A DNA stretch of 26,324 bases from an uncultured Candidatus Saccharibacteria bacterium (GTDB lineage Bacteria > Patescibacteriota > Minisyncoccia > Minisyncoccales > Staskawiczbacteraceae). Below the pieces are notes generated by a model. The model had not been told where the DNA came from and did not search any database. It saw nothing but the letters and a program-made list of their open reading frames with translations. Both the position numbers and the translations under genes were made by a program. Shown one piece after another: positions 1 through 26,324 of this stretch. The stretch spans positions 1 through 26,324 of the forward strand of contig CAYHFP010000001.1 in assembly GCA_964355995.1 (NCBI GenBank), written 5' to 3'. Position 1 is the stretch's first letter, and the number at the start of each line of letters is the position of its first letter.

Positions 1-1566
1 TTCTTCAATCTTAACATTACCTTCAAATAAAATTCCCGCTTCGTCGCCCTTCACGAATTTTTCAATATCTTTTTTATTTCTTTGTAAATTAATAATCCTA
101 CCACTGCCTACTTTTACTTCTTCACGCATAATATCCACTTTCAGCCCCTTTTTAAATTCGCCATCGGTAATTTTTCCGCCCACAATTTGACGGTTTTTTT
201 CAGCCCAAAATACTAAAATCGCCTTGAGTTTACCCACCTCCTTACGAGAAGTTTCTATATCCAAAGATTTTTCCATGGCGTTTCGCAAAGCCTGAATTAA
301 TTCATAAATGATACTAAACGTTTTAATCCTGACATTTTTTTGCGTGTCGTTTTTCATCAACTGCATCACGCCCGCATTAATTTTTACCCGAAACCCAACA
401 ATTTCCGCGCCAGTCGTTTCTGCTAATTTAACATCGGCCTCGTTAATATCTCCCACTTCGCTTTTTAATATTTTCAAAACCACTTGATTACTTGGTAAAC
501 TTTTAATCATCCCATCAATAGCTTCCAGTGACCCAAAAACATCACTTTTTAAAATAATATTTAATAATTTCTTATTAGGGTCAGCCACGGGCGCATTGCT
601 GTAATTTATTTCTTTTTTATCTAATTGTGTTTTTAACTTTCCCTGAGCTTCTTCGGCTGTTTTAAAACTGGTAAATTTTTCGCCAACGCCGGGAACTTTT
701 TCAAATCCTAAAACAATGGCTGGTTGGCTAGGCAAGACTTCATTAATAGTTTTACCATTAAAATCTAAAAGTGCGCGAACCTTCGCTAAGGCCAAATCCG
801 TGGCGATAATATCTTTGAGGCGCAATATTCCCCTCTCAACAATTACCGTTGCCACAGGGCCTTTTAATGCGTCCATATACGATTCTATGACCAATCCTTG
901 GGCAGGCACGGTAATATCAGATGCCAAATCCTGCATTTCTGCTACTAGCAAAATCATTTCCAATAATTCATCAATACCCGTTTTTTCTTTGGCAGACACT
1001 TCCACCGACGGCACTTCACCCCCCATTGATTCAACCACTACATCCGCTTTAGAAAGTTCTCCTTTAATTTTTTGTGGGTTGGCATTAGGCAAATCAATTT
1101 TATTAAGCACGGCAATCATCGGAATGCCGGCGGATTTTATCGTAGCGATGGCTTCTTTAGTTTGTGGTTGAACACTTTGAGCAGAATCAACGACCAGCAA
1201 AGCCACATCGGCGACTGAGGCGCCCCGAAGTCGCATAGCTGAAAAAGCTTCGTGTCCGGGCGTATCAATAAAAGTAATTTTTTTGCCATTGTGCTCTACT
1301 TCATAGGCGCCAATGTGCTGAGTGATTCCGCCTGATTCTTTAGCTGTAATTTTAAAATCTTTAATGGCTTCCAAAAGAGAGCTTTTGCCATGATCAACGT
1401 GACCCAAAACCACCACCACAGGCGGACGATTCCAAACCGGCTTAGGAGCTGGTTTTACTTCGGGAGTTGGCAAAACATCTTCTATCTTTTTTACCGCTTT
1501 TTTTACCACCTTTTTAGGGGCTTTTTTAACCGGAGTTTTAGTTGTCTTTTTTGGTTTTGTAACCAT
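1..1566 (-). CDS. infB: Translation initiation factor IF-2, 3' end runs off the window
   Basis: Manual translation from ATG at 1566 gives RPPVVVVLGHVDHGKSSLL (G1 motif), ITQHIGAY, FIDTPGHEAF and a C-terminal KGDEAGILFEG. The frame is still open at position 1. Not in the supplied ORF track because it lacks a stop in the window. Confidence 0.95.
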   Translation of the reverse strand, partial: MVTKPKKTTKTPVKKAPKKVVKKAVKKIEDVLPTPEVKPAPKPVWNRPPVVVVLGHVDHGKSSLLEAIKDFKITAKESGGITQHIGAYEVEHNGKKITFIDTPGHEAFSAMRLRGASVADVALLVVDSAQSVQPQTKEAIATIKSAGIPMIAVLNKIDLPNANPQKIKGELSKADVVVESMGGEVPSVEVSAKEKTGIDELLEMILLVAEMQDLASDITVPAQGLVIESYMDALKGPVATVIVERGILRLKDIIATDLALAKVRALLDFNGKTINEVLPSQPAIVLGFEKVPGVGEKFTSFKTAEEAQGKLKTQLDKKEINYSNAPVADPNKKLLNIILKSDVFGSLEAIDGMIKSLPSNQVVLKILKSEVGDINEADVKLAETTGAEIVGFRVKINAGVMQLMKNDTQKNVRIKTFSIIYELIQALRNAMEKSLDIETSRKEVGKLKAILVFWAEKNRQIVGGKITDGEFKKGLKVDIMREEVKVGSGRIINLQRNKKDIEKFVKGDEAGILFEGNVKIEE

Positions 1567-1577
1567 TTTAATATTTA

Positions 1578-1601
1578 ACCGCGCGCCCGCGGGCGCGCGG
1601 T
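1578..1601. repeat. Perfect 24-bp GC-rich palindrome, CCCGCGGG core
   Basis: accgcgcgcccg|cgggcgcgcggt. Confidence 0.9.
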
Positions 1602-1612
1602 ATGCCTGAATT

Positions 1613-2095
1613 TTAATTTTTGATATTTGATTTTTGATTTATCGCAGATGTGATTACTTCTTCTTCCTCACTTGATAAAAGATTTTTAGATTTTCCATCA
1701 ATAACTGGCTTAATATACAGTCTACTGCCATCTTTGGCAAAAAGACTAGAAATAACAAATCCATTGTTATTCCCATCCAACAAAGCAATAGCAAAACTTT
1801 GGTCTCCGCCCAAATTTTTAAAAGGATTAAATCGCATTACCTCCATTTTTTGAAAAGTAATTTTGGAAATTCCTTCTAATATTTCTATTTTTCCCATCGC
1901 TTTTTTCAACTCCCCATCCATTTCTTTCGTTTTCTCCATGTGGGATAAGATAACCTCTCGCAAATCTTTGACTTTACCAACCTCCATTAAAGCATCTATT
2001 TGTTTATTTATTTTAAAATAGTAAAAAAACAAAAAACCGCTCAATGAGACCAAGGCTAAAATAATAATCAACAATAAAATGATAATCAAAGACAT
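1613..2095 (-). CDS. DUF4446-like membrane-anchored protein
   Basis: N-terminal TM helix, coiled coil, then RFNPFxxxGGDQSFAIALLDxxxNGFVISSL, recognised from memory of the family. Confidence 0.7.
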   Translation of the reverse strand: MSLIIILLLIIILALVSLSGFLFFYYFKINKQIDALMEVGKVKDLREVILSHMEKTKEMDGELKKAMGKIEILEGISKITFQKMEVMRFNPFKNLGGDQSFAIALLDGNNNGFVISSLFAKDGSRLYIKPVIDGKSKNLLSSEEEEVITSAINQKSNIKN

Positions 2096-2135
2096 AAAGT
2101 AATATTACGCTAAATTCGTCAAAAACTCAATGCAA

Positions 2136-2275
2136 TACATAACCCCGCACCAATTTCAGCCGAGGAAATAGCGTGCGGAGCTTGTAATGCGAAGTGCCTC
2201 CTGCCTGCGCAGGCAGGTCGGCTGTCAATAAAGTAGCATAGAGTTGATATTAAAATTGGTGAAGGGGTTTATGTA
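2136..2275. mobile_element. About 140-bp MITE-like element with imperfect terminal inverted repeats and an internal 18-bp palindrome
   Basis: tacataaccccgcaccaattt (2136-2156) versus aaattggtgaaggggtttatgta (2253-2275); cctgcctgcgcaggcagg at 2200-2217. Confidence 0.55.
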
Positions 2276-2371
2276 GCGAAAAGGCAATTATATTTCGCTA
2301 CATAAAAAAAGCCCGAATGTTGCCATTCAGGACCAGTGCGTTGACTGGATTTTTTCTCACAAGCGTGAGAA

Positions 2372-3208
2372 CTATTCTTCTGACTCAGTTACTTCTTTGG
2401 GGACCTGGGATTCCAACAGAGTAAAGCGAAGTCCACCGTGATGATCCCGCAGAATCTTCTTTTGCTCATCTCTTAATATCACCGCTTCGTTGAGAAGCGG
2501 GACGAAGATGTCTGCTCGATGCTCTAATTTGACCTTGAGGTCATCAAGCTCAGCCCGCCAACAAGAATCGAAATTTTTATCACCCAGCAGAAAATCGGAT
2601 ATCAGAGCCTTACCCTGAACGGTGGCAAAAACCACTGTTTTTGGTGAAAGGATTAAAAGATTCTCCTTAGACCAAAAGCCATTGACTCTTTTGCGCGCCG
2701 TTTCTACCTGTGCCAATTCGTAATCTGCAGGCGTGAGCACCGCCGTCACACCACCGATGGTGTTGTAATAAACGGTAAGATTTCCACGATTTTCCTTGAG
2801 CCACGCCTCGCAAGCATCTCGCCTTTTCCGATTTTTTTGGAACAAAAGTTGATCACGGTTTCTTCGATCTTCTTCATATTTGCGCCAGCACTCTAATTCC
2901 GCTCGCCACTTCTTAGCATCCAAAACGCCAAGGATAATCCAGAGAATTGGGGCAATGGGGAAAAGAAGCAAGAATGCCGGAATTACCCAAACTAGGGAAA
3001 TCACCGTGCCGATTATTCGGAGCGGGTCTGCATCCCACCTGTCAATCAGCCAATAATCCATGGCCTTGTAGACGGGACTCTGCATAAAAACCTCCGACCA
3101 AAATCGAAAAACCGTCTTCAGAGACAACGCGCCGTAGGCCAAACCTACTGCAAAAAAAATCCAGTATTTCACCACAAACGCCACCACCAAATCAAAGAAC
3201 TGATCCAT
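2372..3208 (-). CDS. Hypothetical membrane protein (N-terminal TM helices, charged linker, soluble C-terminus)
   Basis: Long ORF; start moved to ATG 3208 because GGAGGT lies just upstream. Confidence 0.75.
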   Translation of the reverse strand: MDQFFDLVVAFVVKYWIFFAVGLAYGALSLKTVFRFWSEVFMQSPVYKAMDYWLIDRWDADPLRIIGTVISLVWVIPAFLLLFPIAPILWIILGVLDAKKWRAELECWRKYEEDRRNRDQLLFQKNRKRRDACEAWLKENRGNLTVYYNTIGGVTAVLTPADYELAQVETARKRVNGFWSKENLLILSPKTVVFATVQGKALISDFLLGDKNFDSCWRAELDDLKVKLEHRADIFVPLLNEAVILRDEQKKILRDHHGGLRFTLLESQVPKEVTESEE

Positions 3209-3318
3209 AACGCACCTCCGTAGAGTTAGAAAAACCAGTCCAAAGTCATAAATCCAGTGCCGTAGCCTGTAATTTACTAACCTTGGTAGGTAAACATTCA
3301 CCACATAGTGAATATTTA

Positions 3319-3347
3319 ATGATAGCATATATATAAACTTATGTCAA
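3319..3347 (-). promoter_or_regulatory. Sigma70-type promoter for the 2372-3208 gene
   Basis: Minus strand reads TTGACA-17 nt-TATCAT with an extended -10 TG. Confidence 0.65.
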
Positions 3348-3415
3348 TACTTTGCTTGTAAACAAACAGCCGAGCATCTTTACCCGACTTCATTTGTGTT
3401 CTCACTAAAATATAA

Positions 3416-3443
3416 TAAAGGGCGCCCCGCGGGGCGCCCTTTA
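3416..3443. repeat. Perfect 28-bp palindrome, CCCGCGGG core
   Basis: taaagggcgccccg|cggggcgcccttta. Confidence 0.9.
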
Positions 3444-3472
3444 AAAATACAATGCTACAAAACTCAAAGCCA

Positions 3473-3889
3473 TTAAGAAGCCTTCAACCACTCCAAAGCC
3501 TCTTCTTTTGTTGTAAATGTTTTTAAATCACTTCTATCAGAAAGTGCCGAAATCATTTCCACTGCCATTTTATCTTTATCAGAAGCGCCGTAGATTGCTG
3601 TTTTTTTCACATACTGTTTAGTTTCACTAGAAAATTTAACCATTAAAACTAAAGATTCCACTACATAATTTCCACTAAAATTACTTAAATCCACCAAAAT
3701 ATTTAGTTTTTCCTGAAAATTAATAAACGCCGATTGAATAACTTCAGTGGCTTCTTGCAAAGATTGAGACAATTCTTCTATTTGCAATTCAAGTAAATCT
3801 CCATTGATAGAAATTTCTACTACACGACTTTCGCTAACTTCTGTGGTAAATGTTTTTTTCATATTGACTATATATTTATAATTTTTCAA
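3473..3889 (-). CDS. STAS/SEC14 (SpoIIAA-like) domain protein
   Basis: ILVDLSNF ... KKTAIYG ... LKTFTTKEEALEWL pattern; start could instead be 3862. Confidence 0.7.
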   Translation of the reverse strand: MKNYKYIVNMKKTFTTEVSESRVVEISINGDLLELQIEELSQSLQEATEVIQSAFINFQEKLNILVDLSNFSGNYVVESLVLMVKFSSETKQYVKKTAIYGASDKDKMAVEMISALSDRSDLKTFTTKEEALEWLKAS

Positions 3890-4094
3890 TTTCTTTTAAA
3901 TCATGGTCGGGGAAATATAAAATTGATAATCCAACTATAATACCAATTAGTGCTGACCAAAGGTGAAACCCCCCAAAAATCCACTGATCAAGAGCATCCA
4001 ATACGTGCCATATCCCCCGCCAAATCAAAACCAGACCAATAACTATAAAAATATTTTTTGTGAAATAGTTTAGCGTTAATTTATTTTTTTTCAT
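3876..4094 (-). CDS. Small two-TM hypothetical membrane protein
   Basis: IVIGLVLIWRGIWHVLD and a second hydrophobic helix. Confidence 0.7.
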   Translation of the reverse strand: MKKNKLTLNYFTKNIFIVIGLVLIWRGIWHVLDALDQWIFGGFHLWSALIGIIVGLSILYFPDHDLKEIEKL

Positions 4095-4171
4095 ATTGAT
4101 GATAATTAATTATTTTAATATTACCTTAATTGACGGACTTTGTCTGCCGTAGCTCGCTTCGAAGAGTGAAG

Positions 4172-4231
4172 CCCACCTTCGCTTCCACCGTCGCTAAAGC
4201 TATGGAGAACAAGAAAGCTACGGCGGGTGAG
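4172..4231. repeat. Two nested 30-bp palindromic units, one inserted in the middle of the other
   Basis: Outer cccaccttcgct[...]aaagctacggcgggtgag; inner tccaccgtcgctaaagctatggagaacaag (4184-4213). Confidence 0.7.
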
Positions 4232-4233
4232 AG

Positions 4234-4325
4234 CGGAGGGGGTGGGAGTCGCCCGATGATGAACATCGGGCGTCGGGTGTTCATCACCCGACGAACCCAT
4301 CGGACCTTTTTTAGTCGTAGTTTTT
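4234..4325 (-). pseudogene. tRNA-Ser 3' half copy with a 42-bp insertion in the T-loop
   Basis: Minus strand: aaaactac-gactaaaaaaggtc-cgatgggttc[42 bp]gactcccaccccctccg. Confidence 0.7.
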
Positions 4326-4337
4326 CTAGCATCAAAG

Positions 4338-4386
4338 CGGAGGGGGTGGGATTTGAACCCACGAGACCCTTGCGAGCCACGGTTTT
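4338..4386 (-). pseudogene. tRNA-Ser 3' half (long variable arm, T arm, acceptor strand)
   Basis: Minus strand: aaaaccgtggctcgcaagggtctcgtgggttcaaatcccaccccctccg. Confidence 0.75.
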
Positions 4387-4399
4387 CCTAGCCTCAAAG

Positions 4400-4483
4400 C
4401 GGAGGGGGTGGGAGTCGAACCCACTTAACCTTCACAGGTCGTAGTTTTCGAAACTACTGCACCAGCCATTATGCGCCCCCTCC
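4400..4483 (-). tRNA. tRNA-Ser(CGA)
   Basis: Acceptor ggagggg/cccctcc, G73, anticodon arm gtagt-tt CGA aa-actac, long variable arm, T arm gtggg-ttcgact-cccac; CCA not encoded. Confidence 0.9.
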
Positions 4484-4513
4484 GCTTTAGTGCTAGGCGA
4501 AACTATTCCACTA

Positions 4514-4804
4514 GGGGCAAGAAACAGAATTAAAACAAATTTTAGAATTCAAAAAATGAGATGATTTCAAGGCGAAGCGAGTCAATGTAGCTTTAGACTA
4601 CATTTACGAAGCTTTAACGCACCTGCCTGCCGGTAGGCAGGGAAATCAGCCATTTTTTGACTTCCCTTTGGGCGGGTAAATTAAGGCAATCTTCGGCGTT
4701 ACTTCAGAGCGAACGATACCTATGGCATCAAATTCGCTCCTTGTGCCTTGAATCTTGCCTTAATTTACTACCGCTAAAATTGTTGTAATTCTGTTTCTTG
4801 CCCC
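4514..4804. mobile_element. 291-bp MITE-like structured element interrupting a tRNA-Ser D-loop
   Basis: Perfect 19-bp terminal inverted repeat ggggcaagaaacagaatta (4514-4532) / taattctgtttcttgcccc (4786-4804), two long internal hairpin arms, no ORF. Confidence 0.75.
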
Positions 4805-4825
4805 AGGCCACTCTGGCACCCCTCC
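4805..4825 (-). pseudogene. tRNA-Ser 5' end (acceptor strand plus first half of D arm)
   Basis: Minus strand ggaggggtgccagagtggcct, continuing after the element as tagtggaatagtttcg (4513-4498). Confidence 0.7.
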
Positions 4826-4844
4826 AAGATTCAAAGTTATTATT

Positions 4845-5594
4845 CTATATTTCTAACAATAACGGAAAATGGTCTGACCCATATGGACGCAAAGAAACAC
4901 GACTGGATTTAACCTTAACCGTCAGTGGAACTAAAATATAATCAAGCTGAATGGGGAATTTCCAAAAAGTAACTTGGCGGTAAAAACAATTTTTTAAACT
5001 ATATTCGCTTAATAATTTTGCTAAATTTTTGTTTTCGTTAATGATAATTTCCTGCCGTTTATACCCAAAGTATTTCCACAAAAAGATATTGACCAATGGT
5101 TTGCCAAAAGTATTAAAATCACCACAAATAATATTTTTTCTTTCTGGGTCTAAGTGGTCAAGCACTTCTTTAAGTTGAGCCAAACGGTGGTTTGGTCCCG
5201 TAAAACAACGAAAATGCGTATTAAAAATTCTAAATAACCCGCCAAAAGTATCAATGTCCACATAAAATGAATCGGCTTGAAAATGATGGTAGCGATCTTT
5301 GGATTTAATAGACGTATCGCCATAAGTTTTTTTGTGCGGAATAATCACCTGCTCTTTTATAGGAAAACGAGAAAAAATAACCGAGTAAAGCTTTGTTGCC
5401 TCTTTCTTTTTATTTTTAGGAATATGCACTTCGTCGCAAATGGCAATGTGCCCACCTAAATTACGGAGTAAATCAATATGAACTGCCGGAAATTCTTGCA
5501 AACAAACAACATCGGCATTTTGTTTTTTTAAAAACTCAATGGCTTTATTAATGTCTTTATTATTTTTGTAGATATTCCACGTTAAAATTTTCAT
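4845..5594 (-). CDS. Endonuclease/exonuclease/phosphatase (EEP) family protein
   Basis: LTWNI, DVVCLQE, NTH, ICGDFN, LDYI, SDHFP motifs. Confidence 0.92.
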   Translation of the reverse strand: MKILTWNIYKNNKDINKAIEFLKKQNADVVCLQEFPAVHIDLLRNLGGHIAICDEVHIPKNKKKEATKLYSVIFSRFPIKEQVIIPHKKTYGDTSIKSKDRYHHFQADSFYVDIDTFGGLFRIFNTHFRCFTGPNHRLAQLKEVLDHLDPERKNIICGDFNTFGKPLVNIFLWKYFGYKRQEIIINENKNLAKLLSEYSLKNCFYRQVTFWKFPIQLDYILVPLTVKVKSSRVSLRPYGSDHFPLLLEI

Positions 5595-5598
5595 AATA

Positions 5599-6096
5599 TT
5601 ACCAAATCAATTGGAGAATTAAAAAAGTGATACCTGCCACCCCAACGCCCGCCAAAATATCACTGGGCCAGTGGACTCCACAAAAAACTCTAGATAAACA
5701 AACCAAAAAAGTTACAAAGGTAAAAATAATGGCTAGCGGAAGATTAAATAGGAATAAGGCAAAAGAAAAAGCAAAAAAGAATGAAGAGTGACCCGAGGGA
5801 AACCCAGGGTGGTAGGGTTTTTTAATCAGTGAATCAATACTTAAAACTTCCAGTGGCCTTTTGCGTTGATAAAATAAATAAATAATTTCGTTAATAATAA
5901 ATCGGGCAAAAAAACCGGCAAAAACCGGTATAAGAAATACTGGCCAAAAGTTAATAGTATAAGCAAAAATCGCCAAAATAACTATCAAAATATACGCCAA
6001 ATATTCAGCGCAAAATATAGCAAAAAAGTCCAATATTTTGGATTTTTTTGACAGGCCATTAATTAAGTTAAATAGGTATAAATCTAAATTTAACAC
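5599..6096 (-). CDS. PAP2-family phosphatase (undecaprenyl-diphosphatase-like)
   Basis: RKRP, FPSGHS and SRVFCGVHWPSD motifs with TM helices. The start (GTG 6096) is uncertain. Confidence 0.88.
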   Translation of the reverse strand: MLNLDLYLFNLINGLSKKSKILDFFAIFCAEYLAYILIVILAIFAYTINFWPVFLIPVFAGFFARFIINEIIYLFYQRKRPLEVLSIDSLIKKPYHPGFPSGHSSFFFAFSFALFLFNLPLAIIFTFVTFLVCLSRVFCGVHWPSDILAGVGVAGITFLILQLIW

Positions 6097-6192
6097 AATG
6101 TAAATAATACCACTTTTTGACCCCAAAAACAAGGTAAAATTAAAAGGGCCCGCTTTTGGTAAAACGGGCACAAAATATTGTTATTTTGACAG

Positions 6193-6753
6193 CTAGGGGG
6201 TTAAAGACAGAACCTTTCGATAGATAGACTCCCACGACCGCACTAATTGGAAACGAGGATGAACTGAATCCTCAACAGGCATGCCAAAAGGAATAAAAAG
6301 AAACAAATTGCTCACAGCGTTAACTAATGGCCAAAGCTGAGAAGGCTTTTTAGCGATGAAAACATCAAAATCAGTAAAATACTCTGGCTCAATTTTTCTG
6401 TTTTCCACGGCGATGAAATTGAGATTAATGTATCTCTCGTAGCACCATTCATGGACAACTTTTTGACCGGCCTCAGACCGCAAGGTCACTGCAAAAAGTT
6501 GATGCCCATCGCTTTTTAACCGCCCCAAATAATAAAGCACACTATCAAACAGATCCAGCATCAATCCATTTTCTCTGGTCTCATAGACTCTTTCCTTTAG
6601 AGCAATGTATCCATCACGTGAGAGAAAATCATTGCCACGATCAATTCTTCTTAAACTTTTGCGATATTTCTTTCCTAGCAATCGCCAAGCAACATCTTCC
6701 TTTGCCCTACTACTATCAACAAAAACACCATCAAAAACAAAAGCAATTTTCAT
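6193..6753 (-). CDS. HAD-fold, 5'(3')-deoxyribonucleotidase-like protein with degenerate motif I
   Basis: MKIAFVFDGVFVDS (DxDGV-like), AVTLRS (motif II-like), VRSWESIY C-terminus; AAGGGGAG RBS before ATG 6753. Confidence 0.55.
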   Translation of the reverse strand: MKIAFVFDGVFVDSSRAKEDVAWRLLGKKYRKSLRRIDRGNDFLSRDGYIALKERVYETRENGLMLDLFDSVLYYLGRLKSDGHQLFAVTLRSEAGQKVVHEWCYERYINLNFIAVENRKIEPEYFTDFDVFIAKKPSQLWPLVNAVSNLFLFIPFGMPVEDSVHPRFQLVRSWESIYRKVLSLTP

Positions 6754-6885
6754 ATGGCTCCCCTTAATTGGAAAGGTACAGGCTAGTTTCTTTAAAAAGC
6801 ATATCAAAAAACTGAATAAATAGCAAAAAAAATCCCCCGTTGCCTTTAGCAACTAAGGGGATTGATCAGGTCTGTCTTTTAACTT

Positions 6886-7260
6886 TTACAGCCTGCTACG
6901 TTTTGGCTTTTTCGCAAAAAGGAATTGGCAATCAAAACTCCATCCATCTTGAGCGCGCACCCAATCTTCCAAGACTTCAATTTCTTGTACACGATTCAAA
7001 TTTAAAATAAATGTTCCAGGGAAAGATCCGTATTTTGCTGGACCATTACCTCTAAGGCCAAAAGCCACAATAAAATTTCCTGGTCCCGATAATGAAAAGC
7101 GAGAAATTTGAAAGGTCTCAAGTTCACGTCGAGAAACTGGCCGAAGCCATCTTCTCTTCATAGCTCGCTCAATCATTAAATCAGTTAATTTCAGATCTCT
7201 TTTACCAGGACGAAAAGTTAAAAGAACAAATCTTCCAAATTTCTCTTCTATGCATCGCAT
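6886..7260 (-). CDS. Hypothetical protein
   Basis: 124-aa ORF with AAGGGGG RBS and a downstream hairpin near 6830-6863. Confidence 0.6.
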   Translation of the reverse strand: MRCIEEKFGRFVLLTFRPGKRDLKLTDLMIERAMKRRWLRPVSRRELETFQISRFSLSGPGNFIVAFGLRGNGPAKYGSFPGTFILNLNRVQEIEVLEDWVRAQDGWSFDCQFLFAKKPKRSRL

Positions 7261-7334
7261 GCTTATTCCCCCTTAAGTAGAATAACCAACCTTAACACAT
7301 AAGGTATATTATTACCTTTTAAAAAATAATCAAG

Positions 7335-7362
7335 ACCACGTCCGCCCGCGGGCGGACGTGGT
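7335..7362. repeat. Perfect 28-bp palindrome, CCCGCGGG core
   Basis: accacgtccgcccg|cgggcggacgtggt. Confidence 0.9.
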
Positions 7363-7377
7363 GAAGCAAAAAAAATC

Positions 7378-7453
7378 TGGTGCCCTCGGTAGGAATCGAA
7401 CCTACATTTACCCCTTAGGACGGGGCCGTTCTGATCCATTGAACTACAAAGGC
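7378..7453 (-). tRNA. tRNA-Arg(CCT)
   Basis: Acceptor gcctttg/cgagggc, anticodon arm gcccc-gt CCT aa-ggggt, T loop ttcgatt, encoded CCA. Confidence 0.88.
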
Positions 7454-7460
7454 TTTGAAT

Positions 7461-8087
7461 TTAAAGTGAATCTATTAGATCTGCATAAGATTGGTCTATG
7501 AGTGAATTCACTAACTTTAAAATATTAGATCCCTTTCTAATCATAATCCTACACATACCATGCTTTGTTCTACTTTTCATTCCGCCGTCATTCATTCTTA
7601 CAAAAAATCTAGATTTTGGCAATCCCGTAATTTTAGACCAATAATTTAAACATACCCTTCTGTCCATTCCAGAAAATATTCTTATAGTGGGGGTGAGTCT
7701 ATCTCTTGAAATATTAAAAACTTTTACTAAAATATTTATACATAAATTAATCATTCTGCCATCAGAGTTTACAAAATCACATGATTTTTTACTACCCTCT
7801 GCCCAATAAAGCATAGTAAAAATTAAGGCGTGTTCTCTATGGGGCGATTTTAATATTTCCCTTGCAAAAATTTTGGCATTTTCTAAATTTCTCTCTTTTT
7901 TTTGATGGCTCCCTCCTATTTTTGACCTTAGTAAAGAAATATATTTAGGAGCAATTTTAATATTATGGACATGATGCCAAACAGTGGTCTTTGGTATAGA
8001 TAGCTCCCTTACTAACTCATTAATACTATAGCCTTTTTTCCTTAATTTTTTTAATTTTTTTAATTTTTCTGAAGAATGTATTTTCAT
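7461..8087 (-). CDS. N-terminal HTH plus putative LAGLIDADG-like nuclease-fold protein
   Basis: LRKKGYSINELVRELSIPKTTVWHHV (HTH), LYWAEGSKK and FVNSDGRMI. The fold call is from pattern recall only. Confidence 0.55.
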   Translation of the reverse strand: MKIHSSEKLKKLKKLRKKGYSINELVRELSIPKTTVWHHVHNIKIAPKYISLLRSKIGGSHQKKERNLENAKIFAREILKSPHREHALIFTMLYWAEGSKKSCDFVNSDGRMINLCINILVKVFNISRDRLTPTIRIFSGMDRRVCLNYWSKITGLPKSRFFVRMNDGGMKSRTKHGMCRIMIRKGSNILKLVNSLIDQSYADLIDSL

Positions 8088-8320
8088 ATATTAATTATAC
8101 TACATTATTAAACTAATAGAAACTATAAATTACTAATAAAGGAAAACAAAAGTTCTAATTGATAATTAATTACACTTTATCCTAAAAATTGATTGTTTTC
8201 AATAAAATTGATAAAATAGTATAAAATTCAAATATGCAAATAACGTCACCAATGATGCAAATCCGCACGTTCGTATTCGCAGTATTGGCGTAGCATTTGC
8301 ATATTGGCATTATATTCATT

Positions 8321-9364
8321 ATGAAATATTCTTCACCCATCGTAGAAATTGCAAAAAAAGTGTGTCCGGCCGTTATTACGGTCATTGTTTCTAAAGATTT
8401 ACCAAAAGTAGAAGATTTTTATTCTTTTCCTTATGGTGGCAAAGAATACATTATGCCGATGCCAGAAAAAGATGGCAAAATGCCGATAAAAACCGAAACC
8501 ATGCAAATTGGCGGAGGCTCTGGCTTTATTATTTCCAAAGATGGCTATGTGTTGACCTCAAACCACGTGGTGGCAGACACTACCGCTGATTACACCGTTA
8601 TTTTAGACCCAACTCACAAATATTCTGCCAAAGTATTATCACGAAACCCTATTAATGACACTGCTGTTTTAAAAATTGAAGGCAAAAATTTCCCCTACAT
8701 TGATTTGGCTGATTCCGGTAAAATTCAACTAGGAGAAGAAGTGGTAGCGGTGGGAAATGCTCTTGGAGAATTTAATGACACATTGTCAGCCGGTATTATT
8801 TCCGGACTTTCCCGCTACATTAGTGCTTTTGGAGGATTGGATCACCAAATGCAAAATTTACGAGGCTTAATTCAAACCGATGCCGCCATTAATCCTGGCA
8901 ATTCCGGAGGACCATTGGTAAATATGGACGGCCAAGTCATTGGCATTAACACCGCGATGATTATGGGGGCCCAAAATATTGGATTTGCTATTCCGATAAA
9001 TTACGCTAAAAAAGATTTAGAAGAAGTGAAAAAATTTGGTAAAATTGTGGTGCCGTTTTTGGGCGTAAAATATGTCCTACTTTCCAAAGAAATGGCCAAA
9101 GCTAATAAATTACCCGTAGAAGATGGAGCTTTAGTGGTGCGCGAAGCGCTAGGAGAATCTCCTGTCATTAAAGGCTCATCAGCCGATAGAGCCGGCATTA
9201 AAGAATTTGATATTATTGTAGAATGTAACGGCCAACAAATTACCATGAAAAATCCTCTAGCGGAACTGATGCAAAAATGCCCCATTGGAGAAGAATCAAG
9301 TTTTAAGGTTTTGCGAGATGGCAAAGAATTAATTCTTAAAGTTATTTTATCGGAAAAGGAATAA
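8321..9364 (+). CDS. htrA: HtrA/DegP-family serine protease with one PDZ domain
   Basis: GSGFII, LTSNHVV, IQTDAAINPGNSGGPL, C-terminal PDZ. Confidence 0.95.
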   Translation: MKYSSPIVEIAKKVCPAVITVIVSKDLPKVEDFYSFPYGGKEYIMPMPEKDGKMPIKTETMQIGGGSGFIISKDGYVLTSNHVVADTTADYTVILDPTHKYSAKVLSRNPINDTAVLKIEGKNFPYIDLADSGKIQLGEEVVAVGNALGEFNDTLSAGIISGLSRYISAFGGLDHQMQNLRGLIQTDAAINPGNSGGPLVNMDGQVIGINTAMIMGAQNIGFAIPINYAKKDLEEVKKFGKIVVPFLGVKYVLLSKEMAKANKLPVEDGALVVREALGESPVIKGSSADRAGIKEFDIIVECNGQQITMKNPLAELMQKCPIGEESSFKVLRDGKELILKVILSEKE

Positions 9365-9372
9365 TTCGTAAC

Positions 9373-9404
9373 AAAAAAACCAGCCTGTAAGGGCTGGTTT
9401 TTTT
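9373..9404. terminator. Bidirectional rho-independent terminator
   Basis: aaaaaaaccagcc-tgtaag-ggctggttttttt between convergent genes. Confidence 0.8.
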
Positions 9405-9440
9405 ATTCTATTTTCTACTTTCTAGATTCTATTTTCTCGC

Positions 9441-10184
9441 CTAGAGTTGCACTTTTGAAAACTGATAAGCTCCAACTGCCAAAATAACCAACGTAACGCC
9501 AACTAAAACACTAATACTTAACATTGGAGAAAAAACGCTCACTCCACTAAAAGCTCCGCGCAGGCCATCAACTCCATAAGAAAATGGATTTATTTTTGTC
9601 ACAAATTTCATCGCCATTGGTAAATTTTTAATCGGAAAAATCGCACCTGAAAGATAAAATAAAGGTTGAACCAAAAAGTTAAAAATCAAAGGAAAACTTT
9701 GCATATCATCAAGTCGAGCGGCAATAGTAGCGCCCAAAGCGGAAGACAACATCGCCACCAAGAATAAGAATAAAAATGCGAGCGGCAAACTGGCAAGCTC
9801 CGGCCGGAATCCAGCGACTAGTGTAATTAAAAATACTAAAATTCCTTGAATCATCGCCACCGTTGCTCCACCCAGTGTTTTACCAAGTAAAATTTCAAAC
9901 CGCGAAACTGGCGCCACAAACGTTTCTTTTAAAAATCCGAATTGCTTATCCCAAATAATTTCCAAACCGGTAAAAATAGAGGTAAAAAGCACCGTCATCA
10001 CAATAATCCCCGGAGCTAAAAACTGAATATAGTTTCCCGCACCAGCTTTGGCAAAAACTGGCCCAAAACCAAACCCAATGGCTAGCAAAAAAATAATGGG
10101 TTGTCCCAAGGCACCAACAATGCTGGCCTTTTTTCTAATAAATCTTTTAAGTTGGCGAACCCATAATATATAAATTGCAGTCAT
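9441..10184 (-). CDS. ABC-2 type exporter permease (DrrB-like)
   Basis: YIQFLAPGII, DKQFGFLKETFVAPVSR, INPFSYGVDGLR. Confidence 0.92.
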   Translation of the reverse strand: MTAIYILWVRQLKRFIRKKASIVGALGQPIIFLLAIGFGFGPVFAKAGAGNYIQFLAPGIIVMTVLFTSIFTGLEIIWDKQFGFLKETFVAPVSRFEILLGKTLGGATVAMIQGILVFLITLVAGFRPELASLPLAFLFLFLVAMLSSALGATIAARLDDMQSFPLIFNFLVQPLFYLSGAIFPIKNLPMAMKFVTKINPFSYGVDGLRGAFSGVSVFSPMLSISVLVGVTLVILAVGAYQFSKVQL

Positions 10185-10191
10185 GTGTGTG

Positions 10192-10351
10192 AATTTGAAA
10201 TTTGAAATTTACAATTTGAAATCAAGCCGCGCGCCGTGGCGCGCGGCTGAATATCTAAATTATTAAATTTGAAAACGACGTCGGTTTTTAATTATTTTAA
10301 ATTCACTATTTTCAAATTGATTTCAAATTTCAAATTGTAAATTTCAAATTC
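10192..10351. repeat. Heptamer-built (TTTGAAA/TTTCAAA) inverted-repeat element containing a GC palindrome at 10225-10248
   Basis: Left end is the approximate reverse complement of the right end; the right end nearly matches 19274-19319; agccgcgcgcc-gt-ggcgcgcggct inside. Confidence 0.7.
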
Positions 10352-10354
10352 AAG

Positions 10355-11326
10355 TTAACGCATTAACTTGTTACTAATCCTCATCCGATTTACGCCGGCA
10401 TTTACCGCCTCTTCTCTAATTTTACTTCCGGTTAAAGTAATAAAAGCATCTTCCAAATTTTTGGCGCCAGCTTTTTGGATAATTTCTTGCACCGTTCCAA
10501 TAATTAAAATTTTCCCGTGGTCAATGATAGCAATTCTTTGAGCCATTCTTTCCACCTCTTCCATATGATGAGTGGTGAAAAAAATCGTCACATTTTCTGT
10601 TTTGTTTAAGTTATGGATATAATTCCAAATATGATTTCTGGTTTGCGGGTCAAGTCCAATGGTTGGTTCGTCTAAAAATAAAACTTTTGGGTTATGTAAA
10701 AGTCCGCGGGCAATTTCTAAGCGACGCTTCATCCCCCCAGAAAAAGTTTTCACATACGAATCCTTGCGATCCCAAAGCTCCACCAATTCCAGTAAATTTT
10801 TAATTCGCTCTTGGTAGCCCTGATTTACAAAACTCTTTCGAGGGATTTCCTCTAAATTTTGAGGTAGAAATTTGATAGAATTTTTCGGCCTAGCCAACGG
10901 CTCCGCCGAAAAATTATAGCGAATTTGTAACCAAAATTTAGAGAAAAGACCCGAAAAGTATTCTAAGACGGGAGTTTTGTAATTCAGGGCTTGATTGTCT
11001 TTTTTTATTCCATACAAAATAGCGTGAAATTGCATATTTTCATAAGCGGTTAATTCGTTGTCTAGGCTGGGGTCTTGAAACACAATCCCAAAAGATTTAC
11101 GAGTTTGGTGGGGGTTTTCGGTTACATTGTGTCCATTAAGAAAAACTTCACCGGTAGTCGGTTTTAAAAGCGTAGTCAGCATTTTAATAGTGGTAGTTTT
11201 TCCAGCTCCATTAGGGCCCAAAAATGCGAAAACCTCTCCGGTTTTAACACTAAAACTGAGGTCATCAACGGCCGTAAAATTGCCGTATTTTTTAGTTAAA
11301 TTTTTTGTCTCTATTATATTTTCCAT
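10355..11326 (-). CDS. ABC exporter ATP-binding subunit (DrrA-like) with an in-frame insertion of about 58-60 aa
   Basis: Walker A GPNGAGKTT, Q-loop VFQD, signature FSGGMKRRL, Walker B LFLDEPT, H-loop TTHHM. Confidence 0.93.
   Translation of the reverse strand: MENIIETKNLTKKYGNFTAVDDLSFSVKTGEVFAFLGPNGAGKTTTIKMLTTLLKPTTGEVFLNGHNVTENPHQTRKSFGIVFQDPSLDNELTAYENMQFHAILYGIKKDNQALNYKTPVLEYFSGLFSKFWLQIRYNFSAEPLARPKNSIKFLPQNLEEIPRKSFVNQGYQERIKNLLELVELWDRKDSYVKTFSGGMKRRLEIARGLLHNPKVLFLDEPTIGLDPQTRNHIWNYIHNLNKTENVTIFFTTHHMEEVERMAQRIAIIDHGKILIIGTVQEIIQKAGAKNLEDAFITLTGSKIREEAVNAGVNRMRISNKLMR
10816..10991. mobile_element. About 176-bp palindromic MITE-like element inside the ABC ATPase CDS
   Basis: agccctgatttacaaaactc (10816-10835) versus gagttttgtaattcagggct (10972-10991): 19/20 inverted match; the interior is also quasi-palindromic. 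Confidence 0.8.
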
Positions 11327-11367
11327 GAATTATATTATAATAGTTAAATAGTTTAAATTCAATAAAT

Positions 11368-11392
11368 AAAAATCGCCAGATAGGCGATTTTT
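11368..11392 (-). terminator. Terminator after the GIY-YIG ORF
   Basis: aaaaatcgcc-agata-ggcgattttt. Confidence 0.6.
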
Positions 11393-11646
11393 TATGGTGG
11401 AAGTCCATTTTTGAAAAACTCTTTTAATTTCCTTCTTCCTCCGCCACCCTTCCAGTATAATTCTCTTTTTCTCGCCTCTTTCGATGTTTCAAATTTTTCA
11501 GAAAATAGTAATTCTAAGGGTATTCGGTTTCTGGTAGCAATATTTTTCCCAGAGTTGTGTTCTGCTAATCTCCTTTCTAAGTTATATGTATATCCAACAT
11601 ATGTTTTATGATCTTTGAGACTTTTTAGAATATAAATATAAAACAT
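11392..11646 (-). CDS. Small GIY-YIG nuclease family protein
   Basis: YIYILKS..YVGYT..LERRLAEHN..EARKRELYWK. Confidence 0.9.
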   Translation of the reverse strand: MFYIYILKSLKDHKTYVGYTYNLERRLAEHNSGKNIATRNRIPLELLFSEKFETSKEARKRELYWKGGGGRRKLKEFFKNGLPP

Positions 11647-11710
11647 TCAATTGTGAGCGGGTCGCCCAATTTTAATTGGGACGAACCTCGCTCAATTTTT
11701 CCCTGAAAAA

Positions 11711-11757
11711 TTGAGCGGGTATGGGGAGTCCGTCCGCCAGCGGGCAGACTAGAACCC
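11711..11757 (-). pseudogene. Duplicate tRNA-Gly 3' end with a 21-bp hairpin in the T-loop
   Basis: ttgagcgggtatggggagtc[cgtccgccagcgggcagacta]gaaccc versus the uninterrupted sequence at 11920-11945. Confidence 0.8.
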
Positions 11758-11922
11758 ATCGCTTCGCTCTTTAGAAACCCAAGGTTTCTAACGCGTCCAC
11801 TTCGTGGCGCTGTTTTCCTACACGGAGGGGACACCGAGTTTCCCCTCCGACCCACCCCTCGGGTTCGACTCCTTCCAACACCACTCAAAAAAAAGATAGA
11901 CTTGCAGTCTACTTTTTATTTG

Positions 11923-11993
11923 AGCGGGTATGGGGAGTCGAACCCCACTCATTAGCTTGGAAAGCTAAGGTAATACCGATATACGATACCCGC
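11923..11993 (-). tRNA. tRNA-Gly(TCC)
   Basis: Acceptor gcgggta/tacccgc, anticodon arm ttagc-tt TCC aa-gctaa; CCA not encoded. Confidence 0.93.
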
Positions 11994-12015
11994 GTGACGA
12001 ATTTCAAATTAAACC

Positions 12016-12089
12016 TGGTCGGGCTGCTGGGATTCGAACCCAGACTAAATCGTCCCAAACGATTCGTGCTACCGTTACACTACAGCCCG
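12016..12089 (-). tRNA. tRNA-Pro(TGG)
   Basis: Acceptor cgggctg/cagcccg, anticodon arm aatcg-tt TGG ga-cgatt, encoded CCA. Confidence 0.93.
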
Positions 12090-12093
12090 GTAA

Positions 12094-12489
12094 TTACTTT
12101 TTATACTTGCGGAATAATTTATCATGTTGCCACACATGCCCATAATGTATTATTCTATGACAATTAGCACACACAACCGCACATTTTTCTATTTCTTTTT
12201 TTACGCGATCAAAAGCAAGGTGATTATAAGCTGCGTACCCTATGGTAAATTCTTTGTCTCGTAGATGATGGAAATCCAACACCCTACAATCTTTTATTCC
12301 ACACTTAAAACATCCACGCTTTTCTTTGTAATCTTCTAAAAACTTCCGATACTTATTGCGTAATAACTTTTTATCATTATTAAAACAATGACGACACTTT
12401 AGGCGTCGATATGTTTTGCCACTAATAGTTCCCGCCACACCAAAATCCAATTCTGGATAATATTTACTGCAATATTTACAAAGCTTCAT
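12094..12489 (-). CDS. HNH endonuclease-like protein with CxxC zinc motifs
   Basis: CKYC, CRHC, CFKC..VLDFHH..CAVVCANCHRIIH; stop codon 4 nt before tRNA-Pro. The start may be 12525. Confidence 0.8.
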   Translation of the reverse strand: MKLCKYCSKYYPELDFGVAGTISGKTYRRLKCRHCFNNDKKLLRNKYRKFLEDYKEKRGCFKCGIKDCRVLDFHHLRDKEFTIGYAAYNHLAFDRVKKEIEKCAVVCANCHRIIHYGHVWQHDKLFRKYKK

Positions 12490-12565
12490 TGCATTAATTA
12501 TAATACTTTTGGGAGCGTTTATCAAGGTTCAAATTACTTTATTTCCTATAATAAAATGATAGGTC

Positions 12566-12616
12566 ATTATAGTTTGAAAATCAAATATTGTCAAAGACCA
12601 AAATTTATGTTAGGAT
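12566..12616. promoter_or_regulatory. Back-to-back sigma70 promoters with overlapping -35 boxes
   Basis: Minus strand: perfect TTGACA (12594-12589)-17-TATAAT (12571-12566). Plus strand: TTGTCA (12588-12593)-17-TAGGAT (12611-12616), upstream of tRNA-Arg. Confidence 0.75.
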
Positions 12617-12629
12617 TCTAAATAGTTTT

Positions 12630-12701
12630 GCCCTCGTAGCTTAATGGATAAAGCAAGGCTCTTCTAAGGCCTTGATAGGGGTTCGATTCCCTTCGAGGGC
12701 A
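12630..12701 (+). tRNA. tRNA-Arg(TCT)
   Basis: Acceptor gccctcg/cgagggc, anticodon loop ct TCT aa; CCA not encoded. Confidence 0.88.
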
Positions 12702-12778
12702 CAGGAAAGGGAGAGCCAAATGCTTAATCCACAGGTTGATTGATTGACGTTAAAGCCACATTTGTTACAATTAAGTAT

Positions 12779-13276
12779 ATGGTTCAAGTCAGTTGCAAAA
12801 TATGCTCCAAAGAATTTTATGCCAAACCAAGTTGGATTAATATCGGCAATGGAAAATATTGTTCAATGGAATGTAGTCAGAAATCACAGATAAAAGGCAC
12901 CCATGTTAAATGTGAAATATGTAAAAAAGAAATATGGAGAACACCAAGCAAAATAAGGCGTTCTAAAAGCAGAAAATATTTTTGCAATAAATCATGTCAA
13001 ACTCTTTGGCGTAATAGCATAGTATATGTCGGCAAAAATCATCCGAATTGGAAGAATGGGGGAACTATGTATCGAAAGATATTACAAAGAAGTACAAAAG
13101 AAAAAATCTGTTGTTTATGCGAAATAAAAGACGAACGCATATTAGCAGTCCACCATATAGATAAAAACAGAAAAAATTCTAAATTGGAAAACCTTATATG
13201 GCTTTGTCATAACTGTCATTTTTTAGTTCATCACGATACAAAAACAGCAAAAAAACTTATGGAGGCTATAGTGTAG
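12779..13276 (+). CDS. HNH endonuclease with tandem N-terminal zinc-finger repeats
   Basis: CKIC..YCSMEC, CEIC..FCNKSC, then CCLC..LAVHHIDKNRKN...NLIWLCHNCHFLVH. Confidence 0.85.
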   Translation: MVQVSCKICSKEFYAKPSWINIGNGKYCSMECSQKSQIKGTHVKCEICKKEIWRTPSKIRRSKSRKYFCNKSCQTLWRNSIVYVGKNHPNWKNGGTMYRKILQRSTKEKICCLCEIKDERILAVHHIDKNRKNSKLENLIWLCHNCHFLVHHDTKTAKKLMEAIV

Positions 13277-13336
13277 TGGCCAGCACAACACCCTGTGGCG
13301 GTGTCAGCGGGAGTTCGAATCTCCTTAGCCTCCCCA
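13261..13336 (+). tRNA. tRNA-His(GTG)
   Basis: G-1:C73 pair, acceptor gaggcta/tagcctc, anticodon arm acacc-ct GTG gc-ggtgt, encoded CCA. Confidence 0.93.
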
Positions 13337-13360
13337 AAAGCAAACTAGCGAATTCAAAAC

Positions 13361-13395
13361 AAAAAATTCTATCTTTGAAAAGATAGAATTTTTTT
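13361..13395 (+). terminator. Terminator after tRNA-His
   Basis: aaaaaattctatctt-tgaa-aagatagaatttttt. Confidence 0.65.
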
Positions 13396-13424
13396 GTTAT
13401 AGTAGATATATAAATATACATCTT

Positions 13425-13943
13425 ATGAATACCCTAAAAGATATCCAAGAATTTATCAATCTGGCGCAAAAAAATAGAAAGTATCCGGCCAACACAGCTC
13501 ACGGAAAGCGCGCGGCTTTAAAGTTATTTGAGACTGTTTTACACCCAGATGAGCTGGAATCCTTAGAACTAATAGAAGATAGAATGAAAGAGATTTACCT
13601 TAGCTTAATCAGTCGTCACCAACATACCTTTAGTATTAAGTCCCTCAATACCTATAAGGGAAGATTTTTAAAAACCATCCAAGATTATAAAAGATATGGC
13701 AAAGATCCAGATGCTTTTTCACGCTGGGAAGTCAAAAACCGCAAGCAGAAAGACAAAGACACAAAAGAAGATACTAAAAAAGATACATCTCTATCTAATA
13801 TATCTTCATCCATTCACAGCCCTGTGCATAAGATACAGATAACCCTAGAATCTGGCAAGACTTTCTCCATGGAAATTCCGCAAAATATTTCTAAAGGAGA
13901 TTCCACCATCATTCAAAAGATTATTTCATCTTTTACAGAATAG
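13425..13943 (+). CDS. Hypothetical protein (helical N-domain, Lys/Asp linker, small C-domain)
   Basis: 172-aa ATG-started ORF convergent with the RT; no confident family. Confidence 0.7.
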   Translation: MNTLKDIQEFINLAQKNRKYPANTAHGKRAALKLFETVLHPDELESLELIEDRMKEIYLSLISRHQHTFSIKSLNTYKGRFLKTIQDYKRYGKDPDAFSRWEVKNRKQKDKDTKEDTKKDTSLSNISSSIHSPVHKIQITLESGKTFSMEIPQNISKGDSTIIQKIISSFTE

Positions 13944-13991
13944 ATATTCTGTGGAAAACTTTAAAAATTTAAAAACCGCGCTAAACGATTT

Positions 13992-15037
13992 TTAAATTAA
14001 CTTTAAAATTTCTTCTCGCAAATCGTATGAATTGCAATGTGTTAAAACTCCTAAATAAGATTGCAGAGTTTTATTGAATTTTTCCTCCGACATTTCCTTG
14101 TTTTTTAGAGCGTTAACTTTTACTACAATATTCTTTAACATCCTATCTCTTGTTTTTACTCTTACTATTTTATGATACGGAAAAACCACATATCCTAAAA
14201 AATCAACCCCTTGATGATACTTTCTGACAACAATTTTATTTGGATGAAGTTCCAGTTTTAGATTATTTTTTAAAAAAGCATCTATTTTCGATATATAACT
14301 TTCAAACTTTTCCATGCCATCTTCTACAATCACAAAATCATCGCAATACCTTATATAGTATTTTATCCTGAGTTGATGCTTAATAAATTGGTCTAATTCG
14401 CATAGATAAACATTAGAAAATAATTGACTGACAACATTCCCCAAAGGCAAACCCTTTTCAAAACTTTTAATAATACTTTCTAGAAGCCAAATAACTTCTG
14501 CATCTTTAATTTTCTTTTTTACCAAATCAAGCAAAATATCCTGGTCAATGGAGTCAAAAAACTTTCTGACATCACATTTTAAAACATATGCCGGCTTTGT
14601 ATTATTTCTACTTTGCTTTTGCAAAAACACTTTTAATTTCTCAACAGCCCTATGCGCCCCTTTTTCATTTCGACAAGAATAAGAATCAAAAATAAAATGC
14701 CGGTCAAAAGTGGGGTATAAAATTCTAAAAATAGCGTGGTGCAATACCCTATCGCGAACACAGGCCTTGTGAATATGTCTTATTTTGGGGTCTTTAACAT
14801 AAAAAGAATAATAAGGCGAATGTTGATAGGTTTTATTTTTTAACTCTTGATAAAGCTTGAATATATTTGGTTCTAAGTTATACTCAAATTGCATAACATC
14901 AGGCTTGCTTCTTTTACCTTTTTTAAACTCGTCCCAAGCCAAAAACAAATTCTCAAGAGAAACAATATCATTAAATAAATTATCACTATGACCTTTAACC
15001 CCCCCCCCCAGACAGTTTCAATTTGCCTATCTTGCAT
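13992..15037 (-). CDS. DGR reverse transcriptase; likely ATG (15037) is out of frame across G11
   Basis: RDRVLHHAI, GLPLGNVVSQLF (DGR-type GxxxSQ), YIRYCDDF, DFLGY. The RT frame extends upstream to VKGHSDNLFNDIVSLENLF but contains no ATG. Confidence 0.92.
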
Positions 15038-15364
15038 AAAGTTTATGAATTATATAAATTATTTTATGAATACTCAAAATGGTTTCCTAAAAAAGATAAA
15101 CACATCATTGGTAAACGATGTGAGGACTTAATCTTAGACATTATAGAATTAATCTTGCTGGCAATCAATGATAAAACCGACCGTAAATTACTTATCCTGG
15201 AAAAAATCAGTGCCAAGCTCAACACCCTCAGAATGTTTATTCGTATAACCAAAGAATTGAAAATTATCAGTCTAACTAAATACGCTATTTTACAATCAAG
15301 GATTGATGAGATTGGCAAATTATTGGGTGCGTGGATAAAAAATGCACAAAAGAAAAGCCCCTAA
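14988..15364 (+). CDS. avd: DGR accessory variability determinant (Avd, four-helix bundle); likely ATG (14988) is out of frame across C11
   Basis: PILHKVYELYK..FPKKDKHIIG..LEKISAKLNTLRMFIRI..IDEIGKLLGAWIK, adjacent to RT and TR. Confidence 0.85.
14999..15009. repeat. C11/G11 homopolymer inside the RT/avd overlap
   Basis: tttaa-ccccccccccc-agacag. Confidence 0.9.
15049..15077 (-). promoter_or_regulatory. Candidate RT promoter inside avd
   Basis: Minus strand TTGAGT (15077-15072)-17-TATAAT (15054-15049), 11 nt before ATG 15037. Confidence 0.45.
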
Positions 15365-15375
15365 GGGCTTTTCTT
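15350..15375. terminator. Hairpin between the avd 3' end and the TR 3' end, possibly bidirectional
   Basis: aagaaaagccc-ctaa-gggcttttctt. Confidence 0.65.
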
Positions 15376-15384
15376 CATTATATA

Positions 15385-15508
15385 GGAACTTCGGAGCGAG
15401 CGCAGATATTGTCATTGGAGTTATCGGGGTTGTAGTTGTTGCCATAGACCTTGCTATTGCCAGAGTTGAAGTTGAGGTAAGGGACATTACCATTGGAATC
15501 GCGCGAAC
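15385..15508 (-). ncRNA. DGR template repeat (TR)
   Basis: 124-bp ungapped match to the VR, with 34 adenines and 11 AAY codons in the target frame. Confidence 0.95.
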
Positions 15509-15704
15509 GCATATTGTGTAGTTACATCTATGTCACCGGTAATACAAAATTAGTATTCCCTGAGTTTTTCTCTGTCCGTCGCAGAGCAGTTTTCCGAGTC
15601 AAAGTTACTCAAGATAATTACACAAGCAGTTCCCAAATTGTATTGCGGCAAACCGATATTCCGTAGAACCGGTTATATTAGCCAAGATTATTGTATAAAA
15701 AAAT

Positions 15705-15745
15705 ACCGCTTTTTGCAACATCTTAGTGATGTTGCAAAAAGCGGT
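15705..15745 (-). terminator. 18-bp-stem hairpin after the DGR target gene
   Basis: accgctttttgcaacatc-ttagt-gatgttgcaaaaagcggt, followed by a T-run on the minus strand. Confidence 0.75.
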
Positions 15746-15778
15746 TTGATTGACGGAATTCAAAAATTCAAGAACTCG

Positions 15779-15798
15779 CGTCAACTTGCGAGTTGACG
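15779..15798. promoter_or_regulatory. Candidate DGR homing hairpin directly 3' of the VR
   Basis: cgtcaact-tgcg-agttgacg, 8-bp stem with 4-nt loop. Confidence 0.6.
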
Positions 15799-16572
15799 GG
15801 GAACTGCGGAGCGAGCGCAGACAGGGCCACCGGAGTGATCGGGGCTGCAGTCGTAGCCATAGACCTTGCCATCGCCAGAGTCGAAGAAGAGGCAAGGGAC
15901 AAGACCATAGGAAACGCGCGAACCTCCCGACTTCGTCCACCTCGCGACATTCAAATGACCTCCTGTCGTTATGTGATACGCCAACTCCAACAACCAGTCC
16001 TCGAGGTGCGTCGTATCAACCAACCCTTGGCTCCGGCGCCAGTTGGCGTCTTGATTGGCATTGACGGGAGGCTCCACAGTTGCCTCAACATCAACCACAT
16101 ACGACCCGTCCCGGTAAGGGTTGCGGTCGTTGCGTTTGATGTTTTTGACTTGGTCATCGGCGAACGCGGTATCCATATCTGCGTACCACGATTTCGCCGC
16201 AAATTTCGGCTTCGCCTTGGCACCAATTTGGTGAAGTGCGTCCCGGACTTTGTTGAGCGTGACGAGACGAATTTCTTCATCTCCATCTCTGCGAAAAAAA
16301 TCCAAAACTGGCACTGTCCATCGGCCCATCCTGTCGCCCATCTCCAAGCCGGCGATTTTGGCATCGTATTCTTCGGGTTCAACGCCAAGGATTTTGTAGG
16401 TCACCCGCCAATCCAACGCGGTGGGCAGCGGTACTTCTTCAATCACCACTGGCGGATTAACTTCTACCAACATCCACTCGCCACGCAGAAGCGCTTCGGC
16501 ACGATCTTCTCCGCCGATTTTGTTGATGACGGATTCGAGCCAATTACCTGTCCTGTGTCCATACTTTGACAT
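15781..16572 (-). CDS. DGR target protein with a variable C-terminus (probably CLec-like fold)
   Basis: VR encodes SRVSYGLVPCLFFDSGDGKVYGYDCSPDHSGGPVCARSAV; probable start MSKYGHRTG. Confidence 0.9.
   Translation of the reverse strand: MSKYGHRTGNWLESVINKIGGEDRAEALLRGEWMLVEVNPPVVIEEVPLPTALDWRVTYKILGVEPEEYDAKIAGLEMGDRMGRWTVPVLDFFRRDGDEEIRLVTLNKVRDALHQIGAKAKPKFAAKSWYADMDTAFADDQVKNIKRNDRNPYRDGSYVVDVEATVEPPVNANQDANWRRSQGLVDTTHLEDWLLELAYHITTGGHLNVARWTKSGGSRVSYGLVPCLFFDSGDGKVYGYDCSPDHSGGPVCARSAVPRQLAS
15800..15923 (-). repeat. DGR variable repeat (VR) at the 3' end of the target gene
   Basis: 22 mismatches to the TR, all at TR adenines. Confidence 0.95.
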
Positions 16573-16755
16573 CACAACCTTCTTTCTCTGGCTGATAACC
16601 AGAATTATTCCCACACCTGATAGGCGGGGGCCACGAAATGTGGCGATGCCAAGCCGCCAAAATAGCAGCCATAGCCAAAAATCCTCTTTTTTAAAAAGAC
16701 TTTTGGCTATGGCTAGCTAAATTTCAATTCTAAAAGAGCTTTAAACTATGTAATA

Positions 16756-16785
16756 ACTATAGCATACAATGTAATAATATGTCAA
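16756..16785 (-). promoter_or_regulatory. Sigma70-type promoter for the DGR target gene
   Basis: Minus strand TTGACA-18-TATAGT with extended -10 TG. Confidence 0.55.
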
Positions 16786-16800
16786 GCTTTTTAGGTGCTT

Positions 16801-16832
16801 TCAAAAGGTGCGCCCGCGGGCGCACCTTTTGA
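16801..16832. repeat. Perfect 32-bp palindrome, CCCGCGGG core
   Basis: tcaaaaggtgcgcccg|cgggcgcaccttttga. Confidence 0.9.
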
Positions 16833-16878
16833 TTTTTTTTCACATTCTAACTCCTAAATACCAAATTCCAAATACTCA

Positions 16879-18411
16879 CTAACGCGCATACTCCACAATT
16901 CGATTCTCTCGAATCACGGTCACCTTAATTTCTCCTGGGTATTTTAATTCTTCTTCAATATTTTGAGCAATTTGTTTGGCAATTTTATTTGCTCCCAAGT
17001 CATCAATTTTTTCTGCTTTCACAAACACGCGAATTTCACGCCCAGCTTGAATAGCATAAGCCTTTTCAATGCCATCAAATTTATTGGCAATATCTTCAAG
17101 AGCCTTGAGTCGTTGCAAATAATTTTCAATGGTGTCCTTTCTTGCCCCTGGACGTGACCCAGAAATCGAATCCGCCACCGTCACAATCACCGCTTCAATA
17201 GTATCTGATGGGTAATCGTTATGGTGAGAACGCATAGCGTGAATAACCGCCTCAGATTCGCCATATTTTTCCAAAATTTTAATTCCAATTTCAATGTGTG
17301 AACCTTGAATTTGTTGGTCCAAAGCTTTTCCAATGTCGTGAAAAAGCGCGCCACGTTTAGCTACTTGGCTATCGGCTTTTAATTCATCAGCAATGGTTTC
17401 GGCAATTTGCGCCACTTCCATAGAGTGGGCCAATACATTTTGACCATAACTGGTTCGGTAATGAAGCCTGCCCAAAATTTGCACCAATTTATCATGAACT
17501 CCGACAATTCCCAAGTCATAAATAGCTTTTTCACCCGCTTGCTTTATAATTTGAGTAATTTCTTCCGTTGCTTCGGCCACCTTTTCTTCAATTTTAGCCG
17601 GCTGAATCCTGCCATCGGCAATTAATTTATCCAAAGCAATTTTAGCAATTTGTCTTCTAATTGGATTAAAGCAAGAAATCACCACAGAATCCGCACTTTC
17701 ATCCAAAATTAATTCCACGCCCGTCATTTTTTCAAAAGTCTTAATGTTTCGGCCTTCTTTACCAATAATTCTTCCCTTAATGTCTTCGCTAGGTAGAATA
17801 ATTGTCGTCGTGCTCAATTCTTGAGTGTGAGGCACCGCCACTTTTTGAATGGCGAGCGCCACAATATCTCTTGCTTTAGATGATAGTGTATCGCGACCCT
17901 GCTCTTCCATTTTTTTAATTCTTTCTAAAATATCTTTTTGGTAATCAGTTTCCACCAAAGCCAAAAGTTCTTTTTTAGCATCTTCGCGAGATAAATTGGC
18001 CACTTTTTCTAATTTTCCTTCAGCTTCCAGCCTCAATTTGTCCACGCCCTCTTTTACCACCTTTAATTTTTCTACTTTATCCGTAAGTTCGGCATCTTTT
18101 TTATCGAACATAGAAACCTTATCCTCCAACAATTTTTCTCTATCCAACAAAACTTGCTGAGCTTTTAAAAACTCTTTTCTTCGTTGATCAATATCTTTTT
18201 GCGAGGCTTCAATTAATTGAGCCGATTTTACTTCAGCATTCTTAACCAACGATGCGGTTTCTTCTTTTACTTGAATGACTCTTTTTTGTAACTTTTCTTC
18301 AAGTGACCCTGCGCGCTTTTTTGCCAATGATTGACGGGCGTAATATCCAATCACGCATCCGGCAACCAGGGTCAAAACACCGACAATAAAATTTATAATT
18401 ATTTGATCCAT
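16879..18411 (-). CDS. rny: Ribonuclease Y
   Basis: N-terminal TM, coiled coil, KH motif KGRIIGKEGRNI, HD domain FHDIGKA, C-terminal AIQAGREIRV..YPGEIKVTVIRE. Confidence 0.97.
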   Translation of the reverse strand: MDQIIINFIVGVLTLVAGCVIGYYARQSLAKKRAGSLEEKLQKRVIQVKEETASLVKNAEVKSAQLIEASQKDIDQRRKEFLKAQQVLLDREKLLEDKVSMFDKKDAELTDKVEKLKVVKEGVDKLRLEAEGKLEKVANLSREDAKKELLALVETDYQKDILERIKKMEEQGRDTLSSKARDIVALAIQKVAVPHTQELSTTTIILPSEDIKGRIIGKEGRNIKTFEKMTGVELILDESADSVVISCFNPIRRQIAKIALDKLIADGRIQPAKIEEKVAEATEEITQIIKQAGEKAIYDLGIVGVHDKLVQILGRLHYRTSYGQNVLAHSMEVAQIAETIADELKADSQVAKRGALFHDIGKALDQQIQGSHIEIGIKILEKYGESEAVIHAMRSHHNDYPSDTIEAVIVTVADSISGSRPGARKDTIENYLQRLKALEDIANKFDGIEKAYAIQAGREIRVFVKAEKIDDLGANKIAKQIAQNIEEELKYPGEIKVTVIRENRIVEYAR

Positions 18412-18418
18412 GGCTTAC

Positions 18419-18520
18419 TAAATTCGAATATCGAATATCGAAATTCGAAACATATTTTAAAAATTAAAATTTATAATTTTGGATTTGTTTCGGACTTCGG
18501 ATTTCGTGCTTCGGATTTTA
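18419..18520. repeat. Heptamer-periodic imperfect inverted-repeat element
   Basis: aaattcgaatatcgaatatcgaaattcgaaaca ... tgtttcggacttcggatttcgtgcttcggattt. Confidence 0.65.
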
Positions 18521-18591
18521 TATTTTAATTATACGTAAAATATACCAACATGGTGAGTTTGGCATATTTTAAAAACTTTTAGGCTAGAGAG

Positions 18592-19176
18592 CTAGCGCGT
18601 GGTAGCAATAACTTCATCAATGAGACCGTATTCTTTGGCCTCTTGTGCGGTCAGATAGTAATCCCTGTCAGTGTCTTTTTCAACTCTGTCGATAGCTTGA
18701 CCCGTGTGTTTTGATAAAATTTGGTTTATCGATGCTTTGATTTTAATAATCTGCCTTGCGGTGATTTCTATTTCCGAAGCCTGTCCTTGAGCTCCCCCCA
18801 TAACTTGATGGAGCAAAATTTCAGCGTTAGTCAGAGCAAAACGTTTGCCCTTTGCGCCCGCTGCTAAAATAATGGCGGCCATAGAAGCCGTAAGCCCAAT
18901 ACAAATGGTAGAAACCGGGCATTTTAAATATTGCATCGTGTCGTAAATTGCTAAACCAGCTGTCACCGAACCCCCTGGGCTGTTAATGTAAAGCTTAATA
19001 TCTTTTTTAGGGTCTTTTGATTCCAAATAAAGCATCTGGGCGATAACCACATTGGCACTCGCATCATTGACTGGACCCGACAAAAAAACAATACGCTCTT
19101 CTAAAAGCCTTGAAAATATGTCATATGCGCGTTCACCGCGTTGTGATTTCTCTATAATAGTTGGAACTAATACCAT
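18592..19176 (-). CDS. clpP: ATP-dependent Clp protease proteolytic subunit
   Basis: [38 protein letters not shown]. Confidence 0.97.
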
Positions 19177-19179
19177 TAC

Positions 19180-19319
19180 GTCGAATTTGAAATTTGAAAT
19201 TCAAAATTTAAAATAAGTAGGTGTCGAAATTTTGATAAAGCAAAATTTCGACGTTTTTAATTATTTCAAATTCAGTATTTTCAAATTGATTTCAAATTTC
19301 AAATTGTAAATTTCAAATT
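19180..19319. repeat. Second copy of the TTTGAAA/TTTCAAA heptamer element
   Basis: tattttcaaattgatttcaaatttcaaattgtaaatttcaaatt shared with the 10192-10351 copy; it overlaps the tig stop codon. Confidence 0.75.
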
Positions 19320-20626
19320 TTCGAAAAACTCTCGAGTTTTTCGAACACTTTTTCGTTATAGATTGCACCTTTAGTATACTCTCTTAGCTCGTTAACGTCA
19401 ATTTTTTCTAATTGCTCTTTTGAATATCTTTGCATCACTTTTGTCATTTCTTCGTTTAATTCTTTTTCATCAACTTCAATATTTTCTGCTTTTCCAATTT
19501 CTCGCAGAACCAAAAAGTTTCTGATTCTCTTTTCAGCTTCCAAACTAAAAGATTTTTTCACCTCGTTTTCATCTTTTTTTACCGAAGCTAAATATTCATC
19601 AAAATCTATTTTGGCATTTTGGGCAATTTGATTTTTAAAATCTTCAAAAAGTCGCGCACTTTCGTAGTCCACCATTTTTTCTGGCAAATCAAAGGTAATT
19701 TTCTGTGAAACATTATGCAAAACTTCTCCTCGTTTTCGTTGTCTTTCTCCTTCCTGTTTTTCCATAGTTATTCCACCTCTGATATTTTCTTTCAAACTCA
19801 CCAAACTATCAAAAGCAGAGACGGGCGATCCGGCAGAGCCGACCCCGCTCGCGTCTTGACCCAAACTTTTTGCTAATTCATCATCAATTTCCGGTAATTC
19901 CATTTTTTGCACCAAAACCATCCTGACCTTAAAATCAGATTCTTTGCCCGCCAACTCTTTATTAGGAGTATTGTCGGGGAATTTTGCTTTAAATTCTTTT
20001 TCATCTCCCGCTTTCATCCCCAAAATATTATCTTCAAAATCTTTCAAAAATCCGCCTTCATTTAAAATAAAACTATCTTGAATTATTTTCCCGCCGTTAA
20101 TTTGGCTGTTTTGATATTCTATTTCCACAAAATCTTTTGGCTCAGCTCCACGCTCAACAGGCGAAAGTTTGGCTTTGCTTTTTTGCAAATAAATTACGGC
20201 GTCCTCAACTTCCTTTTCATCAACTAAAATGTCTTGCCCTTTTACTTTTTTGGCTATTTCTTGATAGTCCGGCAAAACAATTTCTGGCAAAACCGAAATT
20301 TTTACCACAAATTCAAAAGGCGAACCCTTGGCGATTTTTTTAATTTGGACTTCTGGATCTCCAATAGGTTCTAGCTTACTTTCAGTAACAAAATCTCTGT
20401 AAGATTTTTTAACCGCTAAATCTCCCGCTTCCATGAGCAAATTCTCATTACCAATCTTTTCTTCCACCATTTTTAAAGGCACCGCACCCTTGCGAAATCC
20501 ATCCATTTTGACCTGGTCTTTTAATTTCAAAAGCGCGCCCTCAAGATATTTTTGAAATTCGTCGGCAGTTAACTCAAACTCAACTTCTATTTGCGATTTT
20601 GGTAATTTTTTAATGGTATTTTTCAT
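19313..20626 (-). CDS. tig: Trigger factor, with a 15-aa in-frame insertion
   Basis: GFRKGAVP ribosome-binding motif, FKBP domain, next to clpP. Confidence 0.95.
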   Translation of the reverse strand: MKNTIKKLPKSQIEVEFELTADEFQKYLEGALLKLKDQVKMDGFRKGAVPLKMVEEKIGNENLLMEAGDLAVKKSYRDFVTESKLEPIGDPEVQIKKIAKGSPFEFVVKISVLPEIVLPDYQEIAKKVKGQDILVDEKEVEDAVIYLQKSKAKLSPVERGAEPKDFVEIEYQNSQINGGKIIQDSFILNEGGFLKDFEDNILGMKAGDEKEFKAKFPDNTPNKELAGKESDFKVRMVLVQKMELPEIDDELAKSLGQDASGVGSAGSPVSAFDSLVSLKENIRGGITMEKQEGERQRKRGEVLHNVSQKITFDLPEKMVDYESARLFEDFKNQIAQNAKIDFDEYLASVKKDENEVKKSFSLEAEKRIRNFLVLREIGKAENIEVDEKELNEEMTKVMQRYSKEQLEKIDVNELREYTKGAIYNEKVFEKLESFSKI

Positions 20627-20675
20627 ATATTTTTTGGCCCCGCGAAGCTTTAGCGAAGTGGGGTTATTTCTGTTT

Positions 20676-21503
20676 TCATTTTTTTAATTTTTTATTTTTT
20701 TCTCCTTCTATCTTCTTTTTTTCTTTTTGTAATTCTTTAATATGTTTTTCTGTAGGTAGATTTTCTGGCAACTCCCCACCAATATTTTTAATCGTTTGCC
20801 TTATCTTTCCCCCTACCATAAAATGTGTTTTTGAGGCTAAATCTTGGCCCCTTATATTATCTTTTCTAATTTTTTCATCAGTTTGAGTAATTCTAAATAA
20901 ATTAGCCGCCAACTCAGCCGCTCCAGCCACATCTAATAATTCTCCTTTTTTAATTTTTTTGTGTCGTTCCAATATTGGCAAATCCATACCATAAAGACCT
21001 CTATATCCCGCATTATTAAATGCTCCAAAATGAGTAACCCCAGCGCCTTTCGCCGTTTTAAAAAGTTTTTTATTTTGATTAGAAACTTCGCCTCGAATAA
21101 ACAATCTTTTATCGCTAGCAGATAATTGCTCAAATATTTCTTGCTTCCTAGTTTGCACAGCAAAATAAGTTTGAGCCAAAGCTACCTCTTTCTTATTTGA
21201 ATCTCCATTTTGAGCTACAAGATAACAAGCATATCTATCTAATTTATAATCCTTAACTTCTCTTACCGCATCAGAGCCGATTGTAACCATTTTAACCATT
21301 CGGTTAAAATGGTTTTCCACAATCTCGCCACTATTCATACATGCCCGAGTAGCCCTTATGATAACTTCTTCTGCTTTTTGCCAATTTTCGTAACCTAACA
21401 TAGGAAGCAACTCACGAGCTTCCCAATATTCAACTCCTTTTTCATCAATTTTCTTTATTTTTTCAAAACTCTTATAAGAATCTGATAAAATTAAGTCATT
21501 CAT
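20676..21503 (-). CDS. dinD: DNA-damage-inducible protein D (DinD/BRO-like) family
   Basis: YWEARELLPMLGY, LDRYACYLVAQNGD, AQTYFAVQTRKQE, LAANLFRITQT. Confidence 0.85.
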   Translation of the reverse strand: MNDLILSDSYKSFEKIKKIDEKGVEYWEARELLPMLGYENWQKAEEVIIRATRACMNSGEIVENHFNRMVKMVTIGSDAVREVKDYKLDRYACYLVAQNGDSNKKEVALAQTYFAVQTRKQEIFEQLSASDKRLFIRGEVSNQNKKLFKTAKGAGVTHFGAFNNAGYRGLYGMDLPILERHKKIKKGELLDVAGAAELAANLFRITQTDEKIRKDNIRGQDLASKTHFMVGGKIRQTIKNIGGELPENLPTEKHIKELQKEKKKIEGEKNKKLKK

Positions 21504-21585
21504 AACATTTTTTTAATTCTTTCTATTTTGAGCTATCCAGAAATTCCGGACAACTCACCTATGTGCACTTTTTGCACATCTCTTT

Positions 21586-21939
21586 TTACAAATTATCTAT
21601 TTTTGATGCCATAATAAAATCGTTTTCGGATAGTCCTTTTACAAAATGTGTCCAGAGCGTAACTTCTACTTTATTGTAGTGAATGGCGATATCTGGATGA
21701 TGCCCTTCGCTTTCGGCAATTTCAGCAATCTGATTTACAAATTTCATCGCCTGCACAAAATCCCCAAACTTAAATTCTCTCACTATCTTGTTACTTTCAA
21801 TAAATTCTCCACCTTCGCCAAGGCTTCGGCGGACAAGCCAGCCCGTTTTTAGTTGTGAAAAGTAATCCTTAATCTCGCCTTGAGTCAAAAGCTTAATTCG
21901 CCCATGCGGCACACATTTTTTATCTACCAAATTTTCCAT
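21586..21939 (-). CDS. Pterin-4-alpha-carbinolamine dehydratase family, with a 10-aa in-frame insertion
   Basis: CVPH.., FVNQIAEIAESEGHHPDI, LWTH..GLSENDFIMASKID. Confidence 0.92.
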   Translation of the reverse strand: MENLVDKKCVPHGRIKLLTQGEIKDYFSQLKTGWLVRRSLGEGGEFIESNKIVREFKFGDFVQAMKFVNQIAEIAESEGHHPDIAIHYNKVEVTLWTHFVKGLSENDFIMASKIDNL

Positions 21940-22152
21940 AAATTTAATCTATGGCCTACTTTCTGCGATAGCAGAGGTTAGGCTATATCAATATTTACTA
22001 ACCTTTCCACAAATTTATTTTAAATATTATCTATAGTATACTATTTCGATAAGATTTTCAATTTTTGCCAACAAAAACATTGACGAAAGGCAAACAAATA
22101 TGCTAACTTTATTTTAGTTTCTTTCCCAACCTAAGCCCAAGGAGCCACAAAA

Positions 22153-22614
22153 ATGGCACTTTCTTTACAGGAATTATCTGGAGCTTACGCAAATGCCCTT
22201 GAAGCATTCAACACTCTTTCTCAACTACCAGATCACAATCCAAAAGAAAAAGGTGGCTATTTAGTCATCTTAAGTATGCGCTCTGGCATTGTCGAGGCCA
22301 TTCTGCTCATCGGTGAATGTAGTGCCGAAAATGCTTCAAGATATCACCGATTCGCTTTAGAGAAAGCCATGAGACTCTCTGAGCACCGAGATCACGTCAG
22401 CAGTTGGCAAAGTCGAAATCCGGAAAAAGAACAATATCAGGGAGGGGTTAAATTCGGCGACTACGTCCATGCTTTTTCGGGGCTCAGTGAAAAAAAAGAT
22501 GAAGTTATTGCTTTGATGAGTATTGTAGGAGCATCTCATATAAAACGACGTGATGCTAGACAAATCGCTGAGATTAGCGATAATATTGAACTTCTTGTTC
22601 AATGCCTAGACTAG
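22153..22614 (+). CDS. Hypothetical protein, possibly GlcG/HbpS-like fold
   Basis: ALEKAMRL..HVSSWQSR..YQGGV..AFSGL pattern; AAGGAG RBS; downstream terminator. Confidence 0.5.
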   Translation: MALSLQELSGAYANALEAFNTLSQLPDHNPKEKGGYLVILSMRSGIVEAILLIGECSAENASRYHRFALEKAMRLSEHRDHVSSWQSRNPEKEQYQGGVKFGDYVHAFSGLSEKKDEVIALMSIVGASHIKRRDARQIAEISDNIELLVQCLD

Positions 22615-22634
22615 TGTCAAAATAAAATTCCAAG

Positions 22635-22662
22635 GCGAACGCAAAGCGTTCGCTTCTTTTTT
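22635..22662 (+). terminator. Rho-independent terminator
   Basis: gcgaacgc-aaa-gcgttcgc followed by a T-run. Confidence 0.75.
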
Positions 22663-22680
22663 TGTATAAAAATCCCTATA

Positions 22681-22938
22681 TTACTTTTTGTAAAACTTCT
22701 TTACCCACCATTTTTTGATAAATGGTAGTGACTGGGTGGATAAATAATAACCAGTAGTTGGGATTAACGGACTCACCAAGTAATTTTTGACTCCAATCAA
22801 GTAAAAAACAATGGCGGTGATAATATAAGTCGCAACTAAAATAAAAAACATCCGAGTAAAACTTGTTTCCCAAGCCTTATCCATTTCAACCTTTTTATTT
22901 CTTTCCTGAATTAAATTAATTTCTTTTTCTATATCCAT
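22681..22938 (-). CDS. Small two-TM conserved hypothetical protein
   Basis: ERNKKVEMDKAWETSFTR followed by two hydrophobic helices. Confidence 0.75.
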   Translation of the reverse strand: MDIEKEINLIQERNKKVEMDKAWETSFTRMFFILVATYIITAIVFYLIGVKNYLVSPLIPTTGYYLSTQSLPFIKKWWVKKFYKK

Positions 22939-22990
22939 GAACTTGATTTAATAATTACTGCCCCTAATTTCCATTTTCATAAAATAAAGA

Positions 22991-23347
22991 TCACCCCCAT
23001 TCACCAGATGTAAATTCTATTTTACCGCCTAGAAAATATATTCCTGTTTTCCCATCGTCAGTACTAAATTTAACACCATACTTCTCCGCAATAATGAAGG
23101 GGCCCTCCATAAAATCTCCGTCCTCTTCTCTTGCTGTCCCAAATTTTTTCTGTTTTTCCCATAAATCATCGACATCAATAAGTGTTCTCTCGTTAAACAT
23201 TTCACTTAATTTATACTCCATCATTAAGGCAAAGGCATGAGATGTACAACTATTCTTACCTTTTTGATCATGAACAGGTATATTATATGGATTAAGAACT
23301 TTATATGATTCTGGAATTTTTCTATCCCATTGAAGTTTTATTTTCAT
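22991..23347 (-). CDS. Papain-like (C1) peptidase N-terminal fragment
   Basis: VHDQKGKNSCTSHAFA motif; ATGA overlap with the upstream gene; no catalytic His/Asn region. Confidence 0.6.
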   Translation of the reverse strand: MKIKLQWDRKIPESYKVLNPYNIPVHDQKGKNSCTSHAFALMMEYKLSEMFNERTLIDVDDLWEKQKKFGTAREEDGDFMEGPFIIAEKYGVKFSTDDGKTGIYFLGGKIEFTSGEWG

Positions 23348-24261
23348 AGGATTTGGTTTGCCCCTTCTAAATACCATTTATCTTTATCTTTATTATATAT
23401 GTATGTAAATTTCTCTTCTTTCTTGGGCAAATTCATTGTTTCTCGTAAAACTATTGAGATTTTATCTAATGCACCATTAATTTCCTTATCAGATAATTTA
23501 GCCTCAAGAATAAATAATATAGTTGGGTTATTATTGTTTAATCCCTTATGAGAAGCTACTATTACAAAGTTATCATTTTCCTTAGAAGCCTTATTTCTTA
23601 CTAGTTTATATAACTTTAAAATAGTATTCTTAATCTTTTGCCAAATCGCATCGTCTAGATCAGTTAATATATGATTTAGAAACCATGGGCCAACTAAGAA
23701 AGTAAAAAAGTACCAAGCTCCGCTAATAAACCATTCTGGGAGAACTGCCCCTGTGCCCATAACATAATCTGCCCTACCTTCTTTTTCATATCTCTTGTCA
23801 ATATTTTCCTTTTCTTTTTTAATCTTTTCATTATCGATTATTTCTATCCTATAATCTTTCAATTCTTCCAAGATGCTTTCTACAGATATCTCTATGCTAT
23901 GACAATTGAAATCAATTTTTATTTCTTTATCCTTATCTTCGTGTAAAATTTTCTTTCCAGATTTCTCAGCAATAAAAATTTCTTTATTATAATCCTCTGT
24001 AATTTTTCTTCGGTAATCAAAATCAACAAATTTATCCTCCTTTTTAATAAAAATATTTCTTAAAGCTTCTAGAAAAATCCTAAGTTTACTGGATTTTTGG
24101 TGATCAGAAAAATTTTTAAGATGATCTAATTGAGCAGAAAGAGCATTGATTTGATCCTTGAGGTCTTCTCTGGATTTTTGGTGATCAGGAAAATTTTTAA
24201 GATGATCTAATTGAGCGGAAAAAGAATTAATTTGATCTTTGAGATCTTCTATTGTAGCCAT
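23344..24261 (-). CDS. Hypothetical protein with an N-terminal 27-aa tandem duplication and one hydrophobic segment
   Basis: 305-aa ORF; 81-bp repeat at 24089-24169 and 24170-24250. Confidence 0.7.
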   Translation of the reverse strand: MATIEDLKDQINSFSAQLDHLKNFPDHQKSREDLKDQINALSAQLDHLKNFSDHQKSSKLRIFLEALRNIFIKKEDKFVDFDYRRKITEDYNKEIFIAEKSGKKILHEDKDKEIKIDFNCHSIEISVESILEELKDYRIEIIDNEKIKKEKENIDKRYEKEGRADYVMGTGAVLPEWFISGAWYFFTFLVGPWFLNHILTDLDDAIWQKIKNTILKLYKLVRNKASKENDNFVIVASHKGLNNNNPTILFILEAKLSDKEINGALDKISIVLRETMNLPKKEEKFTYIYNKDKDKWYLEGANQIL

Positions 24262-24306
24262 AATTAAACTAAAAGCACAATTATTAAAAAATTATAATAT
24301 AAAATT

Positions 24307-24336
24307 TTCGCCCCGCGCTTTTGGGCGCGGGGCGAA
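24307..24336 (-). terminator. GC-rich hairpin after hppA
   Basis: ttcgccccgcgc-ttttgg-gcgcggggcgaa. Confidence 0.7.
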
Positions 24337-24344
24337 GTAATTAA

Positions 24345-26324
24345 CTAAACTAGAAACGCTACAATCAACAATGCCACGATGTTCAAAACTTTAATCATTG
24401 GGTTAATCGCAGGTCCGGCAGTGTCTTTGTATGGGTCACCAACGGTATCTCCCGTAACCGCTGCCTGATGCGCAAAACTGCCCTTTCCGCCTAAGTTTCC
24501 TTCTTCAATGTACTTTTTAGCATTATCCCAAGCGGCGCCTCCTGTGGTCATAGAAATGCCCACAAATAGGCCTGTAACGGTGGCTCCAATCAATAATCCT
24601 CCAAGAGCTTCAACTCCCAAAACATAGCCCACCAAAATTGGGGCAACTACTGGGATAAGCGCTGGAATCATCATTTCTTTAATCGCAGCTTTAGTCACAA
24701 TGTCCACGCACTTTCCGTATTCTGGCTTAGCAGTTCCTTCCATTAAACCTTTAATGTCGCGGAATTGTCGGCGCACTTCATCCACCACTTTGCCGGCGGT
24801 TTTTCCCACTGCTCCCATTAAAAAGCTAGCGAATAGATAAGGAAGTAAACCTCCGATTAATAAACCGGCAATAATTTTTGGATTAGTTAAATCAAAAGCC
24901 ACATTGCCAAAACCGGCTTGGCTGGTAACTTCTTGAGTGTAAGCTGAAAACAAAACCAAGGCGGCAAGTCCGGCAGAAGCGATAGCATAGCCCTTAGTTA
25001 CGGCTTTAGTAGTGTTTCCAACTGCATCCAATTCATCGGTAATTTTTCTGATTTCTGGTGGCATTCCAGACATTTCTGCAATTCCGCCGGCGTTGTCAGT
25101 GATTGGTCCGTAAGCATCAACTCCAACGACAATTCCTGAAATTGAAAGCATTGATACAACCGCAAGCGCTACTCCGTAAATTCCTGCCAAGTGAAAACTT
25201 AAAATAGTTCCTCCGGCAATTAACAAAACTGGGTAAGCGGTGGCTTGCATTCCAATTCCCAATCCACGAATAATGTTGGTTCCATGTCCGGTTTCTGATG
25301 CTTTGGCGATAGATATTACTGGGCTGTATTTTTTGTCGGTGTAATATTCAGTAATCACAAACATACCCACGGTGATTACCAAACCAATTAAAGTGGAAAG
25401 GTATAAATTCATCACGGAAATATCTTGTCCCACCATCATTTTGCTAATTAAAGGATAAAAAGCGATGGCTGATAAAATAACTGAAACGGCCAAGCCTTTA
25501 TACATAGACCCCATAATGCTTTTTGATTTTCCTAGTTTTACAAAGAAGCTTCCAATAATAGAAGTTAACATTGAAATACTGCCCAAAAAGAGAGGCAATA
25601 AAATAAATTGTGGGCTTCTTGGAAACAAGAGTGCTCCCAAAATCATCGTGGCCACCATTGAAACTGAATACGTTTCAAAAATGTCAGCGGCCATTCCAGC
25701 GCAGTCGCCCACGTTGTCTCCTACTTGGTCGGCGATAACTCCTGGGTTTCTTGGATCATCTTCAGGAATATTTTTTTCAATTTTTCCTACCATATCAGTT
25801 CCTACATCGGCAGCTTTGGTGTAAATGCCTCCGCCAACTCTGGCAAAAACAGAAATTAAGCTAGCTCCAAATCCTAATCCAATTAAACCAGAAATTCCGG
25901 TGGCAAAGTAATATCCAGCCACAGCCAAAAGCCCTAAAGAAACTACCATTAAACCGGTAATTAATCCGCCTTTAAAAGAAATATCTAAAGCGTGGTCGAT
26001 ACTTCTTTCGGCAGCTTTGGCAACGCGAGTATTAGCTTGCGTTGAAACAATCATACCAATGAATCCAGAAAGAGCAGACAAAACTGCTCCAATTAAAAAC
26101 CCGATAGCAATTTTCCAACCCATAAAAAATAATAATACGAAAAATAAAATTACCGCAACAACAGCAACCGTTTTAGTTTGTCTTTTTAAGTAAGACATCG
26201 CGCCTTCTTGCACCGCAGCGGTGATTTCTATAGCTTTTCCACCAGCCACTGGCGAAGCATTAATTTTAGAAATCATAAAAAACACAAACGCGATAGTGAA
26301 AAGCGAAACGATAATCGGAGATCG
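24345..26324 (-). CDS. hppA: Membrane-bound H+-translocating pyrophosphatase, K+-independent type, 5' end beyond the window
   Basis: [49 protein letters not shown]; frame open to the window end. Confidence 0.95.

Follow-up and report, generated by a model that had tools for sequence, protein, structure and literature searches.

Hairpins at a single T-loop point as candidate marks of cassette entry into tRNA genes of a Patescibacteria-like bacterium and its relatives

Why should short hairpins interrupt copies of tRNA sequence at one and the same point? The question is raised by a window of 26,324 nucleotides (the whole stretch of DNA analysed here) from the 679-kb Patescibacteria-like genome of a tiny uncultured bacterium; this genome, G000, is assembled in 74 contigs (C numbers). 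A sequence-only reading of the window had described three hairpins at the position TTC^GA of T-loop motifs. All three are located where it placed them, and each of them lies on the minus strand between C56 and R57 of a T-loop-like sequence within a non-functional copy of a tRNA 3' end. The features of the two loci concerned are collected in Table 1.

Table 1. Features of the tRNA-Ser and tRNA-Gly loci in the window
Feature	Position	Strand	Evidence
Unit B tail: exact tRNA-Ser(cga) 3'-end copy, G57 onward	4233..4250	-	100% over 18-19 nt
42-nt double-hairpin element splitting unit B at C56/G57	4251..4292	-	two 21-nt hairpins, loops ATGAA / TTCAT
Unit B 5' part: trailer-like sequence and decayed tRNA-Ser 3' half, to T-loop GGGTTC	4293..4336	-	62-nt repeat family D1/D2
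Unit A: trailer and displaced 3' half of original resident tRNA-Ser(cga)	4337..4398	-	84-93% identity to 3' halves of congeners' intact tRNA-Ser(cga/gga)
tRNA-Ser(cga), intact	4399..4483	-	ARAGORN, Rfam, comparison with relatives' tRNA-Ser(cga)
Dispersed 20-nt palindrome CCTGCCTGCCGGTAGGCAGG, upstream of tRNA-Ser locus	4622..4641	.	~14 loci in genome
Minimal GIY-YIG nuclease gene, 84 aa, UPF0213/YhbQ type, catalytic domain only	11392..11646	-	Pfam PF01541, E = 3.5e-17; PDB relatives 1YWL, 1ZG2
Older stump: GAGCG-AGGTTC, 19-nt hairpin, GAC-CCGCTC (truncated tRNA-Gly tail)	11655..11692	-	conserved in G002, C51
13-bp perfect hairpin: last bases of tail, trailer and inverted copy of them	11689..11717	-	inverted repeat I1
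Original tRNA-Gly tail, displaced; runs from G57 to 2-3 nt past the 3' end	11711..11730	-	exact 20-nt direct repeat of 11920-11939
21-nt 'TA-hairpin-G' module end, abutting G57 of displaced tail	11731..11751	-	fold; frame common to ~26 genus loci
189-nt module inserted 3' of tRNA-Gly, missing in G002	11731..11919	-	empty-site alignment, module family, core covariation
tRNA-Gly(tcc), intact	11922..11993	-	100% identical gene in congener G002

At the tRNA-Ser locus, the body of the intact gene is of the tga type, and the gene is therefore an incoming replacement. The T-loop of the adjoining unit A (TTCAAAT) is unbroken and carries no hairpin. In unit B, the 42-nt insert is bordered by GGGTTC on one side and by GACTCCC and the tail (4233-4250) on the other, with an ambiguity of 1 nt (a G), and folds into two hairpins with 8-bp stems (-19.6 kcal/mol, z = -7.8). 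These hairpins are reverse-complement variants of each other, as had been claimed: hairpin 2 matches the reverse complement of hairpin 1 at 15 of 21 positions, and the mismatches are compensatory stem changes. When the insert is taken out, a 62-nt unit is restored that aligns with the neighbouring unit. Here a dispersed repeat has inserted cleanly; other G000 copies of this 42-mer are found on C9 and C30.

At the tRNA-Gly locus, the state before insertion could be seen in the alignment with the congener G002, where the identical gene directly adjoins the flank that lies downstream of the displaced tail in G000; the latter has therefore gained 189 nt plus the 20-nt direct repeat, a 209-nt insertion. 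In the 189-nt module, a hairpin resembling a terminator is followed by an inverted, diverged copy of T-arm and tail (~11861-11885), a conserved structured core (~11759-11850), GGGTTC (11752-11757) and, last, the 21-nt hairpin (-5.8 kcal/mol, z = -2.6), the nearest relative of which is on C55 beside tRNA-Lys. The Gly hairpin is thus the variable "TA-hairpin-G" end of a composite insertion that also made the duplicate, not a free insertion. The older stump, just 5' of the nuclease gene, was previously regarded as a T-arm-like hairpin; its 19-nt inner hairpin between GGTTC and GAC+CCGCTCA (11664-11682; -4.3 kcal/mol, z = -3.1) is real, but the outer "T-arm" is merely a truncated tail copy. The same stump is kept in G002 and at the paralogous tRNA-Gly(gcc) locus on C51, with a different inner hairpin in each, and the third hairpin belongs to an older layer common to G000 and this congener. 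A hairpin at the position of the 13-bp perfect one is also found in both places. The three hairpins had been interpreted as independent hits; they do fall on the same point, but as a clean insertion, an insertion end and a remnant of an older layer they are not equivalent.

The pattern extends to the whole genome and to its relatives. In G000, C56^R57 is split by a hairpin in 7 of 10 tRNA-tail duplicates, representing six tRNA species, and exact direct repeats of the tRNA 3' part (18-20 nt) flank inserted DNA at six loci. The 42-mer family was read in 22 copies from 10 genomes of the order (G000 and nine others), and about 19 of these copies are at T-loop sites of the form (G)GTTC^RAnTCC, whereas only ~13% of the GTTC[GA]A sites in G000 are of the T-loop type; one more copy interrupts TTC^GAA in what looks like an anticodon loop. 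Moreover, about 26 loci of the genus have a common frame, GGTTC-TA[hairpin]G-GAnTCC, with unrelated stems. Because of the 7 split duplicates and the excess of 42-mers at T-loop sites, the pattern is far beyond chance. The central inference of the sequence-only reading, a site-specific process on the T-loop motif, holds, and with far more force than three cases could give it. Several unrelated hairpin families use this one point in many tRNA species and genomes. T-loop specificity does not hold for every hairpin: the 20-nt CCTGCC palindrome is also present in a tRNA-Ala stump, at position 24/25, and elsewhere in unrelated surroundings. Chance or an assembly artefact might be suspected from the number of contigs and from an N gap in one Ser array (C9), but dozens of loci, from more than 20 independent assemblies, show this same architecture, with exact repeats and empty sites, and backwards control patterns for the 42-mer were essentially empty. 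This explanation, to which almost no probability was assigned, is already effectively refuted.

The behaviour of the 42-mers themselves raises the question of whether the hairpins are mobile in their own right. On their left side only GTTC is constant (about 19 of 22 copies), no duplicated target bases flank them, and they are found in both orientations with compensatory stem differences. In G268, four different tails carry 42-mers with 92-100% mutual identity, two of which are identical. A series of tRNA-Leu(cag) loci contains an empty site (G425), a stump with a 29-nt double hairpin (G284) and the same conserved stump with a 42-mer (G268); a stump without an insert was not seen in these three genomes. 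Such features might be produced by autonomous miniature hairpin transposons unrelated to GIY-YIG genes, which would resemble REP/REPIN or IS200/IS605-PATE elements, move as single-stranded DNA via a HUH (Y1) transposase, insert 3' of GTTC without duplication, and survive only in stumps already made by other processes. This joint proposal is considered unlikely. Short hairpins and inverted doublets are known from REP/BIME/REPIN sequences with their RAYT (Y1 HUH) transposases and from palindromes derived from IS200/IS605, and IS200/IS605 elements typically insert next to a fixed tetranucleotide and leave no duplication. Near-identical copies within a genome imply recent spread, and the different hairpin pairs in one Leu stump suggest precise excision and re-insertion. 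Genes resembling Y1 transposases occur in G000 and in about 7 of the 9 carriers of 42-mers, but also in 16 of 26 genomes of the genus, a statistically weak association. In addition, the hairpins that flank the RAYT-like Y1 gene of G000 belong to another, AT-rich family (~9 copies), the Y1 gene of G272 has no flanking 42-mers, and the carrier genome G408 gave no Y1 match. The 42-mers number 1-4 per genome, compared with tens to hundreds of copies in REP systems, and T-loop targeting is unreported for any of these systems. Autonomous transposition would also leave unexplained both the absence of insert-free stumps in the Leu series and the GGTTC-hairpin ending of complete GIY-YIG cassettes.

Such cassettes direct attention to the nuclease gene in the window. 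A C-terminal DNA-binding domain was sought in its 84-aa product and none was found, the best PDB relatives being UPF0213 proteins (1YWL and 1ZG2); the NCBIfam intron-endonuclease model scored far under its cut-off. There are seven small GIY-YIG genes in the 679 kb of G000, four of them within 300 nt of a tRNA, and in a sample from the genus 18 of 30 lie within ~400 nt of a co-oriented tRNA. In relatives, complete cassettes have the order tRNA, minimal GIY-YIG gene, GGTTC with one or more hairpins, and displaced tail. For example, in G013 (locus L144) tRNA-Leu(taa) is followed after 6 nt by a GIY-YIG ORF running through GTGGGTTC, a ~60-nt double hairpin, and AACTCCCAC with the tail, while the cassette of G021 (L023) consists of tRNA-Arg, GIY-YIG, GGGTTC, a 42-mer and the tail. 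A 5'-side version is present on C51 of G000, with a 23-nt tRNA-Cys stump, a palindrome, and a GIY-YIG ORF ending inside an intact tRNA-Cys. Empty and filled alleles both exist for the Gly (G002/G000) and Leu (G425/G284/G268) loci.

On balance, and by a modest degree, it seems probable that tRNA-invading cassettes, and derivatives of them without an ORF, have their entry or junction point at C56^R57, that they regenerate the tRNA and leave a hairpin-capped stump, and that hairpin units also spread among stumps. The T-loop DNA, with C56|R57 at the dyad centre of GGTTC|GAnCC, would serve as a fixed point of entry or junction for small mobile cassettes in the tRNA genes of this lineage. A cassette would carry its own copy of the tRNA end, so that an intact tRNA is regenerated, while the original end is pushed downstream as the stump. 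Its right end would consist of (G)GTTC and one or two GC-rich hairpins, and the stump would therefore always resemble a T-arm split at TTC^GA. Full cassettes encode the minimal GIY-YIG nuclease, and most copies, including all three in the window, would be ORF-less or decayed derivatives of several kinds: a double hairpin of 42 nt, a module of ~190 nt that has a structured core and ends in TA-hairpin-G, and the older truncated stump. The break might be made by the GIY-YIG protein or by another enzyme that recognises the T-arm, and the hairpin may either form the end of the element or plug the stump and so destroy its target motif. Hairpin units may also move on their own between stumps inside one genome. 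The proposal is based on the fixed position, the empty sites, the complete cassettes, the nuclease-tRNA linkage, the 42-mer family, the shared module ends, the SegB precedent discussed below, and the fact that no functional tRNA is hidden at these sites. The earlier suggestion that selection removes hits from functional tRNAs is possible, but it would be unneeded if the hairpin is a built-in cassette end beside the displaced tail and the cassette regenerates the tRNA.

Several observations count against this cassette model. The 84-aa proteins do not have the DNA-binding domain of SegB or I-TevI, the window gene lies outside the stump rather than between tRNA and stump, and most hairpin-split stumps in G000 (C55, C59, C6, C30, C9 and the Ser locus) have no adjoining nuclease gene. 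Copies of the module core lie for the most part away from tRNAs, and the core may therefore be a structured RNA of unrelated origin that happened to be caught in the locus. The model gives no account of how the correct tail is acquired for each tRNA species. Moreover, identical 42-mers at different tails are hard to account for by cassette decay alone, and independent hairpin mobility or gene conversion is therefore needed.

The possibility of a function for the split T-arms was also considered. After in silico deletion of every hairpin in G000 with margins of 0-5 nt on either side, no new tRNA with a complete cloverleaf was detected by ARAGORN, which argues against an intron-containing or split functional tRNA. 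Derivation from tmRNA was not borne out either: the true tmRNA is at C5:11260-11615 beside smpB and the modules show no significant similarity to ssrA. It is very improbable that a split T-arm with an expanded loop is a selected structure, whether it serves the core RNA as a tRNA-like 3' end, signals processing or termination of the tRNA transcript, or acts as a decoy. Its presence differs among congeners, the core is usually without any T-arm, the stumps are without a 5' acceptor strand, and the inserts vary from 2 to ~60 nt with unrelated sequences. In its favour stand the constancy of the TA-hairpin-G frame while stems vary, the covariation in 11 of 24 core pairs, the conservation of the Leu stump between G268 and G284, and the ability of the module ends to pair with each other, the left one having an inverted copy of the tail.

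Direct repeats reaching from the T-loop to the tRNA 3' end are also expected of integrating elements that restore their target gene, and the arrays of displaced tails resemble serial integrations. Williams is said to have described, in 2002, sublocation classes of integrases in tRNA genes. The stumps could be ordinary attL/attR footprints of tyrosine-integrase elements of the T-loop sublocation, since deleted, to which hairpins were added secondarily. The T-loop is a documented strand-exchange site in mycobacteriophage Ms6 (PMC1762012), and such elements likewise carry a tRNA 3' part and leave the displaced copy as a direct repeat. However, G000 has a single tyrosine recombinase (one PF00589 match, on C38, Xer-sized) and no integrase near any stump, the inserted units are just 60-210 nt long, the repeat begins at R57 without spanning the 7-nt loop needed as overlap region, and a hairpin in the middle of the core site, at the joint, is at odds with integrase chemistry. 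An integrase origin is therefore regarded as very improbable.

Among known systems, a close parallel to the cassettes is provided by SegB of phage T4, a free-standing GIY-YIG homing endonuclease whose gene, like the one here, lies among tRNA genes, in its case in a tRNA cluster. Its recognition motif is GGTTCRANTCC and its cut falls at the tRNA 3' end; its 27-bp site extends from this T-arm motif to the tRNA 3' end, the very segment duplicated in G000 (PMC2330249). On the other hand, SegB cuts after CCAR, whereas the split here is in the T-loop (PMC2330249). SegB also has a DNA-binding domain, whereas the G000 protein is a catalytic domain only, and hairpin plugs or regenerated-tRNA duplicates are not described for this phage enzyme, the host here being bacterial. 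SegB is more than twice as long as the 84-aa protein. The 42-mers are also similar in architecture to the double-hairpin elements known from fungal mitochondrial DNAs, including those of Allomyces (Paquin et al. 2000, cited in PMC3787672). These are pairs of adjacent GC-rich stem-loops set in an AT-rich genome, whose stems differ by compensatory changes; insertions are nested, and mobility was inferred from presence and absence. The elements are mitochondrial, no T-loop target is reported for them, and a sequence relationship is not expected. Mobile GIY-YIG/LAGLIDADG ORFs that co-occur in such genomes carry a replacement end of the host gene. In heterocystous cyanobacteria, Elhai et al. reportedly described in 2008 small dispersed repeats, mobile hairpin units of 21-27 nt that insert into hairpin loops and into each other, and for which we know of no enzyme; they belong to another phylum, have other sequences, and are without tRNA T-loop specificity or linkage to nuclease cassettes.

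In our literature search, hairpin plugs marking cassette entry into tRNA T-loops were not found described, and nothing closer was retrieved than analogues, namely T4 SegB, integrases acting at the T-loop, and the double-hairpin elements of fungi. If the cassette model is correct, T-loop hairpins would mark the spots at which small selfish DNA cassettes have entered the tRNA genes of this bacterium and its relatives.

The source genome (G000; 679 kb in 74 contigs, of which the window is C1; ~37% G+C, completeness estimate 98.9%) has a size and completeness that fit an ultra-small, Patescibacteria-like bacterium, and 38 tRNAs were counted by ARAGORN, six of them within the window. By comparing the last 16 nt of every tRNA (from position 57) with the whole genome, 10 extra tail copies could be detected, seven of which are split exactly at C56/R57, the T-loop point between GGTTC and RA. 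The tails are interrupted by a 42-nt double-hairpin repeat (the 42-mer; two Ser tails and one Ala tail), by related 21-mers (Gly-tcc and Lys) or by 29-30 nt (Gln and Ile); two further copies have an intact loop and one carries a small substitution. When all tRNA fragments in this genome were surveyed by BLAST, 15 loci emerged; hairpins away from C56/R57 occurred only in two 5' stumps (displaced remnants), at 24/25 in that of a tRNA-Ala and at 23/24 in that of a tRNA-Cys. The sequence-only reading had described three different hairpins at one T-loop position and attributed them to a site-specific process; its coordinates and descriptions of the three sites proved correct on re-inspection of the sequence, and the genome-wide tabulation of insertion positions bears out the concentration that it expected. 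Hidden intron-containing tRNAs were rejected, as no new full tRNA appeared after in silico removal of any hairpin. The repeat-rich tRNA loci of the assembly may be partly collapsed; a 10-N scaffold gap interrupts the tRNA-Ser(gct) array at C9:596-890, which has two tail copies.

Features of the Ser and Gly loci in the window, and a hairpin-pair family on other contigs (C) of the source genome
Feature	Position	Strand	Description
tRNA-Ser(cga), intact	4399-4483	minus	
First 62-nt unit (unit A)	4337-4398	minus	T-loop intact
42-nt insert	4251-4292	minus	separates GGGTTC from GACTCCC in second 62-nt unit
Tail of second 62-nt unit	4233-4250	minus	exact copy of tRNA-Ser(cga) end
tRNA-Gly(tcc), intact	11922-11993	minus	
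Gly hairpin, 21 nt	11731-11751	minus	with GGGTTC, precedes 20-nt tail copy
Displaced tRNA-Gly end	11711-11730	minus	20-nt exact copy, downstream of tRNA-Gly(tcc)
Third hairpin	11664-11682, within 11655-11692	minus	between GGTTC and GAC+CCGCTC
84-aa GIY-YIG domain protein, UPF0213 type	11392-11646		immediately after third hairpin
ATTCCCGCgaagGCGGGAAT hairpin pairs	C25:8146-8211, C33:48-100, C49:4823-4888, C51:4385-4438, C73:1054-1119		

At the Ser locus, two 62-nt units repeating the 3' half of tRNA-Ser(cga) stand directly behind the intact gene on the minus strand. The insert in the second unit was found by folding to form two 8-bp hairpins (-19.6 kcal/mol, z = -7.8), which are mutually inverted variants with compensatory stem differences. 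Pattern searches of 26 genus genomes and 401 order genomes revealed GC-stem copies of the 42-mer in 10 genomes. Among the 22 copies whose flanks were read, ~19 lie at (G)GTTC^[GA]AnTCC and are followed by a tail from one of many tRNA species, one lies at TTC^GAA of an apparent anticodon loop, and two lie elsewhere; only ~13% of the GTTC[GA]A sites in the source genome are of the T-loop type. The copies have conserved loops and a conserved closing TG/CA, their stems covary, and both orientations are found. The 42-mer is thus a dispersed, target-specific repeat. No target duplication was seen in the copies with flanks read, and a duplication of 1-2 nt (CG or R57) was rejected because two loci, L090 and L093, contradict it. 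In the related genome G268, the 42-mers share 92-100% identity (two are identical) and have four different tails; G284 carries a 29-nt hairpin pair in the ortholog of a G268 stump that bears a 42-mer, and G425 has a naive locus where G268 and G284 have a stump with hairpins. Moreover, a 40-nt hairpin pair interrupts a nearly full-length pseudo-tRNA-Ser at the C56/R57 point in G001.

The Gly hairpin is the terminus of a composite insertion. In the congener G002, an identical tRNA-Gly is followed at once by the flank that stands behind the displaced tail in the source genome, whose locus therefore gained 189 nt and a 20-nt direct repeat. This module family also occurs behind the Gly-gcc, Lys, Ile and, in part, Gln tRNAs of the source genome, and behind Arg, Pro, Asp, Ser and Leu tRNAs in relatives. 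Its order is a terminator-like hairpin, the host T-arm and tail as a diverged inverted copy, a conserved core, GGTTC and a TA-[hairpin]-G insert. The TA-[hairpin]-G frame is common to ~26 loci in the genus, whose stems are unrelated and reach up to 30 nt; its commonest insert is the 10-mer TAGCGAAGCG. A 20-nt CCTGCC palindrome is nested in this 10-mer at C6 and C59 of the source genome, a nesting shown to be secondary by a tRNA-Arg junction in G004 that has no palindrome. The third hairpin site is conserved both in G002 and in the paralogous Gly-gcc locus, the inner hairpin differing in each case, and thus represents a comparable but older layer. The motif GTGTAGGAAwwyC...GGTTC in the module looks like a tmRNA 3' end; a tmRNA origin was rejected, since the true ssrA lies elsewhere in the source genome and has no homology to the module. 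Rfam at E <= 10 gave no relevant family over the Ser or Gly locus.

Small GIY-YIG genes were found in 25 of the 26 genus genomes; four of the seven in the source genome lie beside tRNAs, and 18 of 30 sampled in the genus are within ~400 nt of a co-oriented tRNA. Two cassettes are complete: tRNA-Leu(taa), a GIY-YIG ORF running through GTGGGTTC, a double hairpin and a displaced tail in G013, and tRNA-Arg, GIY-YIG, GGGTTC, the 42-mer and a tail in G021. In a 5'-side cassette of the source genome (L150, C51:4004-4305), a GIY-YIG ORF is inserted in tRNA-Cys, whose 5' end is directly repeated over 23 nt. The 23-nt stump of this gene is followed by a 30-nt palindrome and then by the ORF, whose last five codons and stop are encoded by the tRNA 5' end. 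The same design was found in G023 (L141). A comparison of G004 with G001 at tRNA-Gly(ccc)/tRNA-Thr, as an orthologous cassette against a decayed pair, was rejected because the two loci are not comparable. SegB, a GIY-YIG homing endonuclease whose gene lies among those for tRNAs in phage T4, recognises GGTTCRANTCC and cleaves at the tRNA 3' end (PMC2330249); its recognition motif and cut position mark the two borders of the segment that is duplicated here. Neither T-loop-specific palindromic elements nor GIY-YIG cassettes in tRNA genes of Patescibacteria were found described in the literature searches, which returned only analogues: SegB, T-loop integrases (PMC1762012) and fungal mitochondrial double-hairpin elements (Paquin 2000, cited in PMC3787672). 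Two other free-standing nuclease-like ORFs abut tRNA 3' ends: one right behind tRNA-Arg(tct) (window 12740-13276, plus strand) with weak zinc-finger and HNH matches, and one on C27 downstream of tRNA-Leu(caa), which starts on the tRNA CCA end and has a LAGLIDADG-like motif identified by eye only.

Clean insertions, composite junctions and small scars at C56/R57 (CG to TT, AA to TAT) are covered most simply by a model in which cassette-associated machinery would break or recombine T-arm DNA at the dyad centre; the new tRNA end would come from the cassette, and the old one would stay behind, capped by the cassette's GGTTC-hairpin terminus. Stumps might thereafter exchange hairpin units, or units might spread among stumps. 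It is further proposed, tentatively and as a possible rather than a probable reading, that these are an as yet undescribed class of parasites of Patescibacteria tRNA genes. In this reading, minimal GIY-YIG nucleases of ~85 aa and non-coding 42-nt hairpin elements would recognise the universal T-arm motif and break or enter it at the dyad centre; the tRNA would be rebuilt from an end copy that they carry, and exchangeable hairpins would close off the displaced end. The mini GIY-YIG is a candidate for the enzyme; it has no DNA-binding domain, and most stumps have no adjoining nuclease gene. Mobilization of the hairpins by a Y1 (HUH) transposase is a serious rival. A RAYT/IS200-like Y1 ORF of ~225 aa (open frame 242 aa) was observed at C7:11617-12345 (minus strand), with the hairpin TATAGACGTCCAACGTCTATA, present in ~9 copies in the source genome, on both sides. 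No TnpB/IS605 ORF-B was found in that genome, and the Y1 gene of G272 is not flanked by 42-mers, one copy lying ~800 nt off. An IS91-type rolling-circle transposon requires GTTC beside its end, and such an element was considered for this reason; a Y2 transposase search of five carrier genomes gave no match, with the control likewise matching nowhere. Integrase footprints are an unlikely origin of the stumps, because the source genome has a single Xer-like recombinase.

Whole-tRNA replacement goes along with this process: tRNA-Ser(cga) of the source genome has a tga-type body whereas unit A matches the cga gene of congeners, and tRNA-Leu(cag) of G268 has a gag-type body. In the window (4337-4825, minus strand), the intact Ser-cga is nested within an older copy of its own gene, of which 5' and 3' remains persist on either side; the outer 3' half matches the functional tRNA-Ser(cga) of congeners. 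An intact Ala-tgc is nested likewise between older tRNA-Ala remains at C30:7490-7820, and both nested genes have 11-40-nt inverted repeats on their flanks.

Several other repeats were observed. A conserved structured motif of ~95-110 nt occurs in the window (11759-11850, minus strand), at C12:11490-11556, C41:2461-2554 and C51:2389-2457, and at ~50 genus loci, mostly away from tRNAs and in several cases immediately before start codons (dnaJ-like, L10-like). Two of its hairpins covary and a further one, UUAGAAACC-nnn-GGUUUCUAA, is invariant, as are the single-stranded parts GUGwAGGAAAACAG and GGAGCGA; compensatory changes affect 11 of 24 predicted pairs. The motif has no match in Rfam and is a candidate for a novel RNA, either cis-regulatory or an sRNA, or else for an old MITE. 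The near-invariant 20-nt palindrome CCTGCCTGCCGGTAGGCAGG (window 4622-4641) is found at ~14 loci of the source genome in varied contexts, with one copy lying exactly in the middle of a different palindrome (C15:6092) and one directly 5' of tRNA-Glu (C21:11921). Another repeated structured motif (two tandem copies at C16:13740-13930, and C6:12427-12520) separates a tRNA (Trp, Gln) from downstream elements, starts with caattctgcgcc and ends in a hairpin around aggtatagtattgtacct; in C16 it is upstream of a GIY-YIG gene. In addition, ATTCCCGCgaagGCGGGAAT and its mirror form paired inverted hairpins ~30 nt apart, a small repeat family with several copies near tRNA genes.

The tRNA stumps and hairpin-split T-arms form a recognisable footprint that is usable for mapping such invasions and may confuse tRNA and tmRNA finders. 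If the cassette model holds, UPF0213/YhbQ, a very widespread and uncharacterised mini GIY-YIG family, would gain a function in T-arm DNA nicking or cleavage, and few known site-specific mobile elements would be as small as the 42-nt unit with its near-absolute target specificity. The cassettes would then drive whole-tRNA replacement, of which tRNA-Ser(cga) in the source genome and tRNA-Leu(cag) in G268 are examples, and the model would account for the overwriting, duplication and remoulding of tRNA genes in ultra-small genomes.

Follow-up and report, generated by a model that had tools for sequence, protein, structure and literature searches.

A tRNA-Ser(CGA) gene nested in the anticodon loop of a second, broken tRNA-Ser(CGA) gene of a CPR/Patescibacteria bacterium: probable invasion by a small cassette that carries a spare tRNA

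The window, as we term the whole 26,324-nucleotide stretch of DNA analysed here, is contig 1 of a 679-kb groundwater genome (36.6% GC, 98.9% complete) of a CPR/Patescibacteria bacterium, an affiliation that accords with NCBI labels such as Parcubacteria group on genomes of its order. Its minus strand carries a nested tRNA-Ser(CGA) gene (4825-4338) that, when the sequence is read directly, proves to be interrupted twice (Table 1). The D-loop of an outer tRNA-Ser(CGA) is split by a structured palindromic element, and its anticodon loop by a 111-bp insert (4387-4497), hereafter the cassette, which is built of a 14-nt arm, an intact inner tRNA-Ser(CGA) and a complementary 13-nt arm. The cassette sits between anticodon nucleotides 35 and 36, or between 34 and 35, an ambiguity of one nucleotide that exists because a G is present at both junctions. 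Along the locus, three tRNA-Ser 3' halves follow one another in series with a period of 62 nt, and the R-like trailer R' belongs to this tandem period. The third of these halves is probably the last trace of an older shell, the outermost one, which no longer has its 5' half; the palindrome that splits its T-loop is a member of a family also present on contigs C9, C30 and C34 of the same genome.

Table 1. Features of the nested tRNA-Ser(CGA) locus, in the order in which the minus strand is read
Feature	Position	Strand	Remarks
Candidate -10 box TAGAAT	4842-4847	-	Lies 16 nt before the outer gene; shares bases with the stop codon of the preceding ORF
Outer tRNA-Ser(CGA), 5' segment	4805-4825	-	Acceptor 5' strand, D-stem 5' strand, start of D-loop
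291-bp structured palindromic element in the outer D-loop	4514-4804	-	ORF-less; 29-nt terminal inverted repeats
Outer 5' half, remainder	4498-4513	-	3' part of D-arm, 5' strand of anticodon stem, loop to anticodon nucleotide 35 (ends in TTTCG, with anticodon nt 34-35)
Left arm of cassette (L), 14 nt	4484-4497	-	Pairs with the right arm; prolongs the inner acceptor stem
Inner intact tRNA-Ser(CGA), 84 nt	4400-4483	-	ARAGORN 4399-4483; Rfam tRNA 4400-4483, 43.9 bits
Right arm of cassette (R), 13 nt	4387-4399	-	Complementary to L
Outer 3' half	4338-4386	-	Anticodon nucleotide 36 onward, variable arm, T-arm, acceptor 3' strand, G73
R-like trailer (R') 3' of the outer 3' half	4326-4337	-	1 difference from R over 12 common nt
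Third, degenerate tRNA-Ser 3' half, inner type	4234-4325	-	T-loop split by a 42-nt palindrome (4251-4292)

The original prediction, which had been made from the letters of the DNA, described the outer and inner segments, the two inserts and their folding, and it held up well: all of its coordinates are exact to the base on the minus-strand sequence, the 111-bp insert lies where it had been placed save for the ambiguity of one nucleotide, and the flanks of the insert do pair so as to extend the inner acceptor stem, at 12 of 13 positions. Its further claim that a serine cloverleaf is recovered once both inserts (4514-4804 and 4387-4497) are removed was borne out by ARAGORN, which then calls an 86-nt tRNA-Ser(CGA) whose anticodon stem has a single A.C mismatch. 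An imperfect anticodon stem had been announced for either choice of 3' half; the mismatch is seen with the half at 4386-4338, and the third 3' half (4325-4234 without the 42-nt palindrome), when used instead, yields only an ambiguous ARAGORN call with an 8-nt loop. Folding, proposed at the same time as a check and run here on the 488 nt of 4338-4825(-), gives a minimum free energy structure that is a cloverleaf within a cloverleaf (z = -12.5), in which both inserts are predicted to form self-contained helices.

As the gene stands, the inner tRNA is the only tRNA at the locus that is recognised by ARAGORN and Rfam. It is called as Ser(CGA) by the former and, in the latter, its score compares with a gathering threshold of 29 bits; it has no encoded CCA and is the only Ser(CGA) gene that ARAGORN found in the assembly. 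The outer gene, on the other side, is a true orthologue of genes in congeners. When reconstructed, it is 90% identical to an intact tRNA-Ser(CGA) gene of the congeneric genome G004 and 88% to one of G019, both values far beyond chance, and it shares 87% identity with the outer gene of G015. Its 5' segment (4805-4825) agrees with the intact orthologues in G004 and G019, and its 3' half (4338-4386) is 84-93% identical to the 3' halves of tRNA-Ser genes of congeners. The candidate TAGAAT box also precedes the orthologous genes of G015 and G019 and is presumed to be the promoter of the whole precursor, inner tRNA included. A promoter scan from the outer 5' end to the inner tRNA returned no promoter-like site; the inner tRNA would thus have no promoter of its own and is probably transcribed from that of the outer gene.

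Comparison with the congeners, which was confined to tRNA-Ser(CGA) genes with the common upstream terminator hairpin, reveals the same locus in several distinct states. The neighbourhood of tRNA-Ser(CGA), DUF4446 and infB recurs across the order, and the tRNA-Ser(CGA) genes of G018, G024 and G041 likewise adjoin DUF4446-infB. An uninterrupted allele, for which a search in relatives had been suggested, is present in the form of intact outer-type genes in G004, G018 and G019. G015 has the outer gene with both the D-loop element and the cassette, and the two interruptions lie at the same nucleotides as in the window; between its outer gene and the uninterrupted one of G019 the identity is 94%, which indicates that the disruption in G015 is recent. 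G014 has kept the cassette of G015 in an outer gene that has lost the 3' part of the D-arm and the 5' strand of the anticodon stem and has gained an additional insert in the T-loop, and the outer gene is, as read from these deletions, dispensable there. Finally, in G024, the locus holds an inner-lineage tRNA alone. A single-gene tree of IF-2 did not resolve whether the filled genomes are sisters, and hence shared from independent insertions. The exact empty-site junction of the window's own gene had 0 matches in metagenome contigs, the first 27 nt of the cassette matched the source sample only among those contigs, and the Logan contigs contained no joint representing an excised form or an empty allele of exactly this gene. 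The sole apparent joint among the Logan contigs was the tRNA-Ser(GGA) gene of another organism and was rejected as an empty allele.

The cargo of the cassettes differs between congeners. The inner tRNA of the window is 85-87% identical to the tRNA-Ser(UGA) lineage of its genus and 67% identical to the inner tRNA of G015. That of G015 and G014 shares 80% identity with the inner tRNAs found in other families and only 65-67% with the tRNA-Ser genes of the genus itself. From these differing identities it follows that the cassettes of the window and of G015 either entered independently or swapped their cargo with a resident paralogue.

The terminal inverted repeats of the 291-bp element in the outer D-loop are 93% complementary and its fold is very stable (z = -13.5), and it belongs to a dispersed family with, by our reading of the hit list, ~30 mostly intergenic copies in about ten congeners; in relatives, copies lie outside tRNA genes. 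The family has a conserved core flanked by outer arms that are variable but remain complementary, with a consensus structure of 106 pairs, 51 of them with compensatory changes. A 20-nt palindrome (about 4621-4640) is present in the window's copy and absent from the eight other aligned copies. The element has no ORF and, other than chance matches, no Rfam match at E<=10; its assignment as a MITE of cyanobacterial type was considered and rejected on the genome size and the relatives of the host. In the window and in G015 the element occupies the same nucleotide of the D-loop although the two copies are only ~69% identical, and a second copy in G015 reaches 81%. The shared position could represent a hot spot or an old shared insertion. 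In the latter sense it could mean that the whole composite is old and inherited, but inner tRNAs with only 67% identity are hard to reconcile with this, unless an exchange of cargo took place.

The cassette itself is not confined to this locus or to this genus. A strict pattern (AAAGC, tRNA-Ser, GCTTT) was matched in 3 of the 26 genomes of the genus and in six further genomes, from five other genera, among 401 sampled from the order; in five of these six, remnants of a tRNA-Ser shell surround the cassette, the exception being G221. All species genomes were also searched for a 17-nt junction pattern, which yielded mostly chance matches and was used after filtering; among the matches then listed are MAGs with the labels Portnoybacteria, Parcubacteria, Paceibacterota and Nomurabacteria that have the cassette as well. 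The common design among the matches listed, with G221 again excepted, is an intact tRNA-Ser (UGA or CGA) placed between homologous arms inside tRNA-Ser shell remnants. In the tabulated cases, the arms have the consensus CCCCGTA..GAAAGC / GCTTTC..TACGGGG. In all of them the 5' flank ends in YG, that is, in anticodon nucleotides 34-35, and the 3' flank of the shell often resumes with T-Y-G-A and then a run of A. The outer shells of the other families are eroded to varying degrees and often have additional small hairpins in their D- or T-loops, and some of these share the CCCCGTA...TACGGGG ends of the cassette.

The arms are maintained as a helix beyond the part that the search itself imposed: the extended helix is seen in essentially all matches, with 92% of cells paired and nine double-change pairs, a covariation score that was reached by 0 of 500 shuffles. 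The same is seen at close range between G014 and G015, whose inner tRNAs are identical and whose arms differ by one compensatory pair. This covariation could stem from hairpin-templated repair between the inverted repeats instead of selection; since inverted repeats can correct each other in this way, it is no proof of a function at the RNA level. In form, the cassette resembles a MITE, with terminal inverted repeats of 14 and 13 nt that pair at 12 of 13 positions and no coding capacity. The window's copy has no target-site duplication, and the relatives have only irregular 3-5-nt repeats (for example TYG or TCTCG). Viral contigs scanned with the junction of left arm and tRNA gave only chance matches in coding DNA and no case of carriage by phages.

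Taken together, the locus looks like the work of selfish DNA that breaks a tRNA gene and brings a spare, and not like a new kind of intron. We favour, with a probability of roughly 0.7, an invasion at the DNA level by a non-autonomous cassette, after which only the inner tRNA works, probably from the outer promoter, and the outer halves persist as decaying relics. What the comparisons show directly is the architecture and its orthology to intact genes, presence or absence of the insert among species, a fixed point of insertion, a conserved arm structure, serial shells and the decay of outer halves; the mobility of the cassette, the enzyme that would move it and the use of the outer promoter are inferred. 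Under this reading, a resident and once functional outer tRNA-Ser(CGA) would have been split between nucleotides 35 and 36 by the hairpin-ended cassette, and a separate event would have placed the member of the dispersed 291-bp family in the outer D-loop. A putative precursor of ~500 nt, started at the outer promoter, would carry the inner tRNA, which could be freed by the ordinary tRNA end-processing enzymes and then receive its CCA. The outer halves would not be rejoined and would be left to decay, only the inner tRNA being putatively functional. The R' trailer and the third 3' half would most simply be left over from a previous cycle of such events, in the manner of a Russian doll. The original prediction had offered, as one of two options, that a decayed gene was rescued by an element with a replacement tRNA, and this option is supported by the locus in congeners, which is found empty, filled, eroded or replaced, and by a cassette family that extends over several families of the order; as to the order of events, it is more likely that the element broke a working gene and brought the spare than that it rescued a gene already decayed. 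The window's genome also has a tRNA-Ser(UGA), a tRNA that is normally able to read UCG by wobble. Thus, even a transient loss of tRNA-Ser(CGA) may be tolerable, which may be the reason why this gene is a safe landing site.

The strongest competitor would do without mobility altogether, and have the nested gene arise by local duplication, by template switching at the quasi-palindromic tRNA DNA or by gene conversion among tRNA-Ser paralogues, with vertical inheritance thereafter. Several observations would accord with such an origin: the window's inner tRNA shares 85% identity with the tRNA-Ser(UGA) of its own genome and has an anticodon arm that resembles the outer type, the arms of the cassette occur once in this genome, and the locus with tRNA-Ser, DUF4446 and infB is conserved across the order. 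However, homologous arms are found around different inner tRNAs within different outer tRNAs of different families, the inner tRNA of G015 is foreign to its genus, and intact empty sites are retained by congeners in genes 94% identical to the filled outer gene. We regard a purely local origin as unlikely.

Nearly as improbable, in our estimate somewhat more so, is an origin from the scars of tyrosine-integrase elements, that is, from islands or prophages that integrated and decayed time after time, crossed over in the anticodon loop or T-loop, carried 3' parts of tRNA genes and left stacked partial copies. Both loops are reportedly classic sublocations for integrase crossover (Williams 2002, NAR 30:866). 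Stacked copies are indeed present as the series of three tRNA-Ser 3' halves with its 62-nt period, G015 has a 17-nt direct repeat of a tRNA 3' end around an insert of ~190 nt, and circularising the arm ends of the cassettes in relatives would create a palindromic, core-like site (ACGGGG-TCTCG-CCCCGT). Against this, the arms are inverted and enclose a whole tRNA, with no direct repeat of a tRNA 3' part of the attL/attR type at the ends of the insert, and matching outer 5' and 3' halves bracket it. The sole PF00589 match in the genome, its one tyrosine recombinase, lies on another contig (C38). A double-stranded circle of 111 bp would also be an implausible substrate for an integrase, and none of the 14 nested loci examined showed a larger parent element. 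Prophages, islands and ICEs whose tyrosine integrases insert them into tRNA genes, with the anticodon loop or T-loop as sublocation (Williams 2002; see also PMC8371274), remain instructive for comparison: they likewise target the anticodon loop, their own sequence keeps a working tRNA in place, and relic tRNA parts can stack. In contrast, the cassette brings a whole tRNA between inverted arms in 111 bp, has no integrase and leaves the resident gene destroyed.

The second option of the original prediction, in which the outer tRNA is recovered from a precursor by processing or splicing, fared poorly. It would require both inserts to be removed from the 4825-4338 transcript and the outer halves to be ligated, so that two tRNA-Ser(CGA) molecules result from one precursor by a bacterial tRNA splicing that does not depend on group I introns. 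The predicted nested-cloverleaf precursor with its self-contained helices, the reconstructed outer tRNA that still scores as a tRNA-Ser, the covarying arms and the outer halves that are still well conserved relative to intact orthologues are all what splicing would lead one to expect. Yet G014 has deleted essential outer parts while retaining the cassette, the outer shells of other families are eroded and have suffered further insertions, the outer anticodon stem of the window has its A.C mismatch, and the D-loop insert is a generic dispersed element that also occurs outside tRNAs. The machinery is missing as well. EndA (PF01974) and RtcB (PF01139) are absent from the 98.9%-complete genome in searches whose controls were positive, no group I intron has an Rfam match at E<=10 on either strand of 4100-4950, and neither insert matches a known RNA family in the gathering or the E<=10 mode of Rfam. 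We accordingly consider splicing of the outer tRNA very improbable. Some limited processing probably takes place all the same, in that the inner tRNA must be cut from a long precursor.

Two well-studied types of interrupted tRNA genes invite comparison here. The disrupted tRNAs of archaea (PMC2650326; PMC4390854; PMC3293823) also have short, helical, mobile-like inserts at several positions, and complementary flanks such as those of the cassette could hold tRNA halves together; they differ in having BHB motifs that are served by EndA and a ligase and in yielding a functional host tRNA, whereas here neither EndA nor RtcB is found and the host tRNA decays, as is evident from the truncated outer gene of G014 and the eroded shells elsewhere. 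An archaeal origin with BHB splicing was rejected since there is no EndA or RtcB in the genome. The group I introns of bacterial tRNA genes (bioRxiv 10.1101/2020.01.27.920355) share with the cassette the insertion into the anticodon loop, a sporadic distribution and the coexistence of empty and filled alleles. Unlike them, the cassette has no ribozyme core, measures 111 nt as against at least ~200 nt, and restores function through a second tRNA and not through splicing of the host gene.

That the locus is an assembly chimera of several metagenomic tRNA-Ser genes, a refutation that the original prediction had itself named as misassembly and that could appeal to tRNA-Ser T-arms common to many community members and to depth spikes at 4317-4378, can practically be dismissed: in two groundwater samples, Logan contigs bridge every junction without differences, an ENA contig of 1770 nt, assembled independently and spanning 4050-5819, is identical across the whole locus (its six differences all lie outside it), and the homologous nested cassette recurs at the same outer site in G015 and G014, as does the D-loop element in G015.

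Returning to the invasion by a cassette, we put at about even odds the stronger proposition that arm-tRNA-arm units constitute a still-active and hitherto undescribed class of mobile element, with a tRNA as its only cargo, that enters the anticodon loop of a resident tRNA gene with the same amino acid, captures the promoter of that gene and serially overwrites tRNA genes, with Russian-doll shells left behind, by means of an enzyme supplied in trans, of either the Y1/HUH or the GIY-YIG type. Under this proposition, the resident gene may be recognised as single-stranded, folded DNA. No transposase, integrase or nuclease is linked to the cassette at the locus, and the recurrent neighbours at the 14 nested loci are the housekeeping genes DUF4446 and infB alone, with no enzyme and no GIY-YIG gene among them.

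A Y1/HUH transposase of the IS200-like type, acting in trans on folded single-stranded tRNA DNA, would fit the observation that insertion is always after the YG of the anticodon in the tabulated cases. The window's genome has one Y1_Tnp-like ORF (contig C7), which is borderline at 23.5 bits against a cut-off of 23; homologues are present in 15 of the 26 congeners, including all three cassette carriers, an association that is not significant. MITEs, REPINs (with RAYT transposases) and palindromic elements derived from IS200/IS605 are like the cassette in being ORF-less, in their complementary hairpin ends, in their preference for particular sites and in nesting within one another. They differ from it in that the cassette is single-copy in its genome, has a putatively functional tRNA as cargo, targets the same tRNA species and leaves no clear target-site duplication.

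Small GIY-YIG nucleases, which lie beside many tRNA genes here and would likewise act in trans, are the second candidate. The 0.68-Mb genome has seven small GIY-YIG ORFs, several of them beside tRNA genes. In G221, the exceptional case noted above, an arm-flanked tRNA-Ser(GGA) lies directly 3' of a GIY-YIG ORF, and upstream of that ORF stands a 23-nt fragment that repeats the 5' end of the tRNA; contig C51 of the window's genome has a locus of the same design at a tRNA-Cys. Free-standing GIY-YIG enzymes reportedly drive intronless or collaborative homing, as with SegB of phage T4 in a phage tRNA cluster (Brok-Volchanskaya 2008; Zeng, Bonocora and Shub 2009). By analogy, an insert that breaks the target of such a nuclease would be copied by repair, and empty and filled alleles do exist among the congeners. 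Against the analogy, no GIY-YIG gene adjoins the cassette or recurs at the other 13 nested loci. Overall, the closest known systems are integrase elements in principle, group I tRNA introns in position and MITEs or REPINs in form, and the locus lacks defining features of each.

In the literature on CPR tRNA introns, on nested and interrupted tRNA genes and on tRNA integration sites we found no published description of a nested or tRNA-in-tRNA gene in bacteria. Genes for tRNAs are thought to be among the most stable of bacterial genes, and, to our knowledge, interrupted ones in bacteria are otherwise known only with group I introns. The locus points to another route by which selfish DNA can settle in an essential gene, namely to destroy the gene and supply a full replacement that uses the old promoter. 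If the proposition of a still-active element is true, the cassettes would represent a minimal replacement drive on core translation genes in ultra-small bacteria, following the simple rule of "break it and bring the spare". A practical consequence is that the tRNA annotation of such CPR genomes will include hidden relic halves and chimeric calls. The locus is useful because its congeners preserve the empty, filled, eroded and replaced stages, and it is a manageable system in which to look for a small, site-specific insertion machinery by which the tRNA anticodon loop would be recognised in DNA. More generally, it suggests that tRNA genes in the reduced genomes of the CPR can turn over by replacement and not by point mutation.

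The 20-nt palindrome within the 291-bp element that splits the outer tRNA in its D-loop is a feature of the window copy and is missing from all eight of the other aligned copies of this family; stretches of 21-24 nt overlapping it occur as exact repeats in many congeners. In one relative (G003), a family copy has a Y1_Tnp-like ORF 72 nt upstream, an adjacency that possibly links these elements to an IS200-like transposase.

The ~42-nt palindromes form a family that enters the T-loop of tRNA 3' fragments at GGTTC^GA. In G001 (L020), the identical T-loop position of a partial tRNA-Ser(GGA) copy is occupied by a different double hairpin. On the minus strand of the G015 locus, the final 17 nt of the tRNA recur beyond a structured insert of ~190 nt; this is a small T-loop element that duplicates the tRNA 3' end. 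In contig C9 of the genome under study, a complete tRNA-Ser(GCU) is separated by 10 consecutive N (745-754) from a sequence that repeats its T-arm and acceptor end, and this putative duplication therefore falls on a scaffold gap. The two ORFs listed over the tRNA fragments and palindromes of the window are almost certainly spurious.

The tRNA-Cys on contig C51 of the genome under study and the tRNA-Ser(GGA) of G221, a genome of the same order, are each interrupted past nt ~23 by a GIY-YIG ORF that is accompanied by a small palindrome; a 23-nt duplicate of the tRNA 5' end lies upstream and the whole tRNA downstream. Both arrangements represent a nuclease cassette at the D-loop that copies the tRNA 5' end.

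Features of the window and of related genomes, with their coordinates
Feature	Location	Strand or orientation
20-nt palindrome CCTGCCTACCGGCAGGCAGG	window ~4621-4640	
Y1_Tnp-like ORF	G003 C56:6365-6814	
291-bp-element-family copy	G003 C56:6886-6998	
~42-nt palindrome family	window 4251-4292; G000 C9:~820-870, C30:7508-7553, C34:171-211	
17-nt tRNA-end repeat AAATCCCACCCTCTCCG	L009 (G015), ~200 nt downstream of outer tRNA 3' end	minus
GIY-YIG ORF and palindrome, tRNA-Cys	G000 C51:3931-4310	minus
GIY-YIG ORF and palindrome, tRNA-Ser(GGA)	L035 (G221) 1157-1605	sense
tRNA-Ser(CGA), cassette (inner) lineage	L172 (G024) c2185-2269	
Listed ORFs	window 4126-4380	minus
	window 4130-4444	plus

At the conserved tRNA-Ser/DUF4446/infB locus of the congener G024, the sole tRNA is an inner-lineage tRNA-Ser(CGA) with the trailer GCTTT, around which no outer tRNA shell is visible. 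This locus looks like a finished replacement of the outer gene by the inner-lineage tRNA.

Follow-up and report, generated by a model that had tools for sequence, protein, structure and literature searches.

Putative intron-free homing cassettes at three tRNA genes of a Patescibacteria chromosome

The settings in which free-standing homing is known are phages and mitochondria, whose genomes come together frequently. Integrative elements use tRNA genes as att sites, and a duplicated part of the tRNA restores the gene. Among endonucleases, phage T4 SegB is a homing enzyme with a 27-bp recognition site that includes a tRNA motif; it cuts near many tRNAs via their shared T-loop and replaces the whole cluster, and a limit on its expression by tRNA precursor processing has been proposed (PMC2330249). 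The same paper cites F-TflI/II/IV of phage T5 as free-standing endonuclease genes among tRNA genes. In fungal mitochondria, mORF elements have been described in Allomyces macrogynus atp6 and in Glomus atp6, atp9, cox2 and nad3 (PMC3630166). I-ShaI is a single-domain LAGLIDADG endonuclease of CPR rRNA introns (PMC11270868). For I-TevI/II/III, the promoter of the enzyme itself and a copy of its homing site overlap, and binding has been measured for I-TevI (PMC2988022).

Here we describe three nuclease-type genes at tRNA genes in a window of 26,324 nt, the whole stretch of DNA that was analyzed. The host is a tiny-genome bacterium of the Patescibacteria. Like SegB and the F-Tfl enzymes, these are free-standing endonuclease-type genes among tRNA genes; however, those are phage genes, whereas the window genes are chromosomal, form one branch per isotype, and appear to insert within the tRNA gene, for which they provide the 5' part. 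They resemble mORF elements in being intron-free, in inserting in a gene and bringing a replacement piece, and in leaving the native piece as a duplicate, but mORF elements replace the 3' end of mitochondrial protein genes, whereas these would replace the 5' end of bacterial chromosomal tRNA genes and bring a new promoter. With integrative elements they share insertion in a tRNA gene that a duplicated part restores; here, however, no integrase is present in the neighboring genes scanned, the unit is ~0.5 to 0.8 kb, and it is the 5' part, not the 3' part, that is duplicated. We found no published description of this nuclease-tRNA arrangement in Patescibacteria in the literature searched, which lay mostly outside subscription papers. 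From the sequence, we estimate a probability of roughly 0.8 that the window contains three homing cassettes that are independent of one another, free of introns and each directed at a single tRNA gene.

Nuclease genes at tRNA 5' ends

The geometry of the three ORFs, taken from ARAGORN and the ORF lists, is exactly as the initial annotation had stated. The ORF at 7461-8087 (minus strand) stops 7 nt before tRNA-Arg(CCT) (7378-7453, minus strand), and the ORF at 12094-12525 (minus strand) stops 4 nt before tRNA-Pro(TGG) (12016-12089, minus strand), downstream of which tRNA-Gly(TCC) (11922-11993, minus strand) lies in a co-transcribed position. The zinc-finger HNH ORF at 12740-13276 (plus strand) overlaps tRNA-His(GTG) (13262-13336, plus strand, called by ARAGORN) by 15 nt, and its TAG stop is supplied by the tRNA sequence. 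In several empty alleles, tRNA-Arg(TCT) (12630-12702, plus strand) lies 15 to 26 nt from tRNA-His. As the annotation had also noted, the ORFs are not in an intron or beside an integrase: an Rfam search of the window detected no group I introns, ARAGORN called the window tRNAs as uninterrupted, and the neighboring genes scanned did not include an integrase.

At 8 of the 39 tRNAs of this genome, a nuclease-type gene ends between -18 and +7 nt from the tRNA 5' end. Of the 14 short nuclease-type genes in the whole genome, 8 end -45 to +25 nt from a co-oriented tRNA, compared with 2 of the 670 other ORFs (Fisher p 1e-13). Thus, the coupling of nuclease genes to tRNA 5' ends exceeds chance, and these genes are concentrated at tRNAs rather than equally common away from them. 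All four paralogues in this genome adjoin tRNAs, and other gene types do not cluster at tRNA 5' ends in the same census. On contig C9, the gene that precedes tRNA-Ser(GCT) matches PF11645 (E 1.8e-17), which we take to be the PD-(D/E)XK family of tRNA-intron endonucleases such as I-Ssp6803I. The likeness to I-Ssp6803I lies in a tRNA gene as the predicted target and in other relatives that reside in tRNA group I introns; the window cassettes, in contrast, are without a ribozyme, and host function would be restored by duplication, not splicing.

A GIY-YIG gene had been grouped with these three ORFs. It encodes 84 aa (11392-11646, minus strand; PF01541, E 3.5e-17) and does lie 3' of a tRNA-Gly duplicate, a 20-nt copy of the tRNA 3' end whose T-loop is interrupted by an added hairpin (11711-11757, minus strand), but we rejected it as the same element type. 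Because only one of seven short GIY-YIG genes abuts a tRNA 5' end, we set it apart as a different, less specific arrangement.

Protein branches and their tRNA partners

The gene at 7461-8087 has a GC content of 29.5%, compared with 36.6% for the genome, and encodes a 208-aa protein. Within a large unannotated family, this protein belongs to the branch that goes with tRNA-Arg(CCT). Residues 1 to 44 form an HTH, and residues 79 to 208 form a single LAGLIDADG-like domain with the motif LYWAEG and an invariant E97. With the domain model (pLDDT 93), 9 of the 11 highest-ranked VIA rows were LAGLIDADG domains, with whole-domain coverage; the best Z was 7.6 (below 8, moderate), rmsd values were 3.2 to 3.3 over 83 to 87 aligned residues, and the non-cutting WhiA shared first place. 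These models support, with moderate confidence, a LAGLIDADG core fold. No LAGLIDADG match was obtained by Foldseek at E 0.001 with the full and domain models or by a PDB sequence search, and the Pfam LAGLIDADG profiles matched 0 of 81 family members; the family is either too divergent for these profiles or a new subfamily. E97-G98 is invariant in A1 and A2, and the acidic residue, which ends the motif helix, is kept in 104 of 112 proteins. A homodimer modeled through the LYWAE helix scored 0.61 (best control, 0.00; the mark for this score is reached by 20 of 30 solved pairs and 1 of 23 singles), with 97% contact agreement, a pLDDT of at least 81 and an interface that takes in residues 85 to 97, although the model may score by its likeness to solved LAGLIDADG dimers. 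The predicted protein is similar to I-CreI, I-DmoI and I-ShaI in its fold, in the acidic residue ending the first helix and in its modeled homodimer through that helix, and I-ShaI comes from the same bacterial group. Unlike these enzymes, it has no Pfam LAGLIDADG match, carries LYWAEG and an N-terminal HTH, is not intron-encoded and has a predicted tRNA target.

The HNH ORFs before tRNA-Pro and tRNA-His likely start at ATG 12489 rather than 12525 and at ATG 12779 rather than 12740, respectively. The former is a Cys-rich, 131-aa HNH-motif gene (12094-12489, minus strand; DFHH...CANCH) in a tRNA-Pro(TGG)-specific branch, and the latter is a 165-aa zinc-finger and HNH gene (12779-13276, plus strand; VHH...N...CHNCH) in a tRNA-His-specific branch. 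The active-site motif HH...C-x-NCH is conserved across the listed relatives of both. In Pfam, the tRNA-His ORF matched HNH_3 (E 0.0026) and HNH (E 0.057), both under the cut-off, and the tRNA-Pro ORF had no HNH match; the putative HNH identity of both comes from motifs below Pfam cut-offs.

Each branch keeps to one tRNA. All 37 close LAGLIDADG-like relatives lie upstream of tRNA-Arg(CCT) in varied gene contexts, and each branch of close HNH relatives is restricted to tRNA-Pro(TGG) or tRNA-His. A tree of 112 proteins tracks tRNA isotype (22 changes versus 72.9 when shuffled), with the Arg, Gln, Tyr and Phe branches forming one clade each. Occurrence is patchy: the tRNA-Arg(CCT) branch is present in 14 of 250 class genomes (~6%) and in 0 of 24 genus genomes, and 14 same-genus loci are empty Arg alleles that lack the ORF. 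Comparison between species showed individual loci with both occupied and empty alleles, and in this comparison of orthologous tRNA loci empty alleles are the rule, not ORFs that are fixed and syntenic. The prevalence of empty alleles, together with the scarcity of nuclease genes away from tRNAs, supports the selfish, homing-type reading that the annotation had offered. Broken copies, frameshifted ones among them, make up 3 of 37 in the Arg branch and also occur for Gln, Ile and His; most family copies are intact at 25 to 60% identity with invariant motifs, and some members sit in tRNA clusters of viral contigs.

Promoters, tRNA stumps and altered alleles

The unit consists of the ancestral tRNA promoter, a 5' tRNA stump (often eroded), a sigma-70 promoter that carries a target-like motif, a nuclease-fold ORF starting 6 to 7 nt after the -10 box, and the complete tRNA. 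At tRNA-Arg(CCT), the ancestral promoter TTGAAA-17-TAAAGT (8174-8202, minus strand) is nearly the same as the one directly before the empty tRNA in genome G008. A TATAAT box 6 nt before the ATG (8094-8099, minus strand), found in 23 of 34 cases in the Arg branch versus 79 of 684 genome ORFs, probably serves as a leaderless cassette promoter. TTTCTA (8117-8122, minus strand; 18 of 34 in the Arg branch, 2 of 63 in other branches) resembles an inverted tRNA D-arm half-site and is a candidate operator. For tRNA-Pro, the annotation was right that the ORF sits between the tRNA and a perfect TTGACA-17-TATAAT promoter (12566-12594, minus strand), but this promoter is ancestrally that of tRNA-Pro, which it immediately precedes in empty alleles, and the ORF has its own, TTGATA-17-TATAAT (12497-12525, minus strand), 7 nt before ATG 12489. 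Covering the -35 box of the latter is an inverted 26-nt copy of tRNA-Pro of the empty-allele type, from the anticodon loop to the T-loop (~32-59; 12508-12533, plus strand). Its core, CCCAAA, occurs in 12 of 12 Pro-HNH promoters (shuffle maximum, 2), and we consider the copy a candidate autorepression operator. The tRNA-His cassette promoter, TTGACG-16-TACAAT (12744-12771, plus strand), lies 7 nt before ATG 12779; two CCACA motifs (12729-12760, plus strand; 7 of 11 in the branch), inverse to the TGTGG that forms the His anticodon loop, are a candidate operator or cassette left end. A target copy over the own promoter is a likeness to I-TevI/II/III, but those are phage intron enzymes, and the cassette operator is predicted from sequence only. 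In a clade-by-isotype promoter scan, Arg-CCT alone had support for a target-like motif (z 8.5, first among 23 isotypes); the scan found none in the Lys, Gln, Phe and Gly branches, where the cognate tRNA was not ranked first, or in the Tyr branch, which had too few tRNAs for a score.

Relatives retain a 5' tRNA stump upstream of the ORF, which implies that insertion takes place within the tRNA gene and that the unit brings a new 5' part with it. Stumps extend over tRNA positions 1 to 25 for Arg, 1 to 37 for His and 4 to 38 for Lys; full stumps stand at loci L035, L039, L040, L044 and L069, and an exact 23-nt Cys stump is present in this genome. Six nucleotides of the Arg stump remain in the window: TAGAAC (8152-8157, minus strand), the last stump remnant or cassette left end, occurs in 18 of 34 cases in the Arg branch and in 0 of 63 others. 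No stump is visible in the Pro branch. A strict automatic search was significant at 5 of 95 loci because stumps erode quickly, and further stumps were seen by motif alignment. Relatives also lie within tRNA group I introns (L109, L177, L181, L183, L189 and L190), among them a Lys-branch member inside a tRNA-Lys(CTT) intron.

Carrier and empty tRNA alleles were counted on ARAGORN-called genes, excluding non-tRNA repeats. The window tRNA-Arg(CCT) has an extra D-loop C at 7433 and reads GGATCAGAAC, compared with GGAYAGAAC in empty alleles. In counts that are not phylogenetically independent, 20 of 25 carriers versus 8 of 98 empty alleles have the extra base, and 0 of 25 versus 72 of 98 have the canonical site; the change has the same direction in five host families. 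Four Arg stumps are without the extra base, and their downstream full tRNA has it. Deeper Arg sub-branches adjoin canonical tRNAs in 9 of 21 cases. Genome G024, with the extra base but no ORF or ORF remnant, suggests ORF loss after fixation. The window tRNA-Pro(TGG) has a G31-C39 pair (12060/12052), whereas most empty alleles have C31-G39; the swap is found in 9 of 12 carriers versus 1 of 41 empty alleles, again without phylogenetic independence, and also in 3 of 16 empty alleles of the same family. In tRNA-His, no fixed change of carrier alleles was seen. The window copies of tRNA-Arg(CCT) and tRNA-Pro(TGG) are both probably cut-resistant. From the stumps at the 5' side, the changes in carrier alleles and the operator copies, we infer that the tRNA gene itself is the DNA target, and not just the safe, highly transcribed leader that the annotation had pictured.

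Proposed homing mechanism and its alternatives

In the proposed mechanism, carrier DNA would meet an empty allele via natural competence or phage, and the enzyme would cut or nick the tRNA gene of that allele. The Arg-CCT target would span about positions 16 to 39, with insertion after 25; for His, the anticodon loop would be the target and insertion would follow position 37; and the Pro binding site would lie at about 32 to 59. Repair of the break would copy in the ORF and a fresh tRNA 5' part, leaving the host a working tRNA without splicing and the old 5' part as a stump. The new tRNA gene would be resistant because its site is split and neutrally changed. The enzyme would repress its own promoter via the target-like operator, and cutting of the ORF-tRNA transcript by RNase P, with loss of the stop codon in 37 of 98 family members, would further damp expression; the release of mRNA by RNase P that the annotation had envisaged is plausible. 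Copies would decay and then be lost, and resistant tRNA alleles would remain.

The annotation's other option was domestication. Non-cutting, WhiA-like regulators that bind the tRNA gene or promoter and tune tRNA expression would account for the HTH plus LAGLIDADG-like architecture, the tied first place of WhiA, the target-like motifs in cassette promoters and the ORF between tRNA promoter and tRNA. We regard this as very unlikely, because a gene in ~6% of class genomes and 0 of 24 genus relatives is not a conserved, vertically kept single-copy gene, and because of the frameshifted copies, the 5' stumps, the intron-borne relatives, the carrier tRNAs that deviate from the bound-looking sequence, the acidic residue retained in 104 of 112 and the at least three folds that act alike. 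Quite as improbable, in our judgment, are passive relics, that is, orphan endonuclease genes of decayed tRNA introns or phages moved by ordinary recombination with tRNAs as homology anchors. Relatives in tRNA group I introns and viral tRNA clusters and some broken copies would fit, but most copies are intact despite their divergence, the promoter-operator is conserved, the linked allele changes require selection by an active enzyme, and other gene types show no such concentration at tRNA 5' ends. Least probable are addiction or defense modules whose nuclease attacks a specific tRNA (RNA) or phage tRNA genes, with the altered adjacent tRNA as antidote: strict isotype pairing, altered carrier tRNAs and members in viral tRNA clusters fit these too, but stumps and intron-borne relatives indicate insertion at a DNA target, LAGLIDADG enzymes cut DNA, and the inverted tRNA copy over the promoter implies DNA binding.

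Beyond the putative homing cassettes of the window, we lean toward the view that Patescibacteria chromosomes host a guild of 0.5- to 0.8-kb splice-free homing elements. Enzymes of at least three nuclease folds, LAGLIDADG-like, HNH, PD-(D/E)XK and occasionally GIY-YIG, would have converged on one design, in which the gene of one isotype is read, its 5' part is replaced, a target mimic mediates autorepression and intron-borne and free forms swap, with tRNA changes in D-loop length and anticodon-stem pairs left behind. So large a chromosomal set would imply frequent DNA exchange among Patescibacteria. It would offer many small candidate endonucleases with targets readable from neighbors, stumps and operators, so that short substrates would suffice for a direct test of the idea. 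It would also suggest how tRNA introns that lack an enzyme of their own might originate or spread, and a selfish-DNA cause for tRNA sequence variation.

Nuclease-type genes at tRNA 5' ends

The genome is 679 kb in size, with the window as its contig C1, and those of its homologues that carry a name belong to Staskawiczbacteria and other Patescibacteria. ARAGORN places 39 tRNA genes in the genome and six in the window; its intron-containing tRNA-Ile(TAT) call at C13:9439-10680 looks spurious, having no tRNA-like ends. The spacing in the initial annotation was borne out: 7461-8087(-) stops 7 nt before tRNA-Arg(CCT), 12094-12489(-) stops 4 nt before tRNA-Pro(TGG), and 12779-13276(+) overlaps tRNA-His by 15 nt. 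This arrangement is genome-wide. Three paralogues of 7461-8087, which with it make up all four copies found in the genome, stop 3 to 4 nt before tRNA-Gln(TTG), tRNA-Lys(CTT), and tRNA-Phe(GAA); tRNA-Ser(GCT) follows a PF11645 gene at 5 nt, and tRNA-Cys is overlapped by a GIY-YIG gene. These five further cassettes lie at C51:3931-4300 (L003, the GIY-YIG cassette) and C9:225-681 (L004) and on C18 and C28. Only 2 of 670 ORFs outside the nuclease group end at tRNA 5' ends, versus 8 of 14 within it (p = 1e-13).

The 7461-8087 product is predicted to comprise a helix-turn-helix (residues 1 to 44), a long helix, and a C-terminal domain that, modeled alone, reaches a pLDDT of 93. The domain's best structural alignments are to WhiA, I-DmoI, and an intein endonuclease (Z, 7.5 to 7.6; rmsd, 3.2 to 3.3; 83 to 87 residues), and LAGLIDADG domains fill 9 of the top 11 rows. 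Because Pfam, Foldseek, and PDB sequence searches returned no match, the evidence for a LAGLIDADG fold is moderate. The glutamate of the LYWAEG motif is kept in 104 of 112 family members, and a two-copy model dimerizes through the LYWAEG helix (score, 0.61; best control, 0.00; 97% agreement; pLDDT of at least 81). Solved pairs reach the mark for this score in 20 of 30 cases and singles in 1 of 23, and passing it may reflect likeness to solved dimers. The 12094-12489 and 12779-13276 products are Cys rich with conserved HH...C-x-NCH motifs, and their Pfam HNH scores fall under the cutoff.

The GIY-YIG gene that had been grouped with these three (11392-11646, minus strand) is real, but it differs from them in lying on the 3' side of a short second copy of the tRNA-Gly 3' end. 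It is one of seven short GIY-YIG genes, mostly adjoining hairpin repeats. Hairpin repeats and duplicated short ends lie alongside these genes (window 11640-11900, C50, C13, C16, and C41), three of which are immediately 3' of tRNA genes; they are possibly a separate mobile hairpin-nuclease system.

The window also holds a diversity-generating retroelement (13992-15923) with an RVT_1 reverse transcriptase (13992-14948, minus strand), bAvd (15023-15364, plus strand), a pair of 124-nt repeats (15385-15508 and 15800-15923; 82% identity) that are likely the template and variable repeats, and a candidate target ORF lacking a Pfam hit (15781-16614, minus strand). A conserved 172-aa orphan gene after tRNA-His (13425-13943), with no family hit, adjoins the same tRNA cluster in genus relatives. 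Repeats include an AT-rich family (TTTGAAATTTGAAAT-like; 10198-10350 and 19252-19320) with many copies on other contigs, an approximately 100-nt repeat after clpP (18420-18530; 82 to 88% copies on C37, C42, C31, C16, and C24), and two tandem 81-nt copies (24089-24250; 91% identity) within ORF 23344-24261.

The tRNA gene as the candidate target

Each branch is specific for its tRNA. Among species-representative genomes, the close relatives of 7461-8087 number 37, and every one precedes tRNA-Arg(CCT), with varied neighbors. In the tree of 112 family members, 98 stop no more than 60 nt from a tRNA in the same orientation, and in 37 of these the stop codon falls within the tRNA; isotype changes 22 times, versus 72.9 when shuffled, and Arg(CCT), Gln(TTG), Tyr, and Phe each form one supported clade. 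tRNA-Pro(TGG) comes after close relatives of 12094-12489, and tRNA-His after those of 12779-13276, at times as tandem pairs. Some LYWAEG genes lie just 3', not 5', of a tRNA (Glu-TTC, Met, or Gly-TCC; L007, L008, L013, L073, L083, L098, and L101), in branches that include Chloroflexota and Actinomycetota members. Of 16 family members on viral contigs (L348 to L363), 15 have tRNA genes at a distance of about 1.5 kb or less, and two of them directly abut one; none of the 16 belongs to the close Arg(CCT) branch.

Four lines of evidence, namely stumps (leftover 5' tRNA pieces upstream of the ORF), carrier alleles, target-like motifs in promoters, and intron-borne relatives, point to the tRNA gene itself as the probable DNA target. 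Stumps in relatives cover tRNA-Arg positions 1 to 25 (one to 36), reach the anticodon loop of tRNA-His, and span 4 to 38 of tRNA-Lys; the GIY-YIG cassette on C51 has an exact 23-nt tRNA-Cys stump. At the window's Arg locus only TAGAAC (8157-8152) remains; 18 of 34 Arg branch members share this motif, and all 63 others lack it. Carriage is linked to the tRNA allele. An extra D-loop base occurs in 20 of 25 carrier tRNAs of the close Arg sub-branch versus 8 of 98 empty alleles; of the remaining five carriers, four have C39 and one has an altered base 21. The canonical Arg site is thus in 0 of 25 carriers versus 72 of 98 empty alleles (p = 3e-12, by a statistic that ignores kinship). In five host families, the carrier's extra base is absent from nearly all sampled kin, and four stumps lack the extra base present in their own downstream tRNA. 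The Pro G31-C39 pair is found in 9 of 12 carriers; the order-wide count for comparison is 1 of 41, and that for the family is 3 of 16. Additionally, tRNA-His and tRNA-Asn have group I introns that contain relatives, and an intron of tRNA-Lys(CTT) contains a member of the Lys branch. Many Patescibacteria tRNA-Arg(CCT) genes (L268 to L345) have an unusual G at position 32, and the D-arm/anticodon region is a near-palindrome, TAGAAC-N6-GTCCTA, a candidate homodimer site.

Among the promoter motifs, 12508-12533 repeats the anticodon loop through the T-loop of empty-allele tRNA-Pro in inverted form over the -35 box, with 14 consecutive identical bases and a gap of one base; all 12 relatives have the core of this candidate operator, versus at most 2 in shuffles. 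CCACA occurs in 7 of 11 His promoters, and the best-scoring target for Arg promoters is tRNA-Arg(CCT) positions 14 to 35 (z = 8.5), partly via the stump remnant. T4 intron enzymes have the same target-copy-in-promoter design (PMC2988022). That the genes are domesticated regulators we consider improbable.

Optional cassettes and a proposed homing model

The cassettes are optional. Empty alleles, which the initial annotation had proposed seeking at orthologous loci, were found for tRNA-Arg(CCT) in 14 same-genus genomes, where it lies 37 to 360 nt from the same divergent protease gene without an ORF between. The Arg branch is in 0 of 24 same-genus and 14 of 250 class genomes, strong His-HNH matches are in 12 of 250, and Pro-HNH is in two genus relatives and 1 of 70 order genomes. 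Ancestral tRNA promoters persist upstream of the inserts: 8202-8174 is nearly identical to the promoter immediately before the empty tRNA in genome G008, and 12594-12566 matches the promoter that empty alleles have at tRNA-Pro. Every ORF also has a -10 box to itself, 6 to 7 nt upstream of its ATG, which suggests leaderless transcripts. Broken ORF copies occur among relatives. That the cassettes are passive relics is about as improbable as the regulator reading, and an addiction or defense module is slightly less probable still.

We favor intron-free homing at tRNA genes as the whole explanation, with a probability of about 80%. We propose that the cassettes are expressed, bind and cut the tRNA gene, and convert it. 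Carrier DNA would enter a cell, the empty tRNA gene would be cleaved, and repair would copy in the promoter and the ORF together with a replacement for the 5' part of the tRNA. A site that is both split and altered, along with autorepression and processing of the precursor, would provide self-protection, and the cassette would later decay and then be lost. T4 SegB likewise is a free-standing gene with a tRNA target (PMC2330249), and the Allomyces atp6 element carries a spare piece of the gene that it breaks (PMC3630166). Single-domain LAGLIDADG enzymes of the CPR are known from rRNA introns (PMC11270868); in the literature searched, we found no paper on the tRNA arrangement of these cassettes. 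The window's own contribution is that three unrelated branches occur next to one another in it and that tests of alleles and operators identify likely target sites.

Follow-up and report, generated by a model that had tools for sequence, protein, structure and literature searches.

A conserved poly-G/C tract in the overlapping 5′ ends of the reverse transcriptase and avd genes of CPR DGRs: a putative contingency switch

Introduction

DGRs are, to our knowledge, the only known natural system for targeted protein hypermutation, and we are aware of little on how the timing of their activity is controlled. The DGR of the Bordetella phage BPP-1 comprises, in this order, mtd with its VR, avd, TR and brt. 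Homopolymeric tracts are known from the poly-G/C contingency loci of Campylobacter jejuni, Neisseria, Haemophilus and Helicobacter, where approximately 8 to 12 G/C residues lie within the first codons of surface or restriction-modification genes. Poly-G tracts are most unstable in the absence of mismatch repair, as in C. jejuni. Two divergent genes can be controlled by a single slippage-prone sequence, as demonstrated by the TA repeats in the overlapping hifA/hifB promoters of Haemophilus influenzae. In Thermus dnaX (A9), Shigella mxiE (T9) and prfB, a slippery run of about nine bases separates the start codon from a gene body that is out of frame.

Homopolymer phase variation and DGRs are each well known, but no published description was found of a conserved homopolymer that gates the core of a DGR via a head-to-head overlap. 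A homopolymer, frameshift or phase-variable gate of a DGR is not reported in the literature consulted, which included the Roux 2020 preprint, the Wu 2017 DGR survey and a 2026 RT survey. Here, we describe a locus in which a DGR appears to be overlaid by another mutational device of a far simpler kind, namely a slippery homopolymer that would gate both essential DGR proteins at the same time. It is situated within a stretch of 26,324 nucleotides (hereafter the window) belonging to a genome of the candidate phyla radiation (CPR), which has a size of 679 kb in 74 contigs and is 98.9% complete. The codon-aligned head-to-head overlap harboring the homopolymer is unusual, and the homopolymer persists in many phyla of ultra-small CPR bacteria. 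If the interpretation proposed below is true, hypermutation would be under stochastic control by a mechanism that is concrete and open to testing, which would amount to bet-hedging on evolvability itself.

Materials and Methods

The comparative set consisted of 160 related loci from genome and metagenome collections, 151 of which were analysable and about 135 non-redundant. Reading frames were scored from the nucleotides and not from gene calls. The lengths of called genes were considered as a proxy for the frame and rejected, as callers picked internal starts even in loci that were in frame (P0134 cluster). The effect of the tract length on both reading frames was determined by simulating different lengths.

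Results

The DGR of the window

TR and VR constitute a 124-nt repeat with 82% identity. All of their 22 differences are located at adenines of TR (22/22), which, together with the RVT_1, bAvd and bRT matches of the encoded proteins, identifies the element as a genuine DGR. The following features were assigned:

13992–15037, minus strand: DGR reverse transcriptase (RT), leader from ATG 15037, body from 15017 to the stop at 13992
14988–15364, plus strand: avd (accessory variability determinant), PF22296 bAvd, leader from ATG 14988 out of phase with the body
14988–15037 (50 bp), no strand: head-to-head overlap of the 5′ coding ends of RT and avd, with ATG/His antisense pairs
14999–15009, no strand: homopolymer tract, C11 on the plus strand and G11 on the RT strand, with a G8–G14 counterpart in 106 related loci
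15385–15508, minus strand: TR, 124-nt repeat
15800–15923, minus strand: VR, at the 3′ end of the target gene
15781–16614, minus strand: DGR target gene, 277 aa, no Pfam match, VR at the C-terminus
15779–15798, minus strand: hairpin directly 3′ of VR, 8-bp stem and 4-nt loop, z −2.9, overlapping the target stop codon
15349–15376, minus strand: strong terminator-like hairpin directly after TR, z −5.8, overlapping the avd 3′ end on the other strand
15049–15077, minus strand: sigma-70-like promoter match (TTGAGT, 17 nt, TATAAT), 10/12 positions, weak evidence only

The order of the genes is target-VR, TR, inverted avd and RT, and the VR ends 17 nt before the stop codon of the target ORF (16614..15781). 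The RT matched RVT_1 with an E-value of 9e-21 and has its nearest relatives in Staskawiczbacteria. Its best match among solved structures was the bRT of BPP-1 (8ub7, E 1e-43), aligned over residues 6–302. As this alignment begins at the sequence DNLFNDIV of the window, corresponding to residue 6 of bRT, the preceding 18-residue leader of the RT is lineage-specific. Avd matched PF22296 (bAvd) with an E-value of 1.6e-19 over profile positions 3–106 of 107, while a sequence comparison of Avd with solved structures yielded no match.

A T-tailed hairpin after TR (window 15340–15385) overlaps the avd stop codon. This hairpin could terminate both convergent transcripts, in which case the RT would need its own promoter inside the avd antisense strand. 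The promoter match 15049–15077 lies within the antisense of avd and ends 11 nt before the RT ATG 15037. It was graded as weak because the number of such sites did not exceed that in shuffled sequences and because the TATAAT box is also forced by Avd codons. Elsewhere in the window (11900–13340), tRNA genes (Gly, Pro, Arg, His) are clustered and interleaved with two small cysteine-rich ORFs (12094–12525, minus; 12740–13276, plus), which gave weak zinc-finger and HNH endonuclease matches.

The tract within the RT/avd overlap

The C11 run on the plus strand is the sole G/C run of at least seven bases in the whole window. It specifies Gly-Gly-Gly in the RT leader (as G11) and Pro-Pro-Pro in the Avd leader. 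The RT ATG (15037–15035) is the antisense of an Avd His codon and, conversely, the avd ATG (14988–14990) is the antisense of an RT His codon. Owing to this reciprocal pairing of start codons with in-frame His codons, both genes are shifted equally by any change of the tract length.

This anatomy can be read directly from both strands. On the minus strand, the RT frame contains a TGA at 15020–15018, followed by NCLGGGVKGHSDNLFNDIV, and continues through the run into the conserved N-terminal region; neither ATG nor GTG nor TTG occurs in this frame between the TGA and the conserved region. On the plus strand, the avd frame contains a TAA at 14996–14998, followed by PPPPDSFNLPILHKV, i.e. Pro-Pro-Pro-Pro and the conserved LPILHK. 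ATG 15037 (minus) and ATG 14988 (plus) are each 2 mod 3 from their own gene body. The RT leader starting at ATG 15037 is one base out of phase with the RT body, with the break located at the tract, and the same is true for avd.

The simulations revealed that with a tract of 9 or 12 bases, RT and Avd are both in frame from their ATGs. At a length of 10 or 13, the RT is in frame only from TTG 15021 and the Avd ATG frame is broken or truncated. With 11 bases, as assembled, neither of the ATG-initiated proteins is in frame. As G10 and G13 would permit synthesis of the RT from TTG 15021, two of the three phases may be ON for the RT. These data agree in full with the initial annotation, which had located a C11 run inside a 50-bp RT/avd overlap, had stated that neither gene possesses an in-frame ATG upstream of its conserved region (TGA 15020–15018, TAA 14996–14998) and had predicted that the same slip by +1 (C12) or −2 (C9) restores both genes. 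All of its coordinates were correct.

Long G/C runs in the host genome

The whole genome contains three G/C runs of at least nine bases compared to 0.26 expected, and two of them reside at DGR RT/avd junctions. The second junction belongs to another DGR-type RT (contig C31:300–1360, L191/L164), which is 50% identical to the RT of the window and stands head to head with an avd-like gene. Its tract is G10 (C31:337–346) and the avd ATG is one base out of phase; this RT can be read without interruption from a TTG that precedes the tract, and an ATG follows just after the tract. The contig ends inside avd, so that no TR or VR is visible on it. The third run, a C9 (contig C12:10161–10169, L190:1362–1370), lies in the gap separating an ORF of 361 aa from one of 151 aa that is convergent with it; it had no Rfam match and overlaps small ORFs only. 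MutS (PF00488) and MutL (PF01119) domains were not detected in this 98.9% complete genome. In the same groundwater sample (run X2, loose end at window 15017), a related avd/RT junction of another organism with a C9 tract was encountered.

Conservation of overlap and tract

A head-to-head avd gene was present in 125 of the 151 analysable CPR loci. A run of 8 to 14 G at the same spot on the RT strand was observed in 106 of the about 135 non-redundant loci, with modal lengths of G9 and G10 (G8, 3 loci; G9, 45; G10, 43; G11, 11; G12, 3; G14, 1). The homologs also share the position of the start codons. On the strand opposite their RT ATG (leader M-Q/N-x-R-x-I...) lies the conserved His codon of the Avd motif LPILHK, and opposite the avd ATG (leader M-T/K-x-N/F...PPP) lies the conserved His codon immediately preceding the RT motif (I/L)F..II. 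By this ATG/His antisense pairing, the RT and Avd leaders are codon-aligned on opposite strands.

In an RT tree with 133 rows, the tract was present in 101 rows, spread over the entire tree and many CPR phyla, and its presence changed at least three times on well-supported branches. One clade of 11 members lacks the tract and has short, non-overlapping starts; elsewhere, tract losses are scattered. In another clade of about 20 loci (among them L004, L014, L022, L034, L040, L043, L089, L094–L098 and L107), TR is located directly upstream of RT and no avd was detectable within 4 kb. Sixteen of these loci nevertheless carry G9–G12 in the RT leader. Retention of the tract in a clade without detectable avd indicates that the tract gates the RT in its own right and not only Avd.

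As a check of its proposal, the initial annotation had suggested surveying homologous DGRs for the overlap and for tract lengths, expecting a mixture of in-frame and out-of-frame states. Both expectations were met: the overlap is conserved (125/151 loci) and the phases are mixed (18/103 in frame). Its further expectation that homologs vary in tract length was fulfilled even by near-identical strains (see below).

Start codons and reading frames of the related loci

In long-leader relatives whose run has been broken by substitutions (L018, L032, L071, L078, L104, L124, L126 and L128), the RT is in frame from the upstream ATG without exception (8/8), and in those with a head-to-head avd, the upstream avd ATG is in frame too. 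By contrast, only 18 of the 103 loci with a tract of at least eight bases are in frame (Fisher 3.5e-6). The observed status of the eight tract-less relatives identifies the ATGs as real starts.

This result bears on the possibility that the tract is irrelevant, i.e. that translation begins at TTG 14948 (RT) and TTG 15023 (Avd) and the run is a mere spacer between divergent genes. TTG 15023 is indeed an in-frame alternative start of avd, which yields a protein of 113 aa with the full bAvd domain (positions 3–106 of 107), and Avd may be made from it whatever the tract length. A sister clade with short back-to-back starts and no overlap is also compatible with a spacer. However, a start at TTG 14948 would remove NLFNDIVSLEN, a segment that aligns with residues 6–16 of the solved BPP-1 RT and that every homolog has conserved, even those with short leaders. 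Moreover, wherever the tract was lost, both long leaders are in frame from upstream ATGs (8/8), and a hypermutable run across the whole tree is not expected of a neutral spacer. We therefore regard this explanation as very improbable.

It is hardly tenable, too, that the DGR is decaying and that the frameshift represents the first lesion of a pseudogene. Although neither ATG frame is open in the assembled sequence, RT and Avd have intact bodies in the window, and the TR/VR differences are exclusively adenine-specific. Dozens of lineages with genes that are intact in all other respects show this lesion too, again at the run. In the comparative set, the RT body was free of stop codons in all but 6 of about 139 loci, and the out-of-frame loci are thus not pseudogenes.

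The phases of the 103 loci are not evenly distributed (chi-square p 4e-7). Phase 1, in which one base fewer is needed, is dominant though not fixed (60/103); phase 2, in which one base more is needed, accounts for 25/103 and includes the state of the window. In-frame states are rarer than expected by chance (18/103 vs 34 expected, p 2.5e-4). In 54 of 106 loci, the RT frame contains neither ATG nor GTG nor TTG.

Such a distribution might result from programmed recoding, in which either the RNA polymerase slips on the run or the ribosome shifts by +1 on GGG-G (RT) or CCC-C (Avd), so that genomes out of frame would still yield a small, tuned amount of RT and Avd. The depletion of in-frame genomes, the dominance of the +1 phase and the intactness of the RT bodies, even though a canonical start is missing from the RT frame in roughly every second locus, are in line with this idea. 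The tract is also almost never shorter than 8 to 9 bases, and at least nine bases approximate the length of the RNA:DNA hybrid. Shifts by +1 are classically associated with sites of the type GGG-G and CCC-C. On the other hand, none of the three phases is missing, and within one population the strains have different tract lengths in their DNA, most of them carrying the in-frame G9. Furthermore, 4 to 5 bases are enough for ribosomal shifting and 9 to 12 would not be required, while transcriptional slippage has been documented mainly for A/T runs. A stimulatory element for recoding was not identified at the locus. Recoding is the main rival reading and cannot be dismissed, although we judge it clearly less likely than switching at the DNA level.

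Length polymorphism between near-identical strains

Tract lengths were observed to differ between strains that are otherwise nearly indistinguishable. L028 (G10) and L110/L111 (G9) are identical over 1400 nt apart from the tract. Ten assemblies of one Wildermuthbacteria-type strain from different samples (L170–L179, P0134 cluster) contain G9 (seven assemblies), G10 (two) or G11 (one), whereas 2235 nt of their RT-side flank are invariant; related proteins with GGGG imply G12 as well. The remaining variable sites of these ten assemblies are 29 VR columns (alignment columns 192–278) and a few scattered substitutions. The DGR is active in this population and the tract is the only other recurrently polymorphic site. 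These ten assemblies, taken from different samples, clearly document natural diversification by a DGR while it is still going on. In the gene calls, an Avd of 123 aa was present in the G9 assemblies alone.

Polymorphic tract lengths were also found in the P0179 and P0174 clusters. The cluster closest to the window (L083, L165, L167–L169; 74% amino-acid identity) has G10 in five assemblies, which is the same phase as that of the window, and the protein record P0182 of this cluster implies an in-frame G11. A second assembly of the window's own strain was not found, and length polymorphism has therefore been demonstrated in relatives only.

Two further observations concern the immediate surroundings of the tract. 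In the cluster L180–L185 (P0176, P0177, P0079), two overlapping ATGs in different frames (ATGCATGAAT) precede the tract, and each of them is used by protein records; two of three tract phases would therefore give RT, though with different leader peptides. In L166 and L180, T-to-G substitutions at the tract edge changed G10 to G12 and G10 to G11, leaving the total length unchanged.

Reliability of the assembled tract length

In the window, the OFF state might be an assembly artefact caused by a consensus error, the true sequence being C12 (or C9) with both genes in frame. Homopolymers of 11 bases are error-prone and the contigs of the four best public runs were only 3–5x deep; those of X1 broke at the tract and those of X2–X4 missed it. 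K-mer support for the tract is poor, as unitigs stop at 14994 and begin again only at 14997. However, out-of-frame tracts are the majority in more than 100 independent assemblies, the most frequent deviation is a surplus of one base, whereas homopolymer artefacts usually are contractions, and the closest relatives share the phase of the window. An error at this particular site thus appears improbable, though possible. The conserved tract would stand even if the OFF state of the window were to prove erroneous.

A sequencing artefact was also considered as a general explanation and was rejected on the basis of the out-of-frame majority and of the dominant offset by one extra base. Some consensus tract lengths in the assemblies could still be errors.

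Discussion

The most likely interpretation of the data is that the tract works as a random on/off switch of the DGR. More precisely, we consider it probable, albeit far from certain, that it is a slipped-strand contingency switch moving RT and Avd in and out of frame together. In this model, the C11/G11 run would serve both genes as a simple-sequence contingency tract, being part of the 5′ leader that RT and Avd share, and a slip by one base during DNA replication would shift both proteins jointly. A population would accordingly be a mixture of ON cells (G9/G12; possibly G10/G13 with RT only) and OFF cells (G11, as assembled). Because the host has no detectable mismatch repair, a run of such length should change often. 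As expression data do not exist and no RNA run contains the locus, DNA-level switching within populations and the control of hypermutation by the tract are inferences.

A contingency locus requires a tract in the 5′ coding region of about eight bases or more, whose change in length shifts the frame, as is the case here. Maintenance of the tract by selection, judged by an excess over the composition-based expectation, is likewise supported by three long runs in the genome compared to 0.26 expected and by its presence in 101 of the 133 tree rows from many CPR phyla. The proposal of a single stochastic switch, with which the initial annotation had concluded, is supported by the conservation of overlap and tract, the mixed phases and the polymorphism between strains; synthesis of Avd from TTG 15023 remains possible.

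Simple neutral ON/OFF switching, however, does not predict that in-frame states are scarce and that one out-of-frame phase is dominant. Both features could point to recoding or to selection for the OFF state, which cannot be separated here. It is conceivable, if rather doubtful, that the tract is a conserved recoding site which keeps most genomes deliberately out of frame and allows a trickle of RT and Avd from both strands. If this were true, the site would be a built-in attenuator of targeted hypermutation common to many CPR phyla. The tract is also of consequence for annotation, since many RT and avd genes of CPR DGRs have been called with wrong, shortened starts or have been missed because of it.

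As a contingency switch, which is the reading we prefer, the tract closely resembles the poly-G/C loci of C. jejuni, Neisseria, Haemophilus and Helicobacter. What they have in common is a G/C homopolymer of about 8 to 12 bases in the first codons, a low-GC genome without mismatch repair, modal lengths of G9–G10 and near-identical strains with different lengths, by which the gene is moved into or out of frame. What separates the CPR tract from these loci is that the enzymatic core of a hypermutation system is gated instead of surface or restriction-modification genes, and that one tract serves two genes on opposite strands via a codon-aligned head-to-head overlap. Moreover, the host is an uncultured CPR bacterium in which switching has not been directly observed. 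Control of two divergent genes by one slippage-prone tract is reminiscent of the hifA/hifB TA repeats. There, the spacing of the promoters is altered, whereas the tract described here is located in both coding regions and acts on the frame.

With the recoding sites of dnaX, mxiE and prfB, the locus shares a run of about nine bases between the start and an out-of-frame body as well as the predominance of one out-of-frame phase. Contrary to them, the run consists of G/C and not of A/T, all three phases exist and the length is polymorphic at the DNA level. Finally, the element itself is similar to the BPP-1 DGR in that it possesses a bRT homolog, an Avd-family partner, adenine-specific TR/VR mismatches, a target gene whose 3′ end carries the VR, and a hairpin following the latter. 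It differs from BPP-1 in its gene order, with an inverted avd between TR and RT, and in the lineage-specific N-terminal leaders of RT and avd, which overlap head to head and contain the homopolymer. For BPP-1, we know of no description of such a homopolymer gate.

What the first reader, a model, noticed from the sequence alone, without database searches (positions are those of the whole stretch)
13992..16785. Non-canonical DGR layout: inverted avd and a terminator separating TR from RT
The order is target(-), TR(-), avd(+), RT(-). In the BPP-1 model avd, TR and brt are co-oriented and the RNA 3' of TR is needed for cDNA priming. Here TR is followed within about 10 nt by an 11-bp hairpin shared with the avd stop, and the RT has its own candidate promoter inside avd (15049-15077). 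The template RNA may therefore be a stand-alone ncRNA (about 15690 to 15350) with a very short 3' spacer, implying different priming; or it reads through as antisense to avd.
Basis: partly seen in the sequence, partly recalled or inferred. Interest (0 to 1): 0.75.

Follow-up and report, generated by a model that had tools for sequence, protein, structure and literature searches.

The report
Permuted template RNA of CPR DGR
This is a working-looking diversity-generating retroelement whose "odd" gene order is the already catalogued standard for ultra-small CPR bacteria; its template appears to be a separate ~340-nt RNA that carries its likely primer and stop structures in front of the template rather than behind it as in the one studied phage element.

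Summary
Target(-), TR(-), avd(+) and RT(-) are as described. A 12-bp tetraloop hairpin starts 8 nt after TR and holds the avd stop codon.

The layout is not new. It is Architecture B3, TR-(avd)-RT, which makes up 90% of CPR DGRs in Wu et al. 2018. I found it in 47-64 of 80 related loci, so it is not a misassembly.

The stand-alone template RNA idea is supported by comparison only. The unit has a terminator and a conserved -10 box upstream, a conserved ~175-nt folded leader, TR, then the hairpin. The leader and hairpin persist in relatives that lack avd.

"Different priming" is probably wrong. One leader strand pairs with the TR 3' end (helix D). A second helix (H2) abuts D and ends just before TR. 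Both covary strongly. The element order matches a circular permutation of the BPP-1 DGR RNA. RNA downstream of the hairpin shows no such pairing.

The VR base at the mutagenesis boundary matches the leader rather than TR. A conserved poly-G run gates both RT and avd.

There is no RNA evidence. I found none of this in the literature I could search. This scan has reported the leader, the poly-G switch and the boundary rule before, on other genomes.

The parts
15781..16614 (-). DGR target gene, 277 aa from GTG; an in-frame ATG lies 14 codons further in. It has no Pfam or PDB sequence match and is GC-rich (about 50%) in a 36% GC genome.
16756..16785 (-). Promoter-like site of the target gene, TTGACA-18-TATAGT, 11 of 12 matches.
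15800..15923 (-). Variable repeat (VR) at the 3' end of the target gene.
   Evidence: 22 differences from TR, all at TR adenines
15773..15798 (-). Inverted repeat directly after VR, in the position of the IMH-associated hairpin. Two overlapping alternative stems of 7-8 bp.
   Evidence: a comparable hairpin is found in only 17 of 47 relatives
15705..15745 (-). 18-bp hairpin plus T-run: terminator-like end of the target transcript, lying between the target gene and the TR unit.
   Evidence: similar hairpin-plus-T-run elements lie before the -10 box in relatives
15690..15718 (-). Promoter-like site of the TR RNA, TTGCAA-17-TACAAT. The -10 box lies 6-8 nt before the conserved 5' motif GGCTAAT.
   Evidence: -10-like hexamers cluster at a fixed distance upstream of the leader in relatives
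15647..15683 (-). Conserved 5' module of the TR RNA (GGCUAAU...CGGUUUGCC). The putative transcript start lies here.
15626..15638 (-). Helix D 5' strand (primer-like strand ending ..GGGAACU) plus the two junction nucleotides G and C.
15614..15625 (-). Helix H2 5' strand, stop-duplex-like, directly after the junction nucleotides.
15533..15610 (-). Internal leader domain closed by H2. It holds hairpin P3 (15610-15596), an A-rich joiner (15595-15587), P4 (15586-15570), P5 (15559-15538) and a conserved GGUGA (15537-15533).
15514..15525 (-). Helix H2 3' strand, ending 5 nt before the TR/VR homology begins.
15385..15508 (-). Template repeat (TR).
15380..15392 (-). Helix D 3' strand: the last nucleotides of TR plus the first nucleotides after it. 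The last A-to-N difference (15391) lies immediately 5' of the paired AGUUCC.
15349..15376 (-). Terminal 12-bp tetraloop hairpin of the TR RNA. It is terminator-like on both strands, holds the avd stop codon in its loop, and occupies the position of the BPP-1 Avd-binding stem-loop.
   Evidence: Handa et al. preprint
15023..15364 (+). avd, bAvd-like, read from TTG 15023. An upstream ATG at 14988 is out of frame across the C-run.
14999..15009 (.). G11/C11 homopolymer in the head-to-head overlap of the RT and avd 5' ends. One extra base would put both genes in frame with their ATGs.
15049..15077 (-). Promoter-like site for the RT inside avd. Its -10 box starts 17 nt before the RT ATG at 15037, a position kept in relatives but confounded by Avd coding.
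13992..15037 (-). DGR reverse transcriptase. The body is open from 15017 to the stop at 13992. The conserved N-terminus starts before the first listed start codon (TTG 14948). CTG 15011 is in frame. ATG 15037 is off by one base at the G-run.

Best explanation
This is a complete DGR of the CPR (Patescibacteria) clade with the known B3 gene order, target/VR, TR, (avd), RT.

Its template is most likely made as a separate ncRNA of about 340 nt, from roughly 15683 to 15345 on the minus strand. The unit has:
- its own promoter;
- a conserved, folded leader of about 175 nt;
- the 124-nt TR;
- a terminal hairpin that ends the RNA and may also bind Avd.

The leader supplies, from the 5' side, what the BPP-1 spacer supplies from the 3' side.
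- A primer-like strand (..GGGAACU) pairs with the last nucleotides of TR and places the first templated base at its end (helix D).
- Two nucleotides later, a 12-bp helix (H2) begins. Its other strand lies just upstream of TR, where it could stop cDNA synthesis.
- H2 encloses hairpins and A-rich single strands that could hold the RT.

Read in order, this is a circular permutation of the BPP-1 DGR RNA. The gene order therefore needs no new priming chemistry and no read-through into the RT.

RT and avd are expressed separately from a head-to-head overlap that contains a slippery G/C run.

Shown: the anatomy, its conservation and the covariation of the helices. Inferred: the transcript ends, cis-priming from the leader, Avd binding by the hairpin, and switching by the homopolymer.
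For: 1) DGR identity: adenine-only TR/VR differences, bAvd, and an RVT_1 RT with LGNVVSQ.

2) The layout is standard. Wu 2018 B3 is TR-(avd)-RT, 90% of the CPR set. In 80 RT relatives, avd lies on the opposite strand directly upstream of the RT in 64 (68 with a profile), and 47 show complete TR-(avd)-RT.

3) Hairpin after TR. In 34 of 47 loci the best hairpin is compact: it starts 0-22 nt after TR, with dG -9.7 to -27 kcal/mol and a median 13-bp stem. The hairpin sequences differ between loci. A hairpin is also present in the six relatives where I first found no avd.

4) Conserved leader. nhmmer finds it in 58 related loci plus the window. Covariance model R1 finds one full-length match per locus in 59 of 83 sources, always on the RT strand. 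R1 also hits 10 of 151 sampled phylum genomes.

5) Helix D. Cognate leader/TR-end duplexes average -9.47 kcal/mol against -5.97 for non-cognate pairs, and 0 of 20000 permutations reach this. In alignment A2, 11 of 12 pairs show compensatory changes.

6) Helix H2 and P3-P5. A2 has 86% of cells paired against 67% shuffled and 40-50% when slid. A4 has 93% against 66%, and 28 of 30 pairs carry double changes. RNAalifold found H2 on its own. The single-sequence MFE fold reproduces D, H2, P3-P5 and the hairpin.

7) Match to BPP-1 (Handa et al. preprint 10.1101/2023.10.23.563531). BPP-1 has an 11-bp tetraloop stem-loop right after TR, a template:primer duplex at the TR 3' end, two nucleotides, then a stop duplex to sequence just upstream of TR, then a short stem-loop, adenosines and an RT-binding stem-loop.

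8) The last A-to-N change lies directly 5' of helix D. The VR base there pairs with the leader junction base in 34 of 43 loci against 11 of 43 for TR, with shuffles giving 21.9 +/- 2.4.

9) A conserved -10 box precedes the leader, and a terminator precedes that.
Against: - No RNA data exist for this organism, so the transcript ends, termination at the hairpin and priming are all untested.
- Everything rests on metagenome-assembled genomes.
- Covariation statistics are inflated by relatedness, and A4 was fitted to the model.
- Only 18 of 34 compact hairpins have a T-rich tail, so termination may be partial.
- Handa et al. report stem-loops and stop duplexes for CPR DGRs using 40 nt upstream plus 100 nt downstream of TR. 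That implies they expected the downstream side to matter.
- The equivalence of single leader elements to the thumb ring and RT-binding stem-loop is by order only, not by sequence.
- In this assembly RT and avd are both one base out of frame with their ATGs. The element may be off, or the run may be mis-assembled at 3-5x cover.
Confidence: 0.65

Rival explanations
1. Read-through model. The hairpin is only a leaky bidirectional terminator or an Avd-binding stem-loop. The functional template RNA continues as antisense avd towards the RT, and the primer and RT-binding elements lie downstream of TR as in BPP-1. The leader would be only a stabilising or regulatory 5' UTR.
For: BPP-1 needs RNA 3' of TR. 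Handa et al. predict downstream elements in many DGRs, including CPR ones. Only about half of the hairpins have a clear T-tail. TR and RT are on the same strand.
Against: The 150 nt downstream of the hairpin show no cognate complementarity to the TR 3' end: -11.77 against -11.23 kcal/mol, p = 0.056. An equal length of leader does, with p < 5e-5. The leader helices D and H2 covary strongly and bracket TR. In relatives with no avd between TR and RT, the leader and a hairpin are kept, and only about 40-80 nt separate the hairpin from the RT. The RT has its own ATG with a -10-like box.
Confidence: 0.12
2. The leader is a real structured RNA but does not prime. cDNA synthesis would start another way: from the 3'-OH of the terminated or nicked RNA folding back, from nicked target DNA (target-primed), or from a trans primer. 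Helix D would then serve only to mark or mask the TR end (IMH*), or to protect TR from being a homing target.
For: Naorem et al. 2017 (PMC5703328, listed) proposed priming by nicked template RNA. The TR junction base is usually mismatched with the leader while the VR base matches, which also fits a self/non-self marking role. Priming chemistry cannot be read from sequence.
Against: The geometry of D is that of a primer:template duplex. Its primer-strand 3' end abuts the last mutagenised adenine. The two-nucleotide link to a stop-like helix copies the BPP-1 arrangement, where cis-priming was shown. Non-A differences at the boundary turn VR towards the complement of the leader, which suggests the leader strand takes part in the transfer.
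Confidence: 0.18
3. The inverted avd is an assembly artefact, or this copy is a decaying, rearranged DGR.
For: The source is a metagenome-assembled genome at low cover (3-5x). Contigs break at the homopolymer and inside VR. RT and avd are out of frame with their ATGs.
Against: The same order occurs in 47-68 independent assemblies from many studies, in this genome's second DGR on contig C31 and in the literature. The TR/VR differences are purely at adenines, and all ORF bodies are intact.
Confidence: 0.02

Closest known systems
Architecture B3 DGRs, TR-(avd)-RT, of CPR/Patescibacteria (Wu et al. 2018, NAR 46:11, PMC5758913); DGR clade 2 of Roux et al. 2021 (PMC8144416)
   Same: Same gene order and orientations, same host group, Avd present, target without recognisable domains. 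Wu et al. already noted that components on different strands need at least two transcription units.
   Different: Nothing differs at the level of gene order, so this is a typical member. The published descriptions I could read give no promoter, leader, priming site or terminator for the TR unit.
Bordetella phage BPP-1 DGR RNA (avd 3' end - TR - spacer) in the bRT-Avd RNP (Handa et al. 2018, PMC6182149; preprint 10.1101/2023.10.23.563531)
   Same: Both have a stem-loop of 11-12 bp with a tetraloop just 3' of TR, and a duplex between the TR 3' end and a primer strand. Two nucleotides link that strand to a second duplex of about 12 bp, whose partner lies just 5' of TR. A short hairpin, adenosines and further stem-loops follow.
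   Different: Here the primer strand, stop helix and protein-binding-like domain lie 5' of TR instead of 3', a circular permutation. There is an extra 5' module. The RNA ends at the stem-loop. avd is inverted and is not part of the RNA. No sequence similarity was shown, and no biochemistry exists.
Retron msr-msd RNA (from my own knowledge of retron biology)
   Same: The primer-bearing part lies 5' of the template. A strand near the 5' end pairs with the 3' end of the template (a1/a2), and the priming nucleotide sits at the end of that duplex. Here the junction base is G in 25 of 43 loci.
   Different: The RT clade differs. Avd is the partner. The product is used for mutagenic homing into VR. 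No msDNA or branch has been shown here.
Rfam RT-1 to RT-19 motifs (Weinberg et al. 2017, PMC5737381), of which RT-10 is the BPP-1 spacer
   Same: They are structured RNAs next to bacterial RT genes, proposed to act in DGRs or retrons.
   Different: No Rfam family matches 13500-17200 at E <= 1 apart from chance-level hits to unrelated families.

Membership tests
Diversity-generating retroelement (DGR) | TR/VR repeat pair whose differences lie at TR adenines | tested here: met
   22 of 22 differences lie at TR adenines, over 124 nt.
Diversity-generating retroelement (DGR) | Reverse transcriptase of the DGR type (RVT_1 with the [LIV]GxxxSQ motif) | tested here: met
   RVT_1 at 7e-21. LGNVVSQ is present in the translation. 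That this motif defines DGR RTs is from my own knowledge.
Diversity-generating retroelement (DGR) | VR at the 3' end of a target ORF, with an IMH-like end and an inverted repeat after it | tested here: met
   VR ends 17 nt before the stop codon. A GC-rich end is shared with TR. A 7-8-bp inverted repeat follows at 15773-15798.
Diversity-generating retroelement (DGR) | Accessory protein Avd | tested here: met
   Pfam bAvd at 1.6e-19, above the cut-off.
Architecture B3 of Wu et al. 2018 | Core order TR-(avd)-RT with avd on the reverse strand | tested here: met
   for the window. for 47 relatives. Definition.
BPP-1-type DGR RNA | Functional spacer 3' of TR that carries the primer strand | tested here: not met
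   Only 8 nt plus a hairpin follow TR. The downstream 150 nt show no cognate complementarity to the TR end (p = 0.056).
BPP-1-type DGR RNA | Template:primer duplex at the TR 3' end next to a stop duplex, linked by two nucleotides | tested here: met
   Helices D and H2 are present with covariation. The primer-side strands lie 5' of TR.
BPP-1-type DGR RNA | Stem-loop directly 3' of TR that binds Avd | tested here: inconclusive
   The position and size match (12 bp, tetraloop, 8 nt after TR). Binding cannot be tested here. The hairpin also exists in avd-less loci.
BPP-1-type DGR RNA | cDNA primed in cis from a 2'-OH of the RNA | not testable with these tools
   This needs biochemistry.
Intrinsic (Rho-independent) terminator | GC-containing stem-loop followed by a T-run on the transcribed strand | tested here: met
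   Flagged on the minus strand at 15376..15349. A T-rich tail is present in 18 of 34 relatives. Function was not tested.
Rfam RNA families, including RT-1 to RT-19 | Match to a curated covariance model | tested here: not met
   No relevant hit at E <= 1.

The most novel reading that the evidence does not exclude
CPR DGRs use a circularly permuted template RNA. The RT-Avd complex is primed in cis from a leader nucleotide 5' of the template, in a retron-like topology. The leader base next to the primer end is carried into, or selected to pair with, the target, so it sets the IMH/IMH* difference that makes homing one-way. The whole machine is toggled by one shared G/C homopolymer in the overlapping starts of RT and avd.
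Probability: 0.45. Interest if true: 0.8.

Novelty: new variant of a known kind. Interest (0 to 1): 0.6.

Why it matters
DGR mechanism rests almost wholly on one phage element, yet by the published surveys most DGRs in nature sit in CPR bacteria with this other gene order. If the template RNA is a permuted version of the BPP-1 RNA, three things follow.
- The cis-priming RNP is older and more adaptable than the gene order suggests.
- It explains how avd can be inverted and TR cut off from the RT.
- It gives a defined 340-nt RNA plus two small proteins to reconstitute from an uncultivated lineage.

The boundary rule, where VR follows the leader rather than TR, offers a direct handle on the least understood step: how cDNA is joined to the target and why TR itself is not overwritten.

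The gene order itself is ordinary for this group.

Tried and rejected
- Rfam scan of 13500-17200 at E <= 1 gave only chance-level hits to unrelated families.
- Expression data: no RNA holder is listed for this stretch.
- Laying the four DNA runs gave only 3-5x contig pieces. These break at the homopolymer and inside VR, and none bridges the run. I could therefore check neither the run length nor VR heterogeneity.
- The target protein has no Pfam family at E <= 1 and only chance-level PDB sequence hits (E >= 0.4). I did not fold it.
- The hairpin after VR is not a general feature, being present in 17 of 47 relatives, as Wu et al. also found.
- The second DGR of this genome (C31) is cut by the contig end just upstream of avd, so its TR and leader cannot be seen.
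- Literature searches for a permuted or upstream DGR RNA, and for a homopolymer switch in DGRs, found nothing. The library lacks most subscription papers, for example Paul et al. 2017.
- I considered and rejected three readings: the hairpin as merely the avd terminator, since it persists without avd; misassembly; and a downstream primer strand.
Full report
**Observation**

The window holds a complete DGR on the minus strand.
- A 124-nt repeat pair, TR 15508..15385 and VR 15923..15800, is 82% identical. All 22 differences fall on TR adenines, 22 of 34.
- VR ends a 277-aa ORF, 16614..15781.
- avd (15023..15364, plus strand) matches Pfam bAvd at 1.6e-19.
- The RT (to 13992, minus strand) matches RVT_1 at 7e-21 and carries LGNVVSQ.
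- Eight nucleotides after the TR/VR homology ends, a 12-bp tetraloop hairpin (15376..15349) begins. The avd stop codon lies in its loop. On the TR strand a T-rich tail follows it.

So the description is correct.

The genome is 679 kb in 74 contigs and 98.9% complete by marker genes. All close relatives of the RT are Patescibacteria (CPR), with a few DPANN archaea.

**Is the layout unusual?**

No. Wu et al. 2018 (PMC5758913) define Architecture B3 as TR-(avd)-RT with avd on the reverse strand. [quoted passage not shown] They also note that components on different strands need separate transcription units.

I counted it myself in 80 loci fetched with the RT.
- avd lies on the opposite strand immediately upstream of the RT in 64 loci, or 68 with a profile.
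- 47 loci show the full TR-(avd)-RT with an adenine-specific TR/VR pair.
- The genome's second DGR, on contig C31, has the same avd(-)/RT(+) pair at a contig end.

Misassembly is therefore excluded, and the gene order is already known.

**The hairpin**

In 34 of 47 loci the best hairpin after TR is compact. It starts 0-22 nt after TR, with dG from -9.7 to -27 kcal/mol and a median stem of 13 bp. Loops are 3-8 nt, most often 4. The hairpin sequence differs from locus to locus. In 25 of the 47 loci the hairpin overlaps the avd stop codon.

It is not simply the avd terminator. In six relatives where I first found no avd (L004, L012, L015, L021, L029, L063), TR lies directly upstream of the RT. 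A terminator-shaped hairpin still follows TR there by a few nucleotides in five of them and overlaps its end in the sixth. A profile search later gave weak avd-like hits in L015 and L029.

A T-rich tail follows 18 of the 34 compact hairpins. In BPP-1, an 11-bp stem with a tetraloop occupies the same place (Sp 3-33) and is the Avd-binding element (preprint 10.1101/2023.10.23.563531). The two roles are not exclusive, and I cannot separate them here.

**The leader**

The about 175 nt between the target gene's terminator (15745..15705) and TR are conserved across the clade.
- nhmmer finds the core in 58 related loci plus the window.
- A covariance model (R1) finds exactly one full-length match per locus in 59 of 83 sources, always on the RT strand and always just upstream of TR.
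- R1 also hits 10 of 151 evenly sampled genomes of the phylum.
- No Rfam family matches, including the RT-1 to RT-19 motifs of Weinberg et al. 2017.
- A -10-like hexamer sits at a fixed distance upstream of the conserved 5' motif GGCUAAU (window 15683). It often follows a hairpin plus T-run that ends the target transcript.

**Two long-range helices**

Helix D pairs a leader strand ending in ACU (window 15638..15628) with the last nucleotides of TR plus the first few after it (15390..15380).
- In a test free of alignment choices, cognate pairs of the leader 16-mer and the TR-end window give -9.47 kcal/mol. Non-cognate pairs give -5.97, and 0 of 20000 permutations reach the observed mean.
- On alignment A2, 11 of 12 D pairs have compensatory changes.

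Helix H2 was found by RNAalifold without my input. It pairs 15625..15614 with 15525..15514, that is, from two nucleotides after D to 5 nt before TR. Ten of its 12 pairs have double changes.

For D and H2 together, 86% of cells are paired. Shuffles give 67%, and sliding the partner gives 40-50%.

Inside H2 lie hairpins P3, P4 and P5 and conserved single strands: an A-rich joiner, AAC.CAG and GGUGA. On the model-fitted alignment A4, 93% of cells are paired against 66% shuffled, and 28 of 30 pairs have double changes. That alignment leans towards the model. The MFE fold of the window's 341-nt RNA alone reproduces D, H2, P3-P5 and the terminal hairpin.

**Comparison with BPP-1**

In the cryo-EM RNP of Handa et al., the elements run as follows:
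- a strand in the avd 3' end (stop duplex, part a);
- TR, whose 3' end is the template strand of the template:primer duplex;
- the Avd-binding stem-loop;
- the primer strand;
- two nucleotides;
- the stop duplex, part b;
- a short stem-loop;
- adenosines;
- a single-stranded thumb ring;
- the RT-binding stem-loop.

Here the elements run:
- a 5' module;
- the primer-like strand (D);
- two nucleotides;
- the H2 5' strand;
- the short hairpin P3;
- the A-rich joiner;
- P4 and P5;
- the H2 3' strand;
- TR, with the D 3' strand at its end;
- the terminal stem-loop.

Start the BPP-1 list at its primer strand and join its end to its beginning, and the two orders coincide. This is an argument from order and geometry, not from sequence similarity or biochemistry.

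As a control, the 150 nt downstream of the hairpin (antisense avd) show no cognate complementarity to the TR end: -11.77 against -11.23 kcal/mol, p = 0.056. The same length of leader does, with p < 5e-5.

Handa et al. searched 40 nt upstream and 100 nt downstream of TR. The primer-like strand lies more than 100 nt upstream of TR in this clade, so that search could not have found it.

**Boundary of mutagenesis**

In the window, the last A-to-N difference (TR A at 15391, C in VR) lies immediately 5' of the paired AGUUCC.

Across 43 loci, the VR base at that position is complementary to the leader base that follows the primer-like strand in 34. The TR base is complementary in only 11. Shuffling gives 21.9 +/- 2.4.
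- Among the 26 loci where TR and VR differ at this position, VR is the complementary one in 23 and TR in none.
- This includes non-adenine differences (C>G, T>G, C>T) that adenine mutagenesis cannot explain.
- In five further loci, VR appears to carry one extra base at this junction (by-eye realignment).
- In the window, the VR end is the exact complement of the leader 9-mer GGGAACUGC.

Either the leader base next to the primer end is transferred into VR, or VR is selected to pair with the leader while TR is kept mismatched, which would be the IMH/IMH* distinction. Both readings tie the leader to homing. Which one holds is open.

**Expression of RT and avd**

The RT body has no ATG. Its conserved N-terminus begins upstream of the first listed start codon. 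An ATG at 15037 opens a short leader peptide that runs into an 11-base G-run (15009..14999) one base out of frame.

The run (7-11 G, mode 10) is conserved in 45 related loci and in this genome's second RT. The genome has only six G/C runs of 8 or more.

On the other strand, an ATG at 14988 is likewise out of frame with avd. In 26 of 32 loci, the same change of run length would put both genes in frame with their ATGs. In the window that change is +1 for both.

That spacing is kept in relatives, although the same bases encode the Avd N-terminus.

**Limits**

No RNA run holds this stretch. The DNA runs give 3-5x contigs that break at the homopolymer and in VR. Transcript ends, termination, priming and switching are all inferences.

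**Earlier work in this scan**

After I had reached this reading, I found that the scan has reported three of these points on other genomes:
- a permuted or 5' structured template RNA in CPR DGRs (for example e1-2043208, e1-4392462, e1-877693);
- the shared poly-G switch (for example e1-989197, e1-1107844);
- the boundary rule (e1-2042836).

Those are unchecked AI notes. This report is an independent repeat on another clade member, not independent proof.

In the papers I could search, I found no description of any of the three.

**Verdict**

The gene order is ordinary and already known. The element is a typical member of its clade. What the order implies for the template RNA, a permuted cis-priming architecture, is well supported by covariation and appears unpublished. 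It awaits RNA and biochemical tests.

Noticed in passing
window 14999-15009 (with ATG 15037 on the minus strand and ATG 14988 on the plus strand): A G11/C11 run lies in the 50-bp head-to-head overlap of the RT and avd 5' ends. A run of 7-11 G is kept in 45 related loci and at this genome's second RT (C31:337). In 26 of 32 loci the same length change would put both genes in frame with their ATGs (16 need -1, 6 are in frame, 4 need +1 including the window). It looks like a slippage switch for the whole DGR. Run length here rests on 3-5x cover, with no bridging contig.
   Followed up: partly
window 15806 (VR), 15391 (TR) and 15627 (leader); 43 related loci: The VR base at the 3' boundary of mutagenesis is complementary to the leader base next to the primer-like strand in 34 of 43 loci, against 11 of 43 for the TR base. 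This includes non-adenine TR-to-VR differences. In five loci VR appears to have one extra base there.
   Followed up: partly
the 70 nt downstream of VR in related loci; weak in the window (15745-15799): CTTG-containing motifs recur with a 7-8-nt period just after VR. There are 1.81 per 70 nt, against 0.30 in random windows and 0.15 after TR. CCTTG is enriched 10-fold. This could be a target-side recognition array. Only 17 of 47 loci have a clear hairpin after VR.
   Followed up: partly
window 15781-16614: The target gene is far more GC-rich (48-54%) than the genome around it (about 36%), over its whole length and not only in VR.
   Followed up: no
L004, L012, L021, L063 (and L015, L029 with only weak avd-like hits): Some of the closest RT relatives have no avd between TR and RT. 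They keep the leader, a hairpin after TR and the poly-G run. Avd may be supplied in trans or be dispensable there.
   Followed up: partly
genome contig C31:1-1357 (L001): A second avd(-)/RT(+) pair with a G10 run lies at a contig end, next to ybeY and ftsA. Its TR and target are cut off by the contig end.
   Followed up: partly
window 15516-15616 and 14304-14707: In the groundwater runs, contigs of other organisms pile up on the leader core and on RT motifs (depth 25-60 against about 4). Several related DGRs therefore seem to share these segments in the same samples.
   Followed up: no
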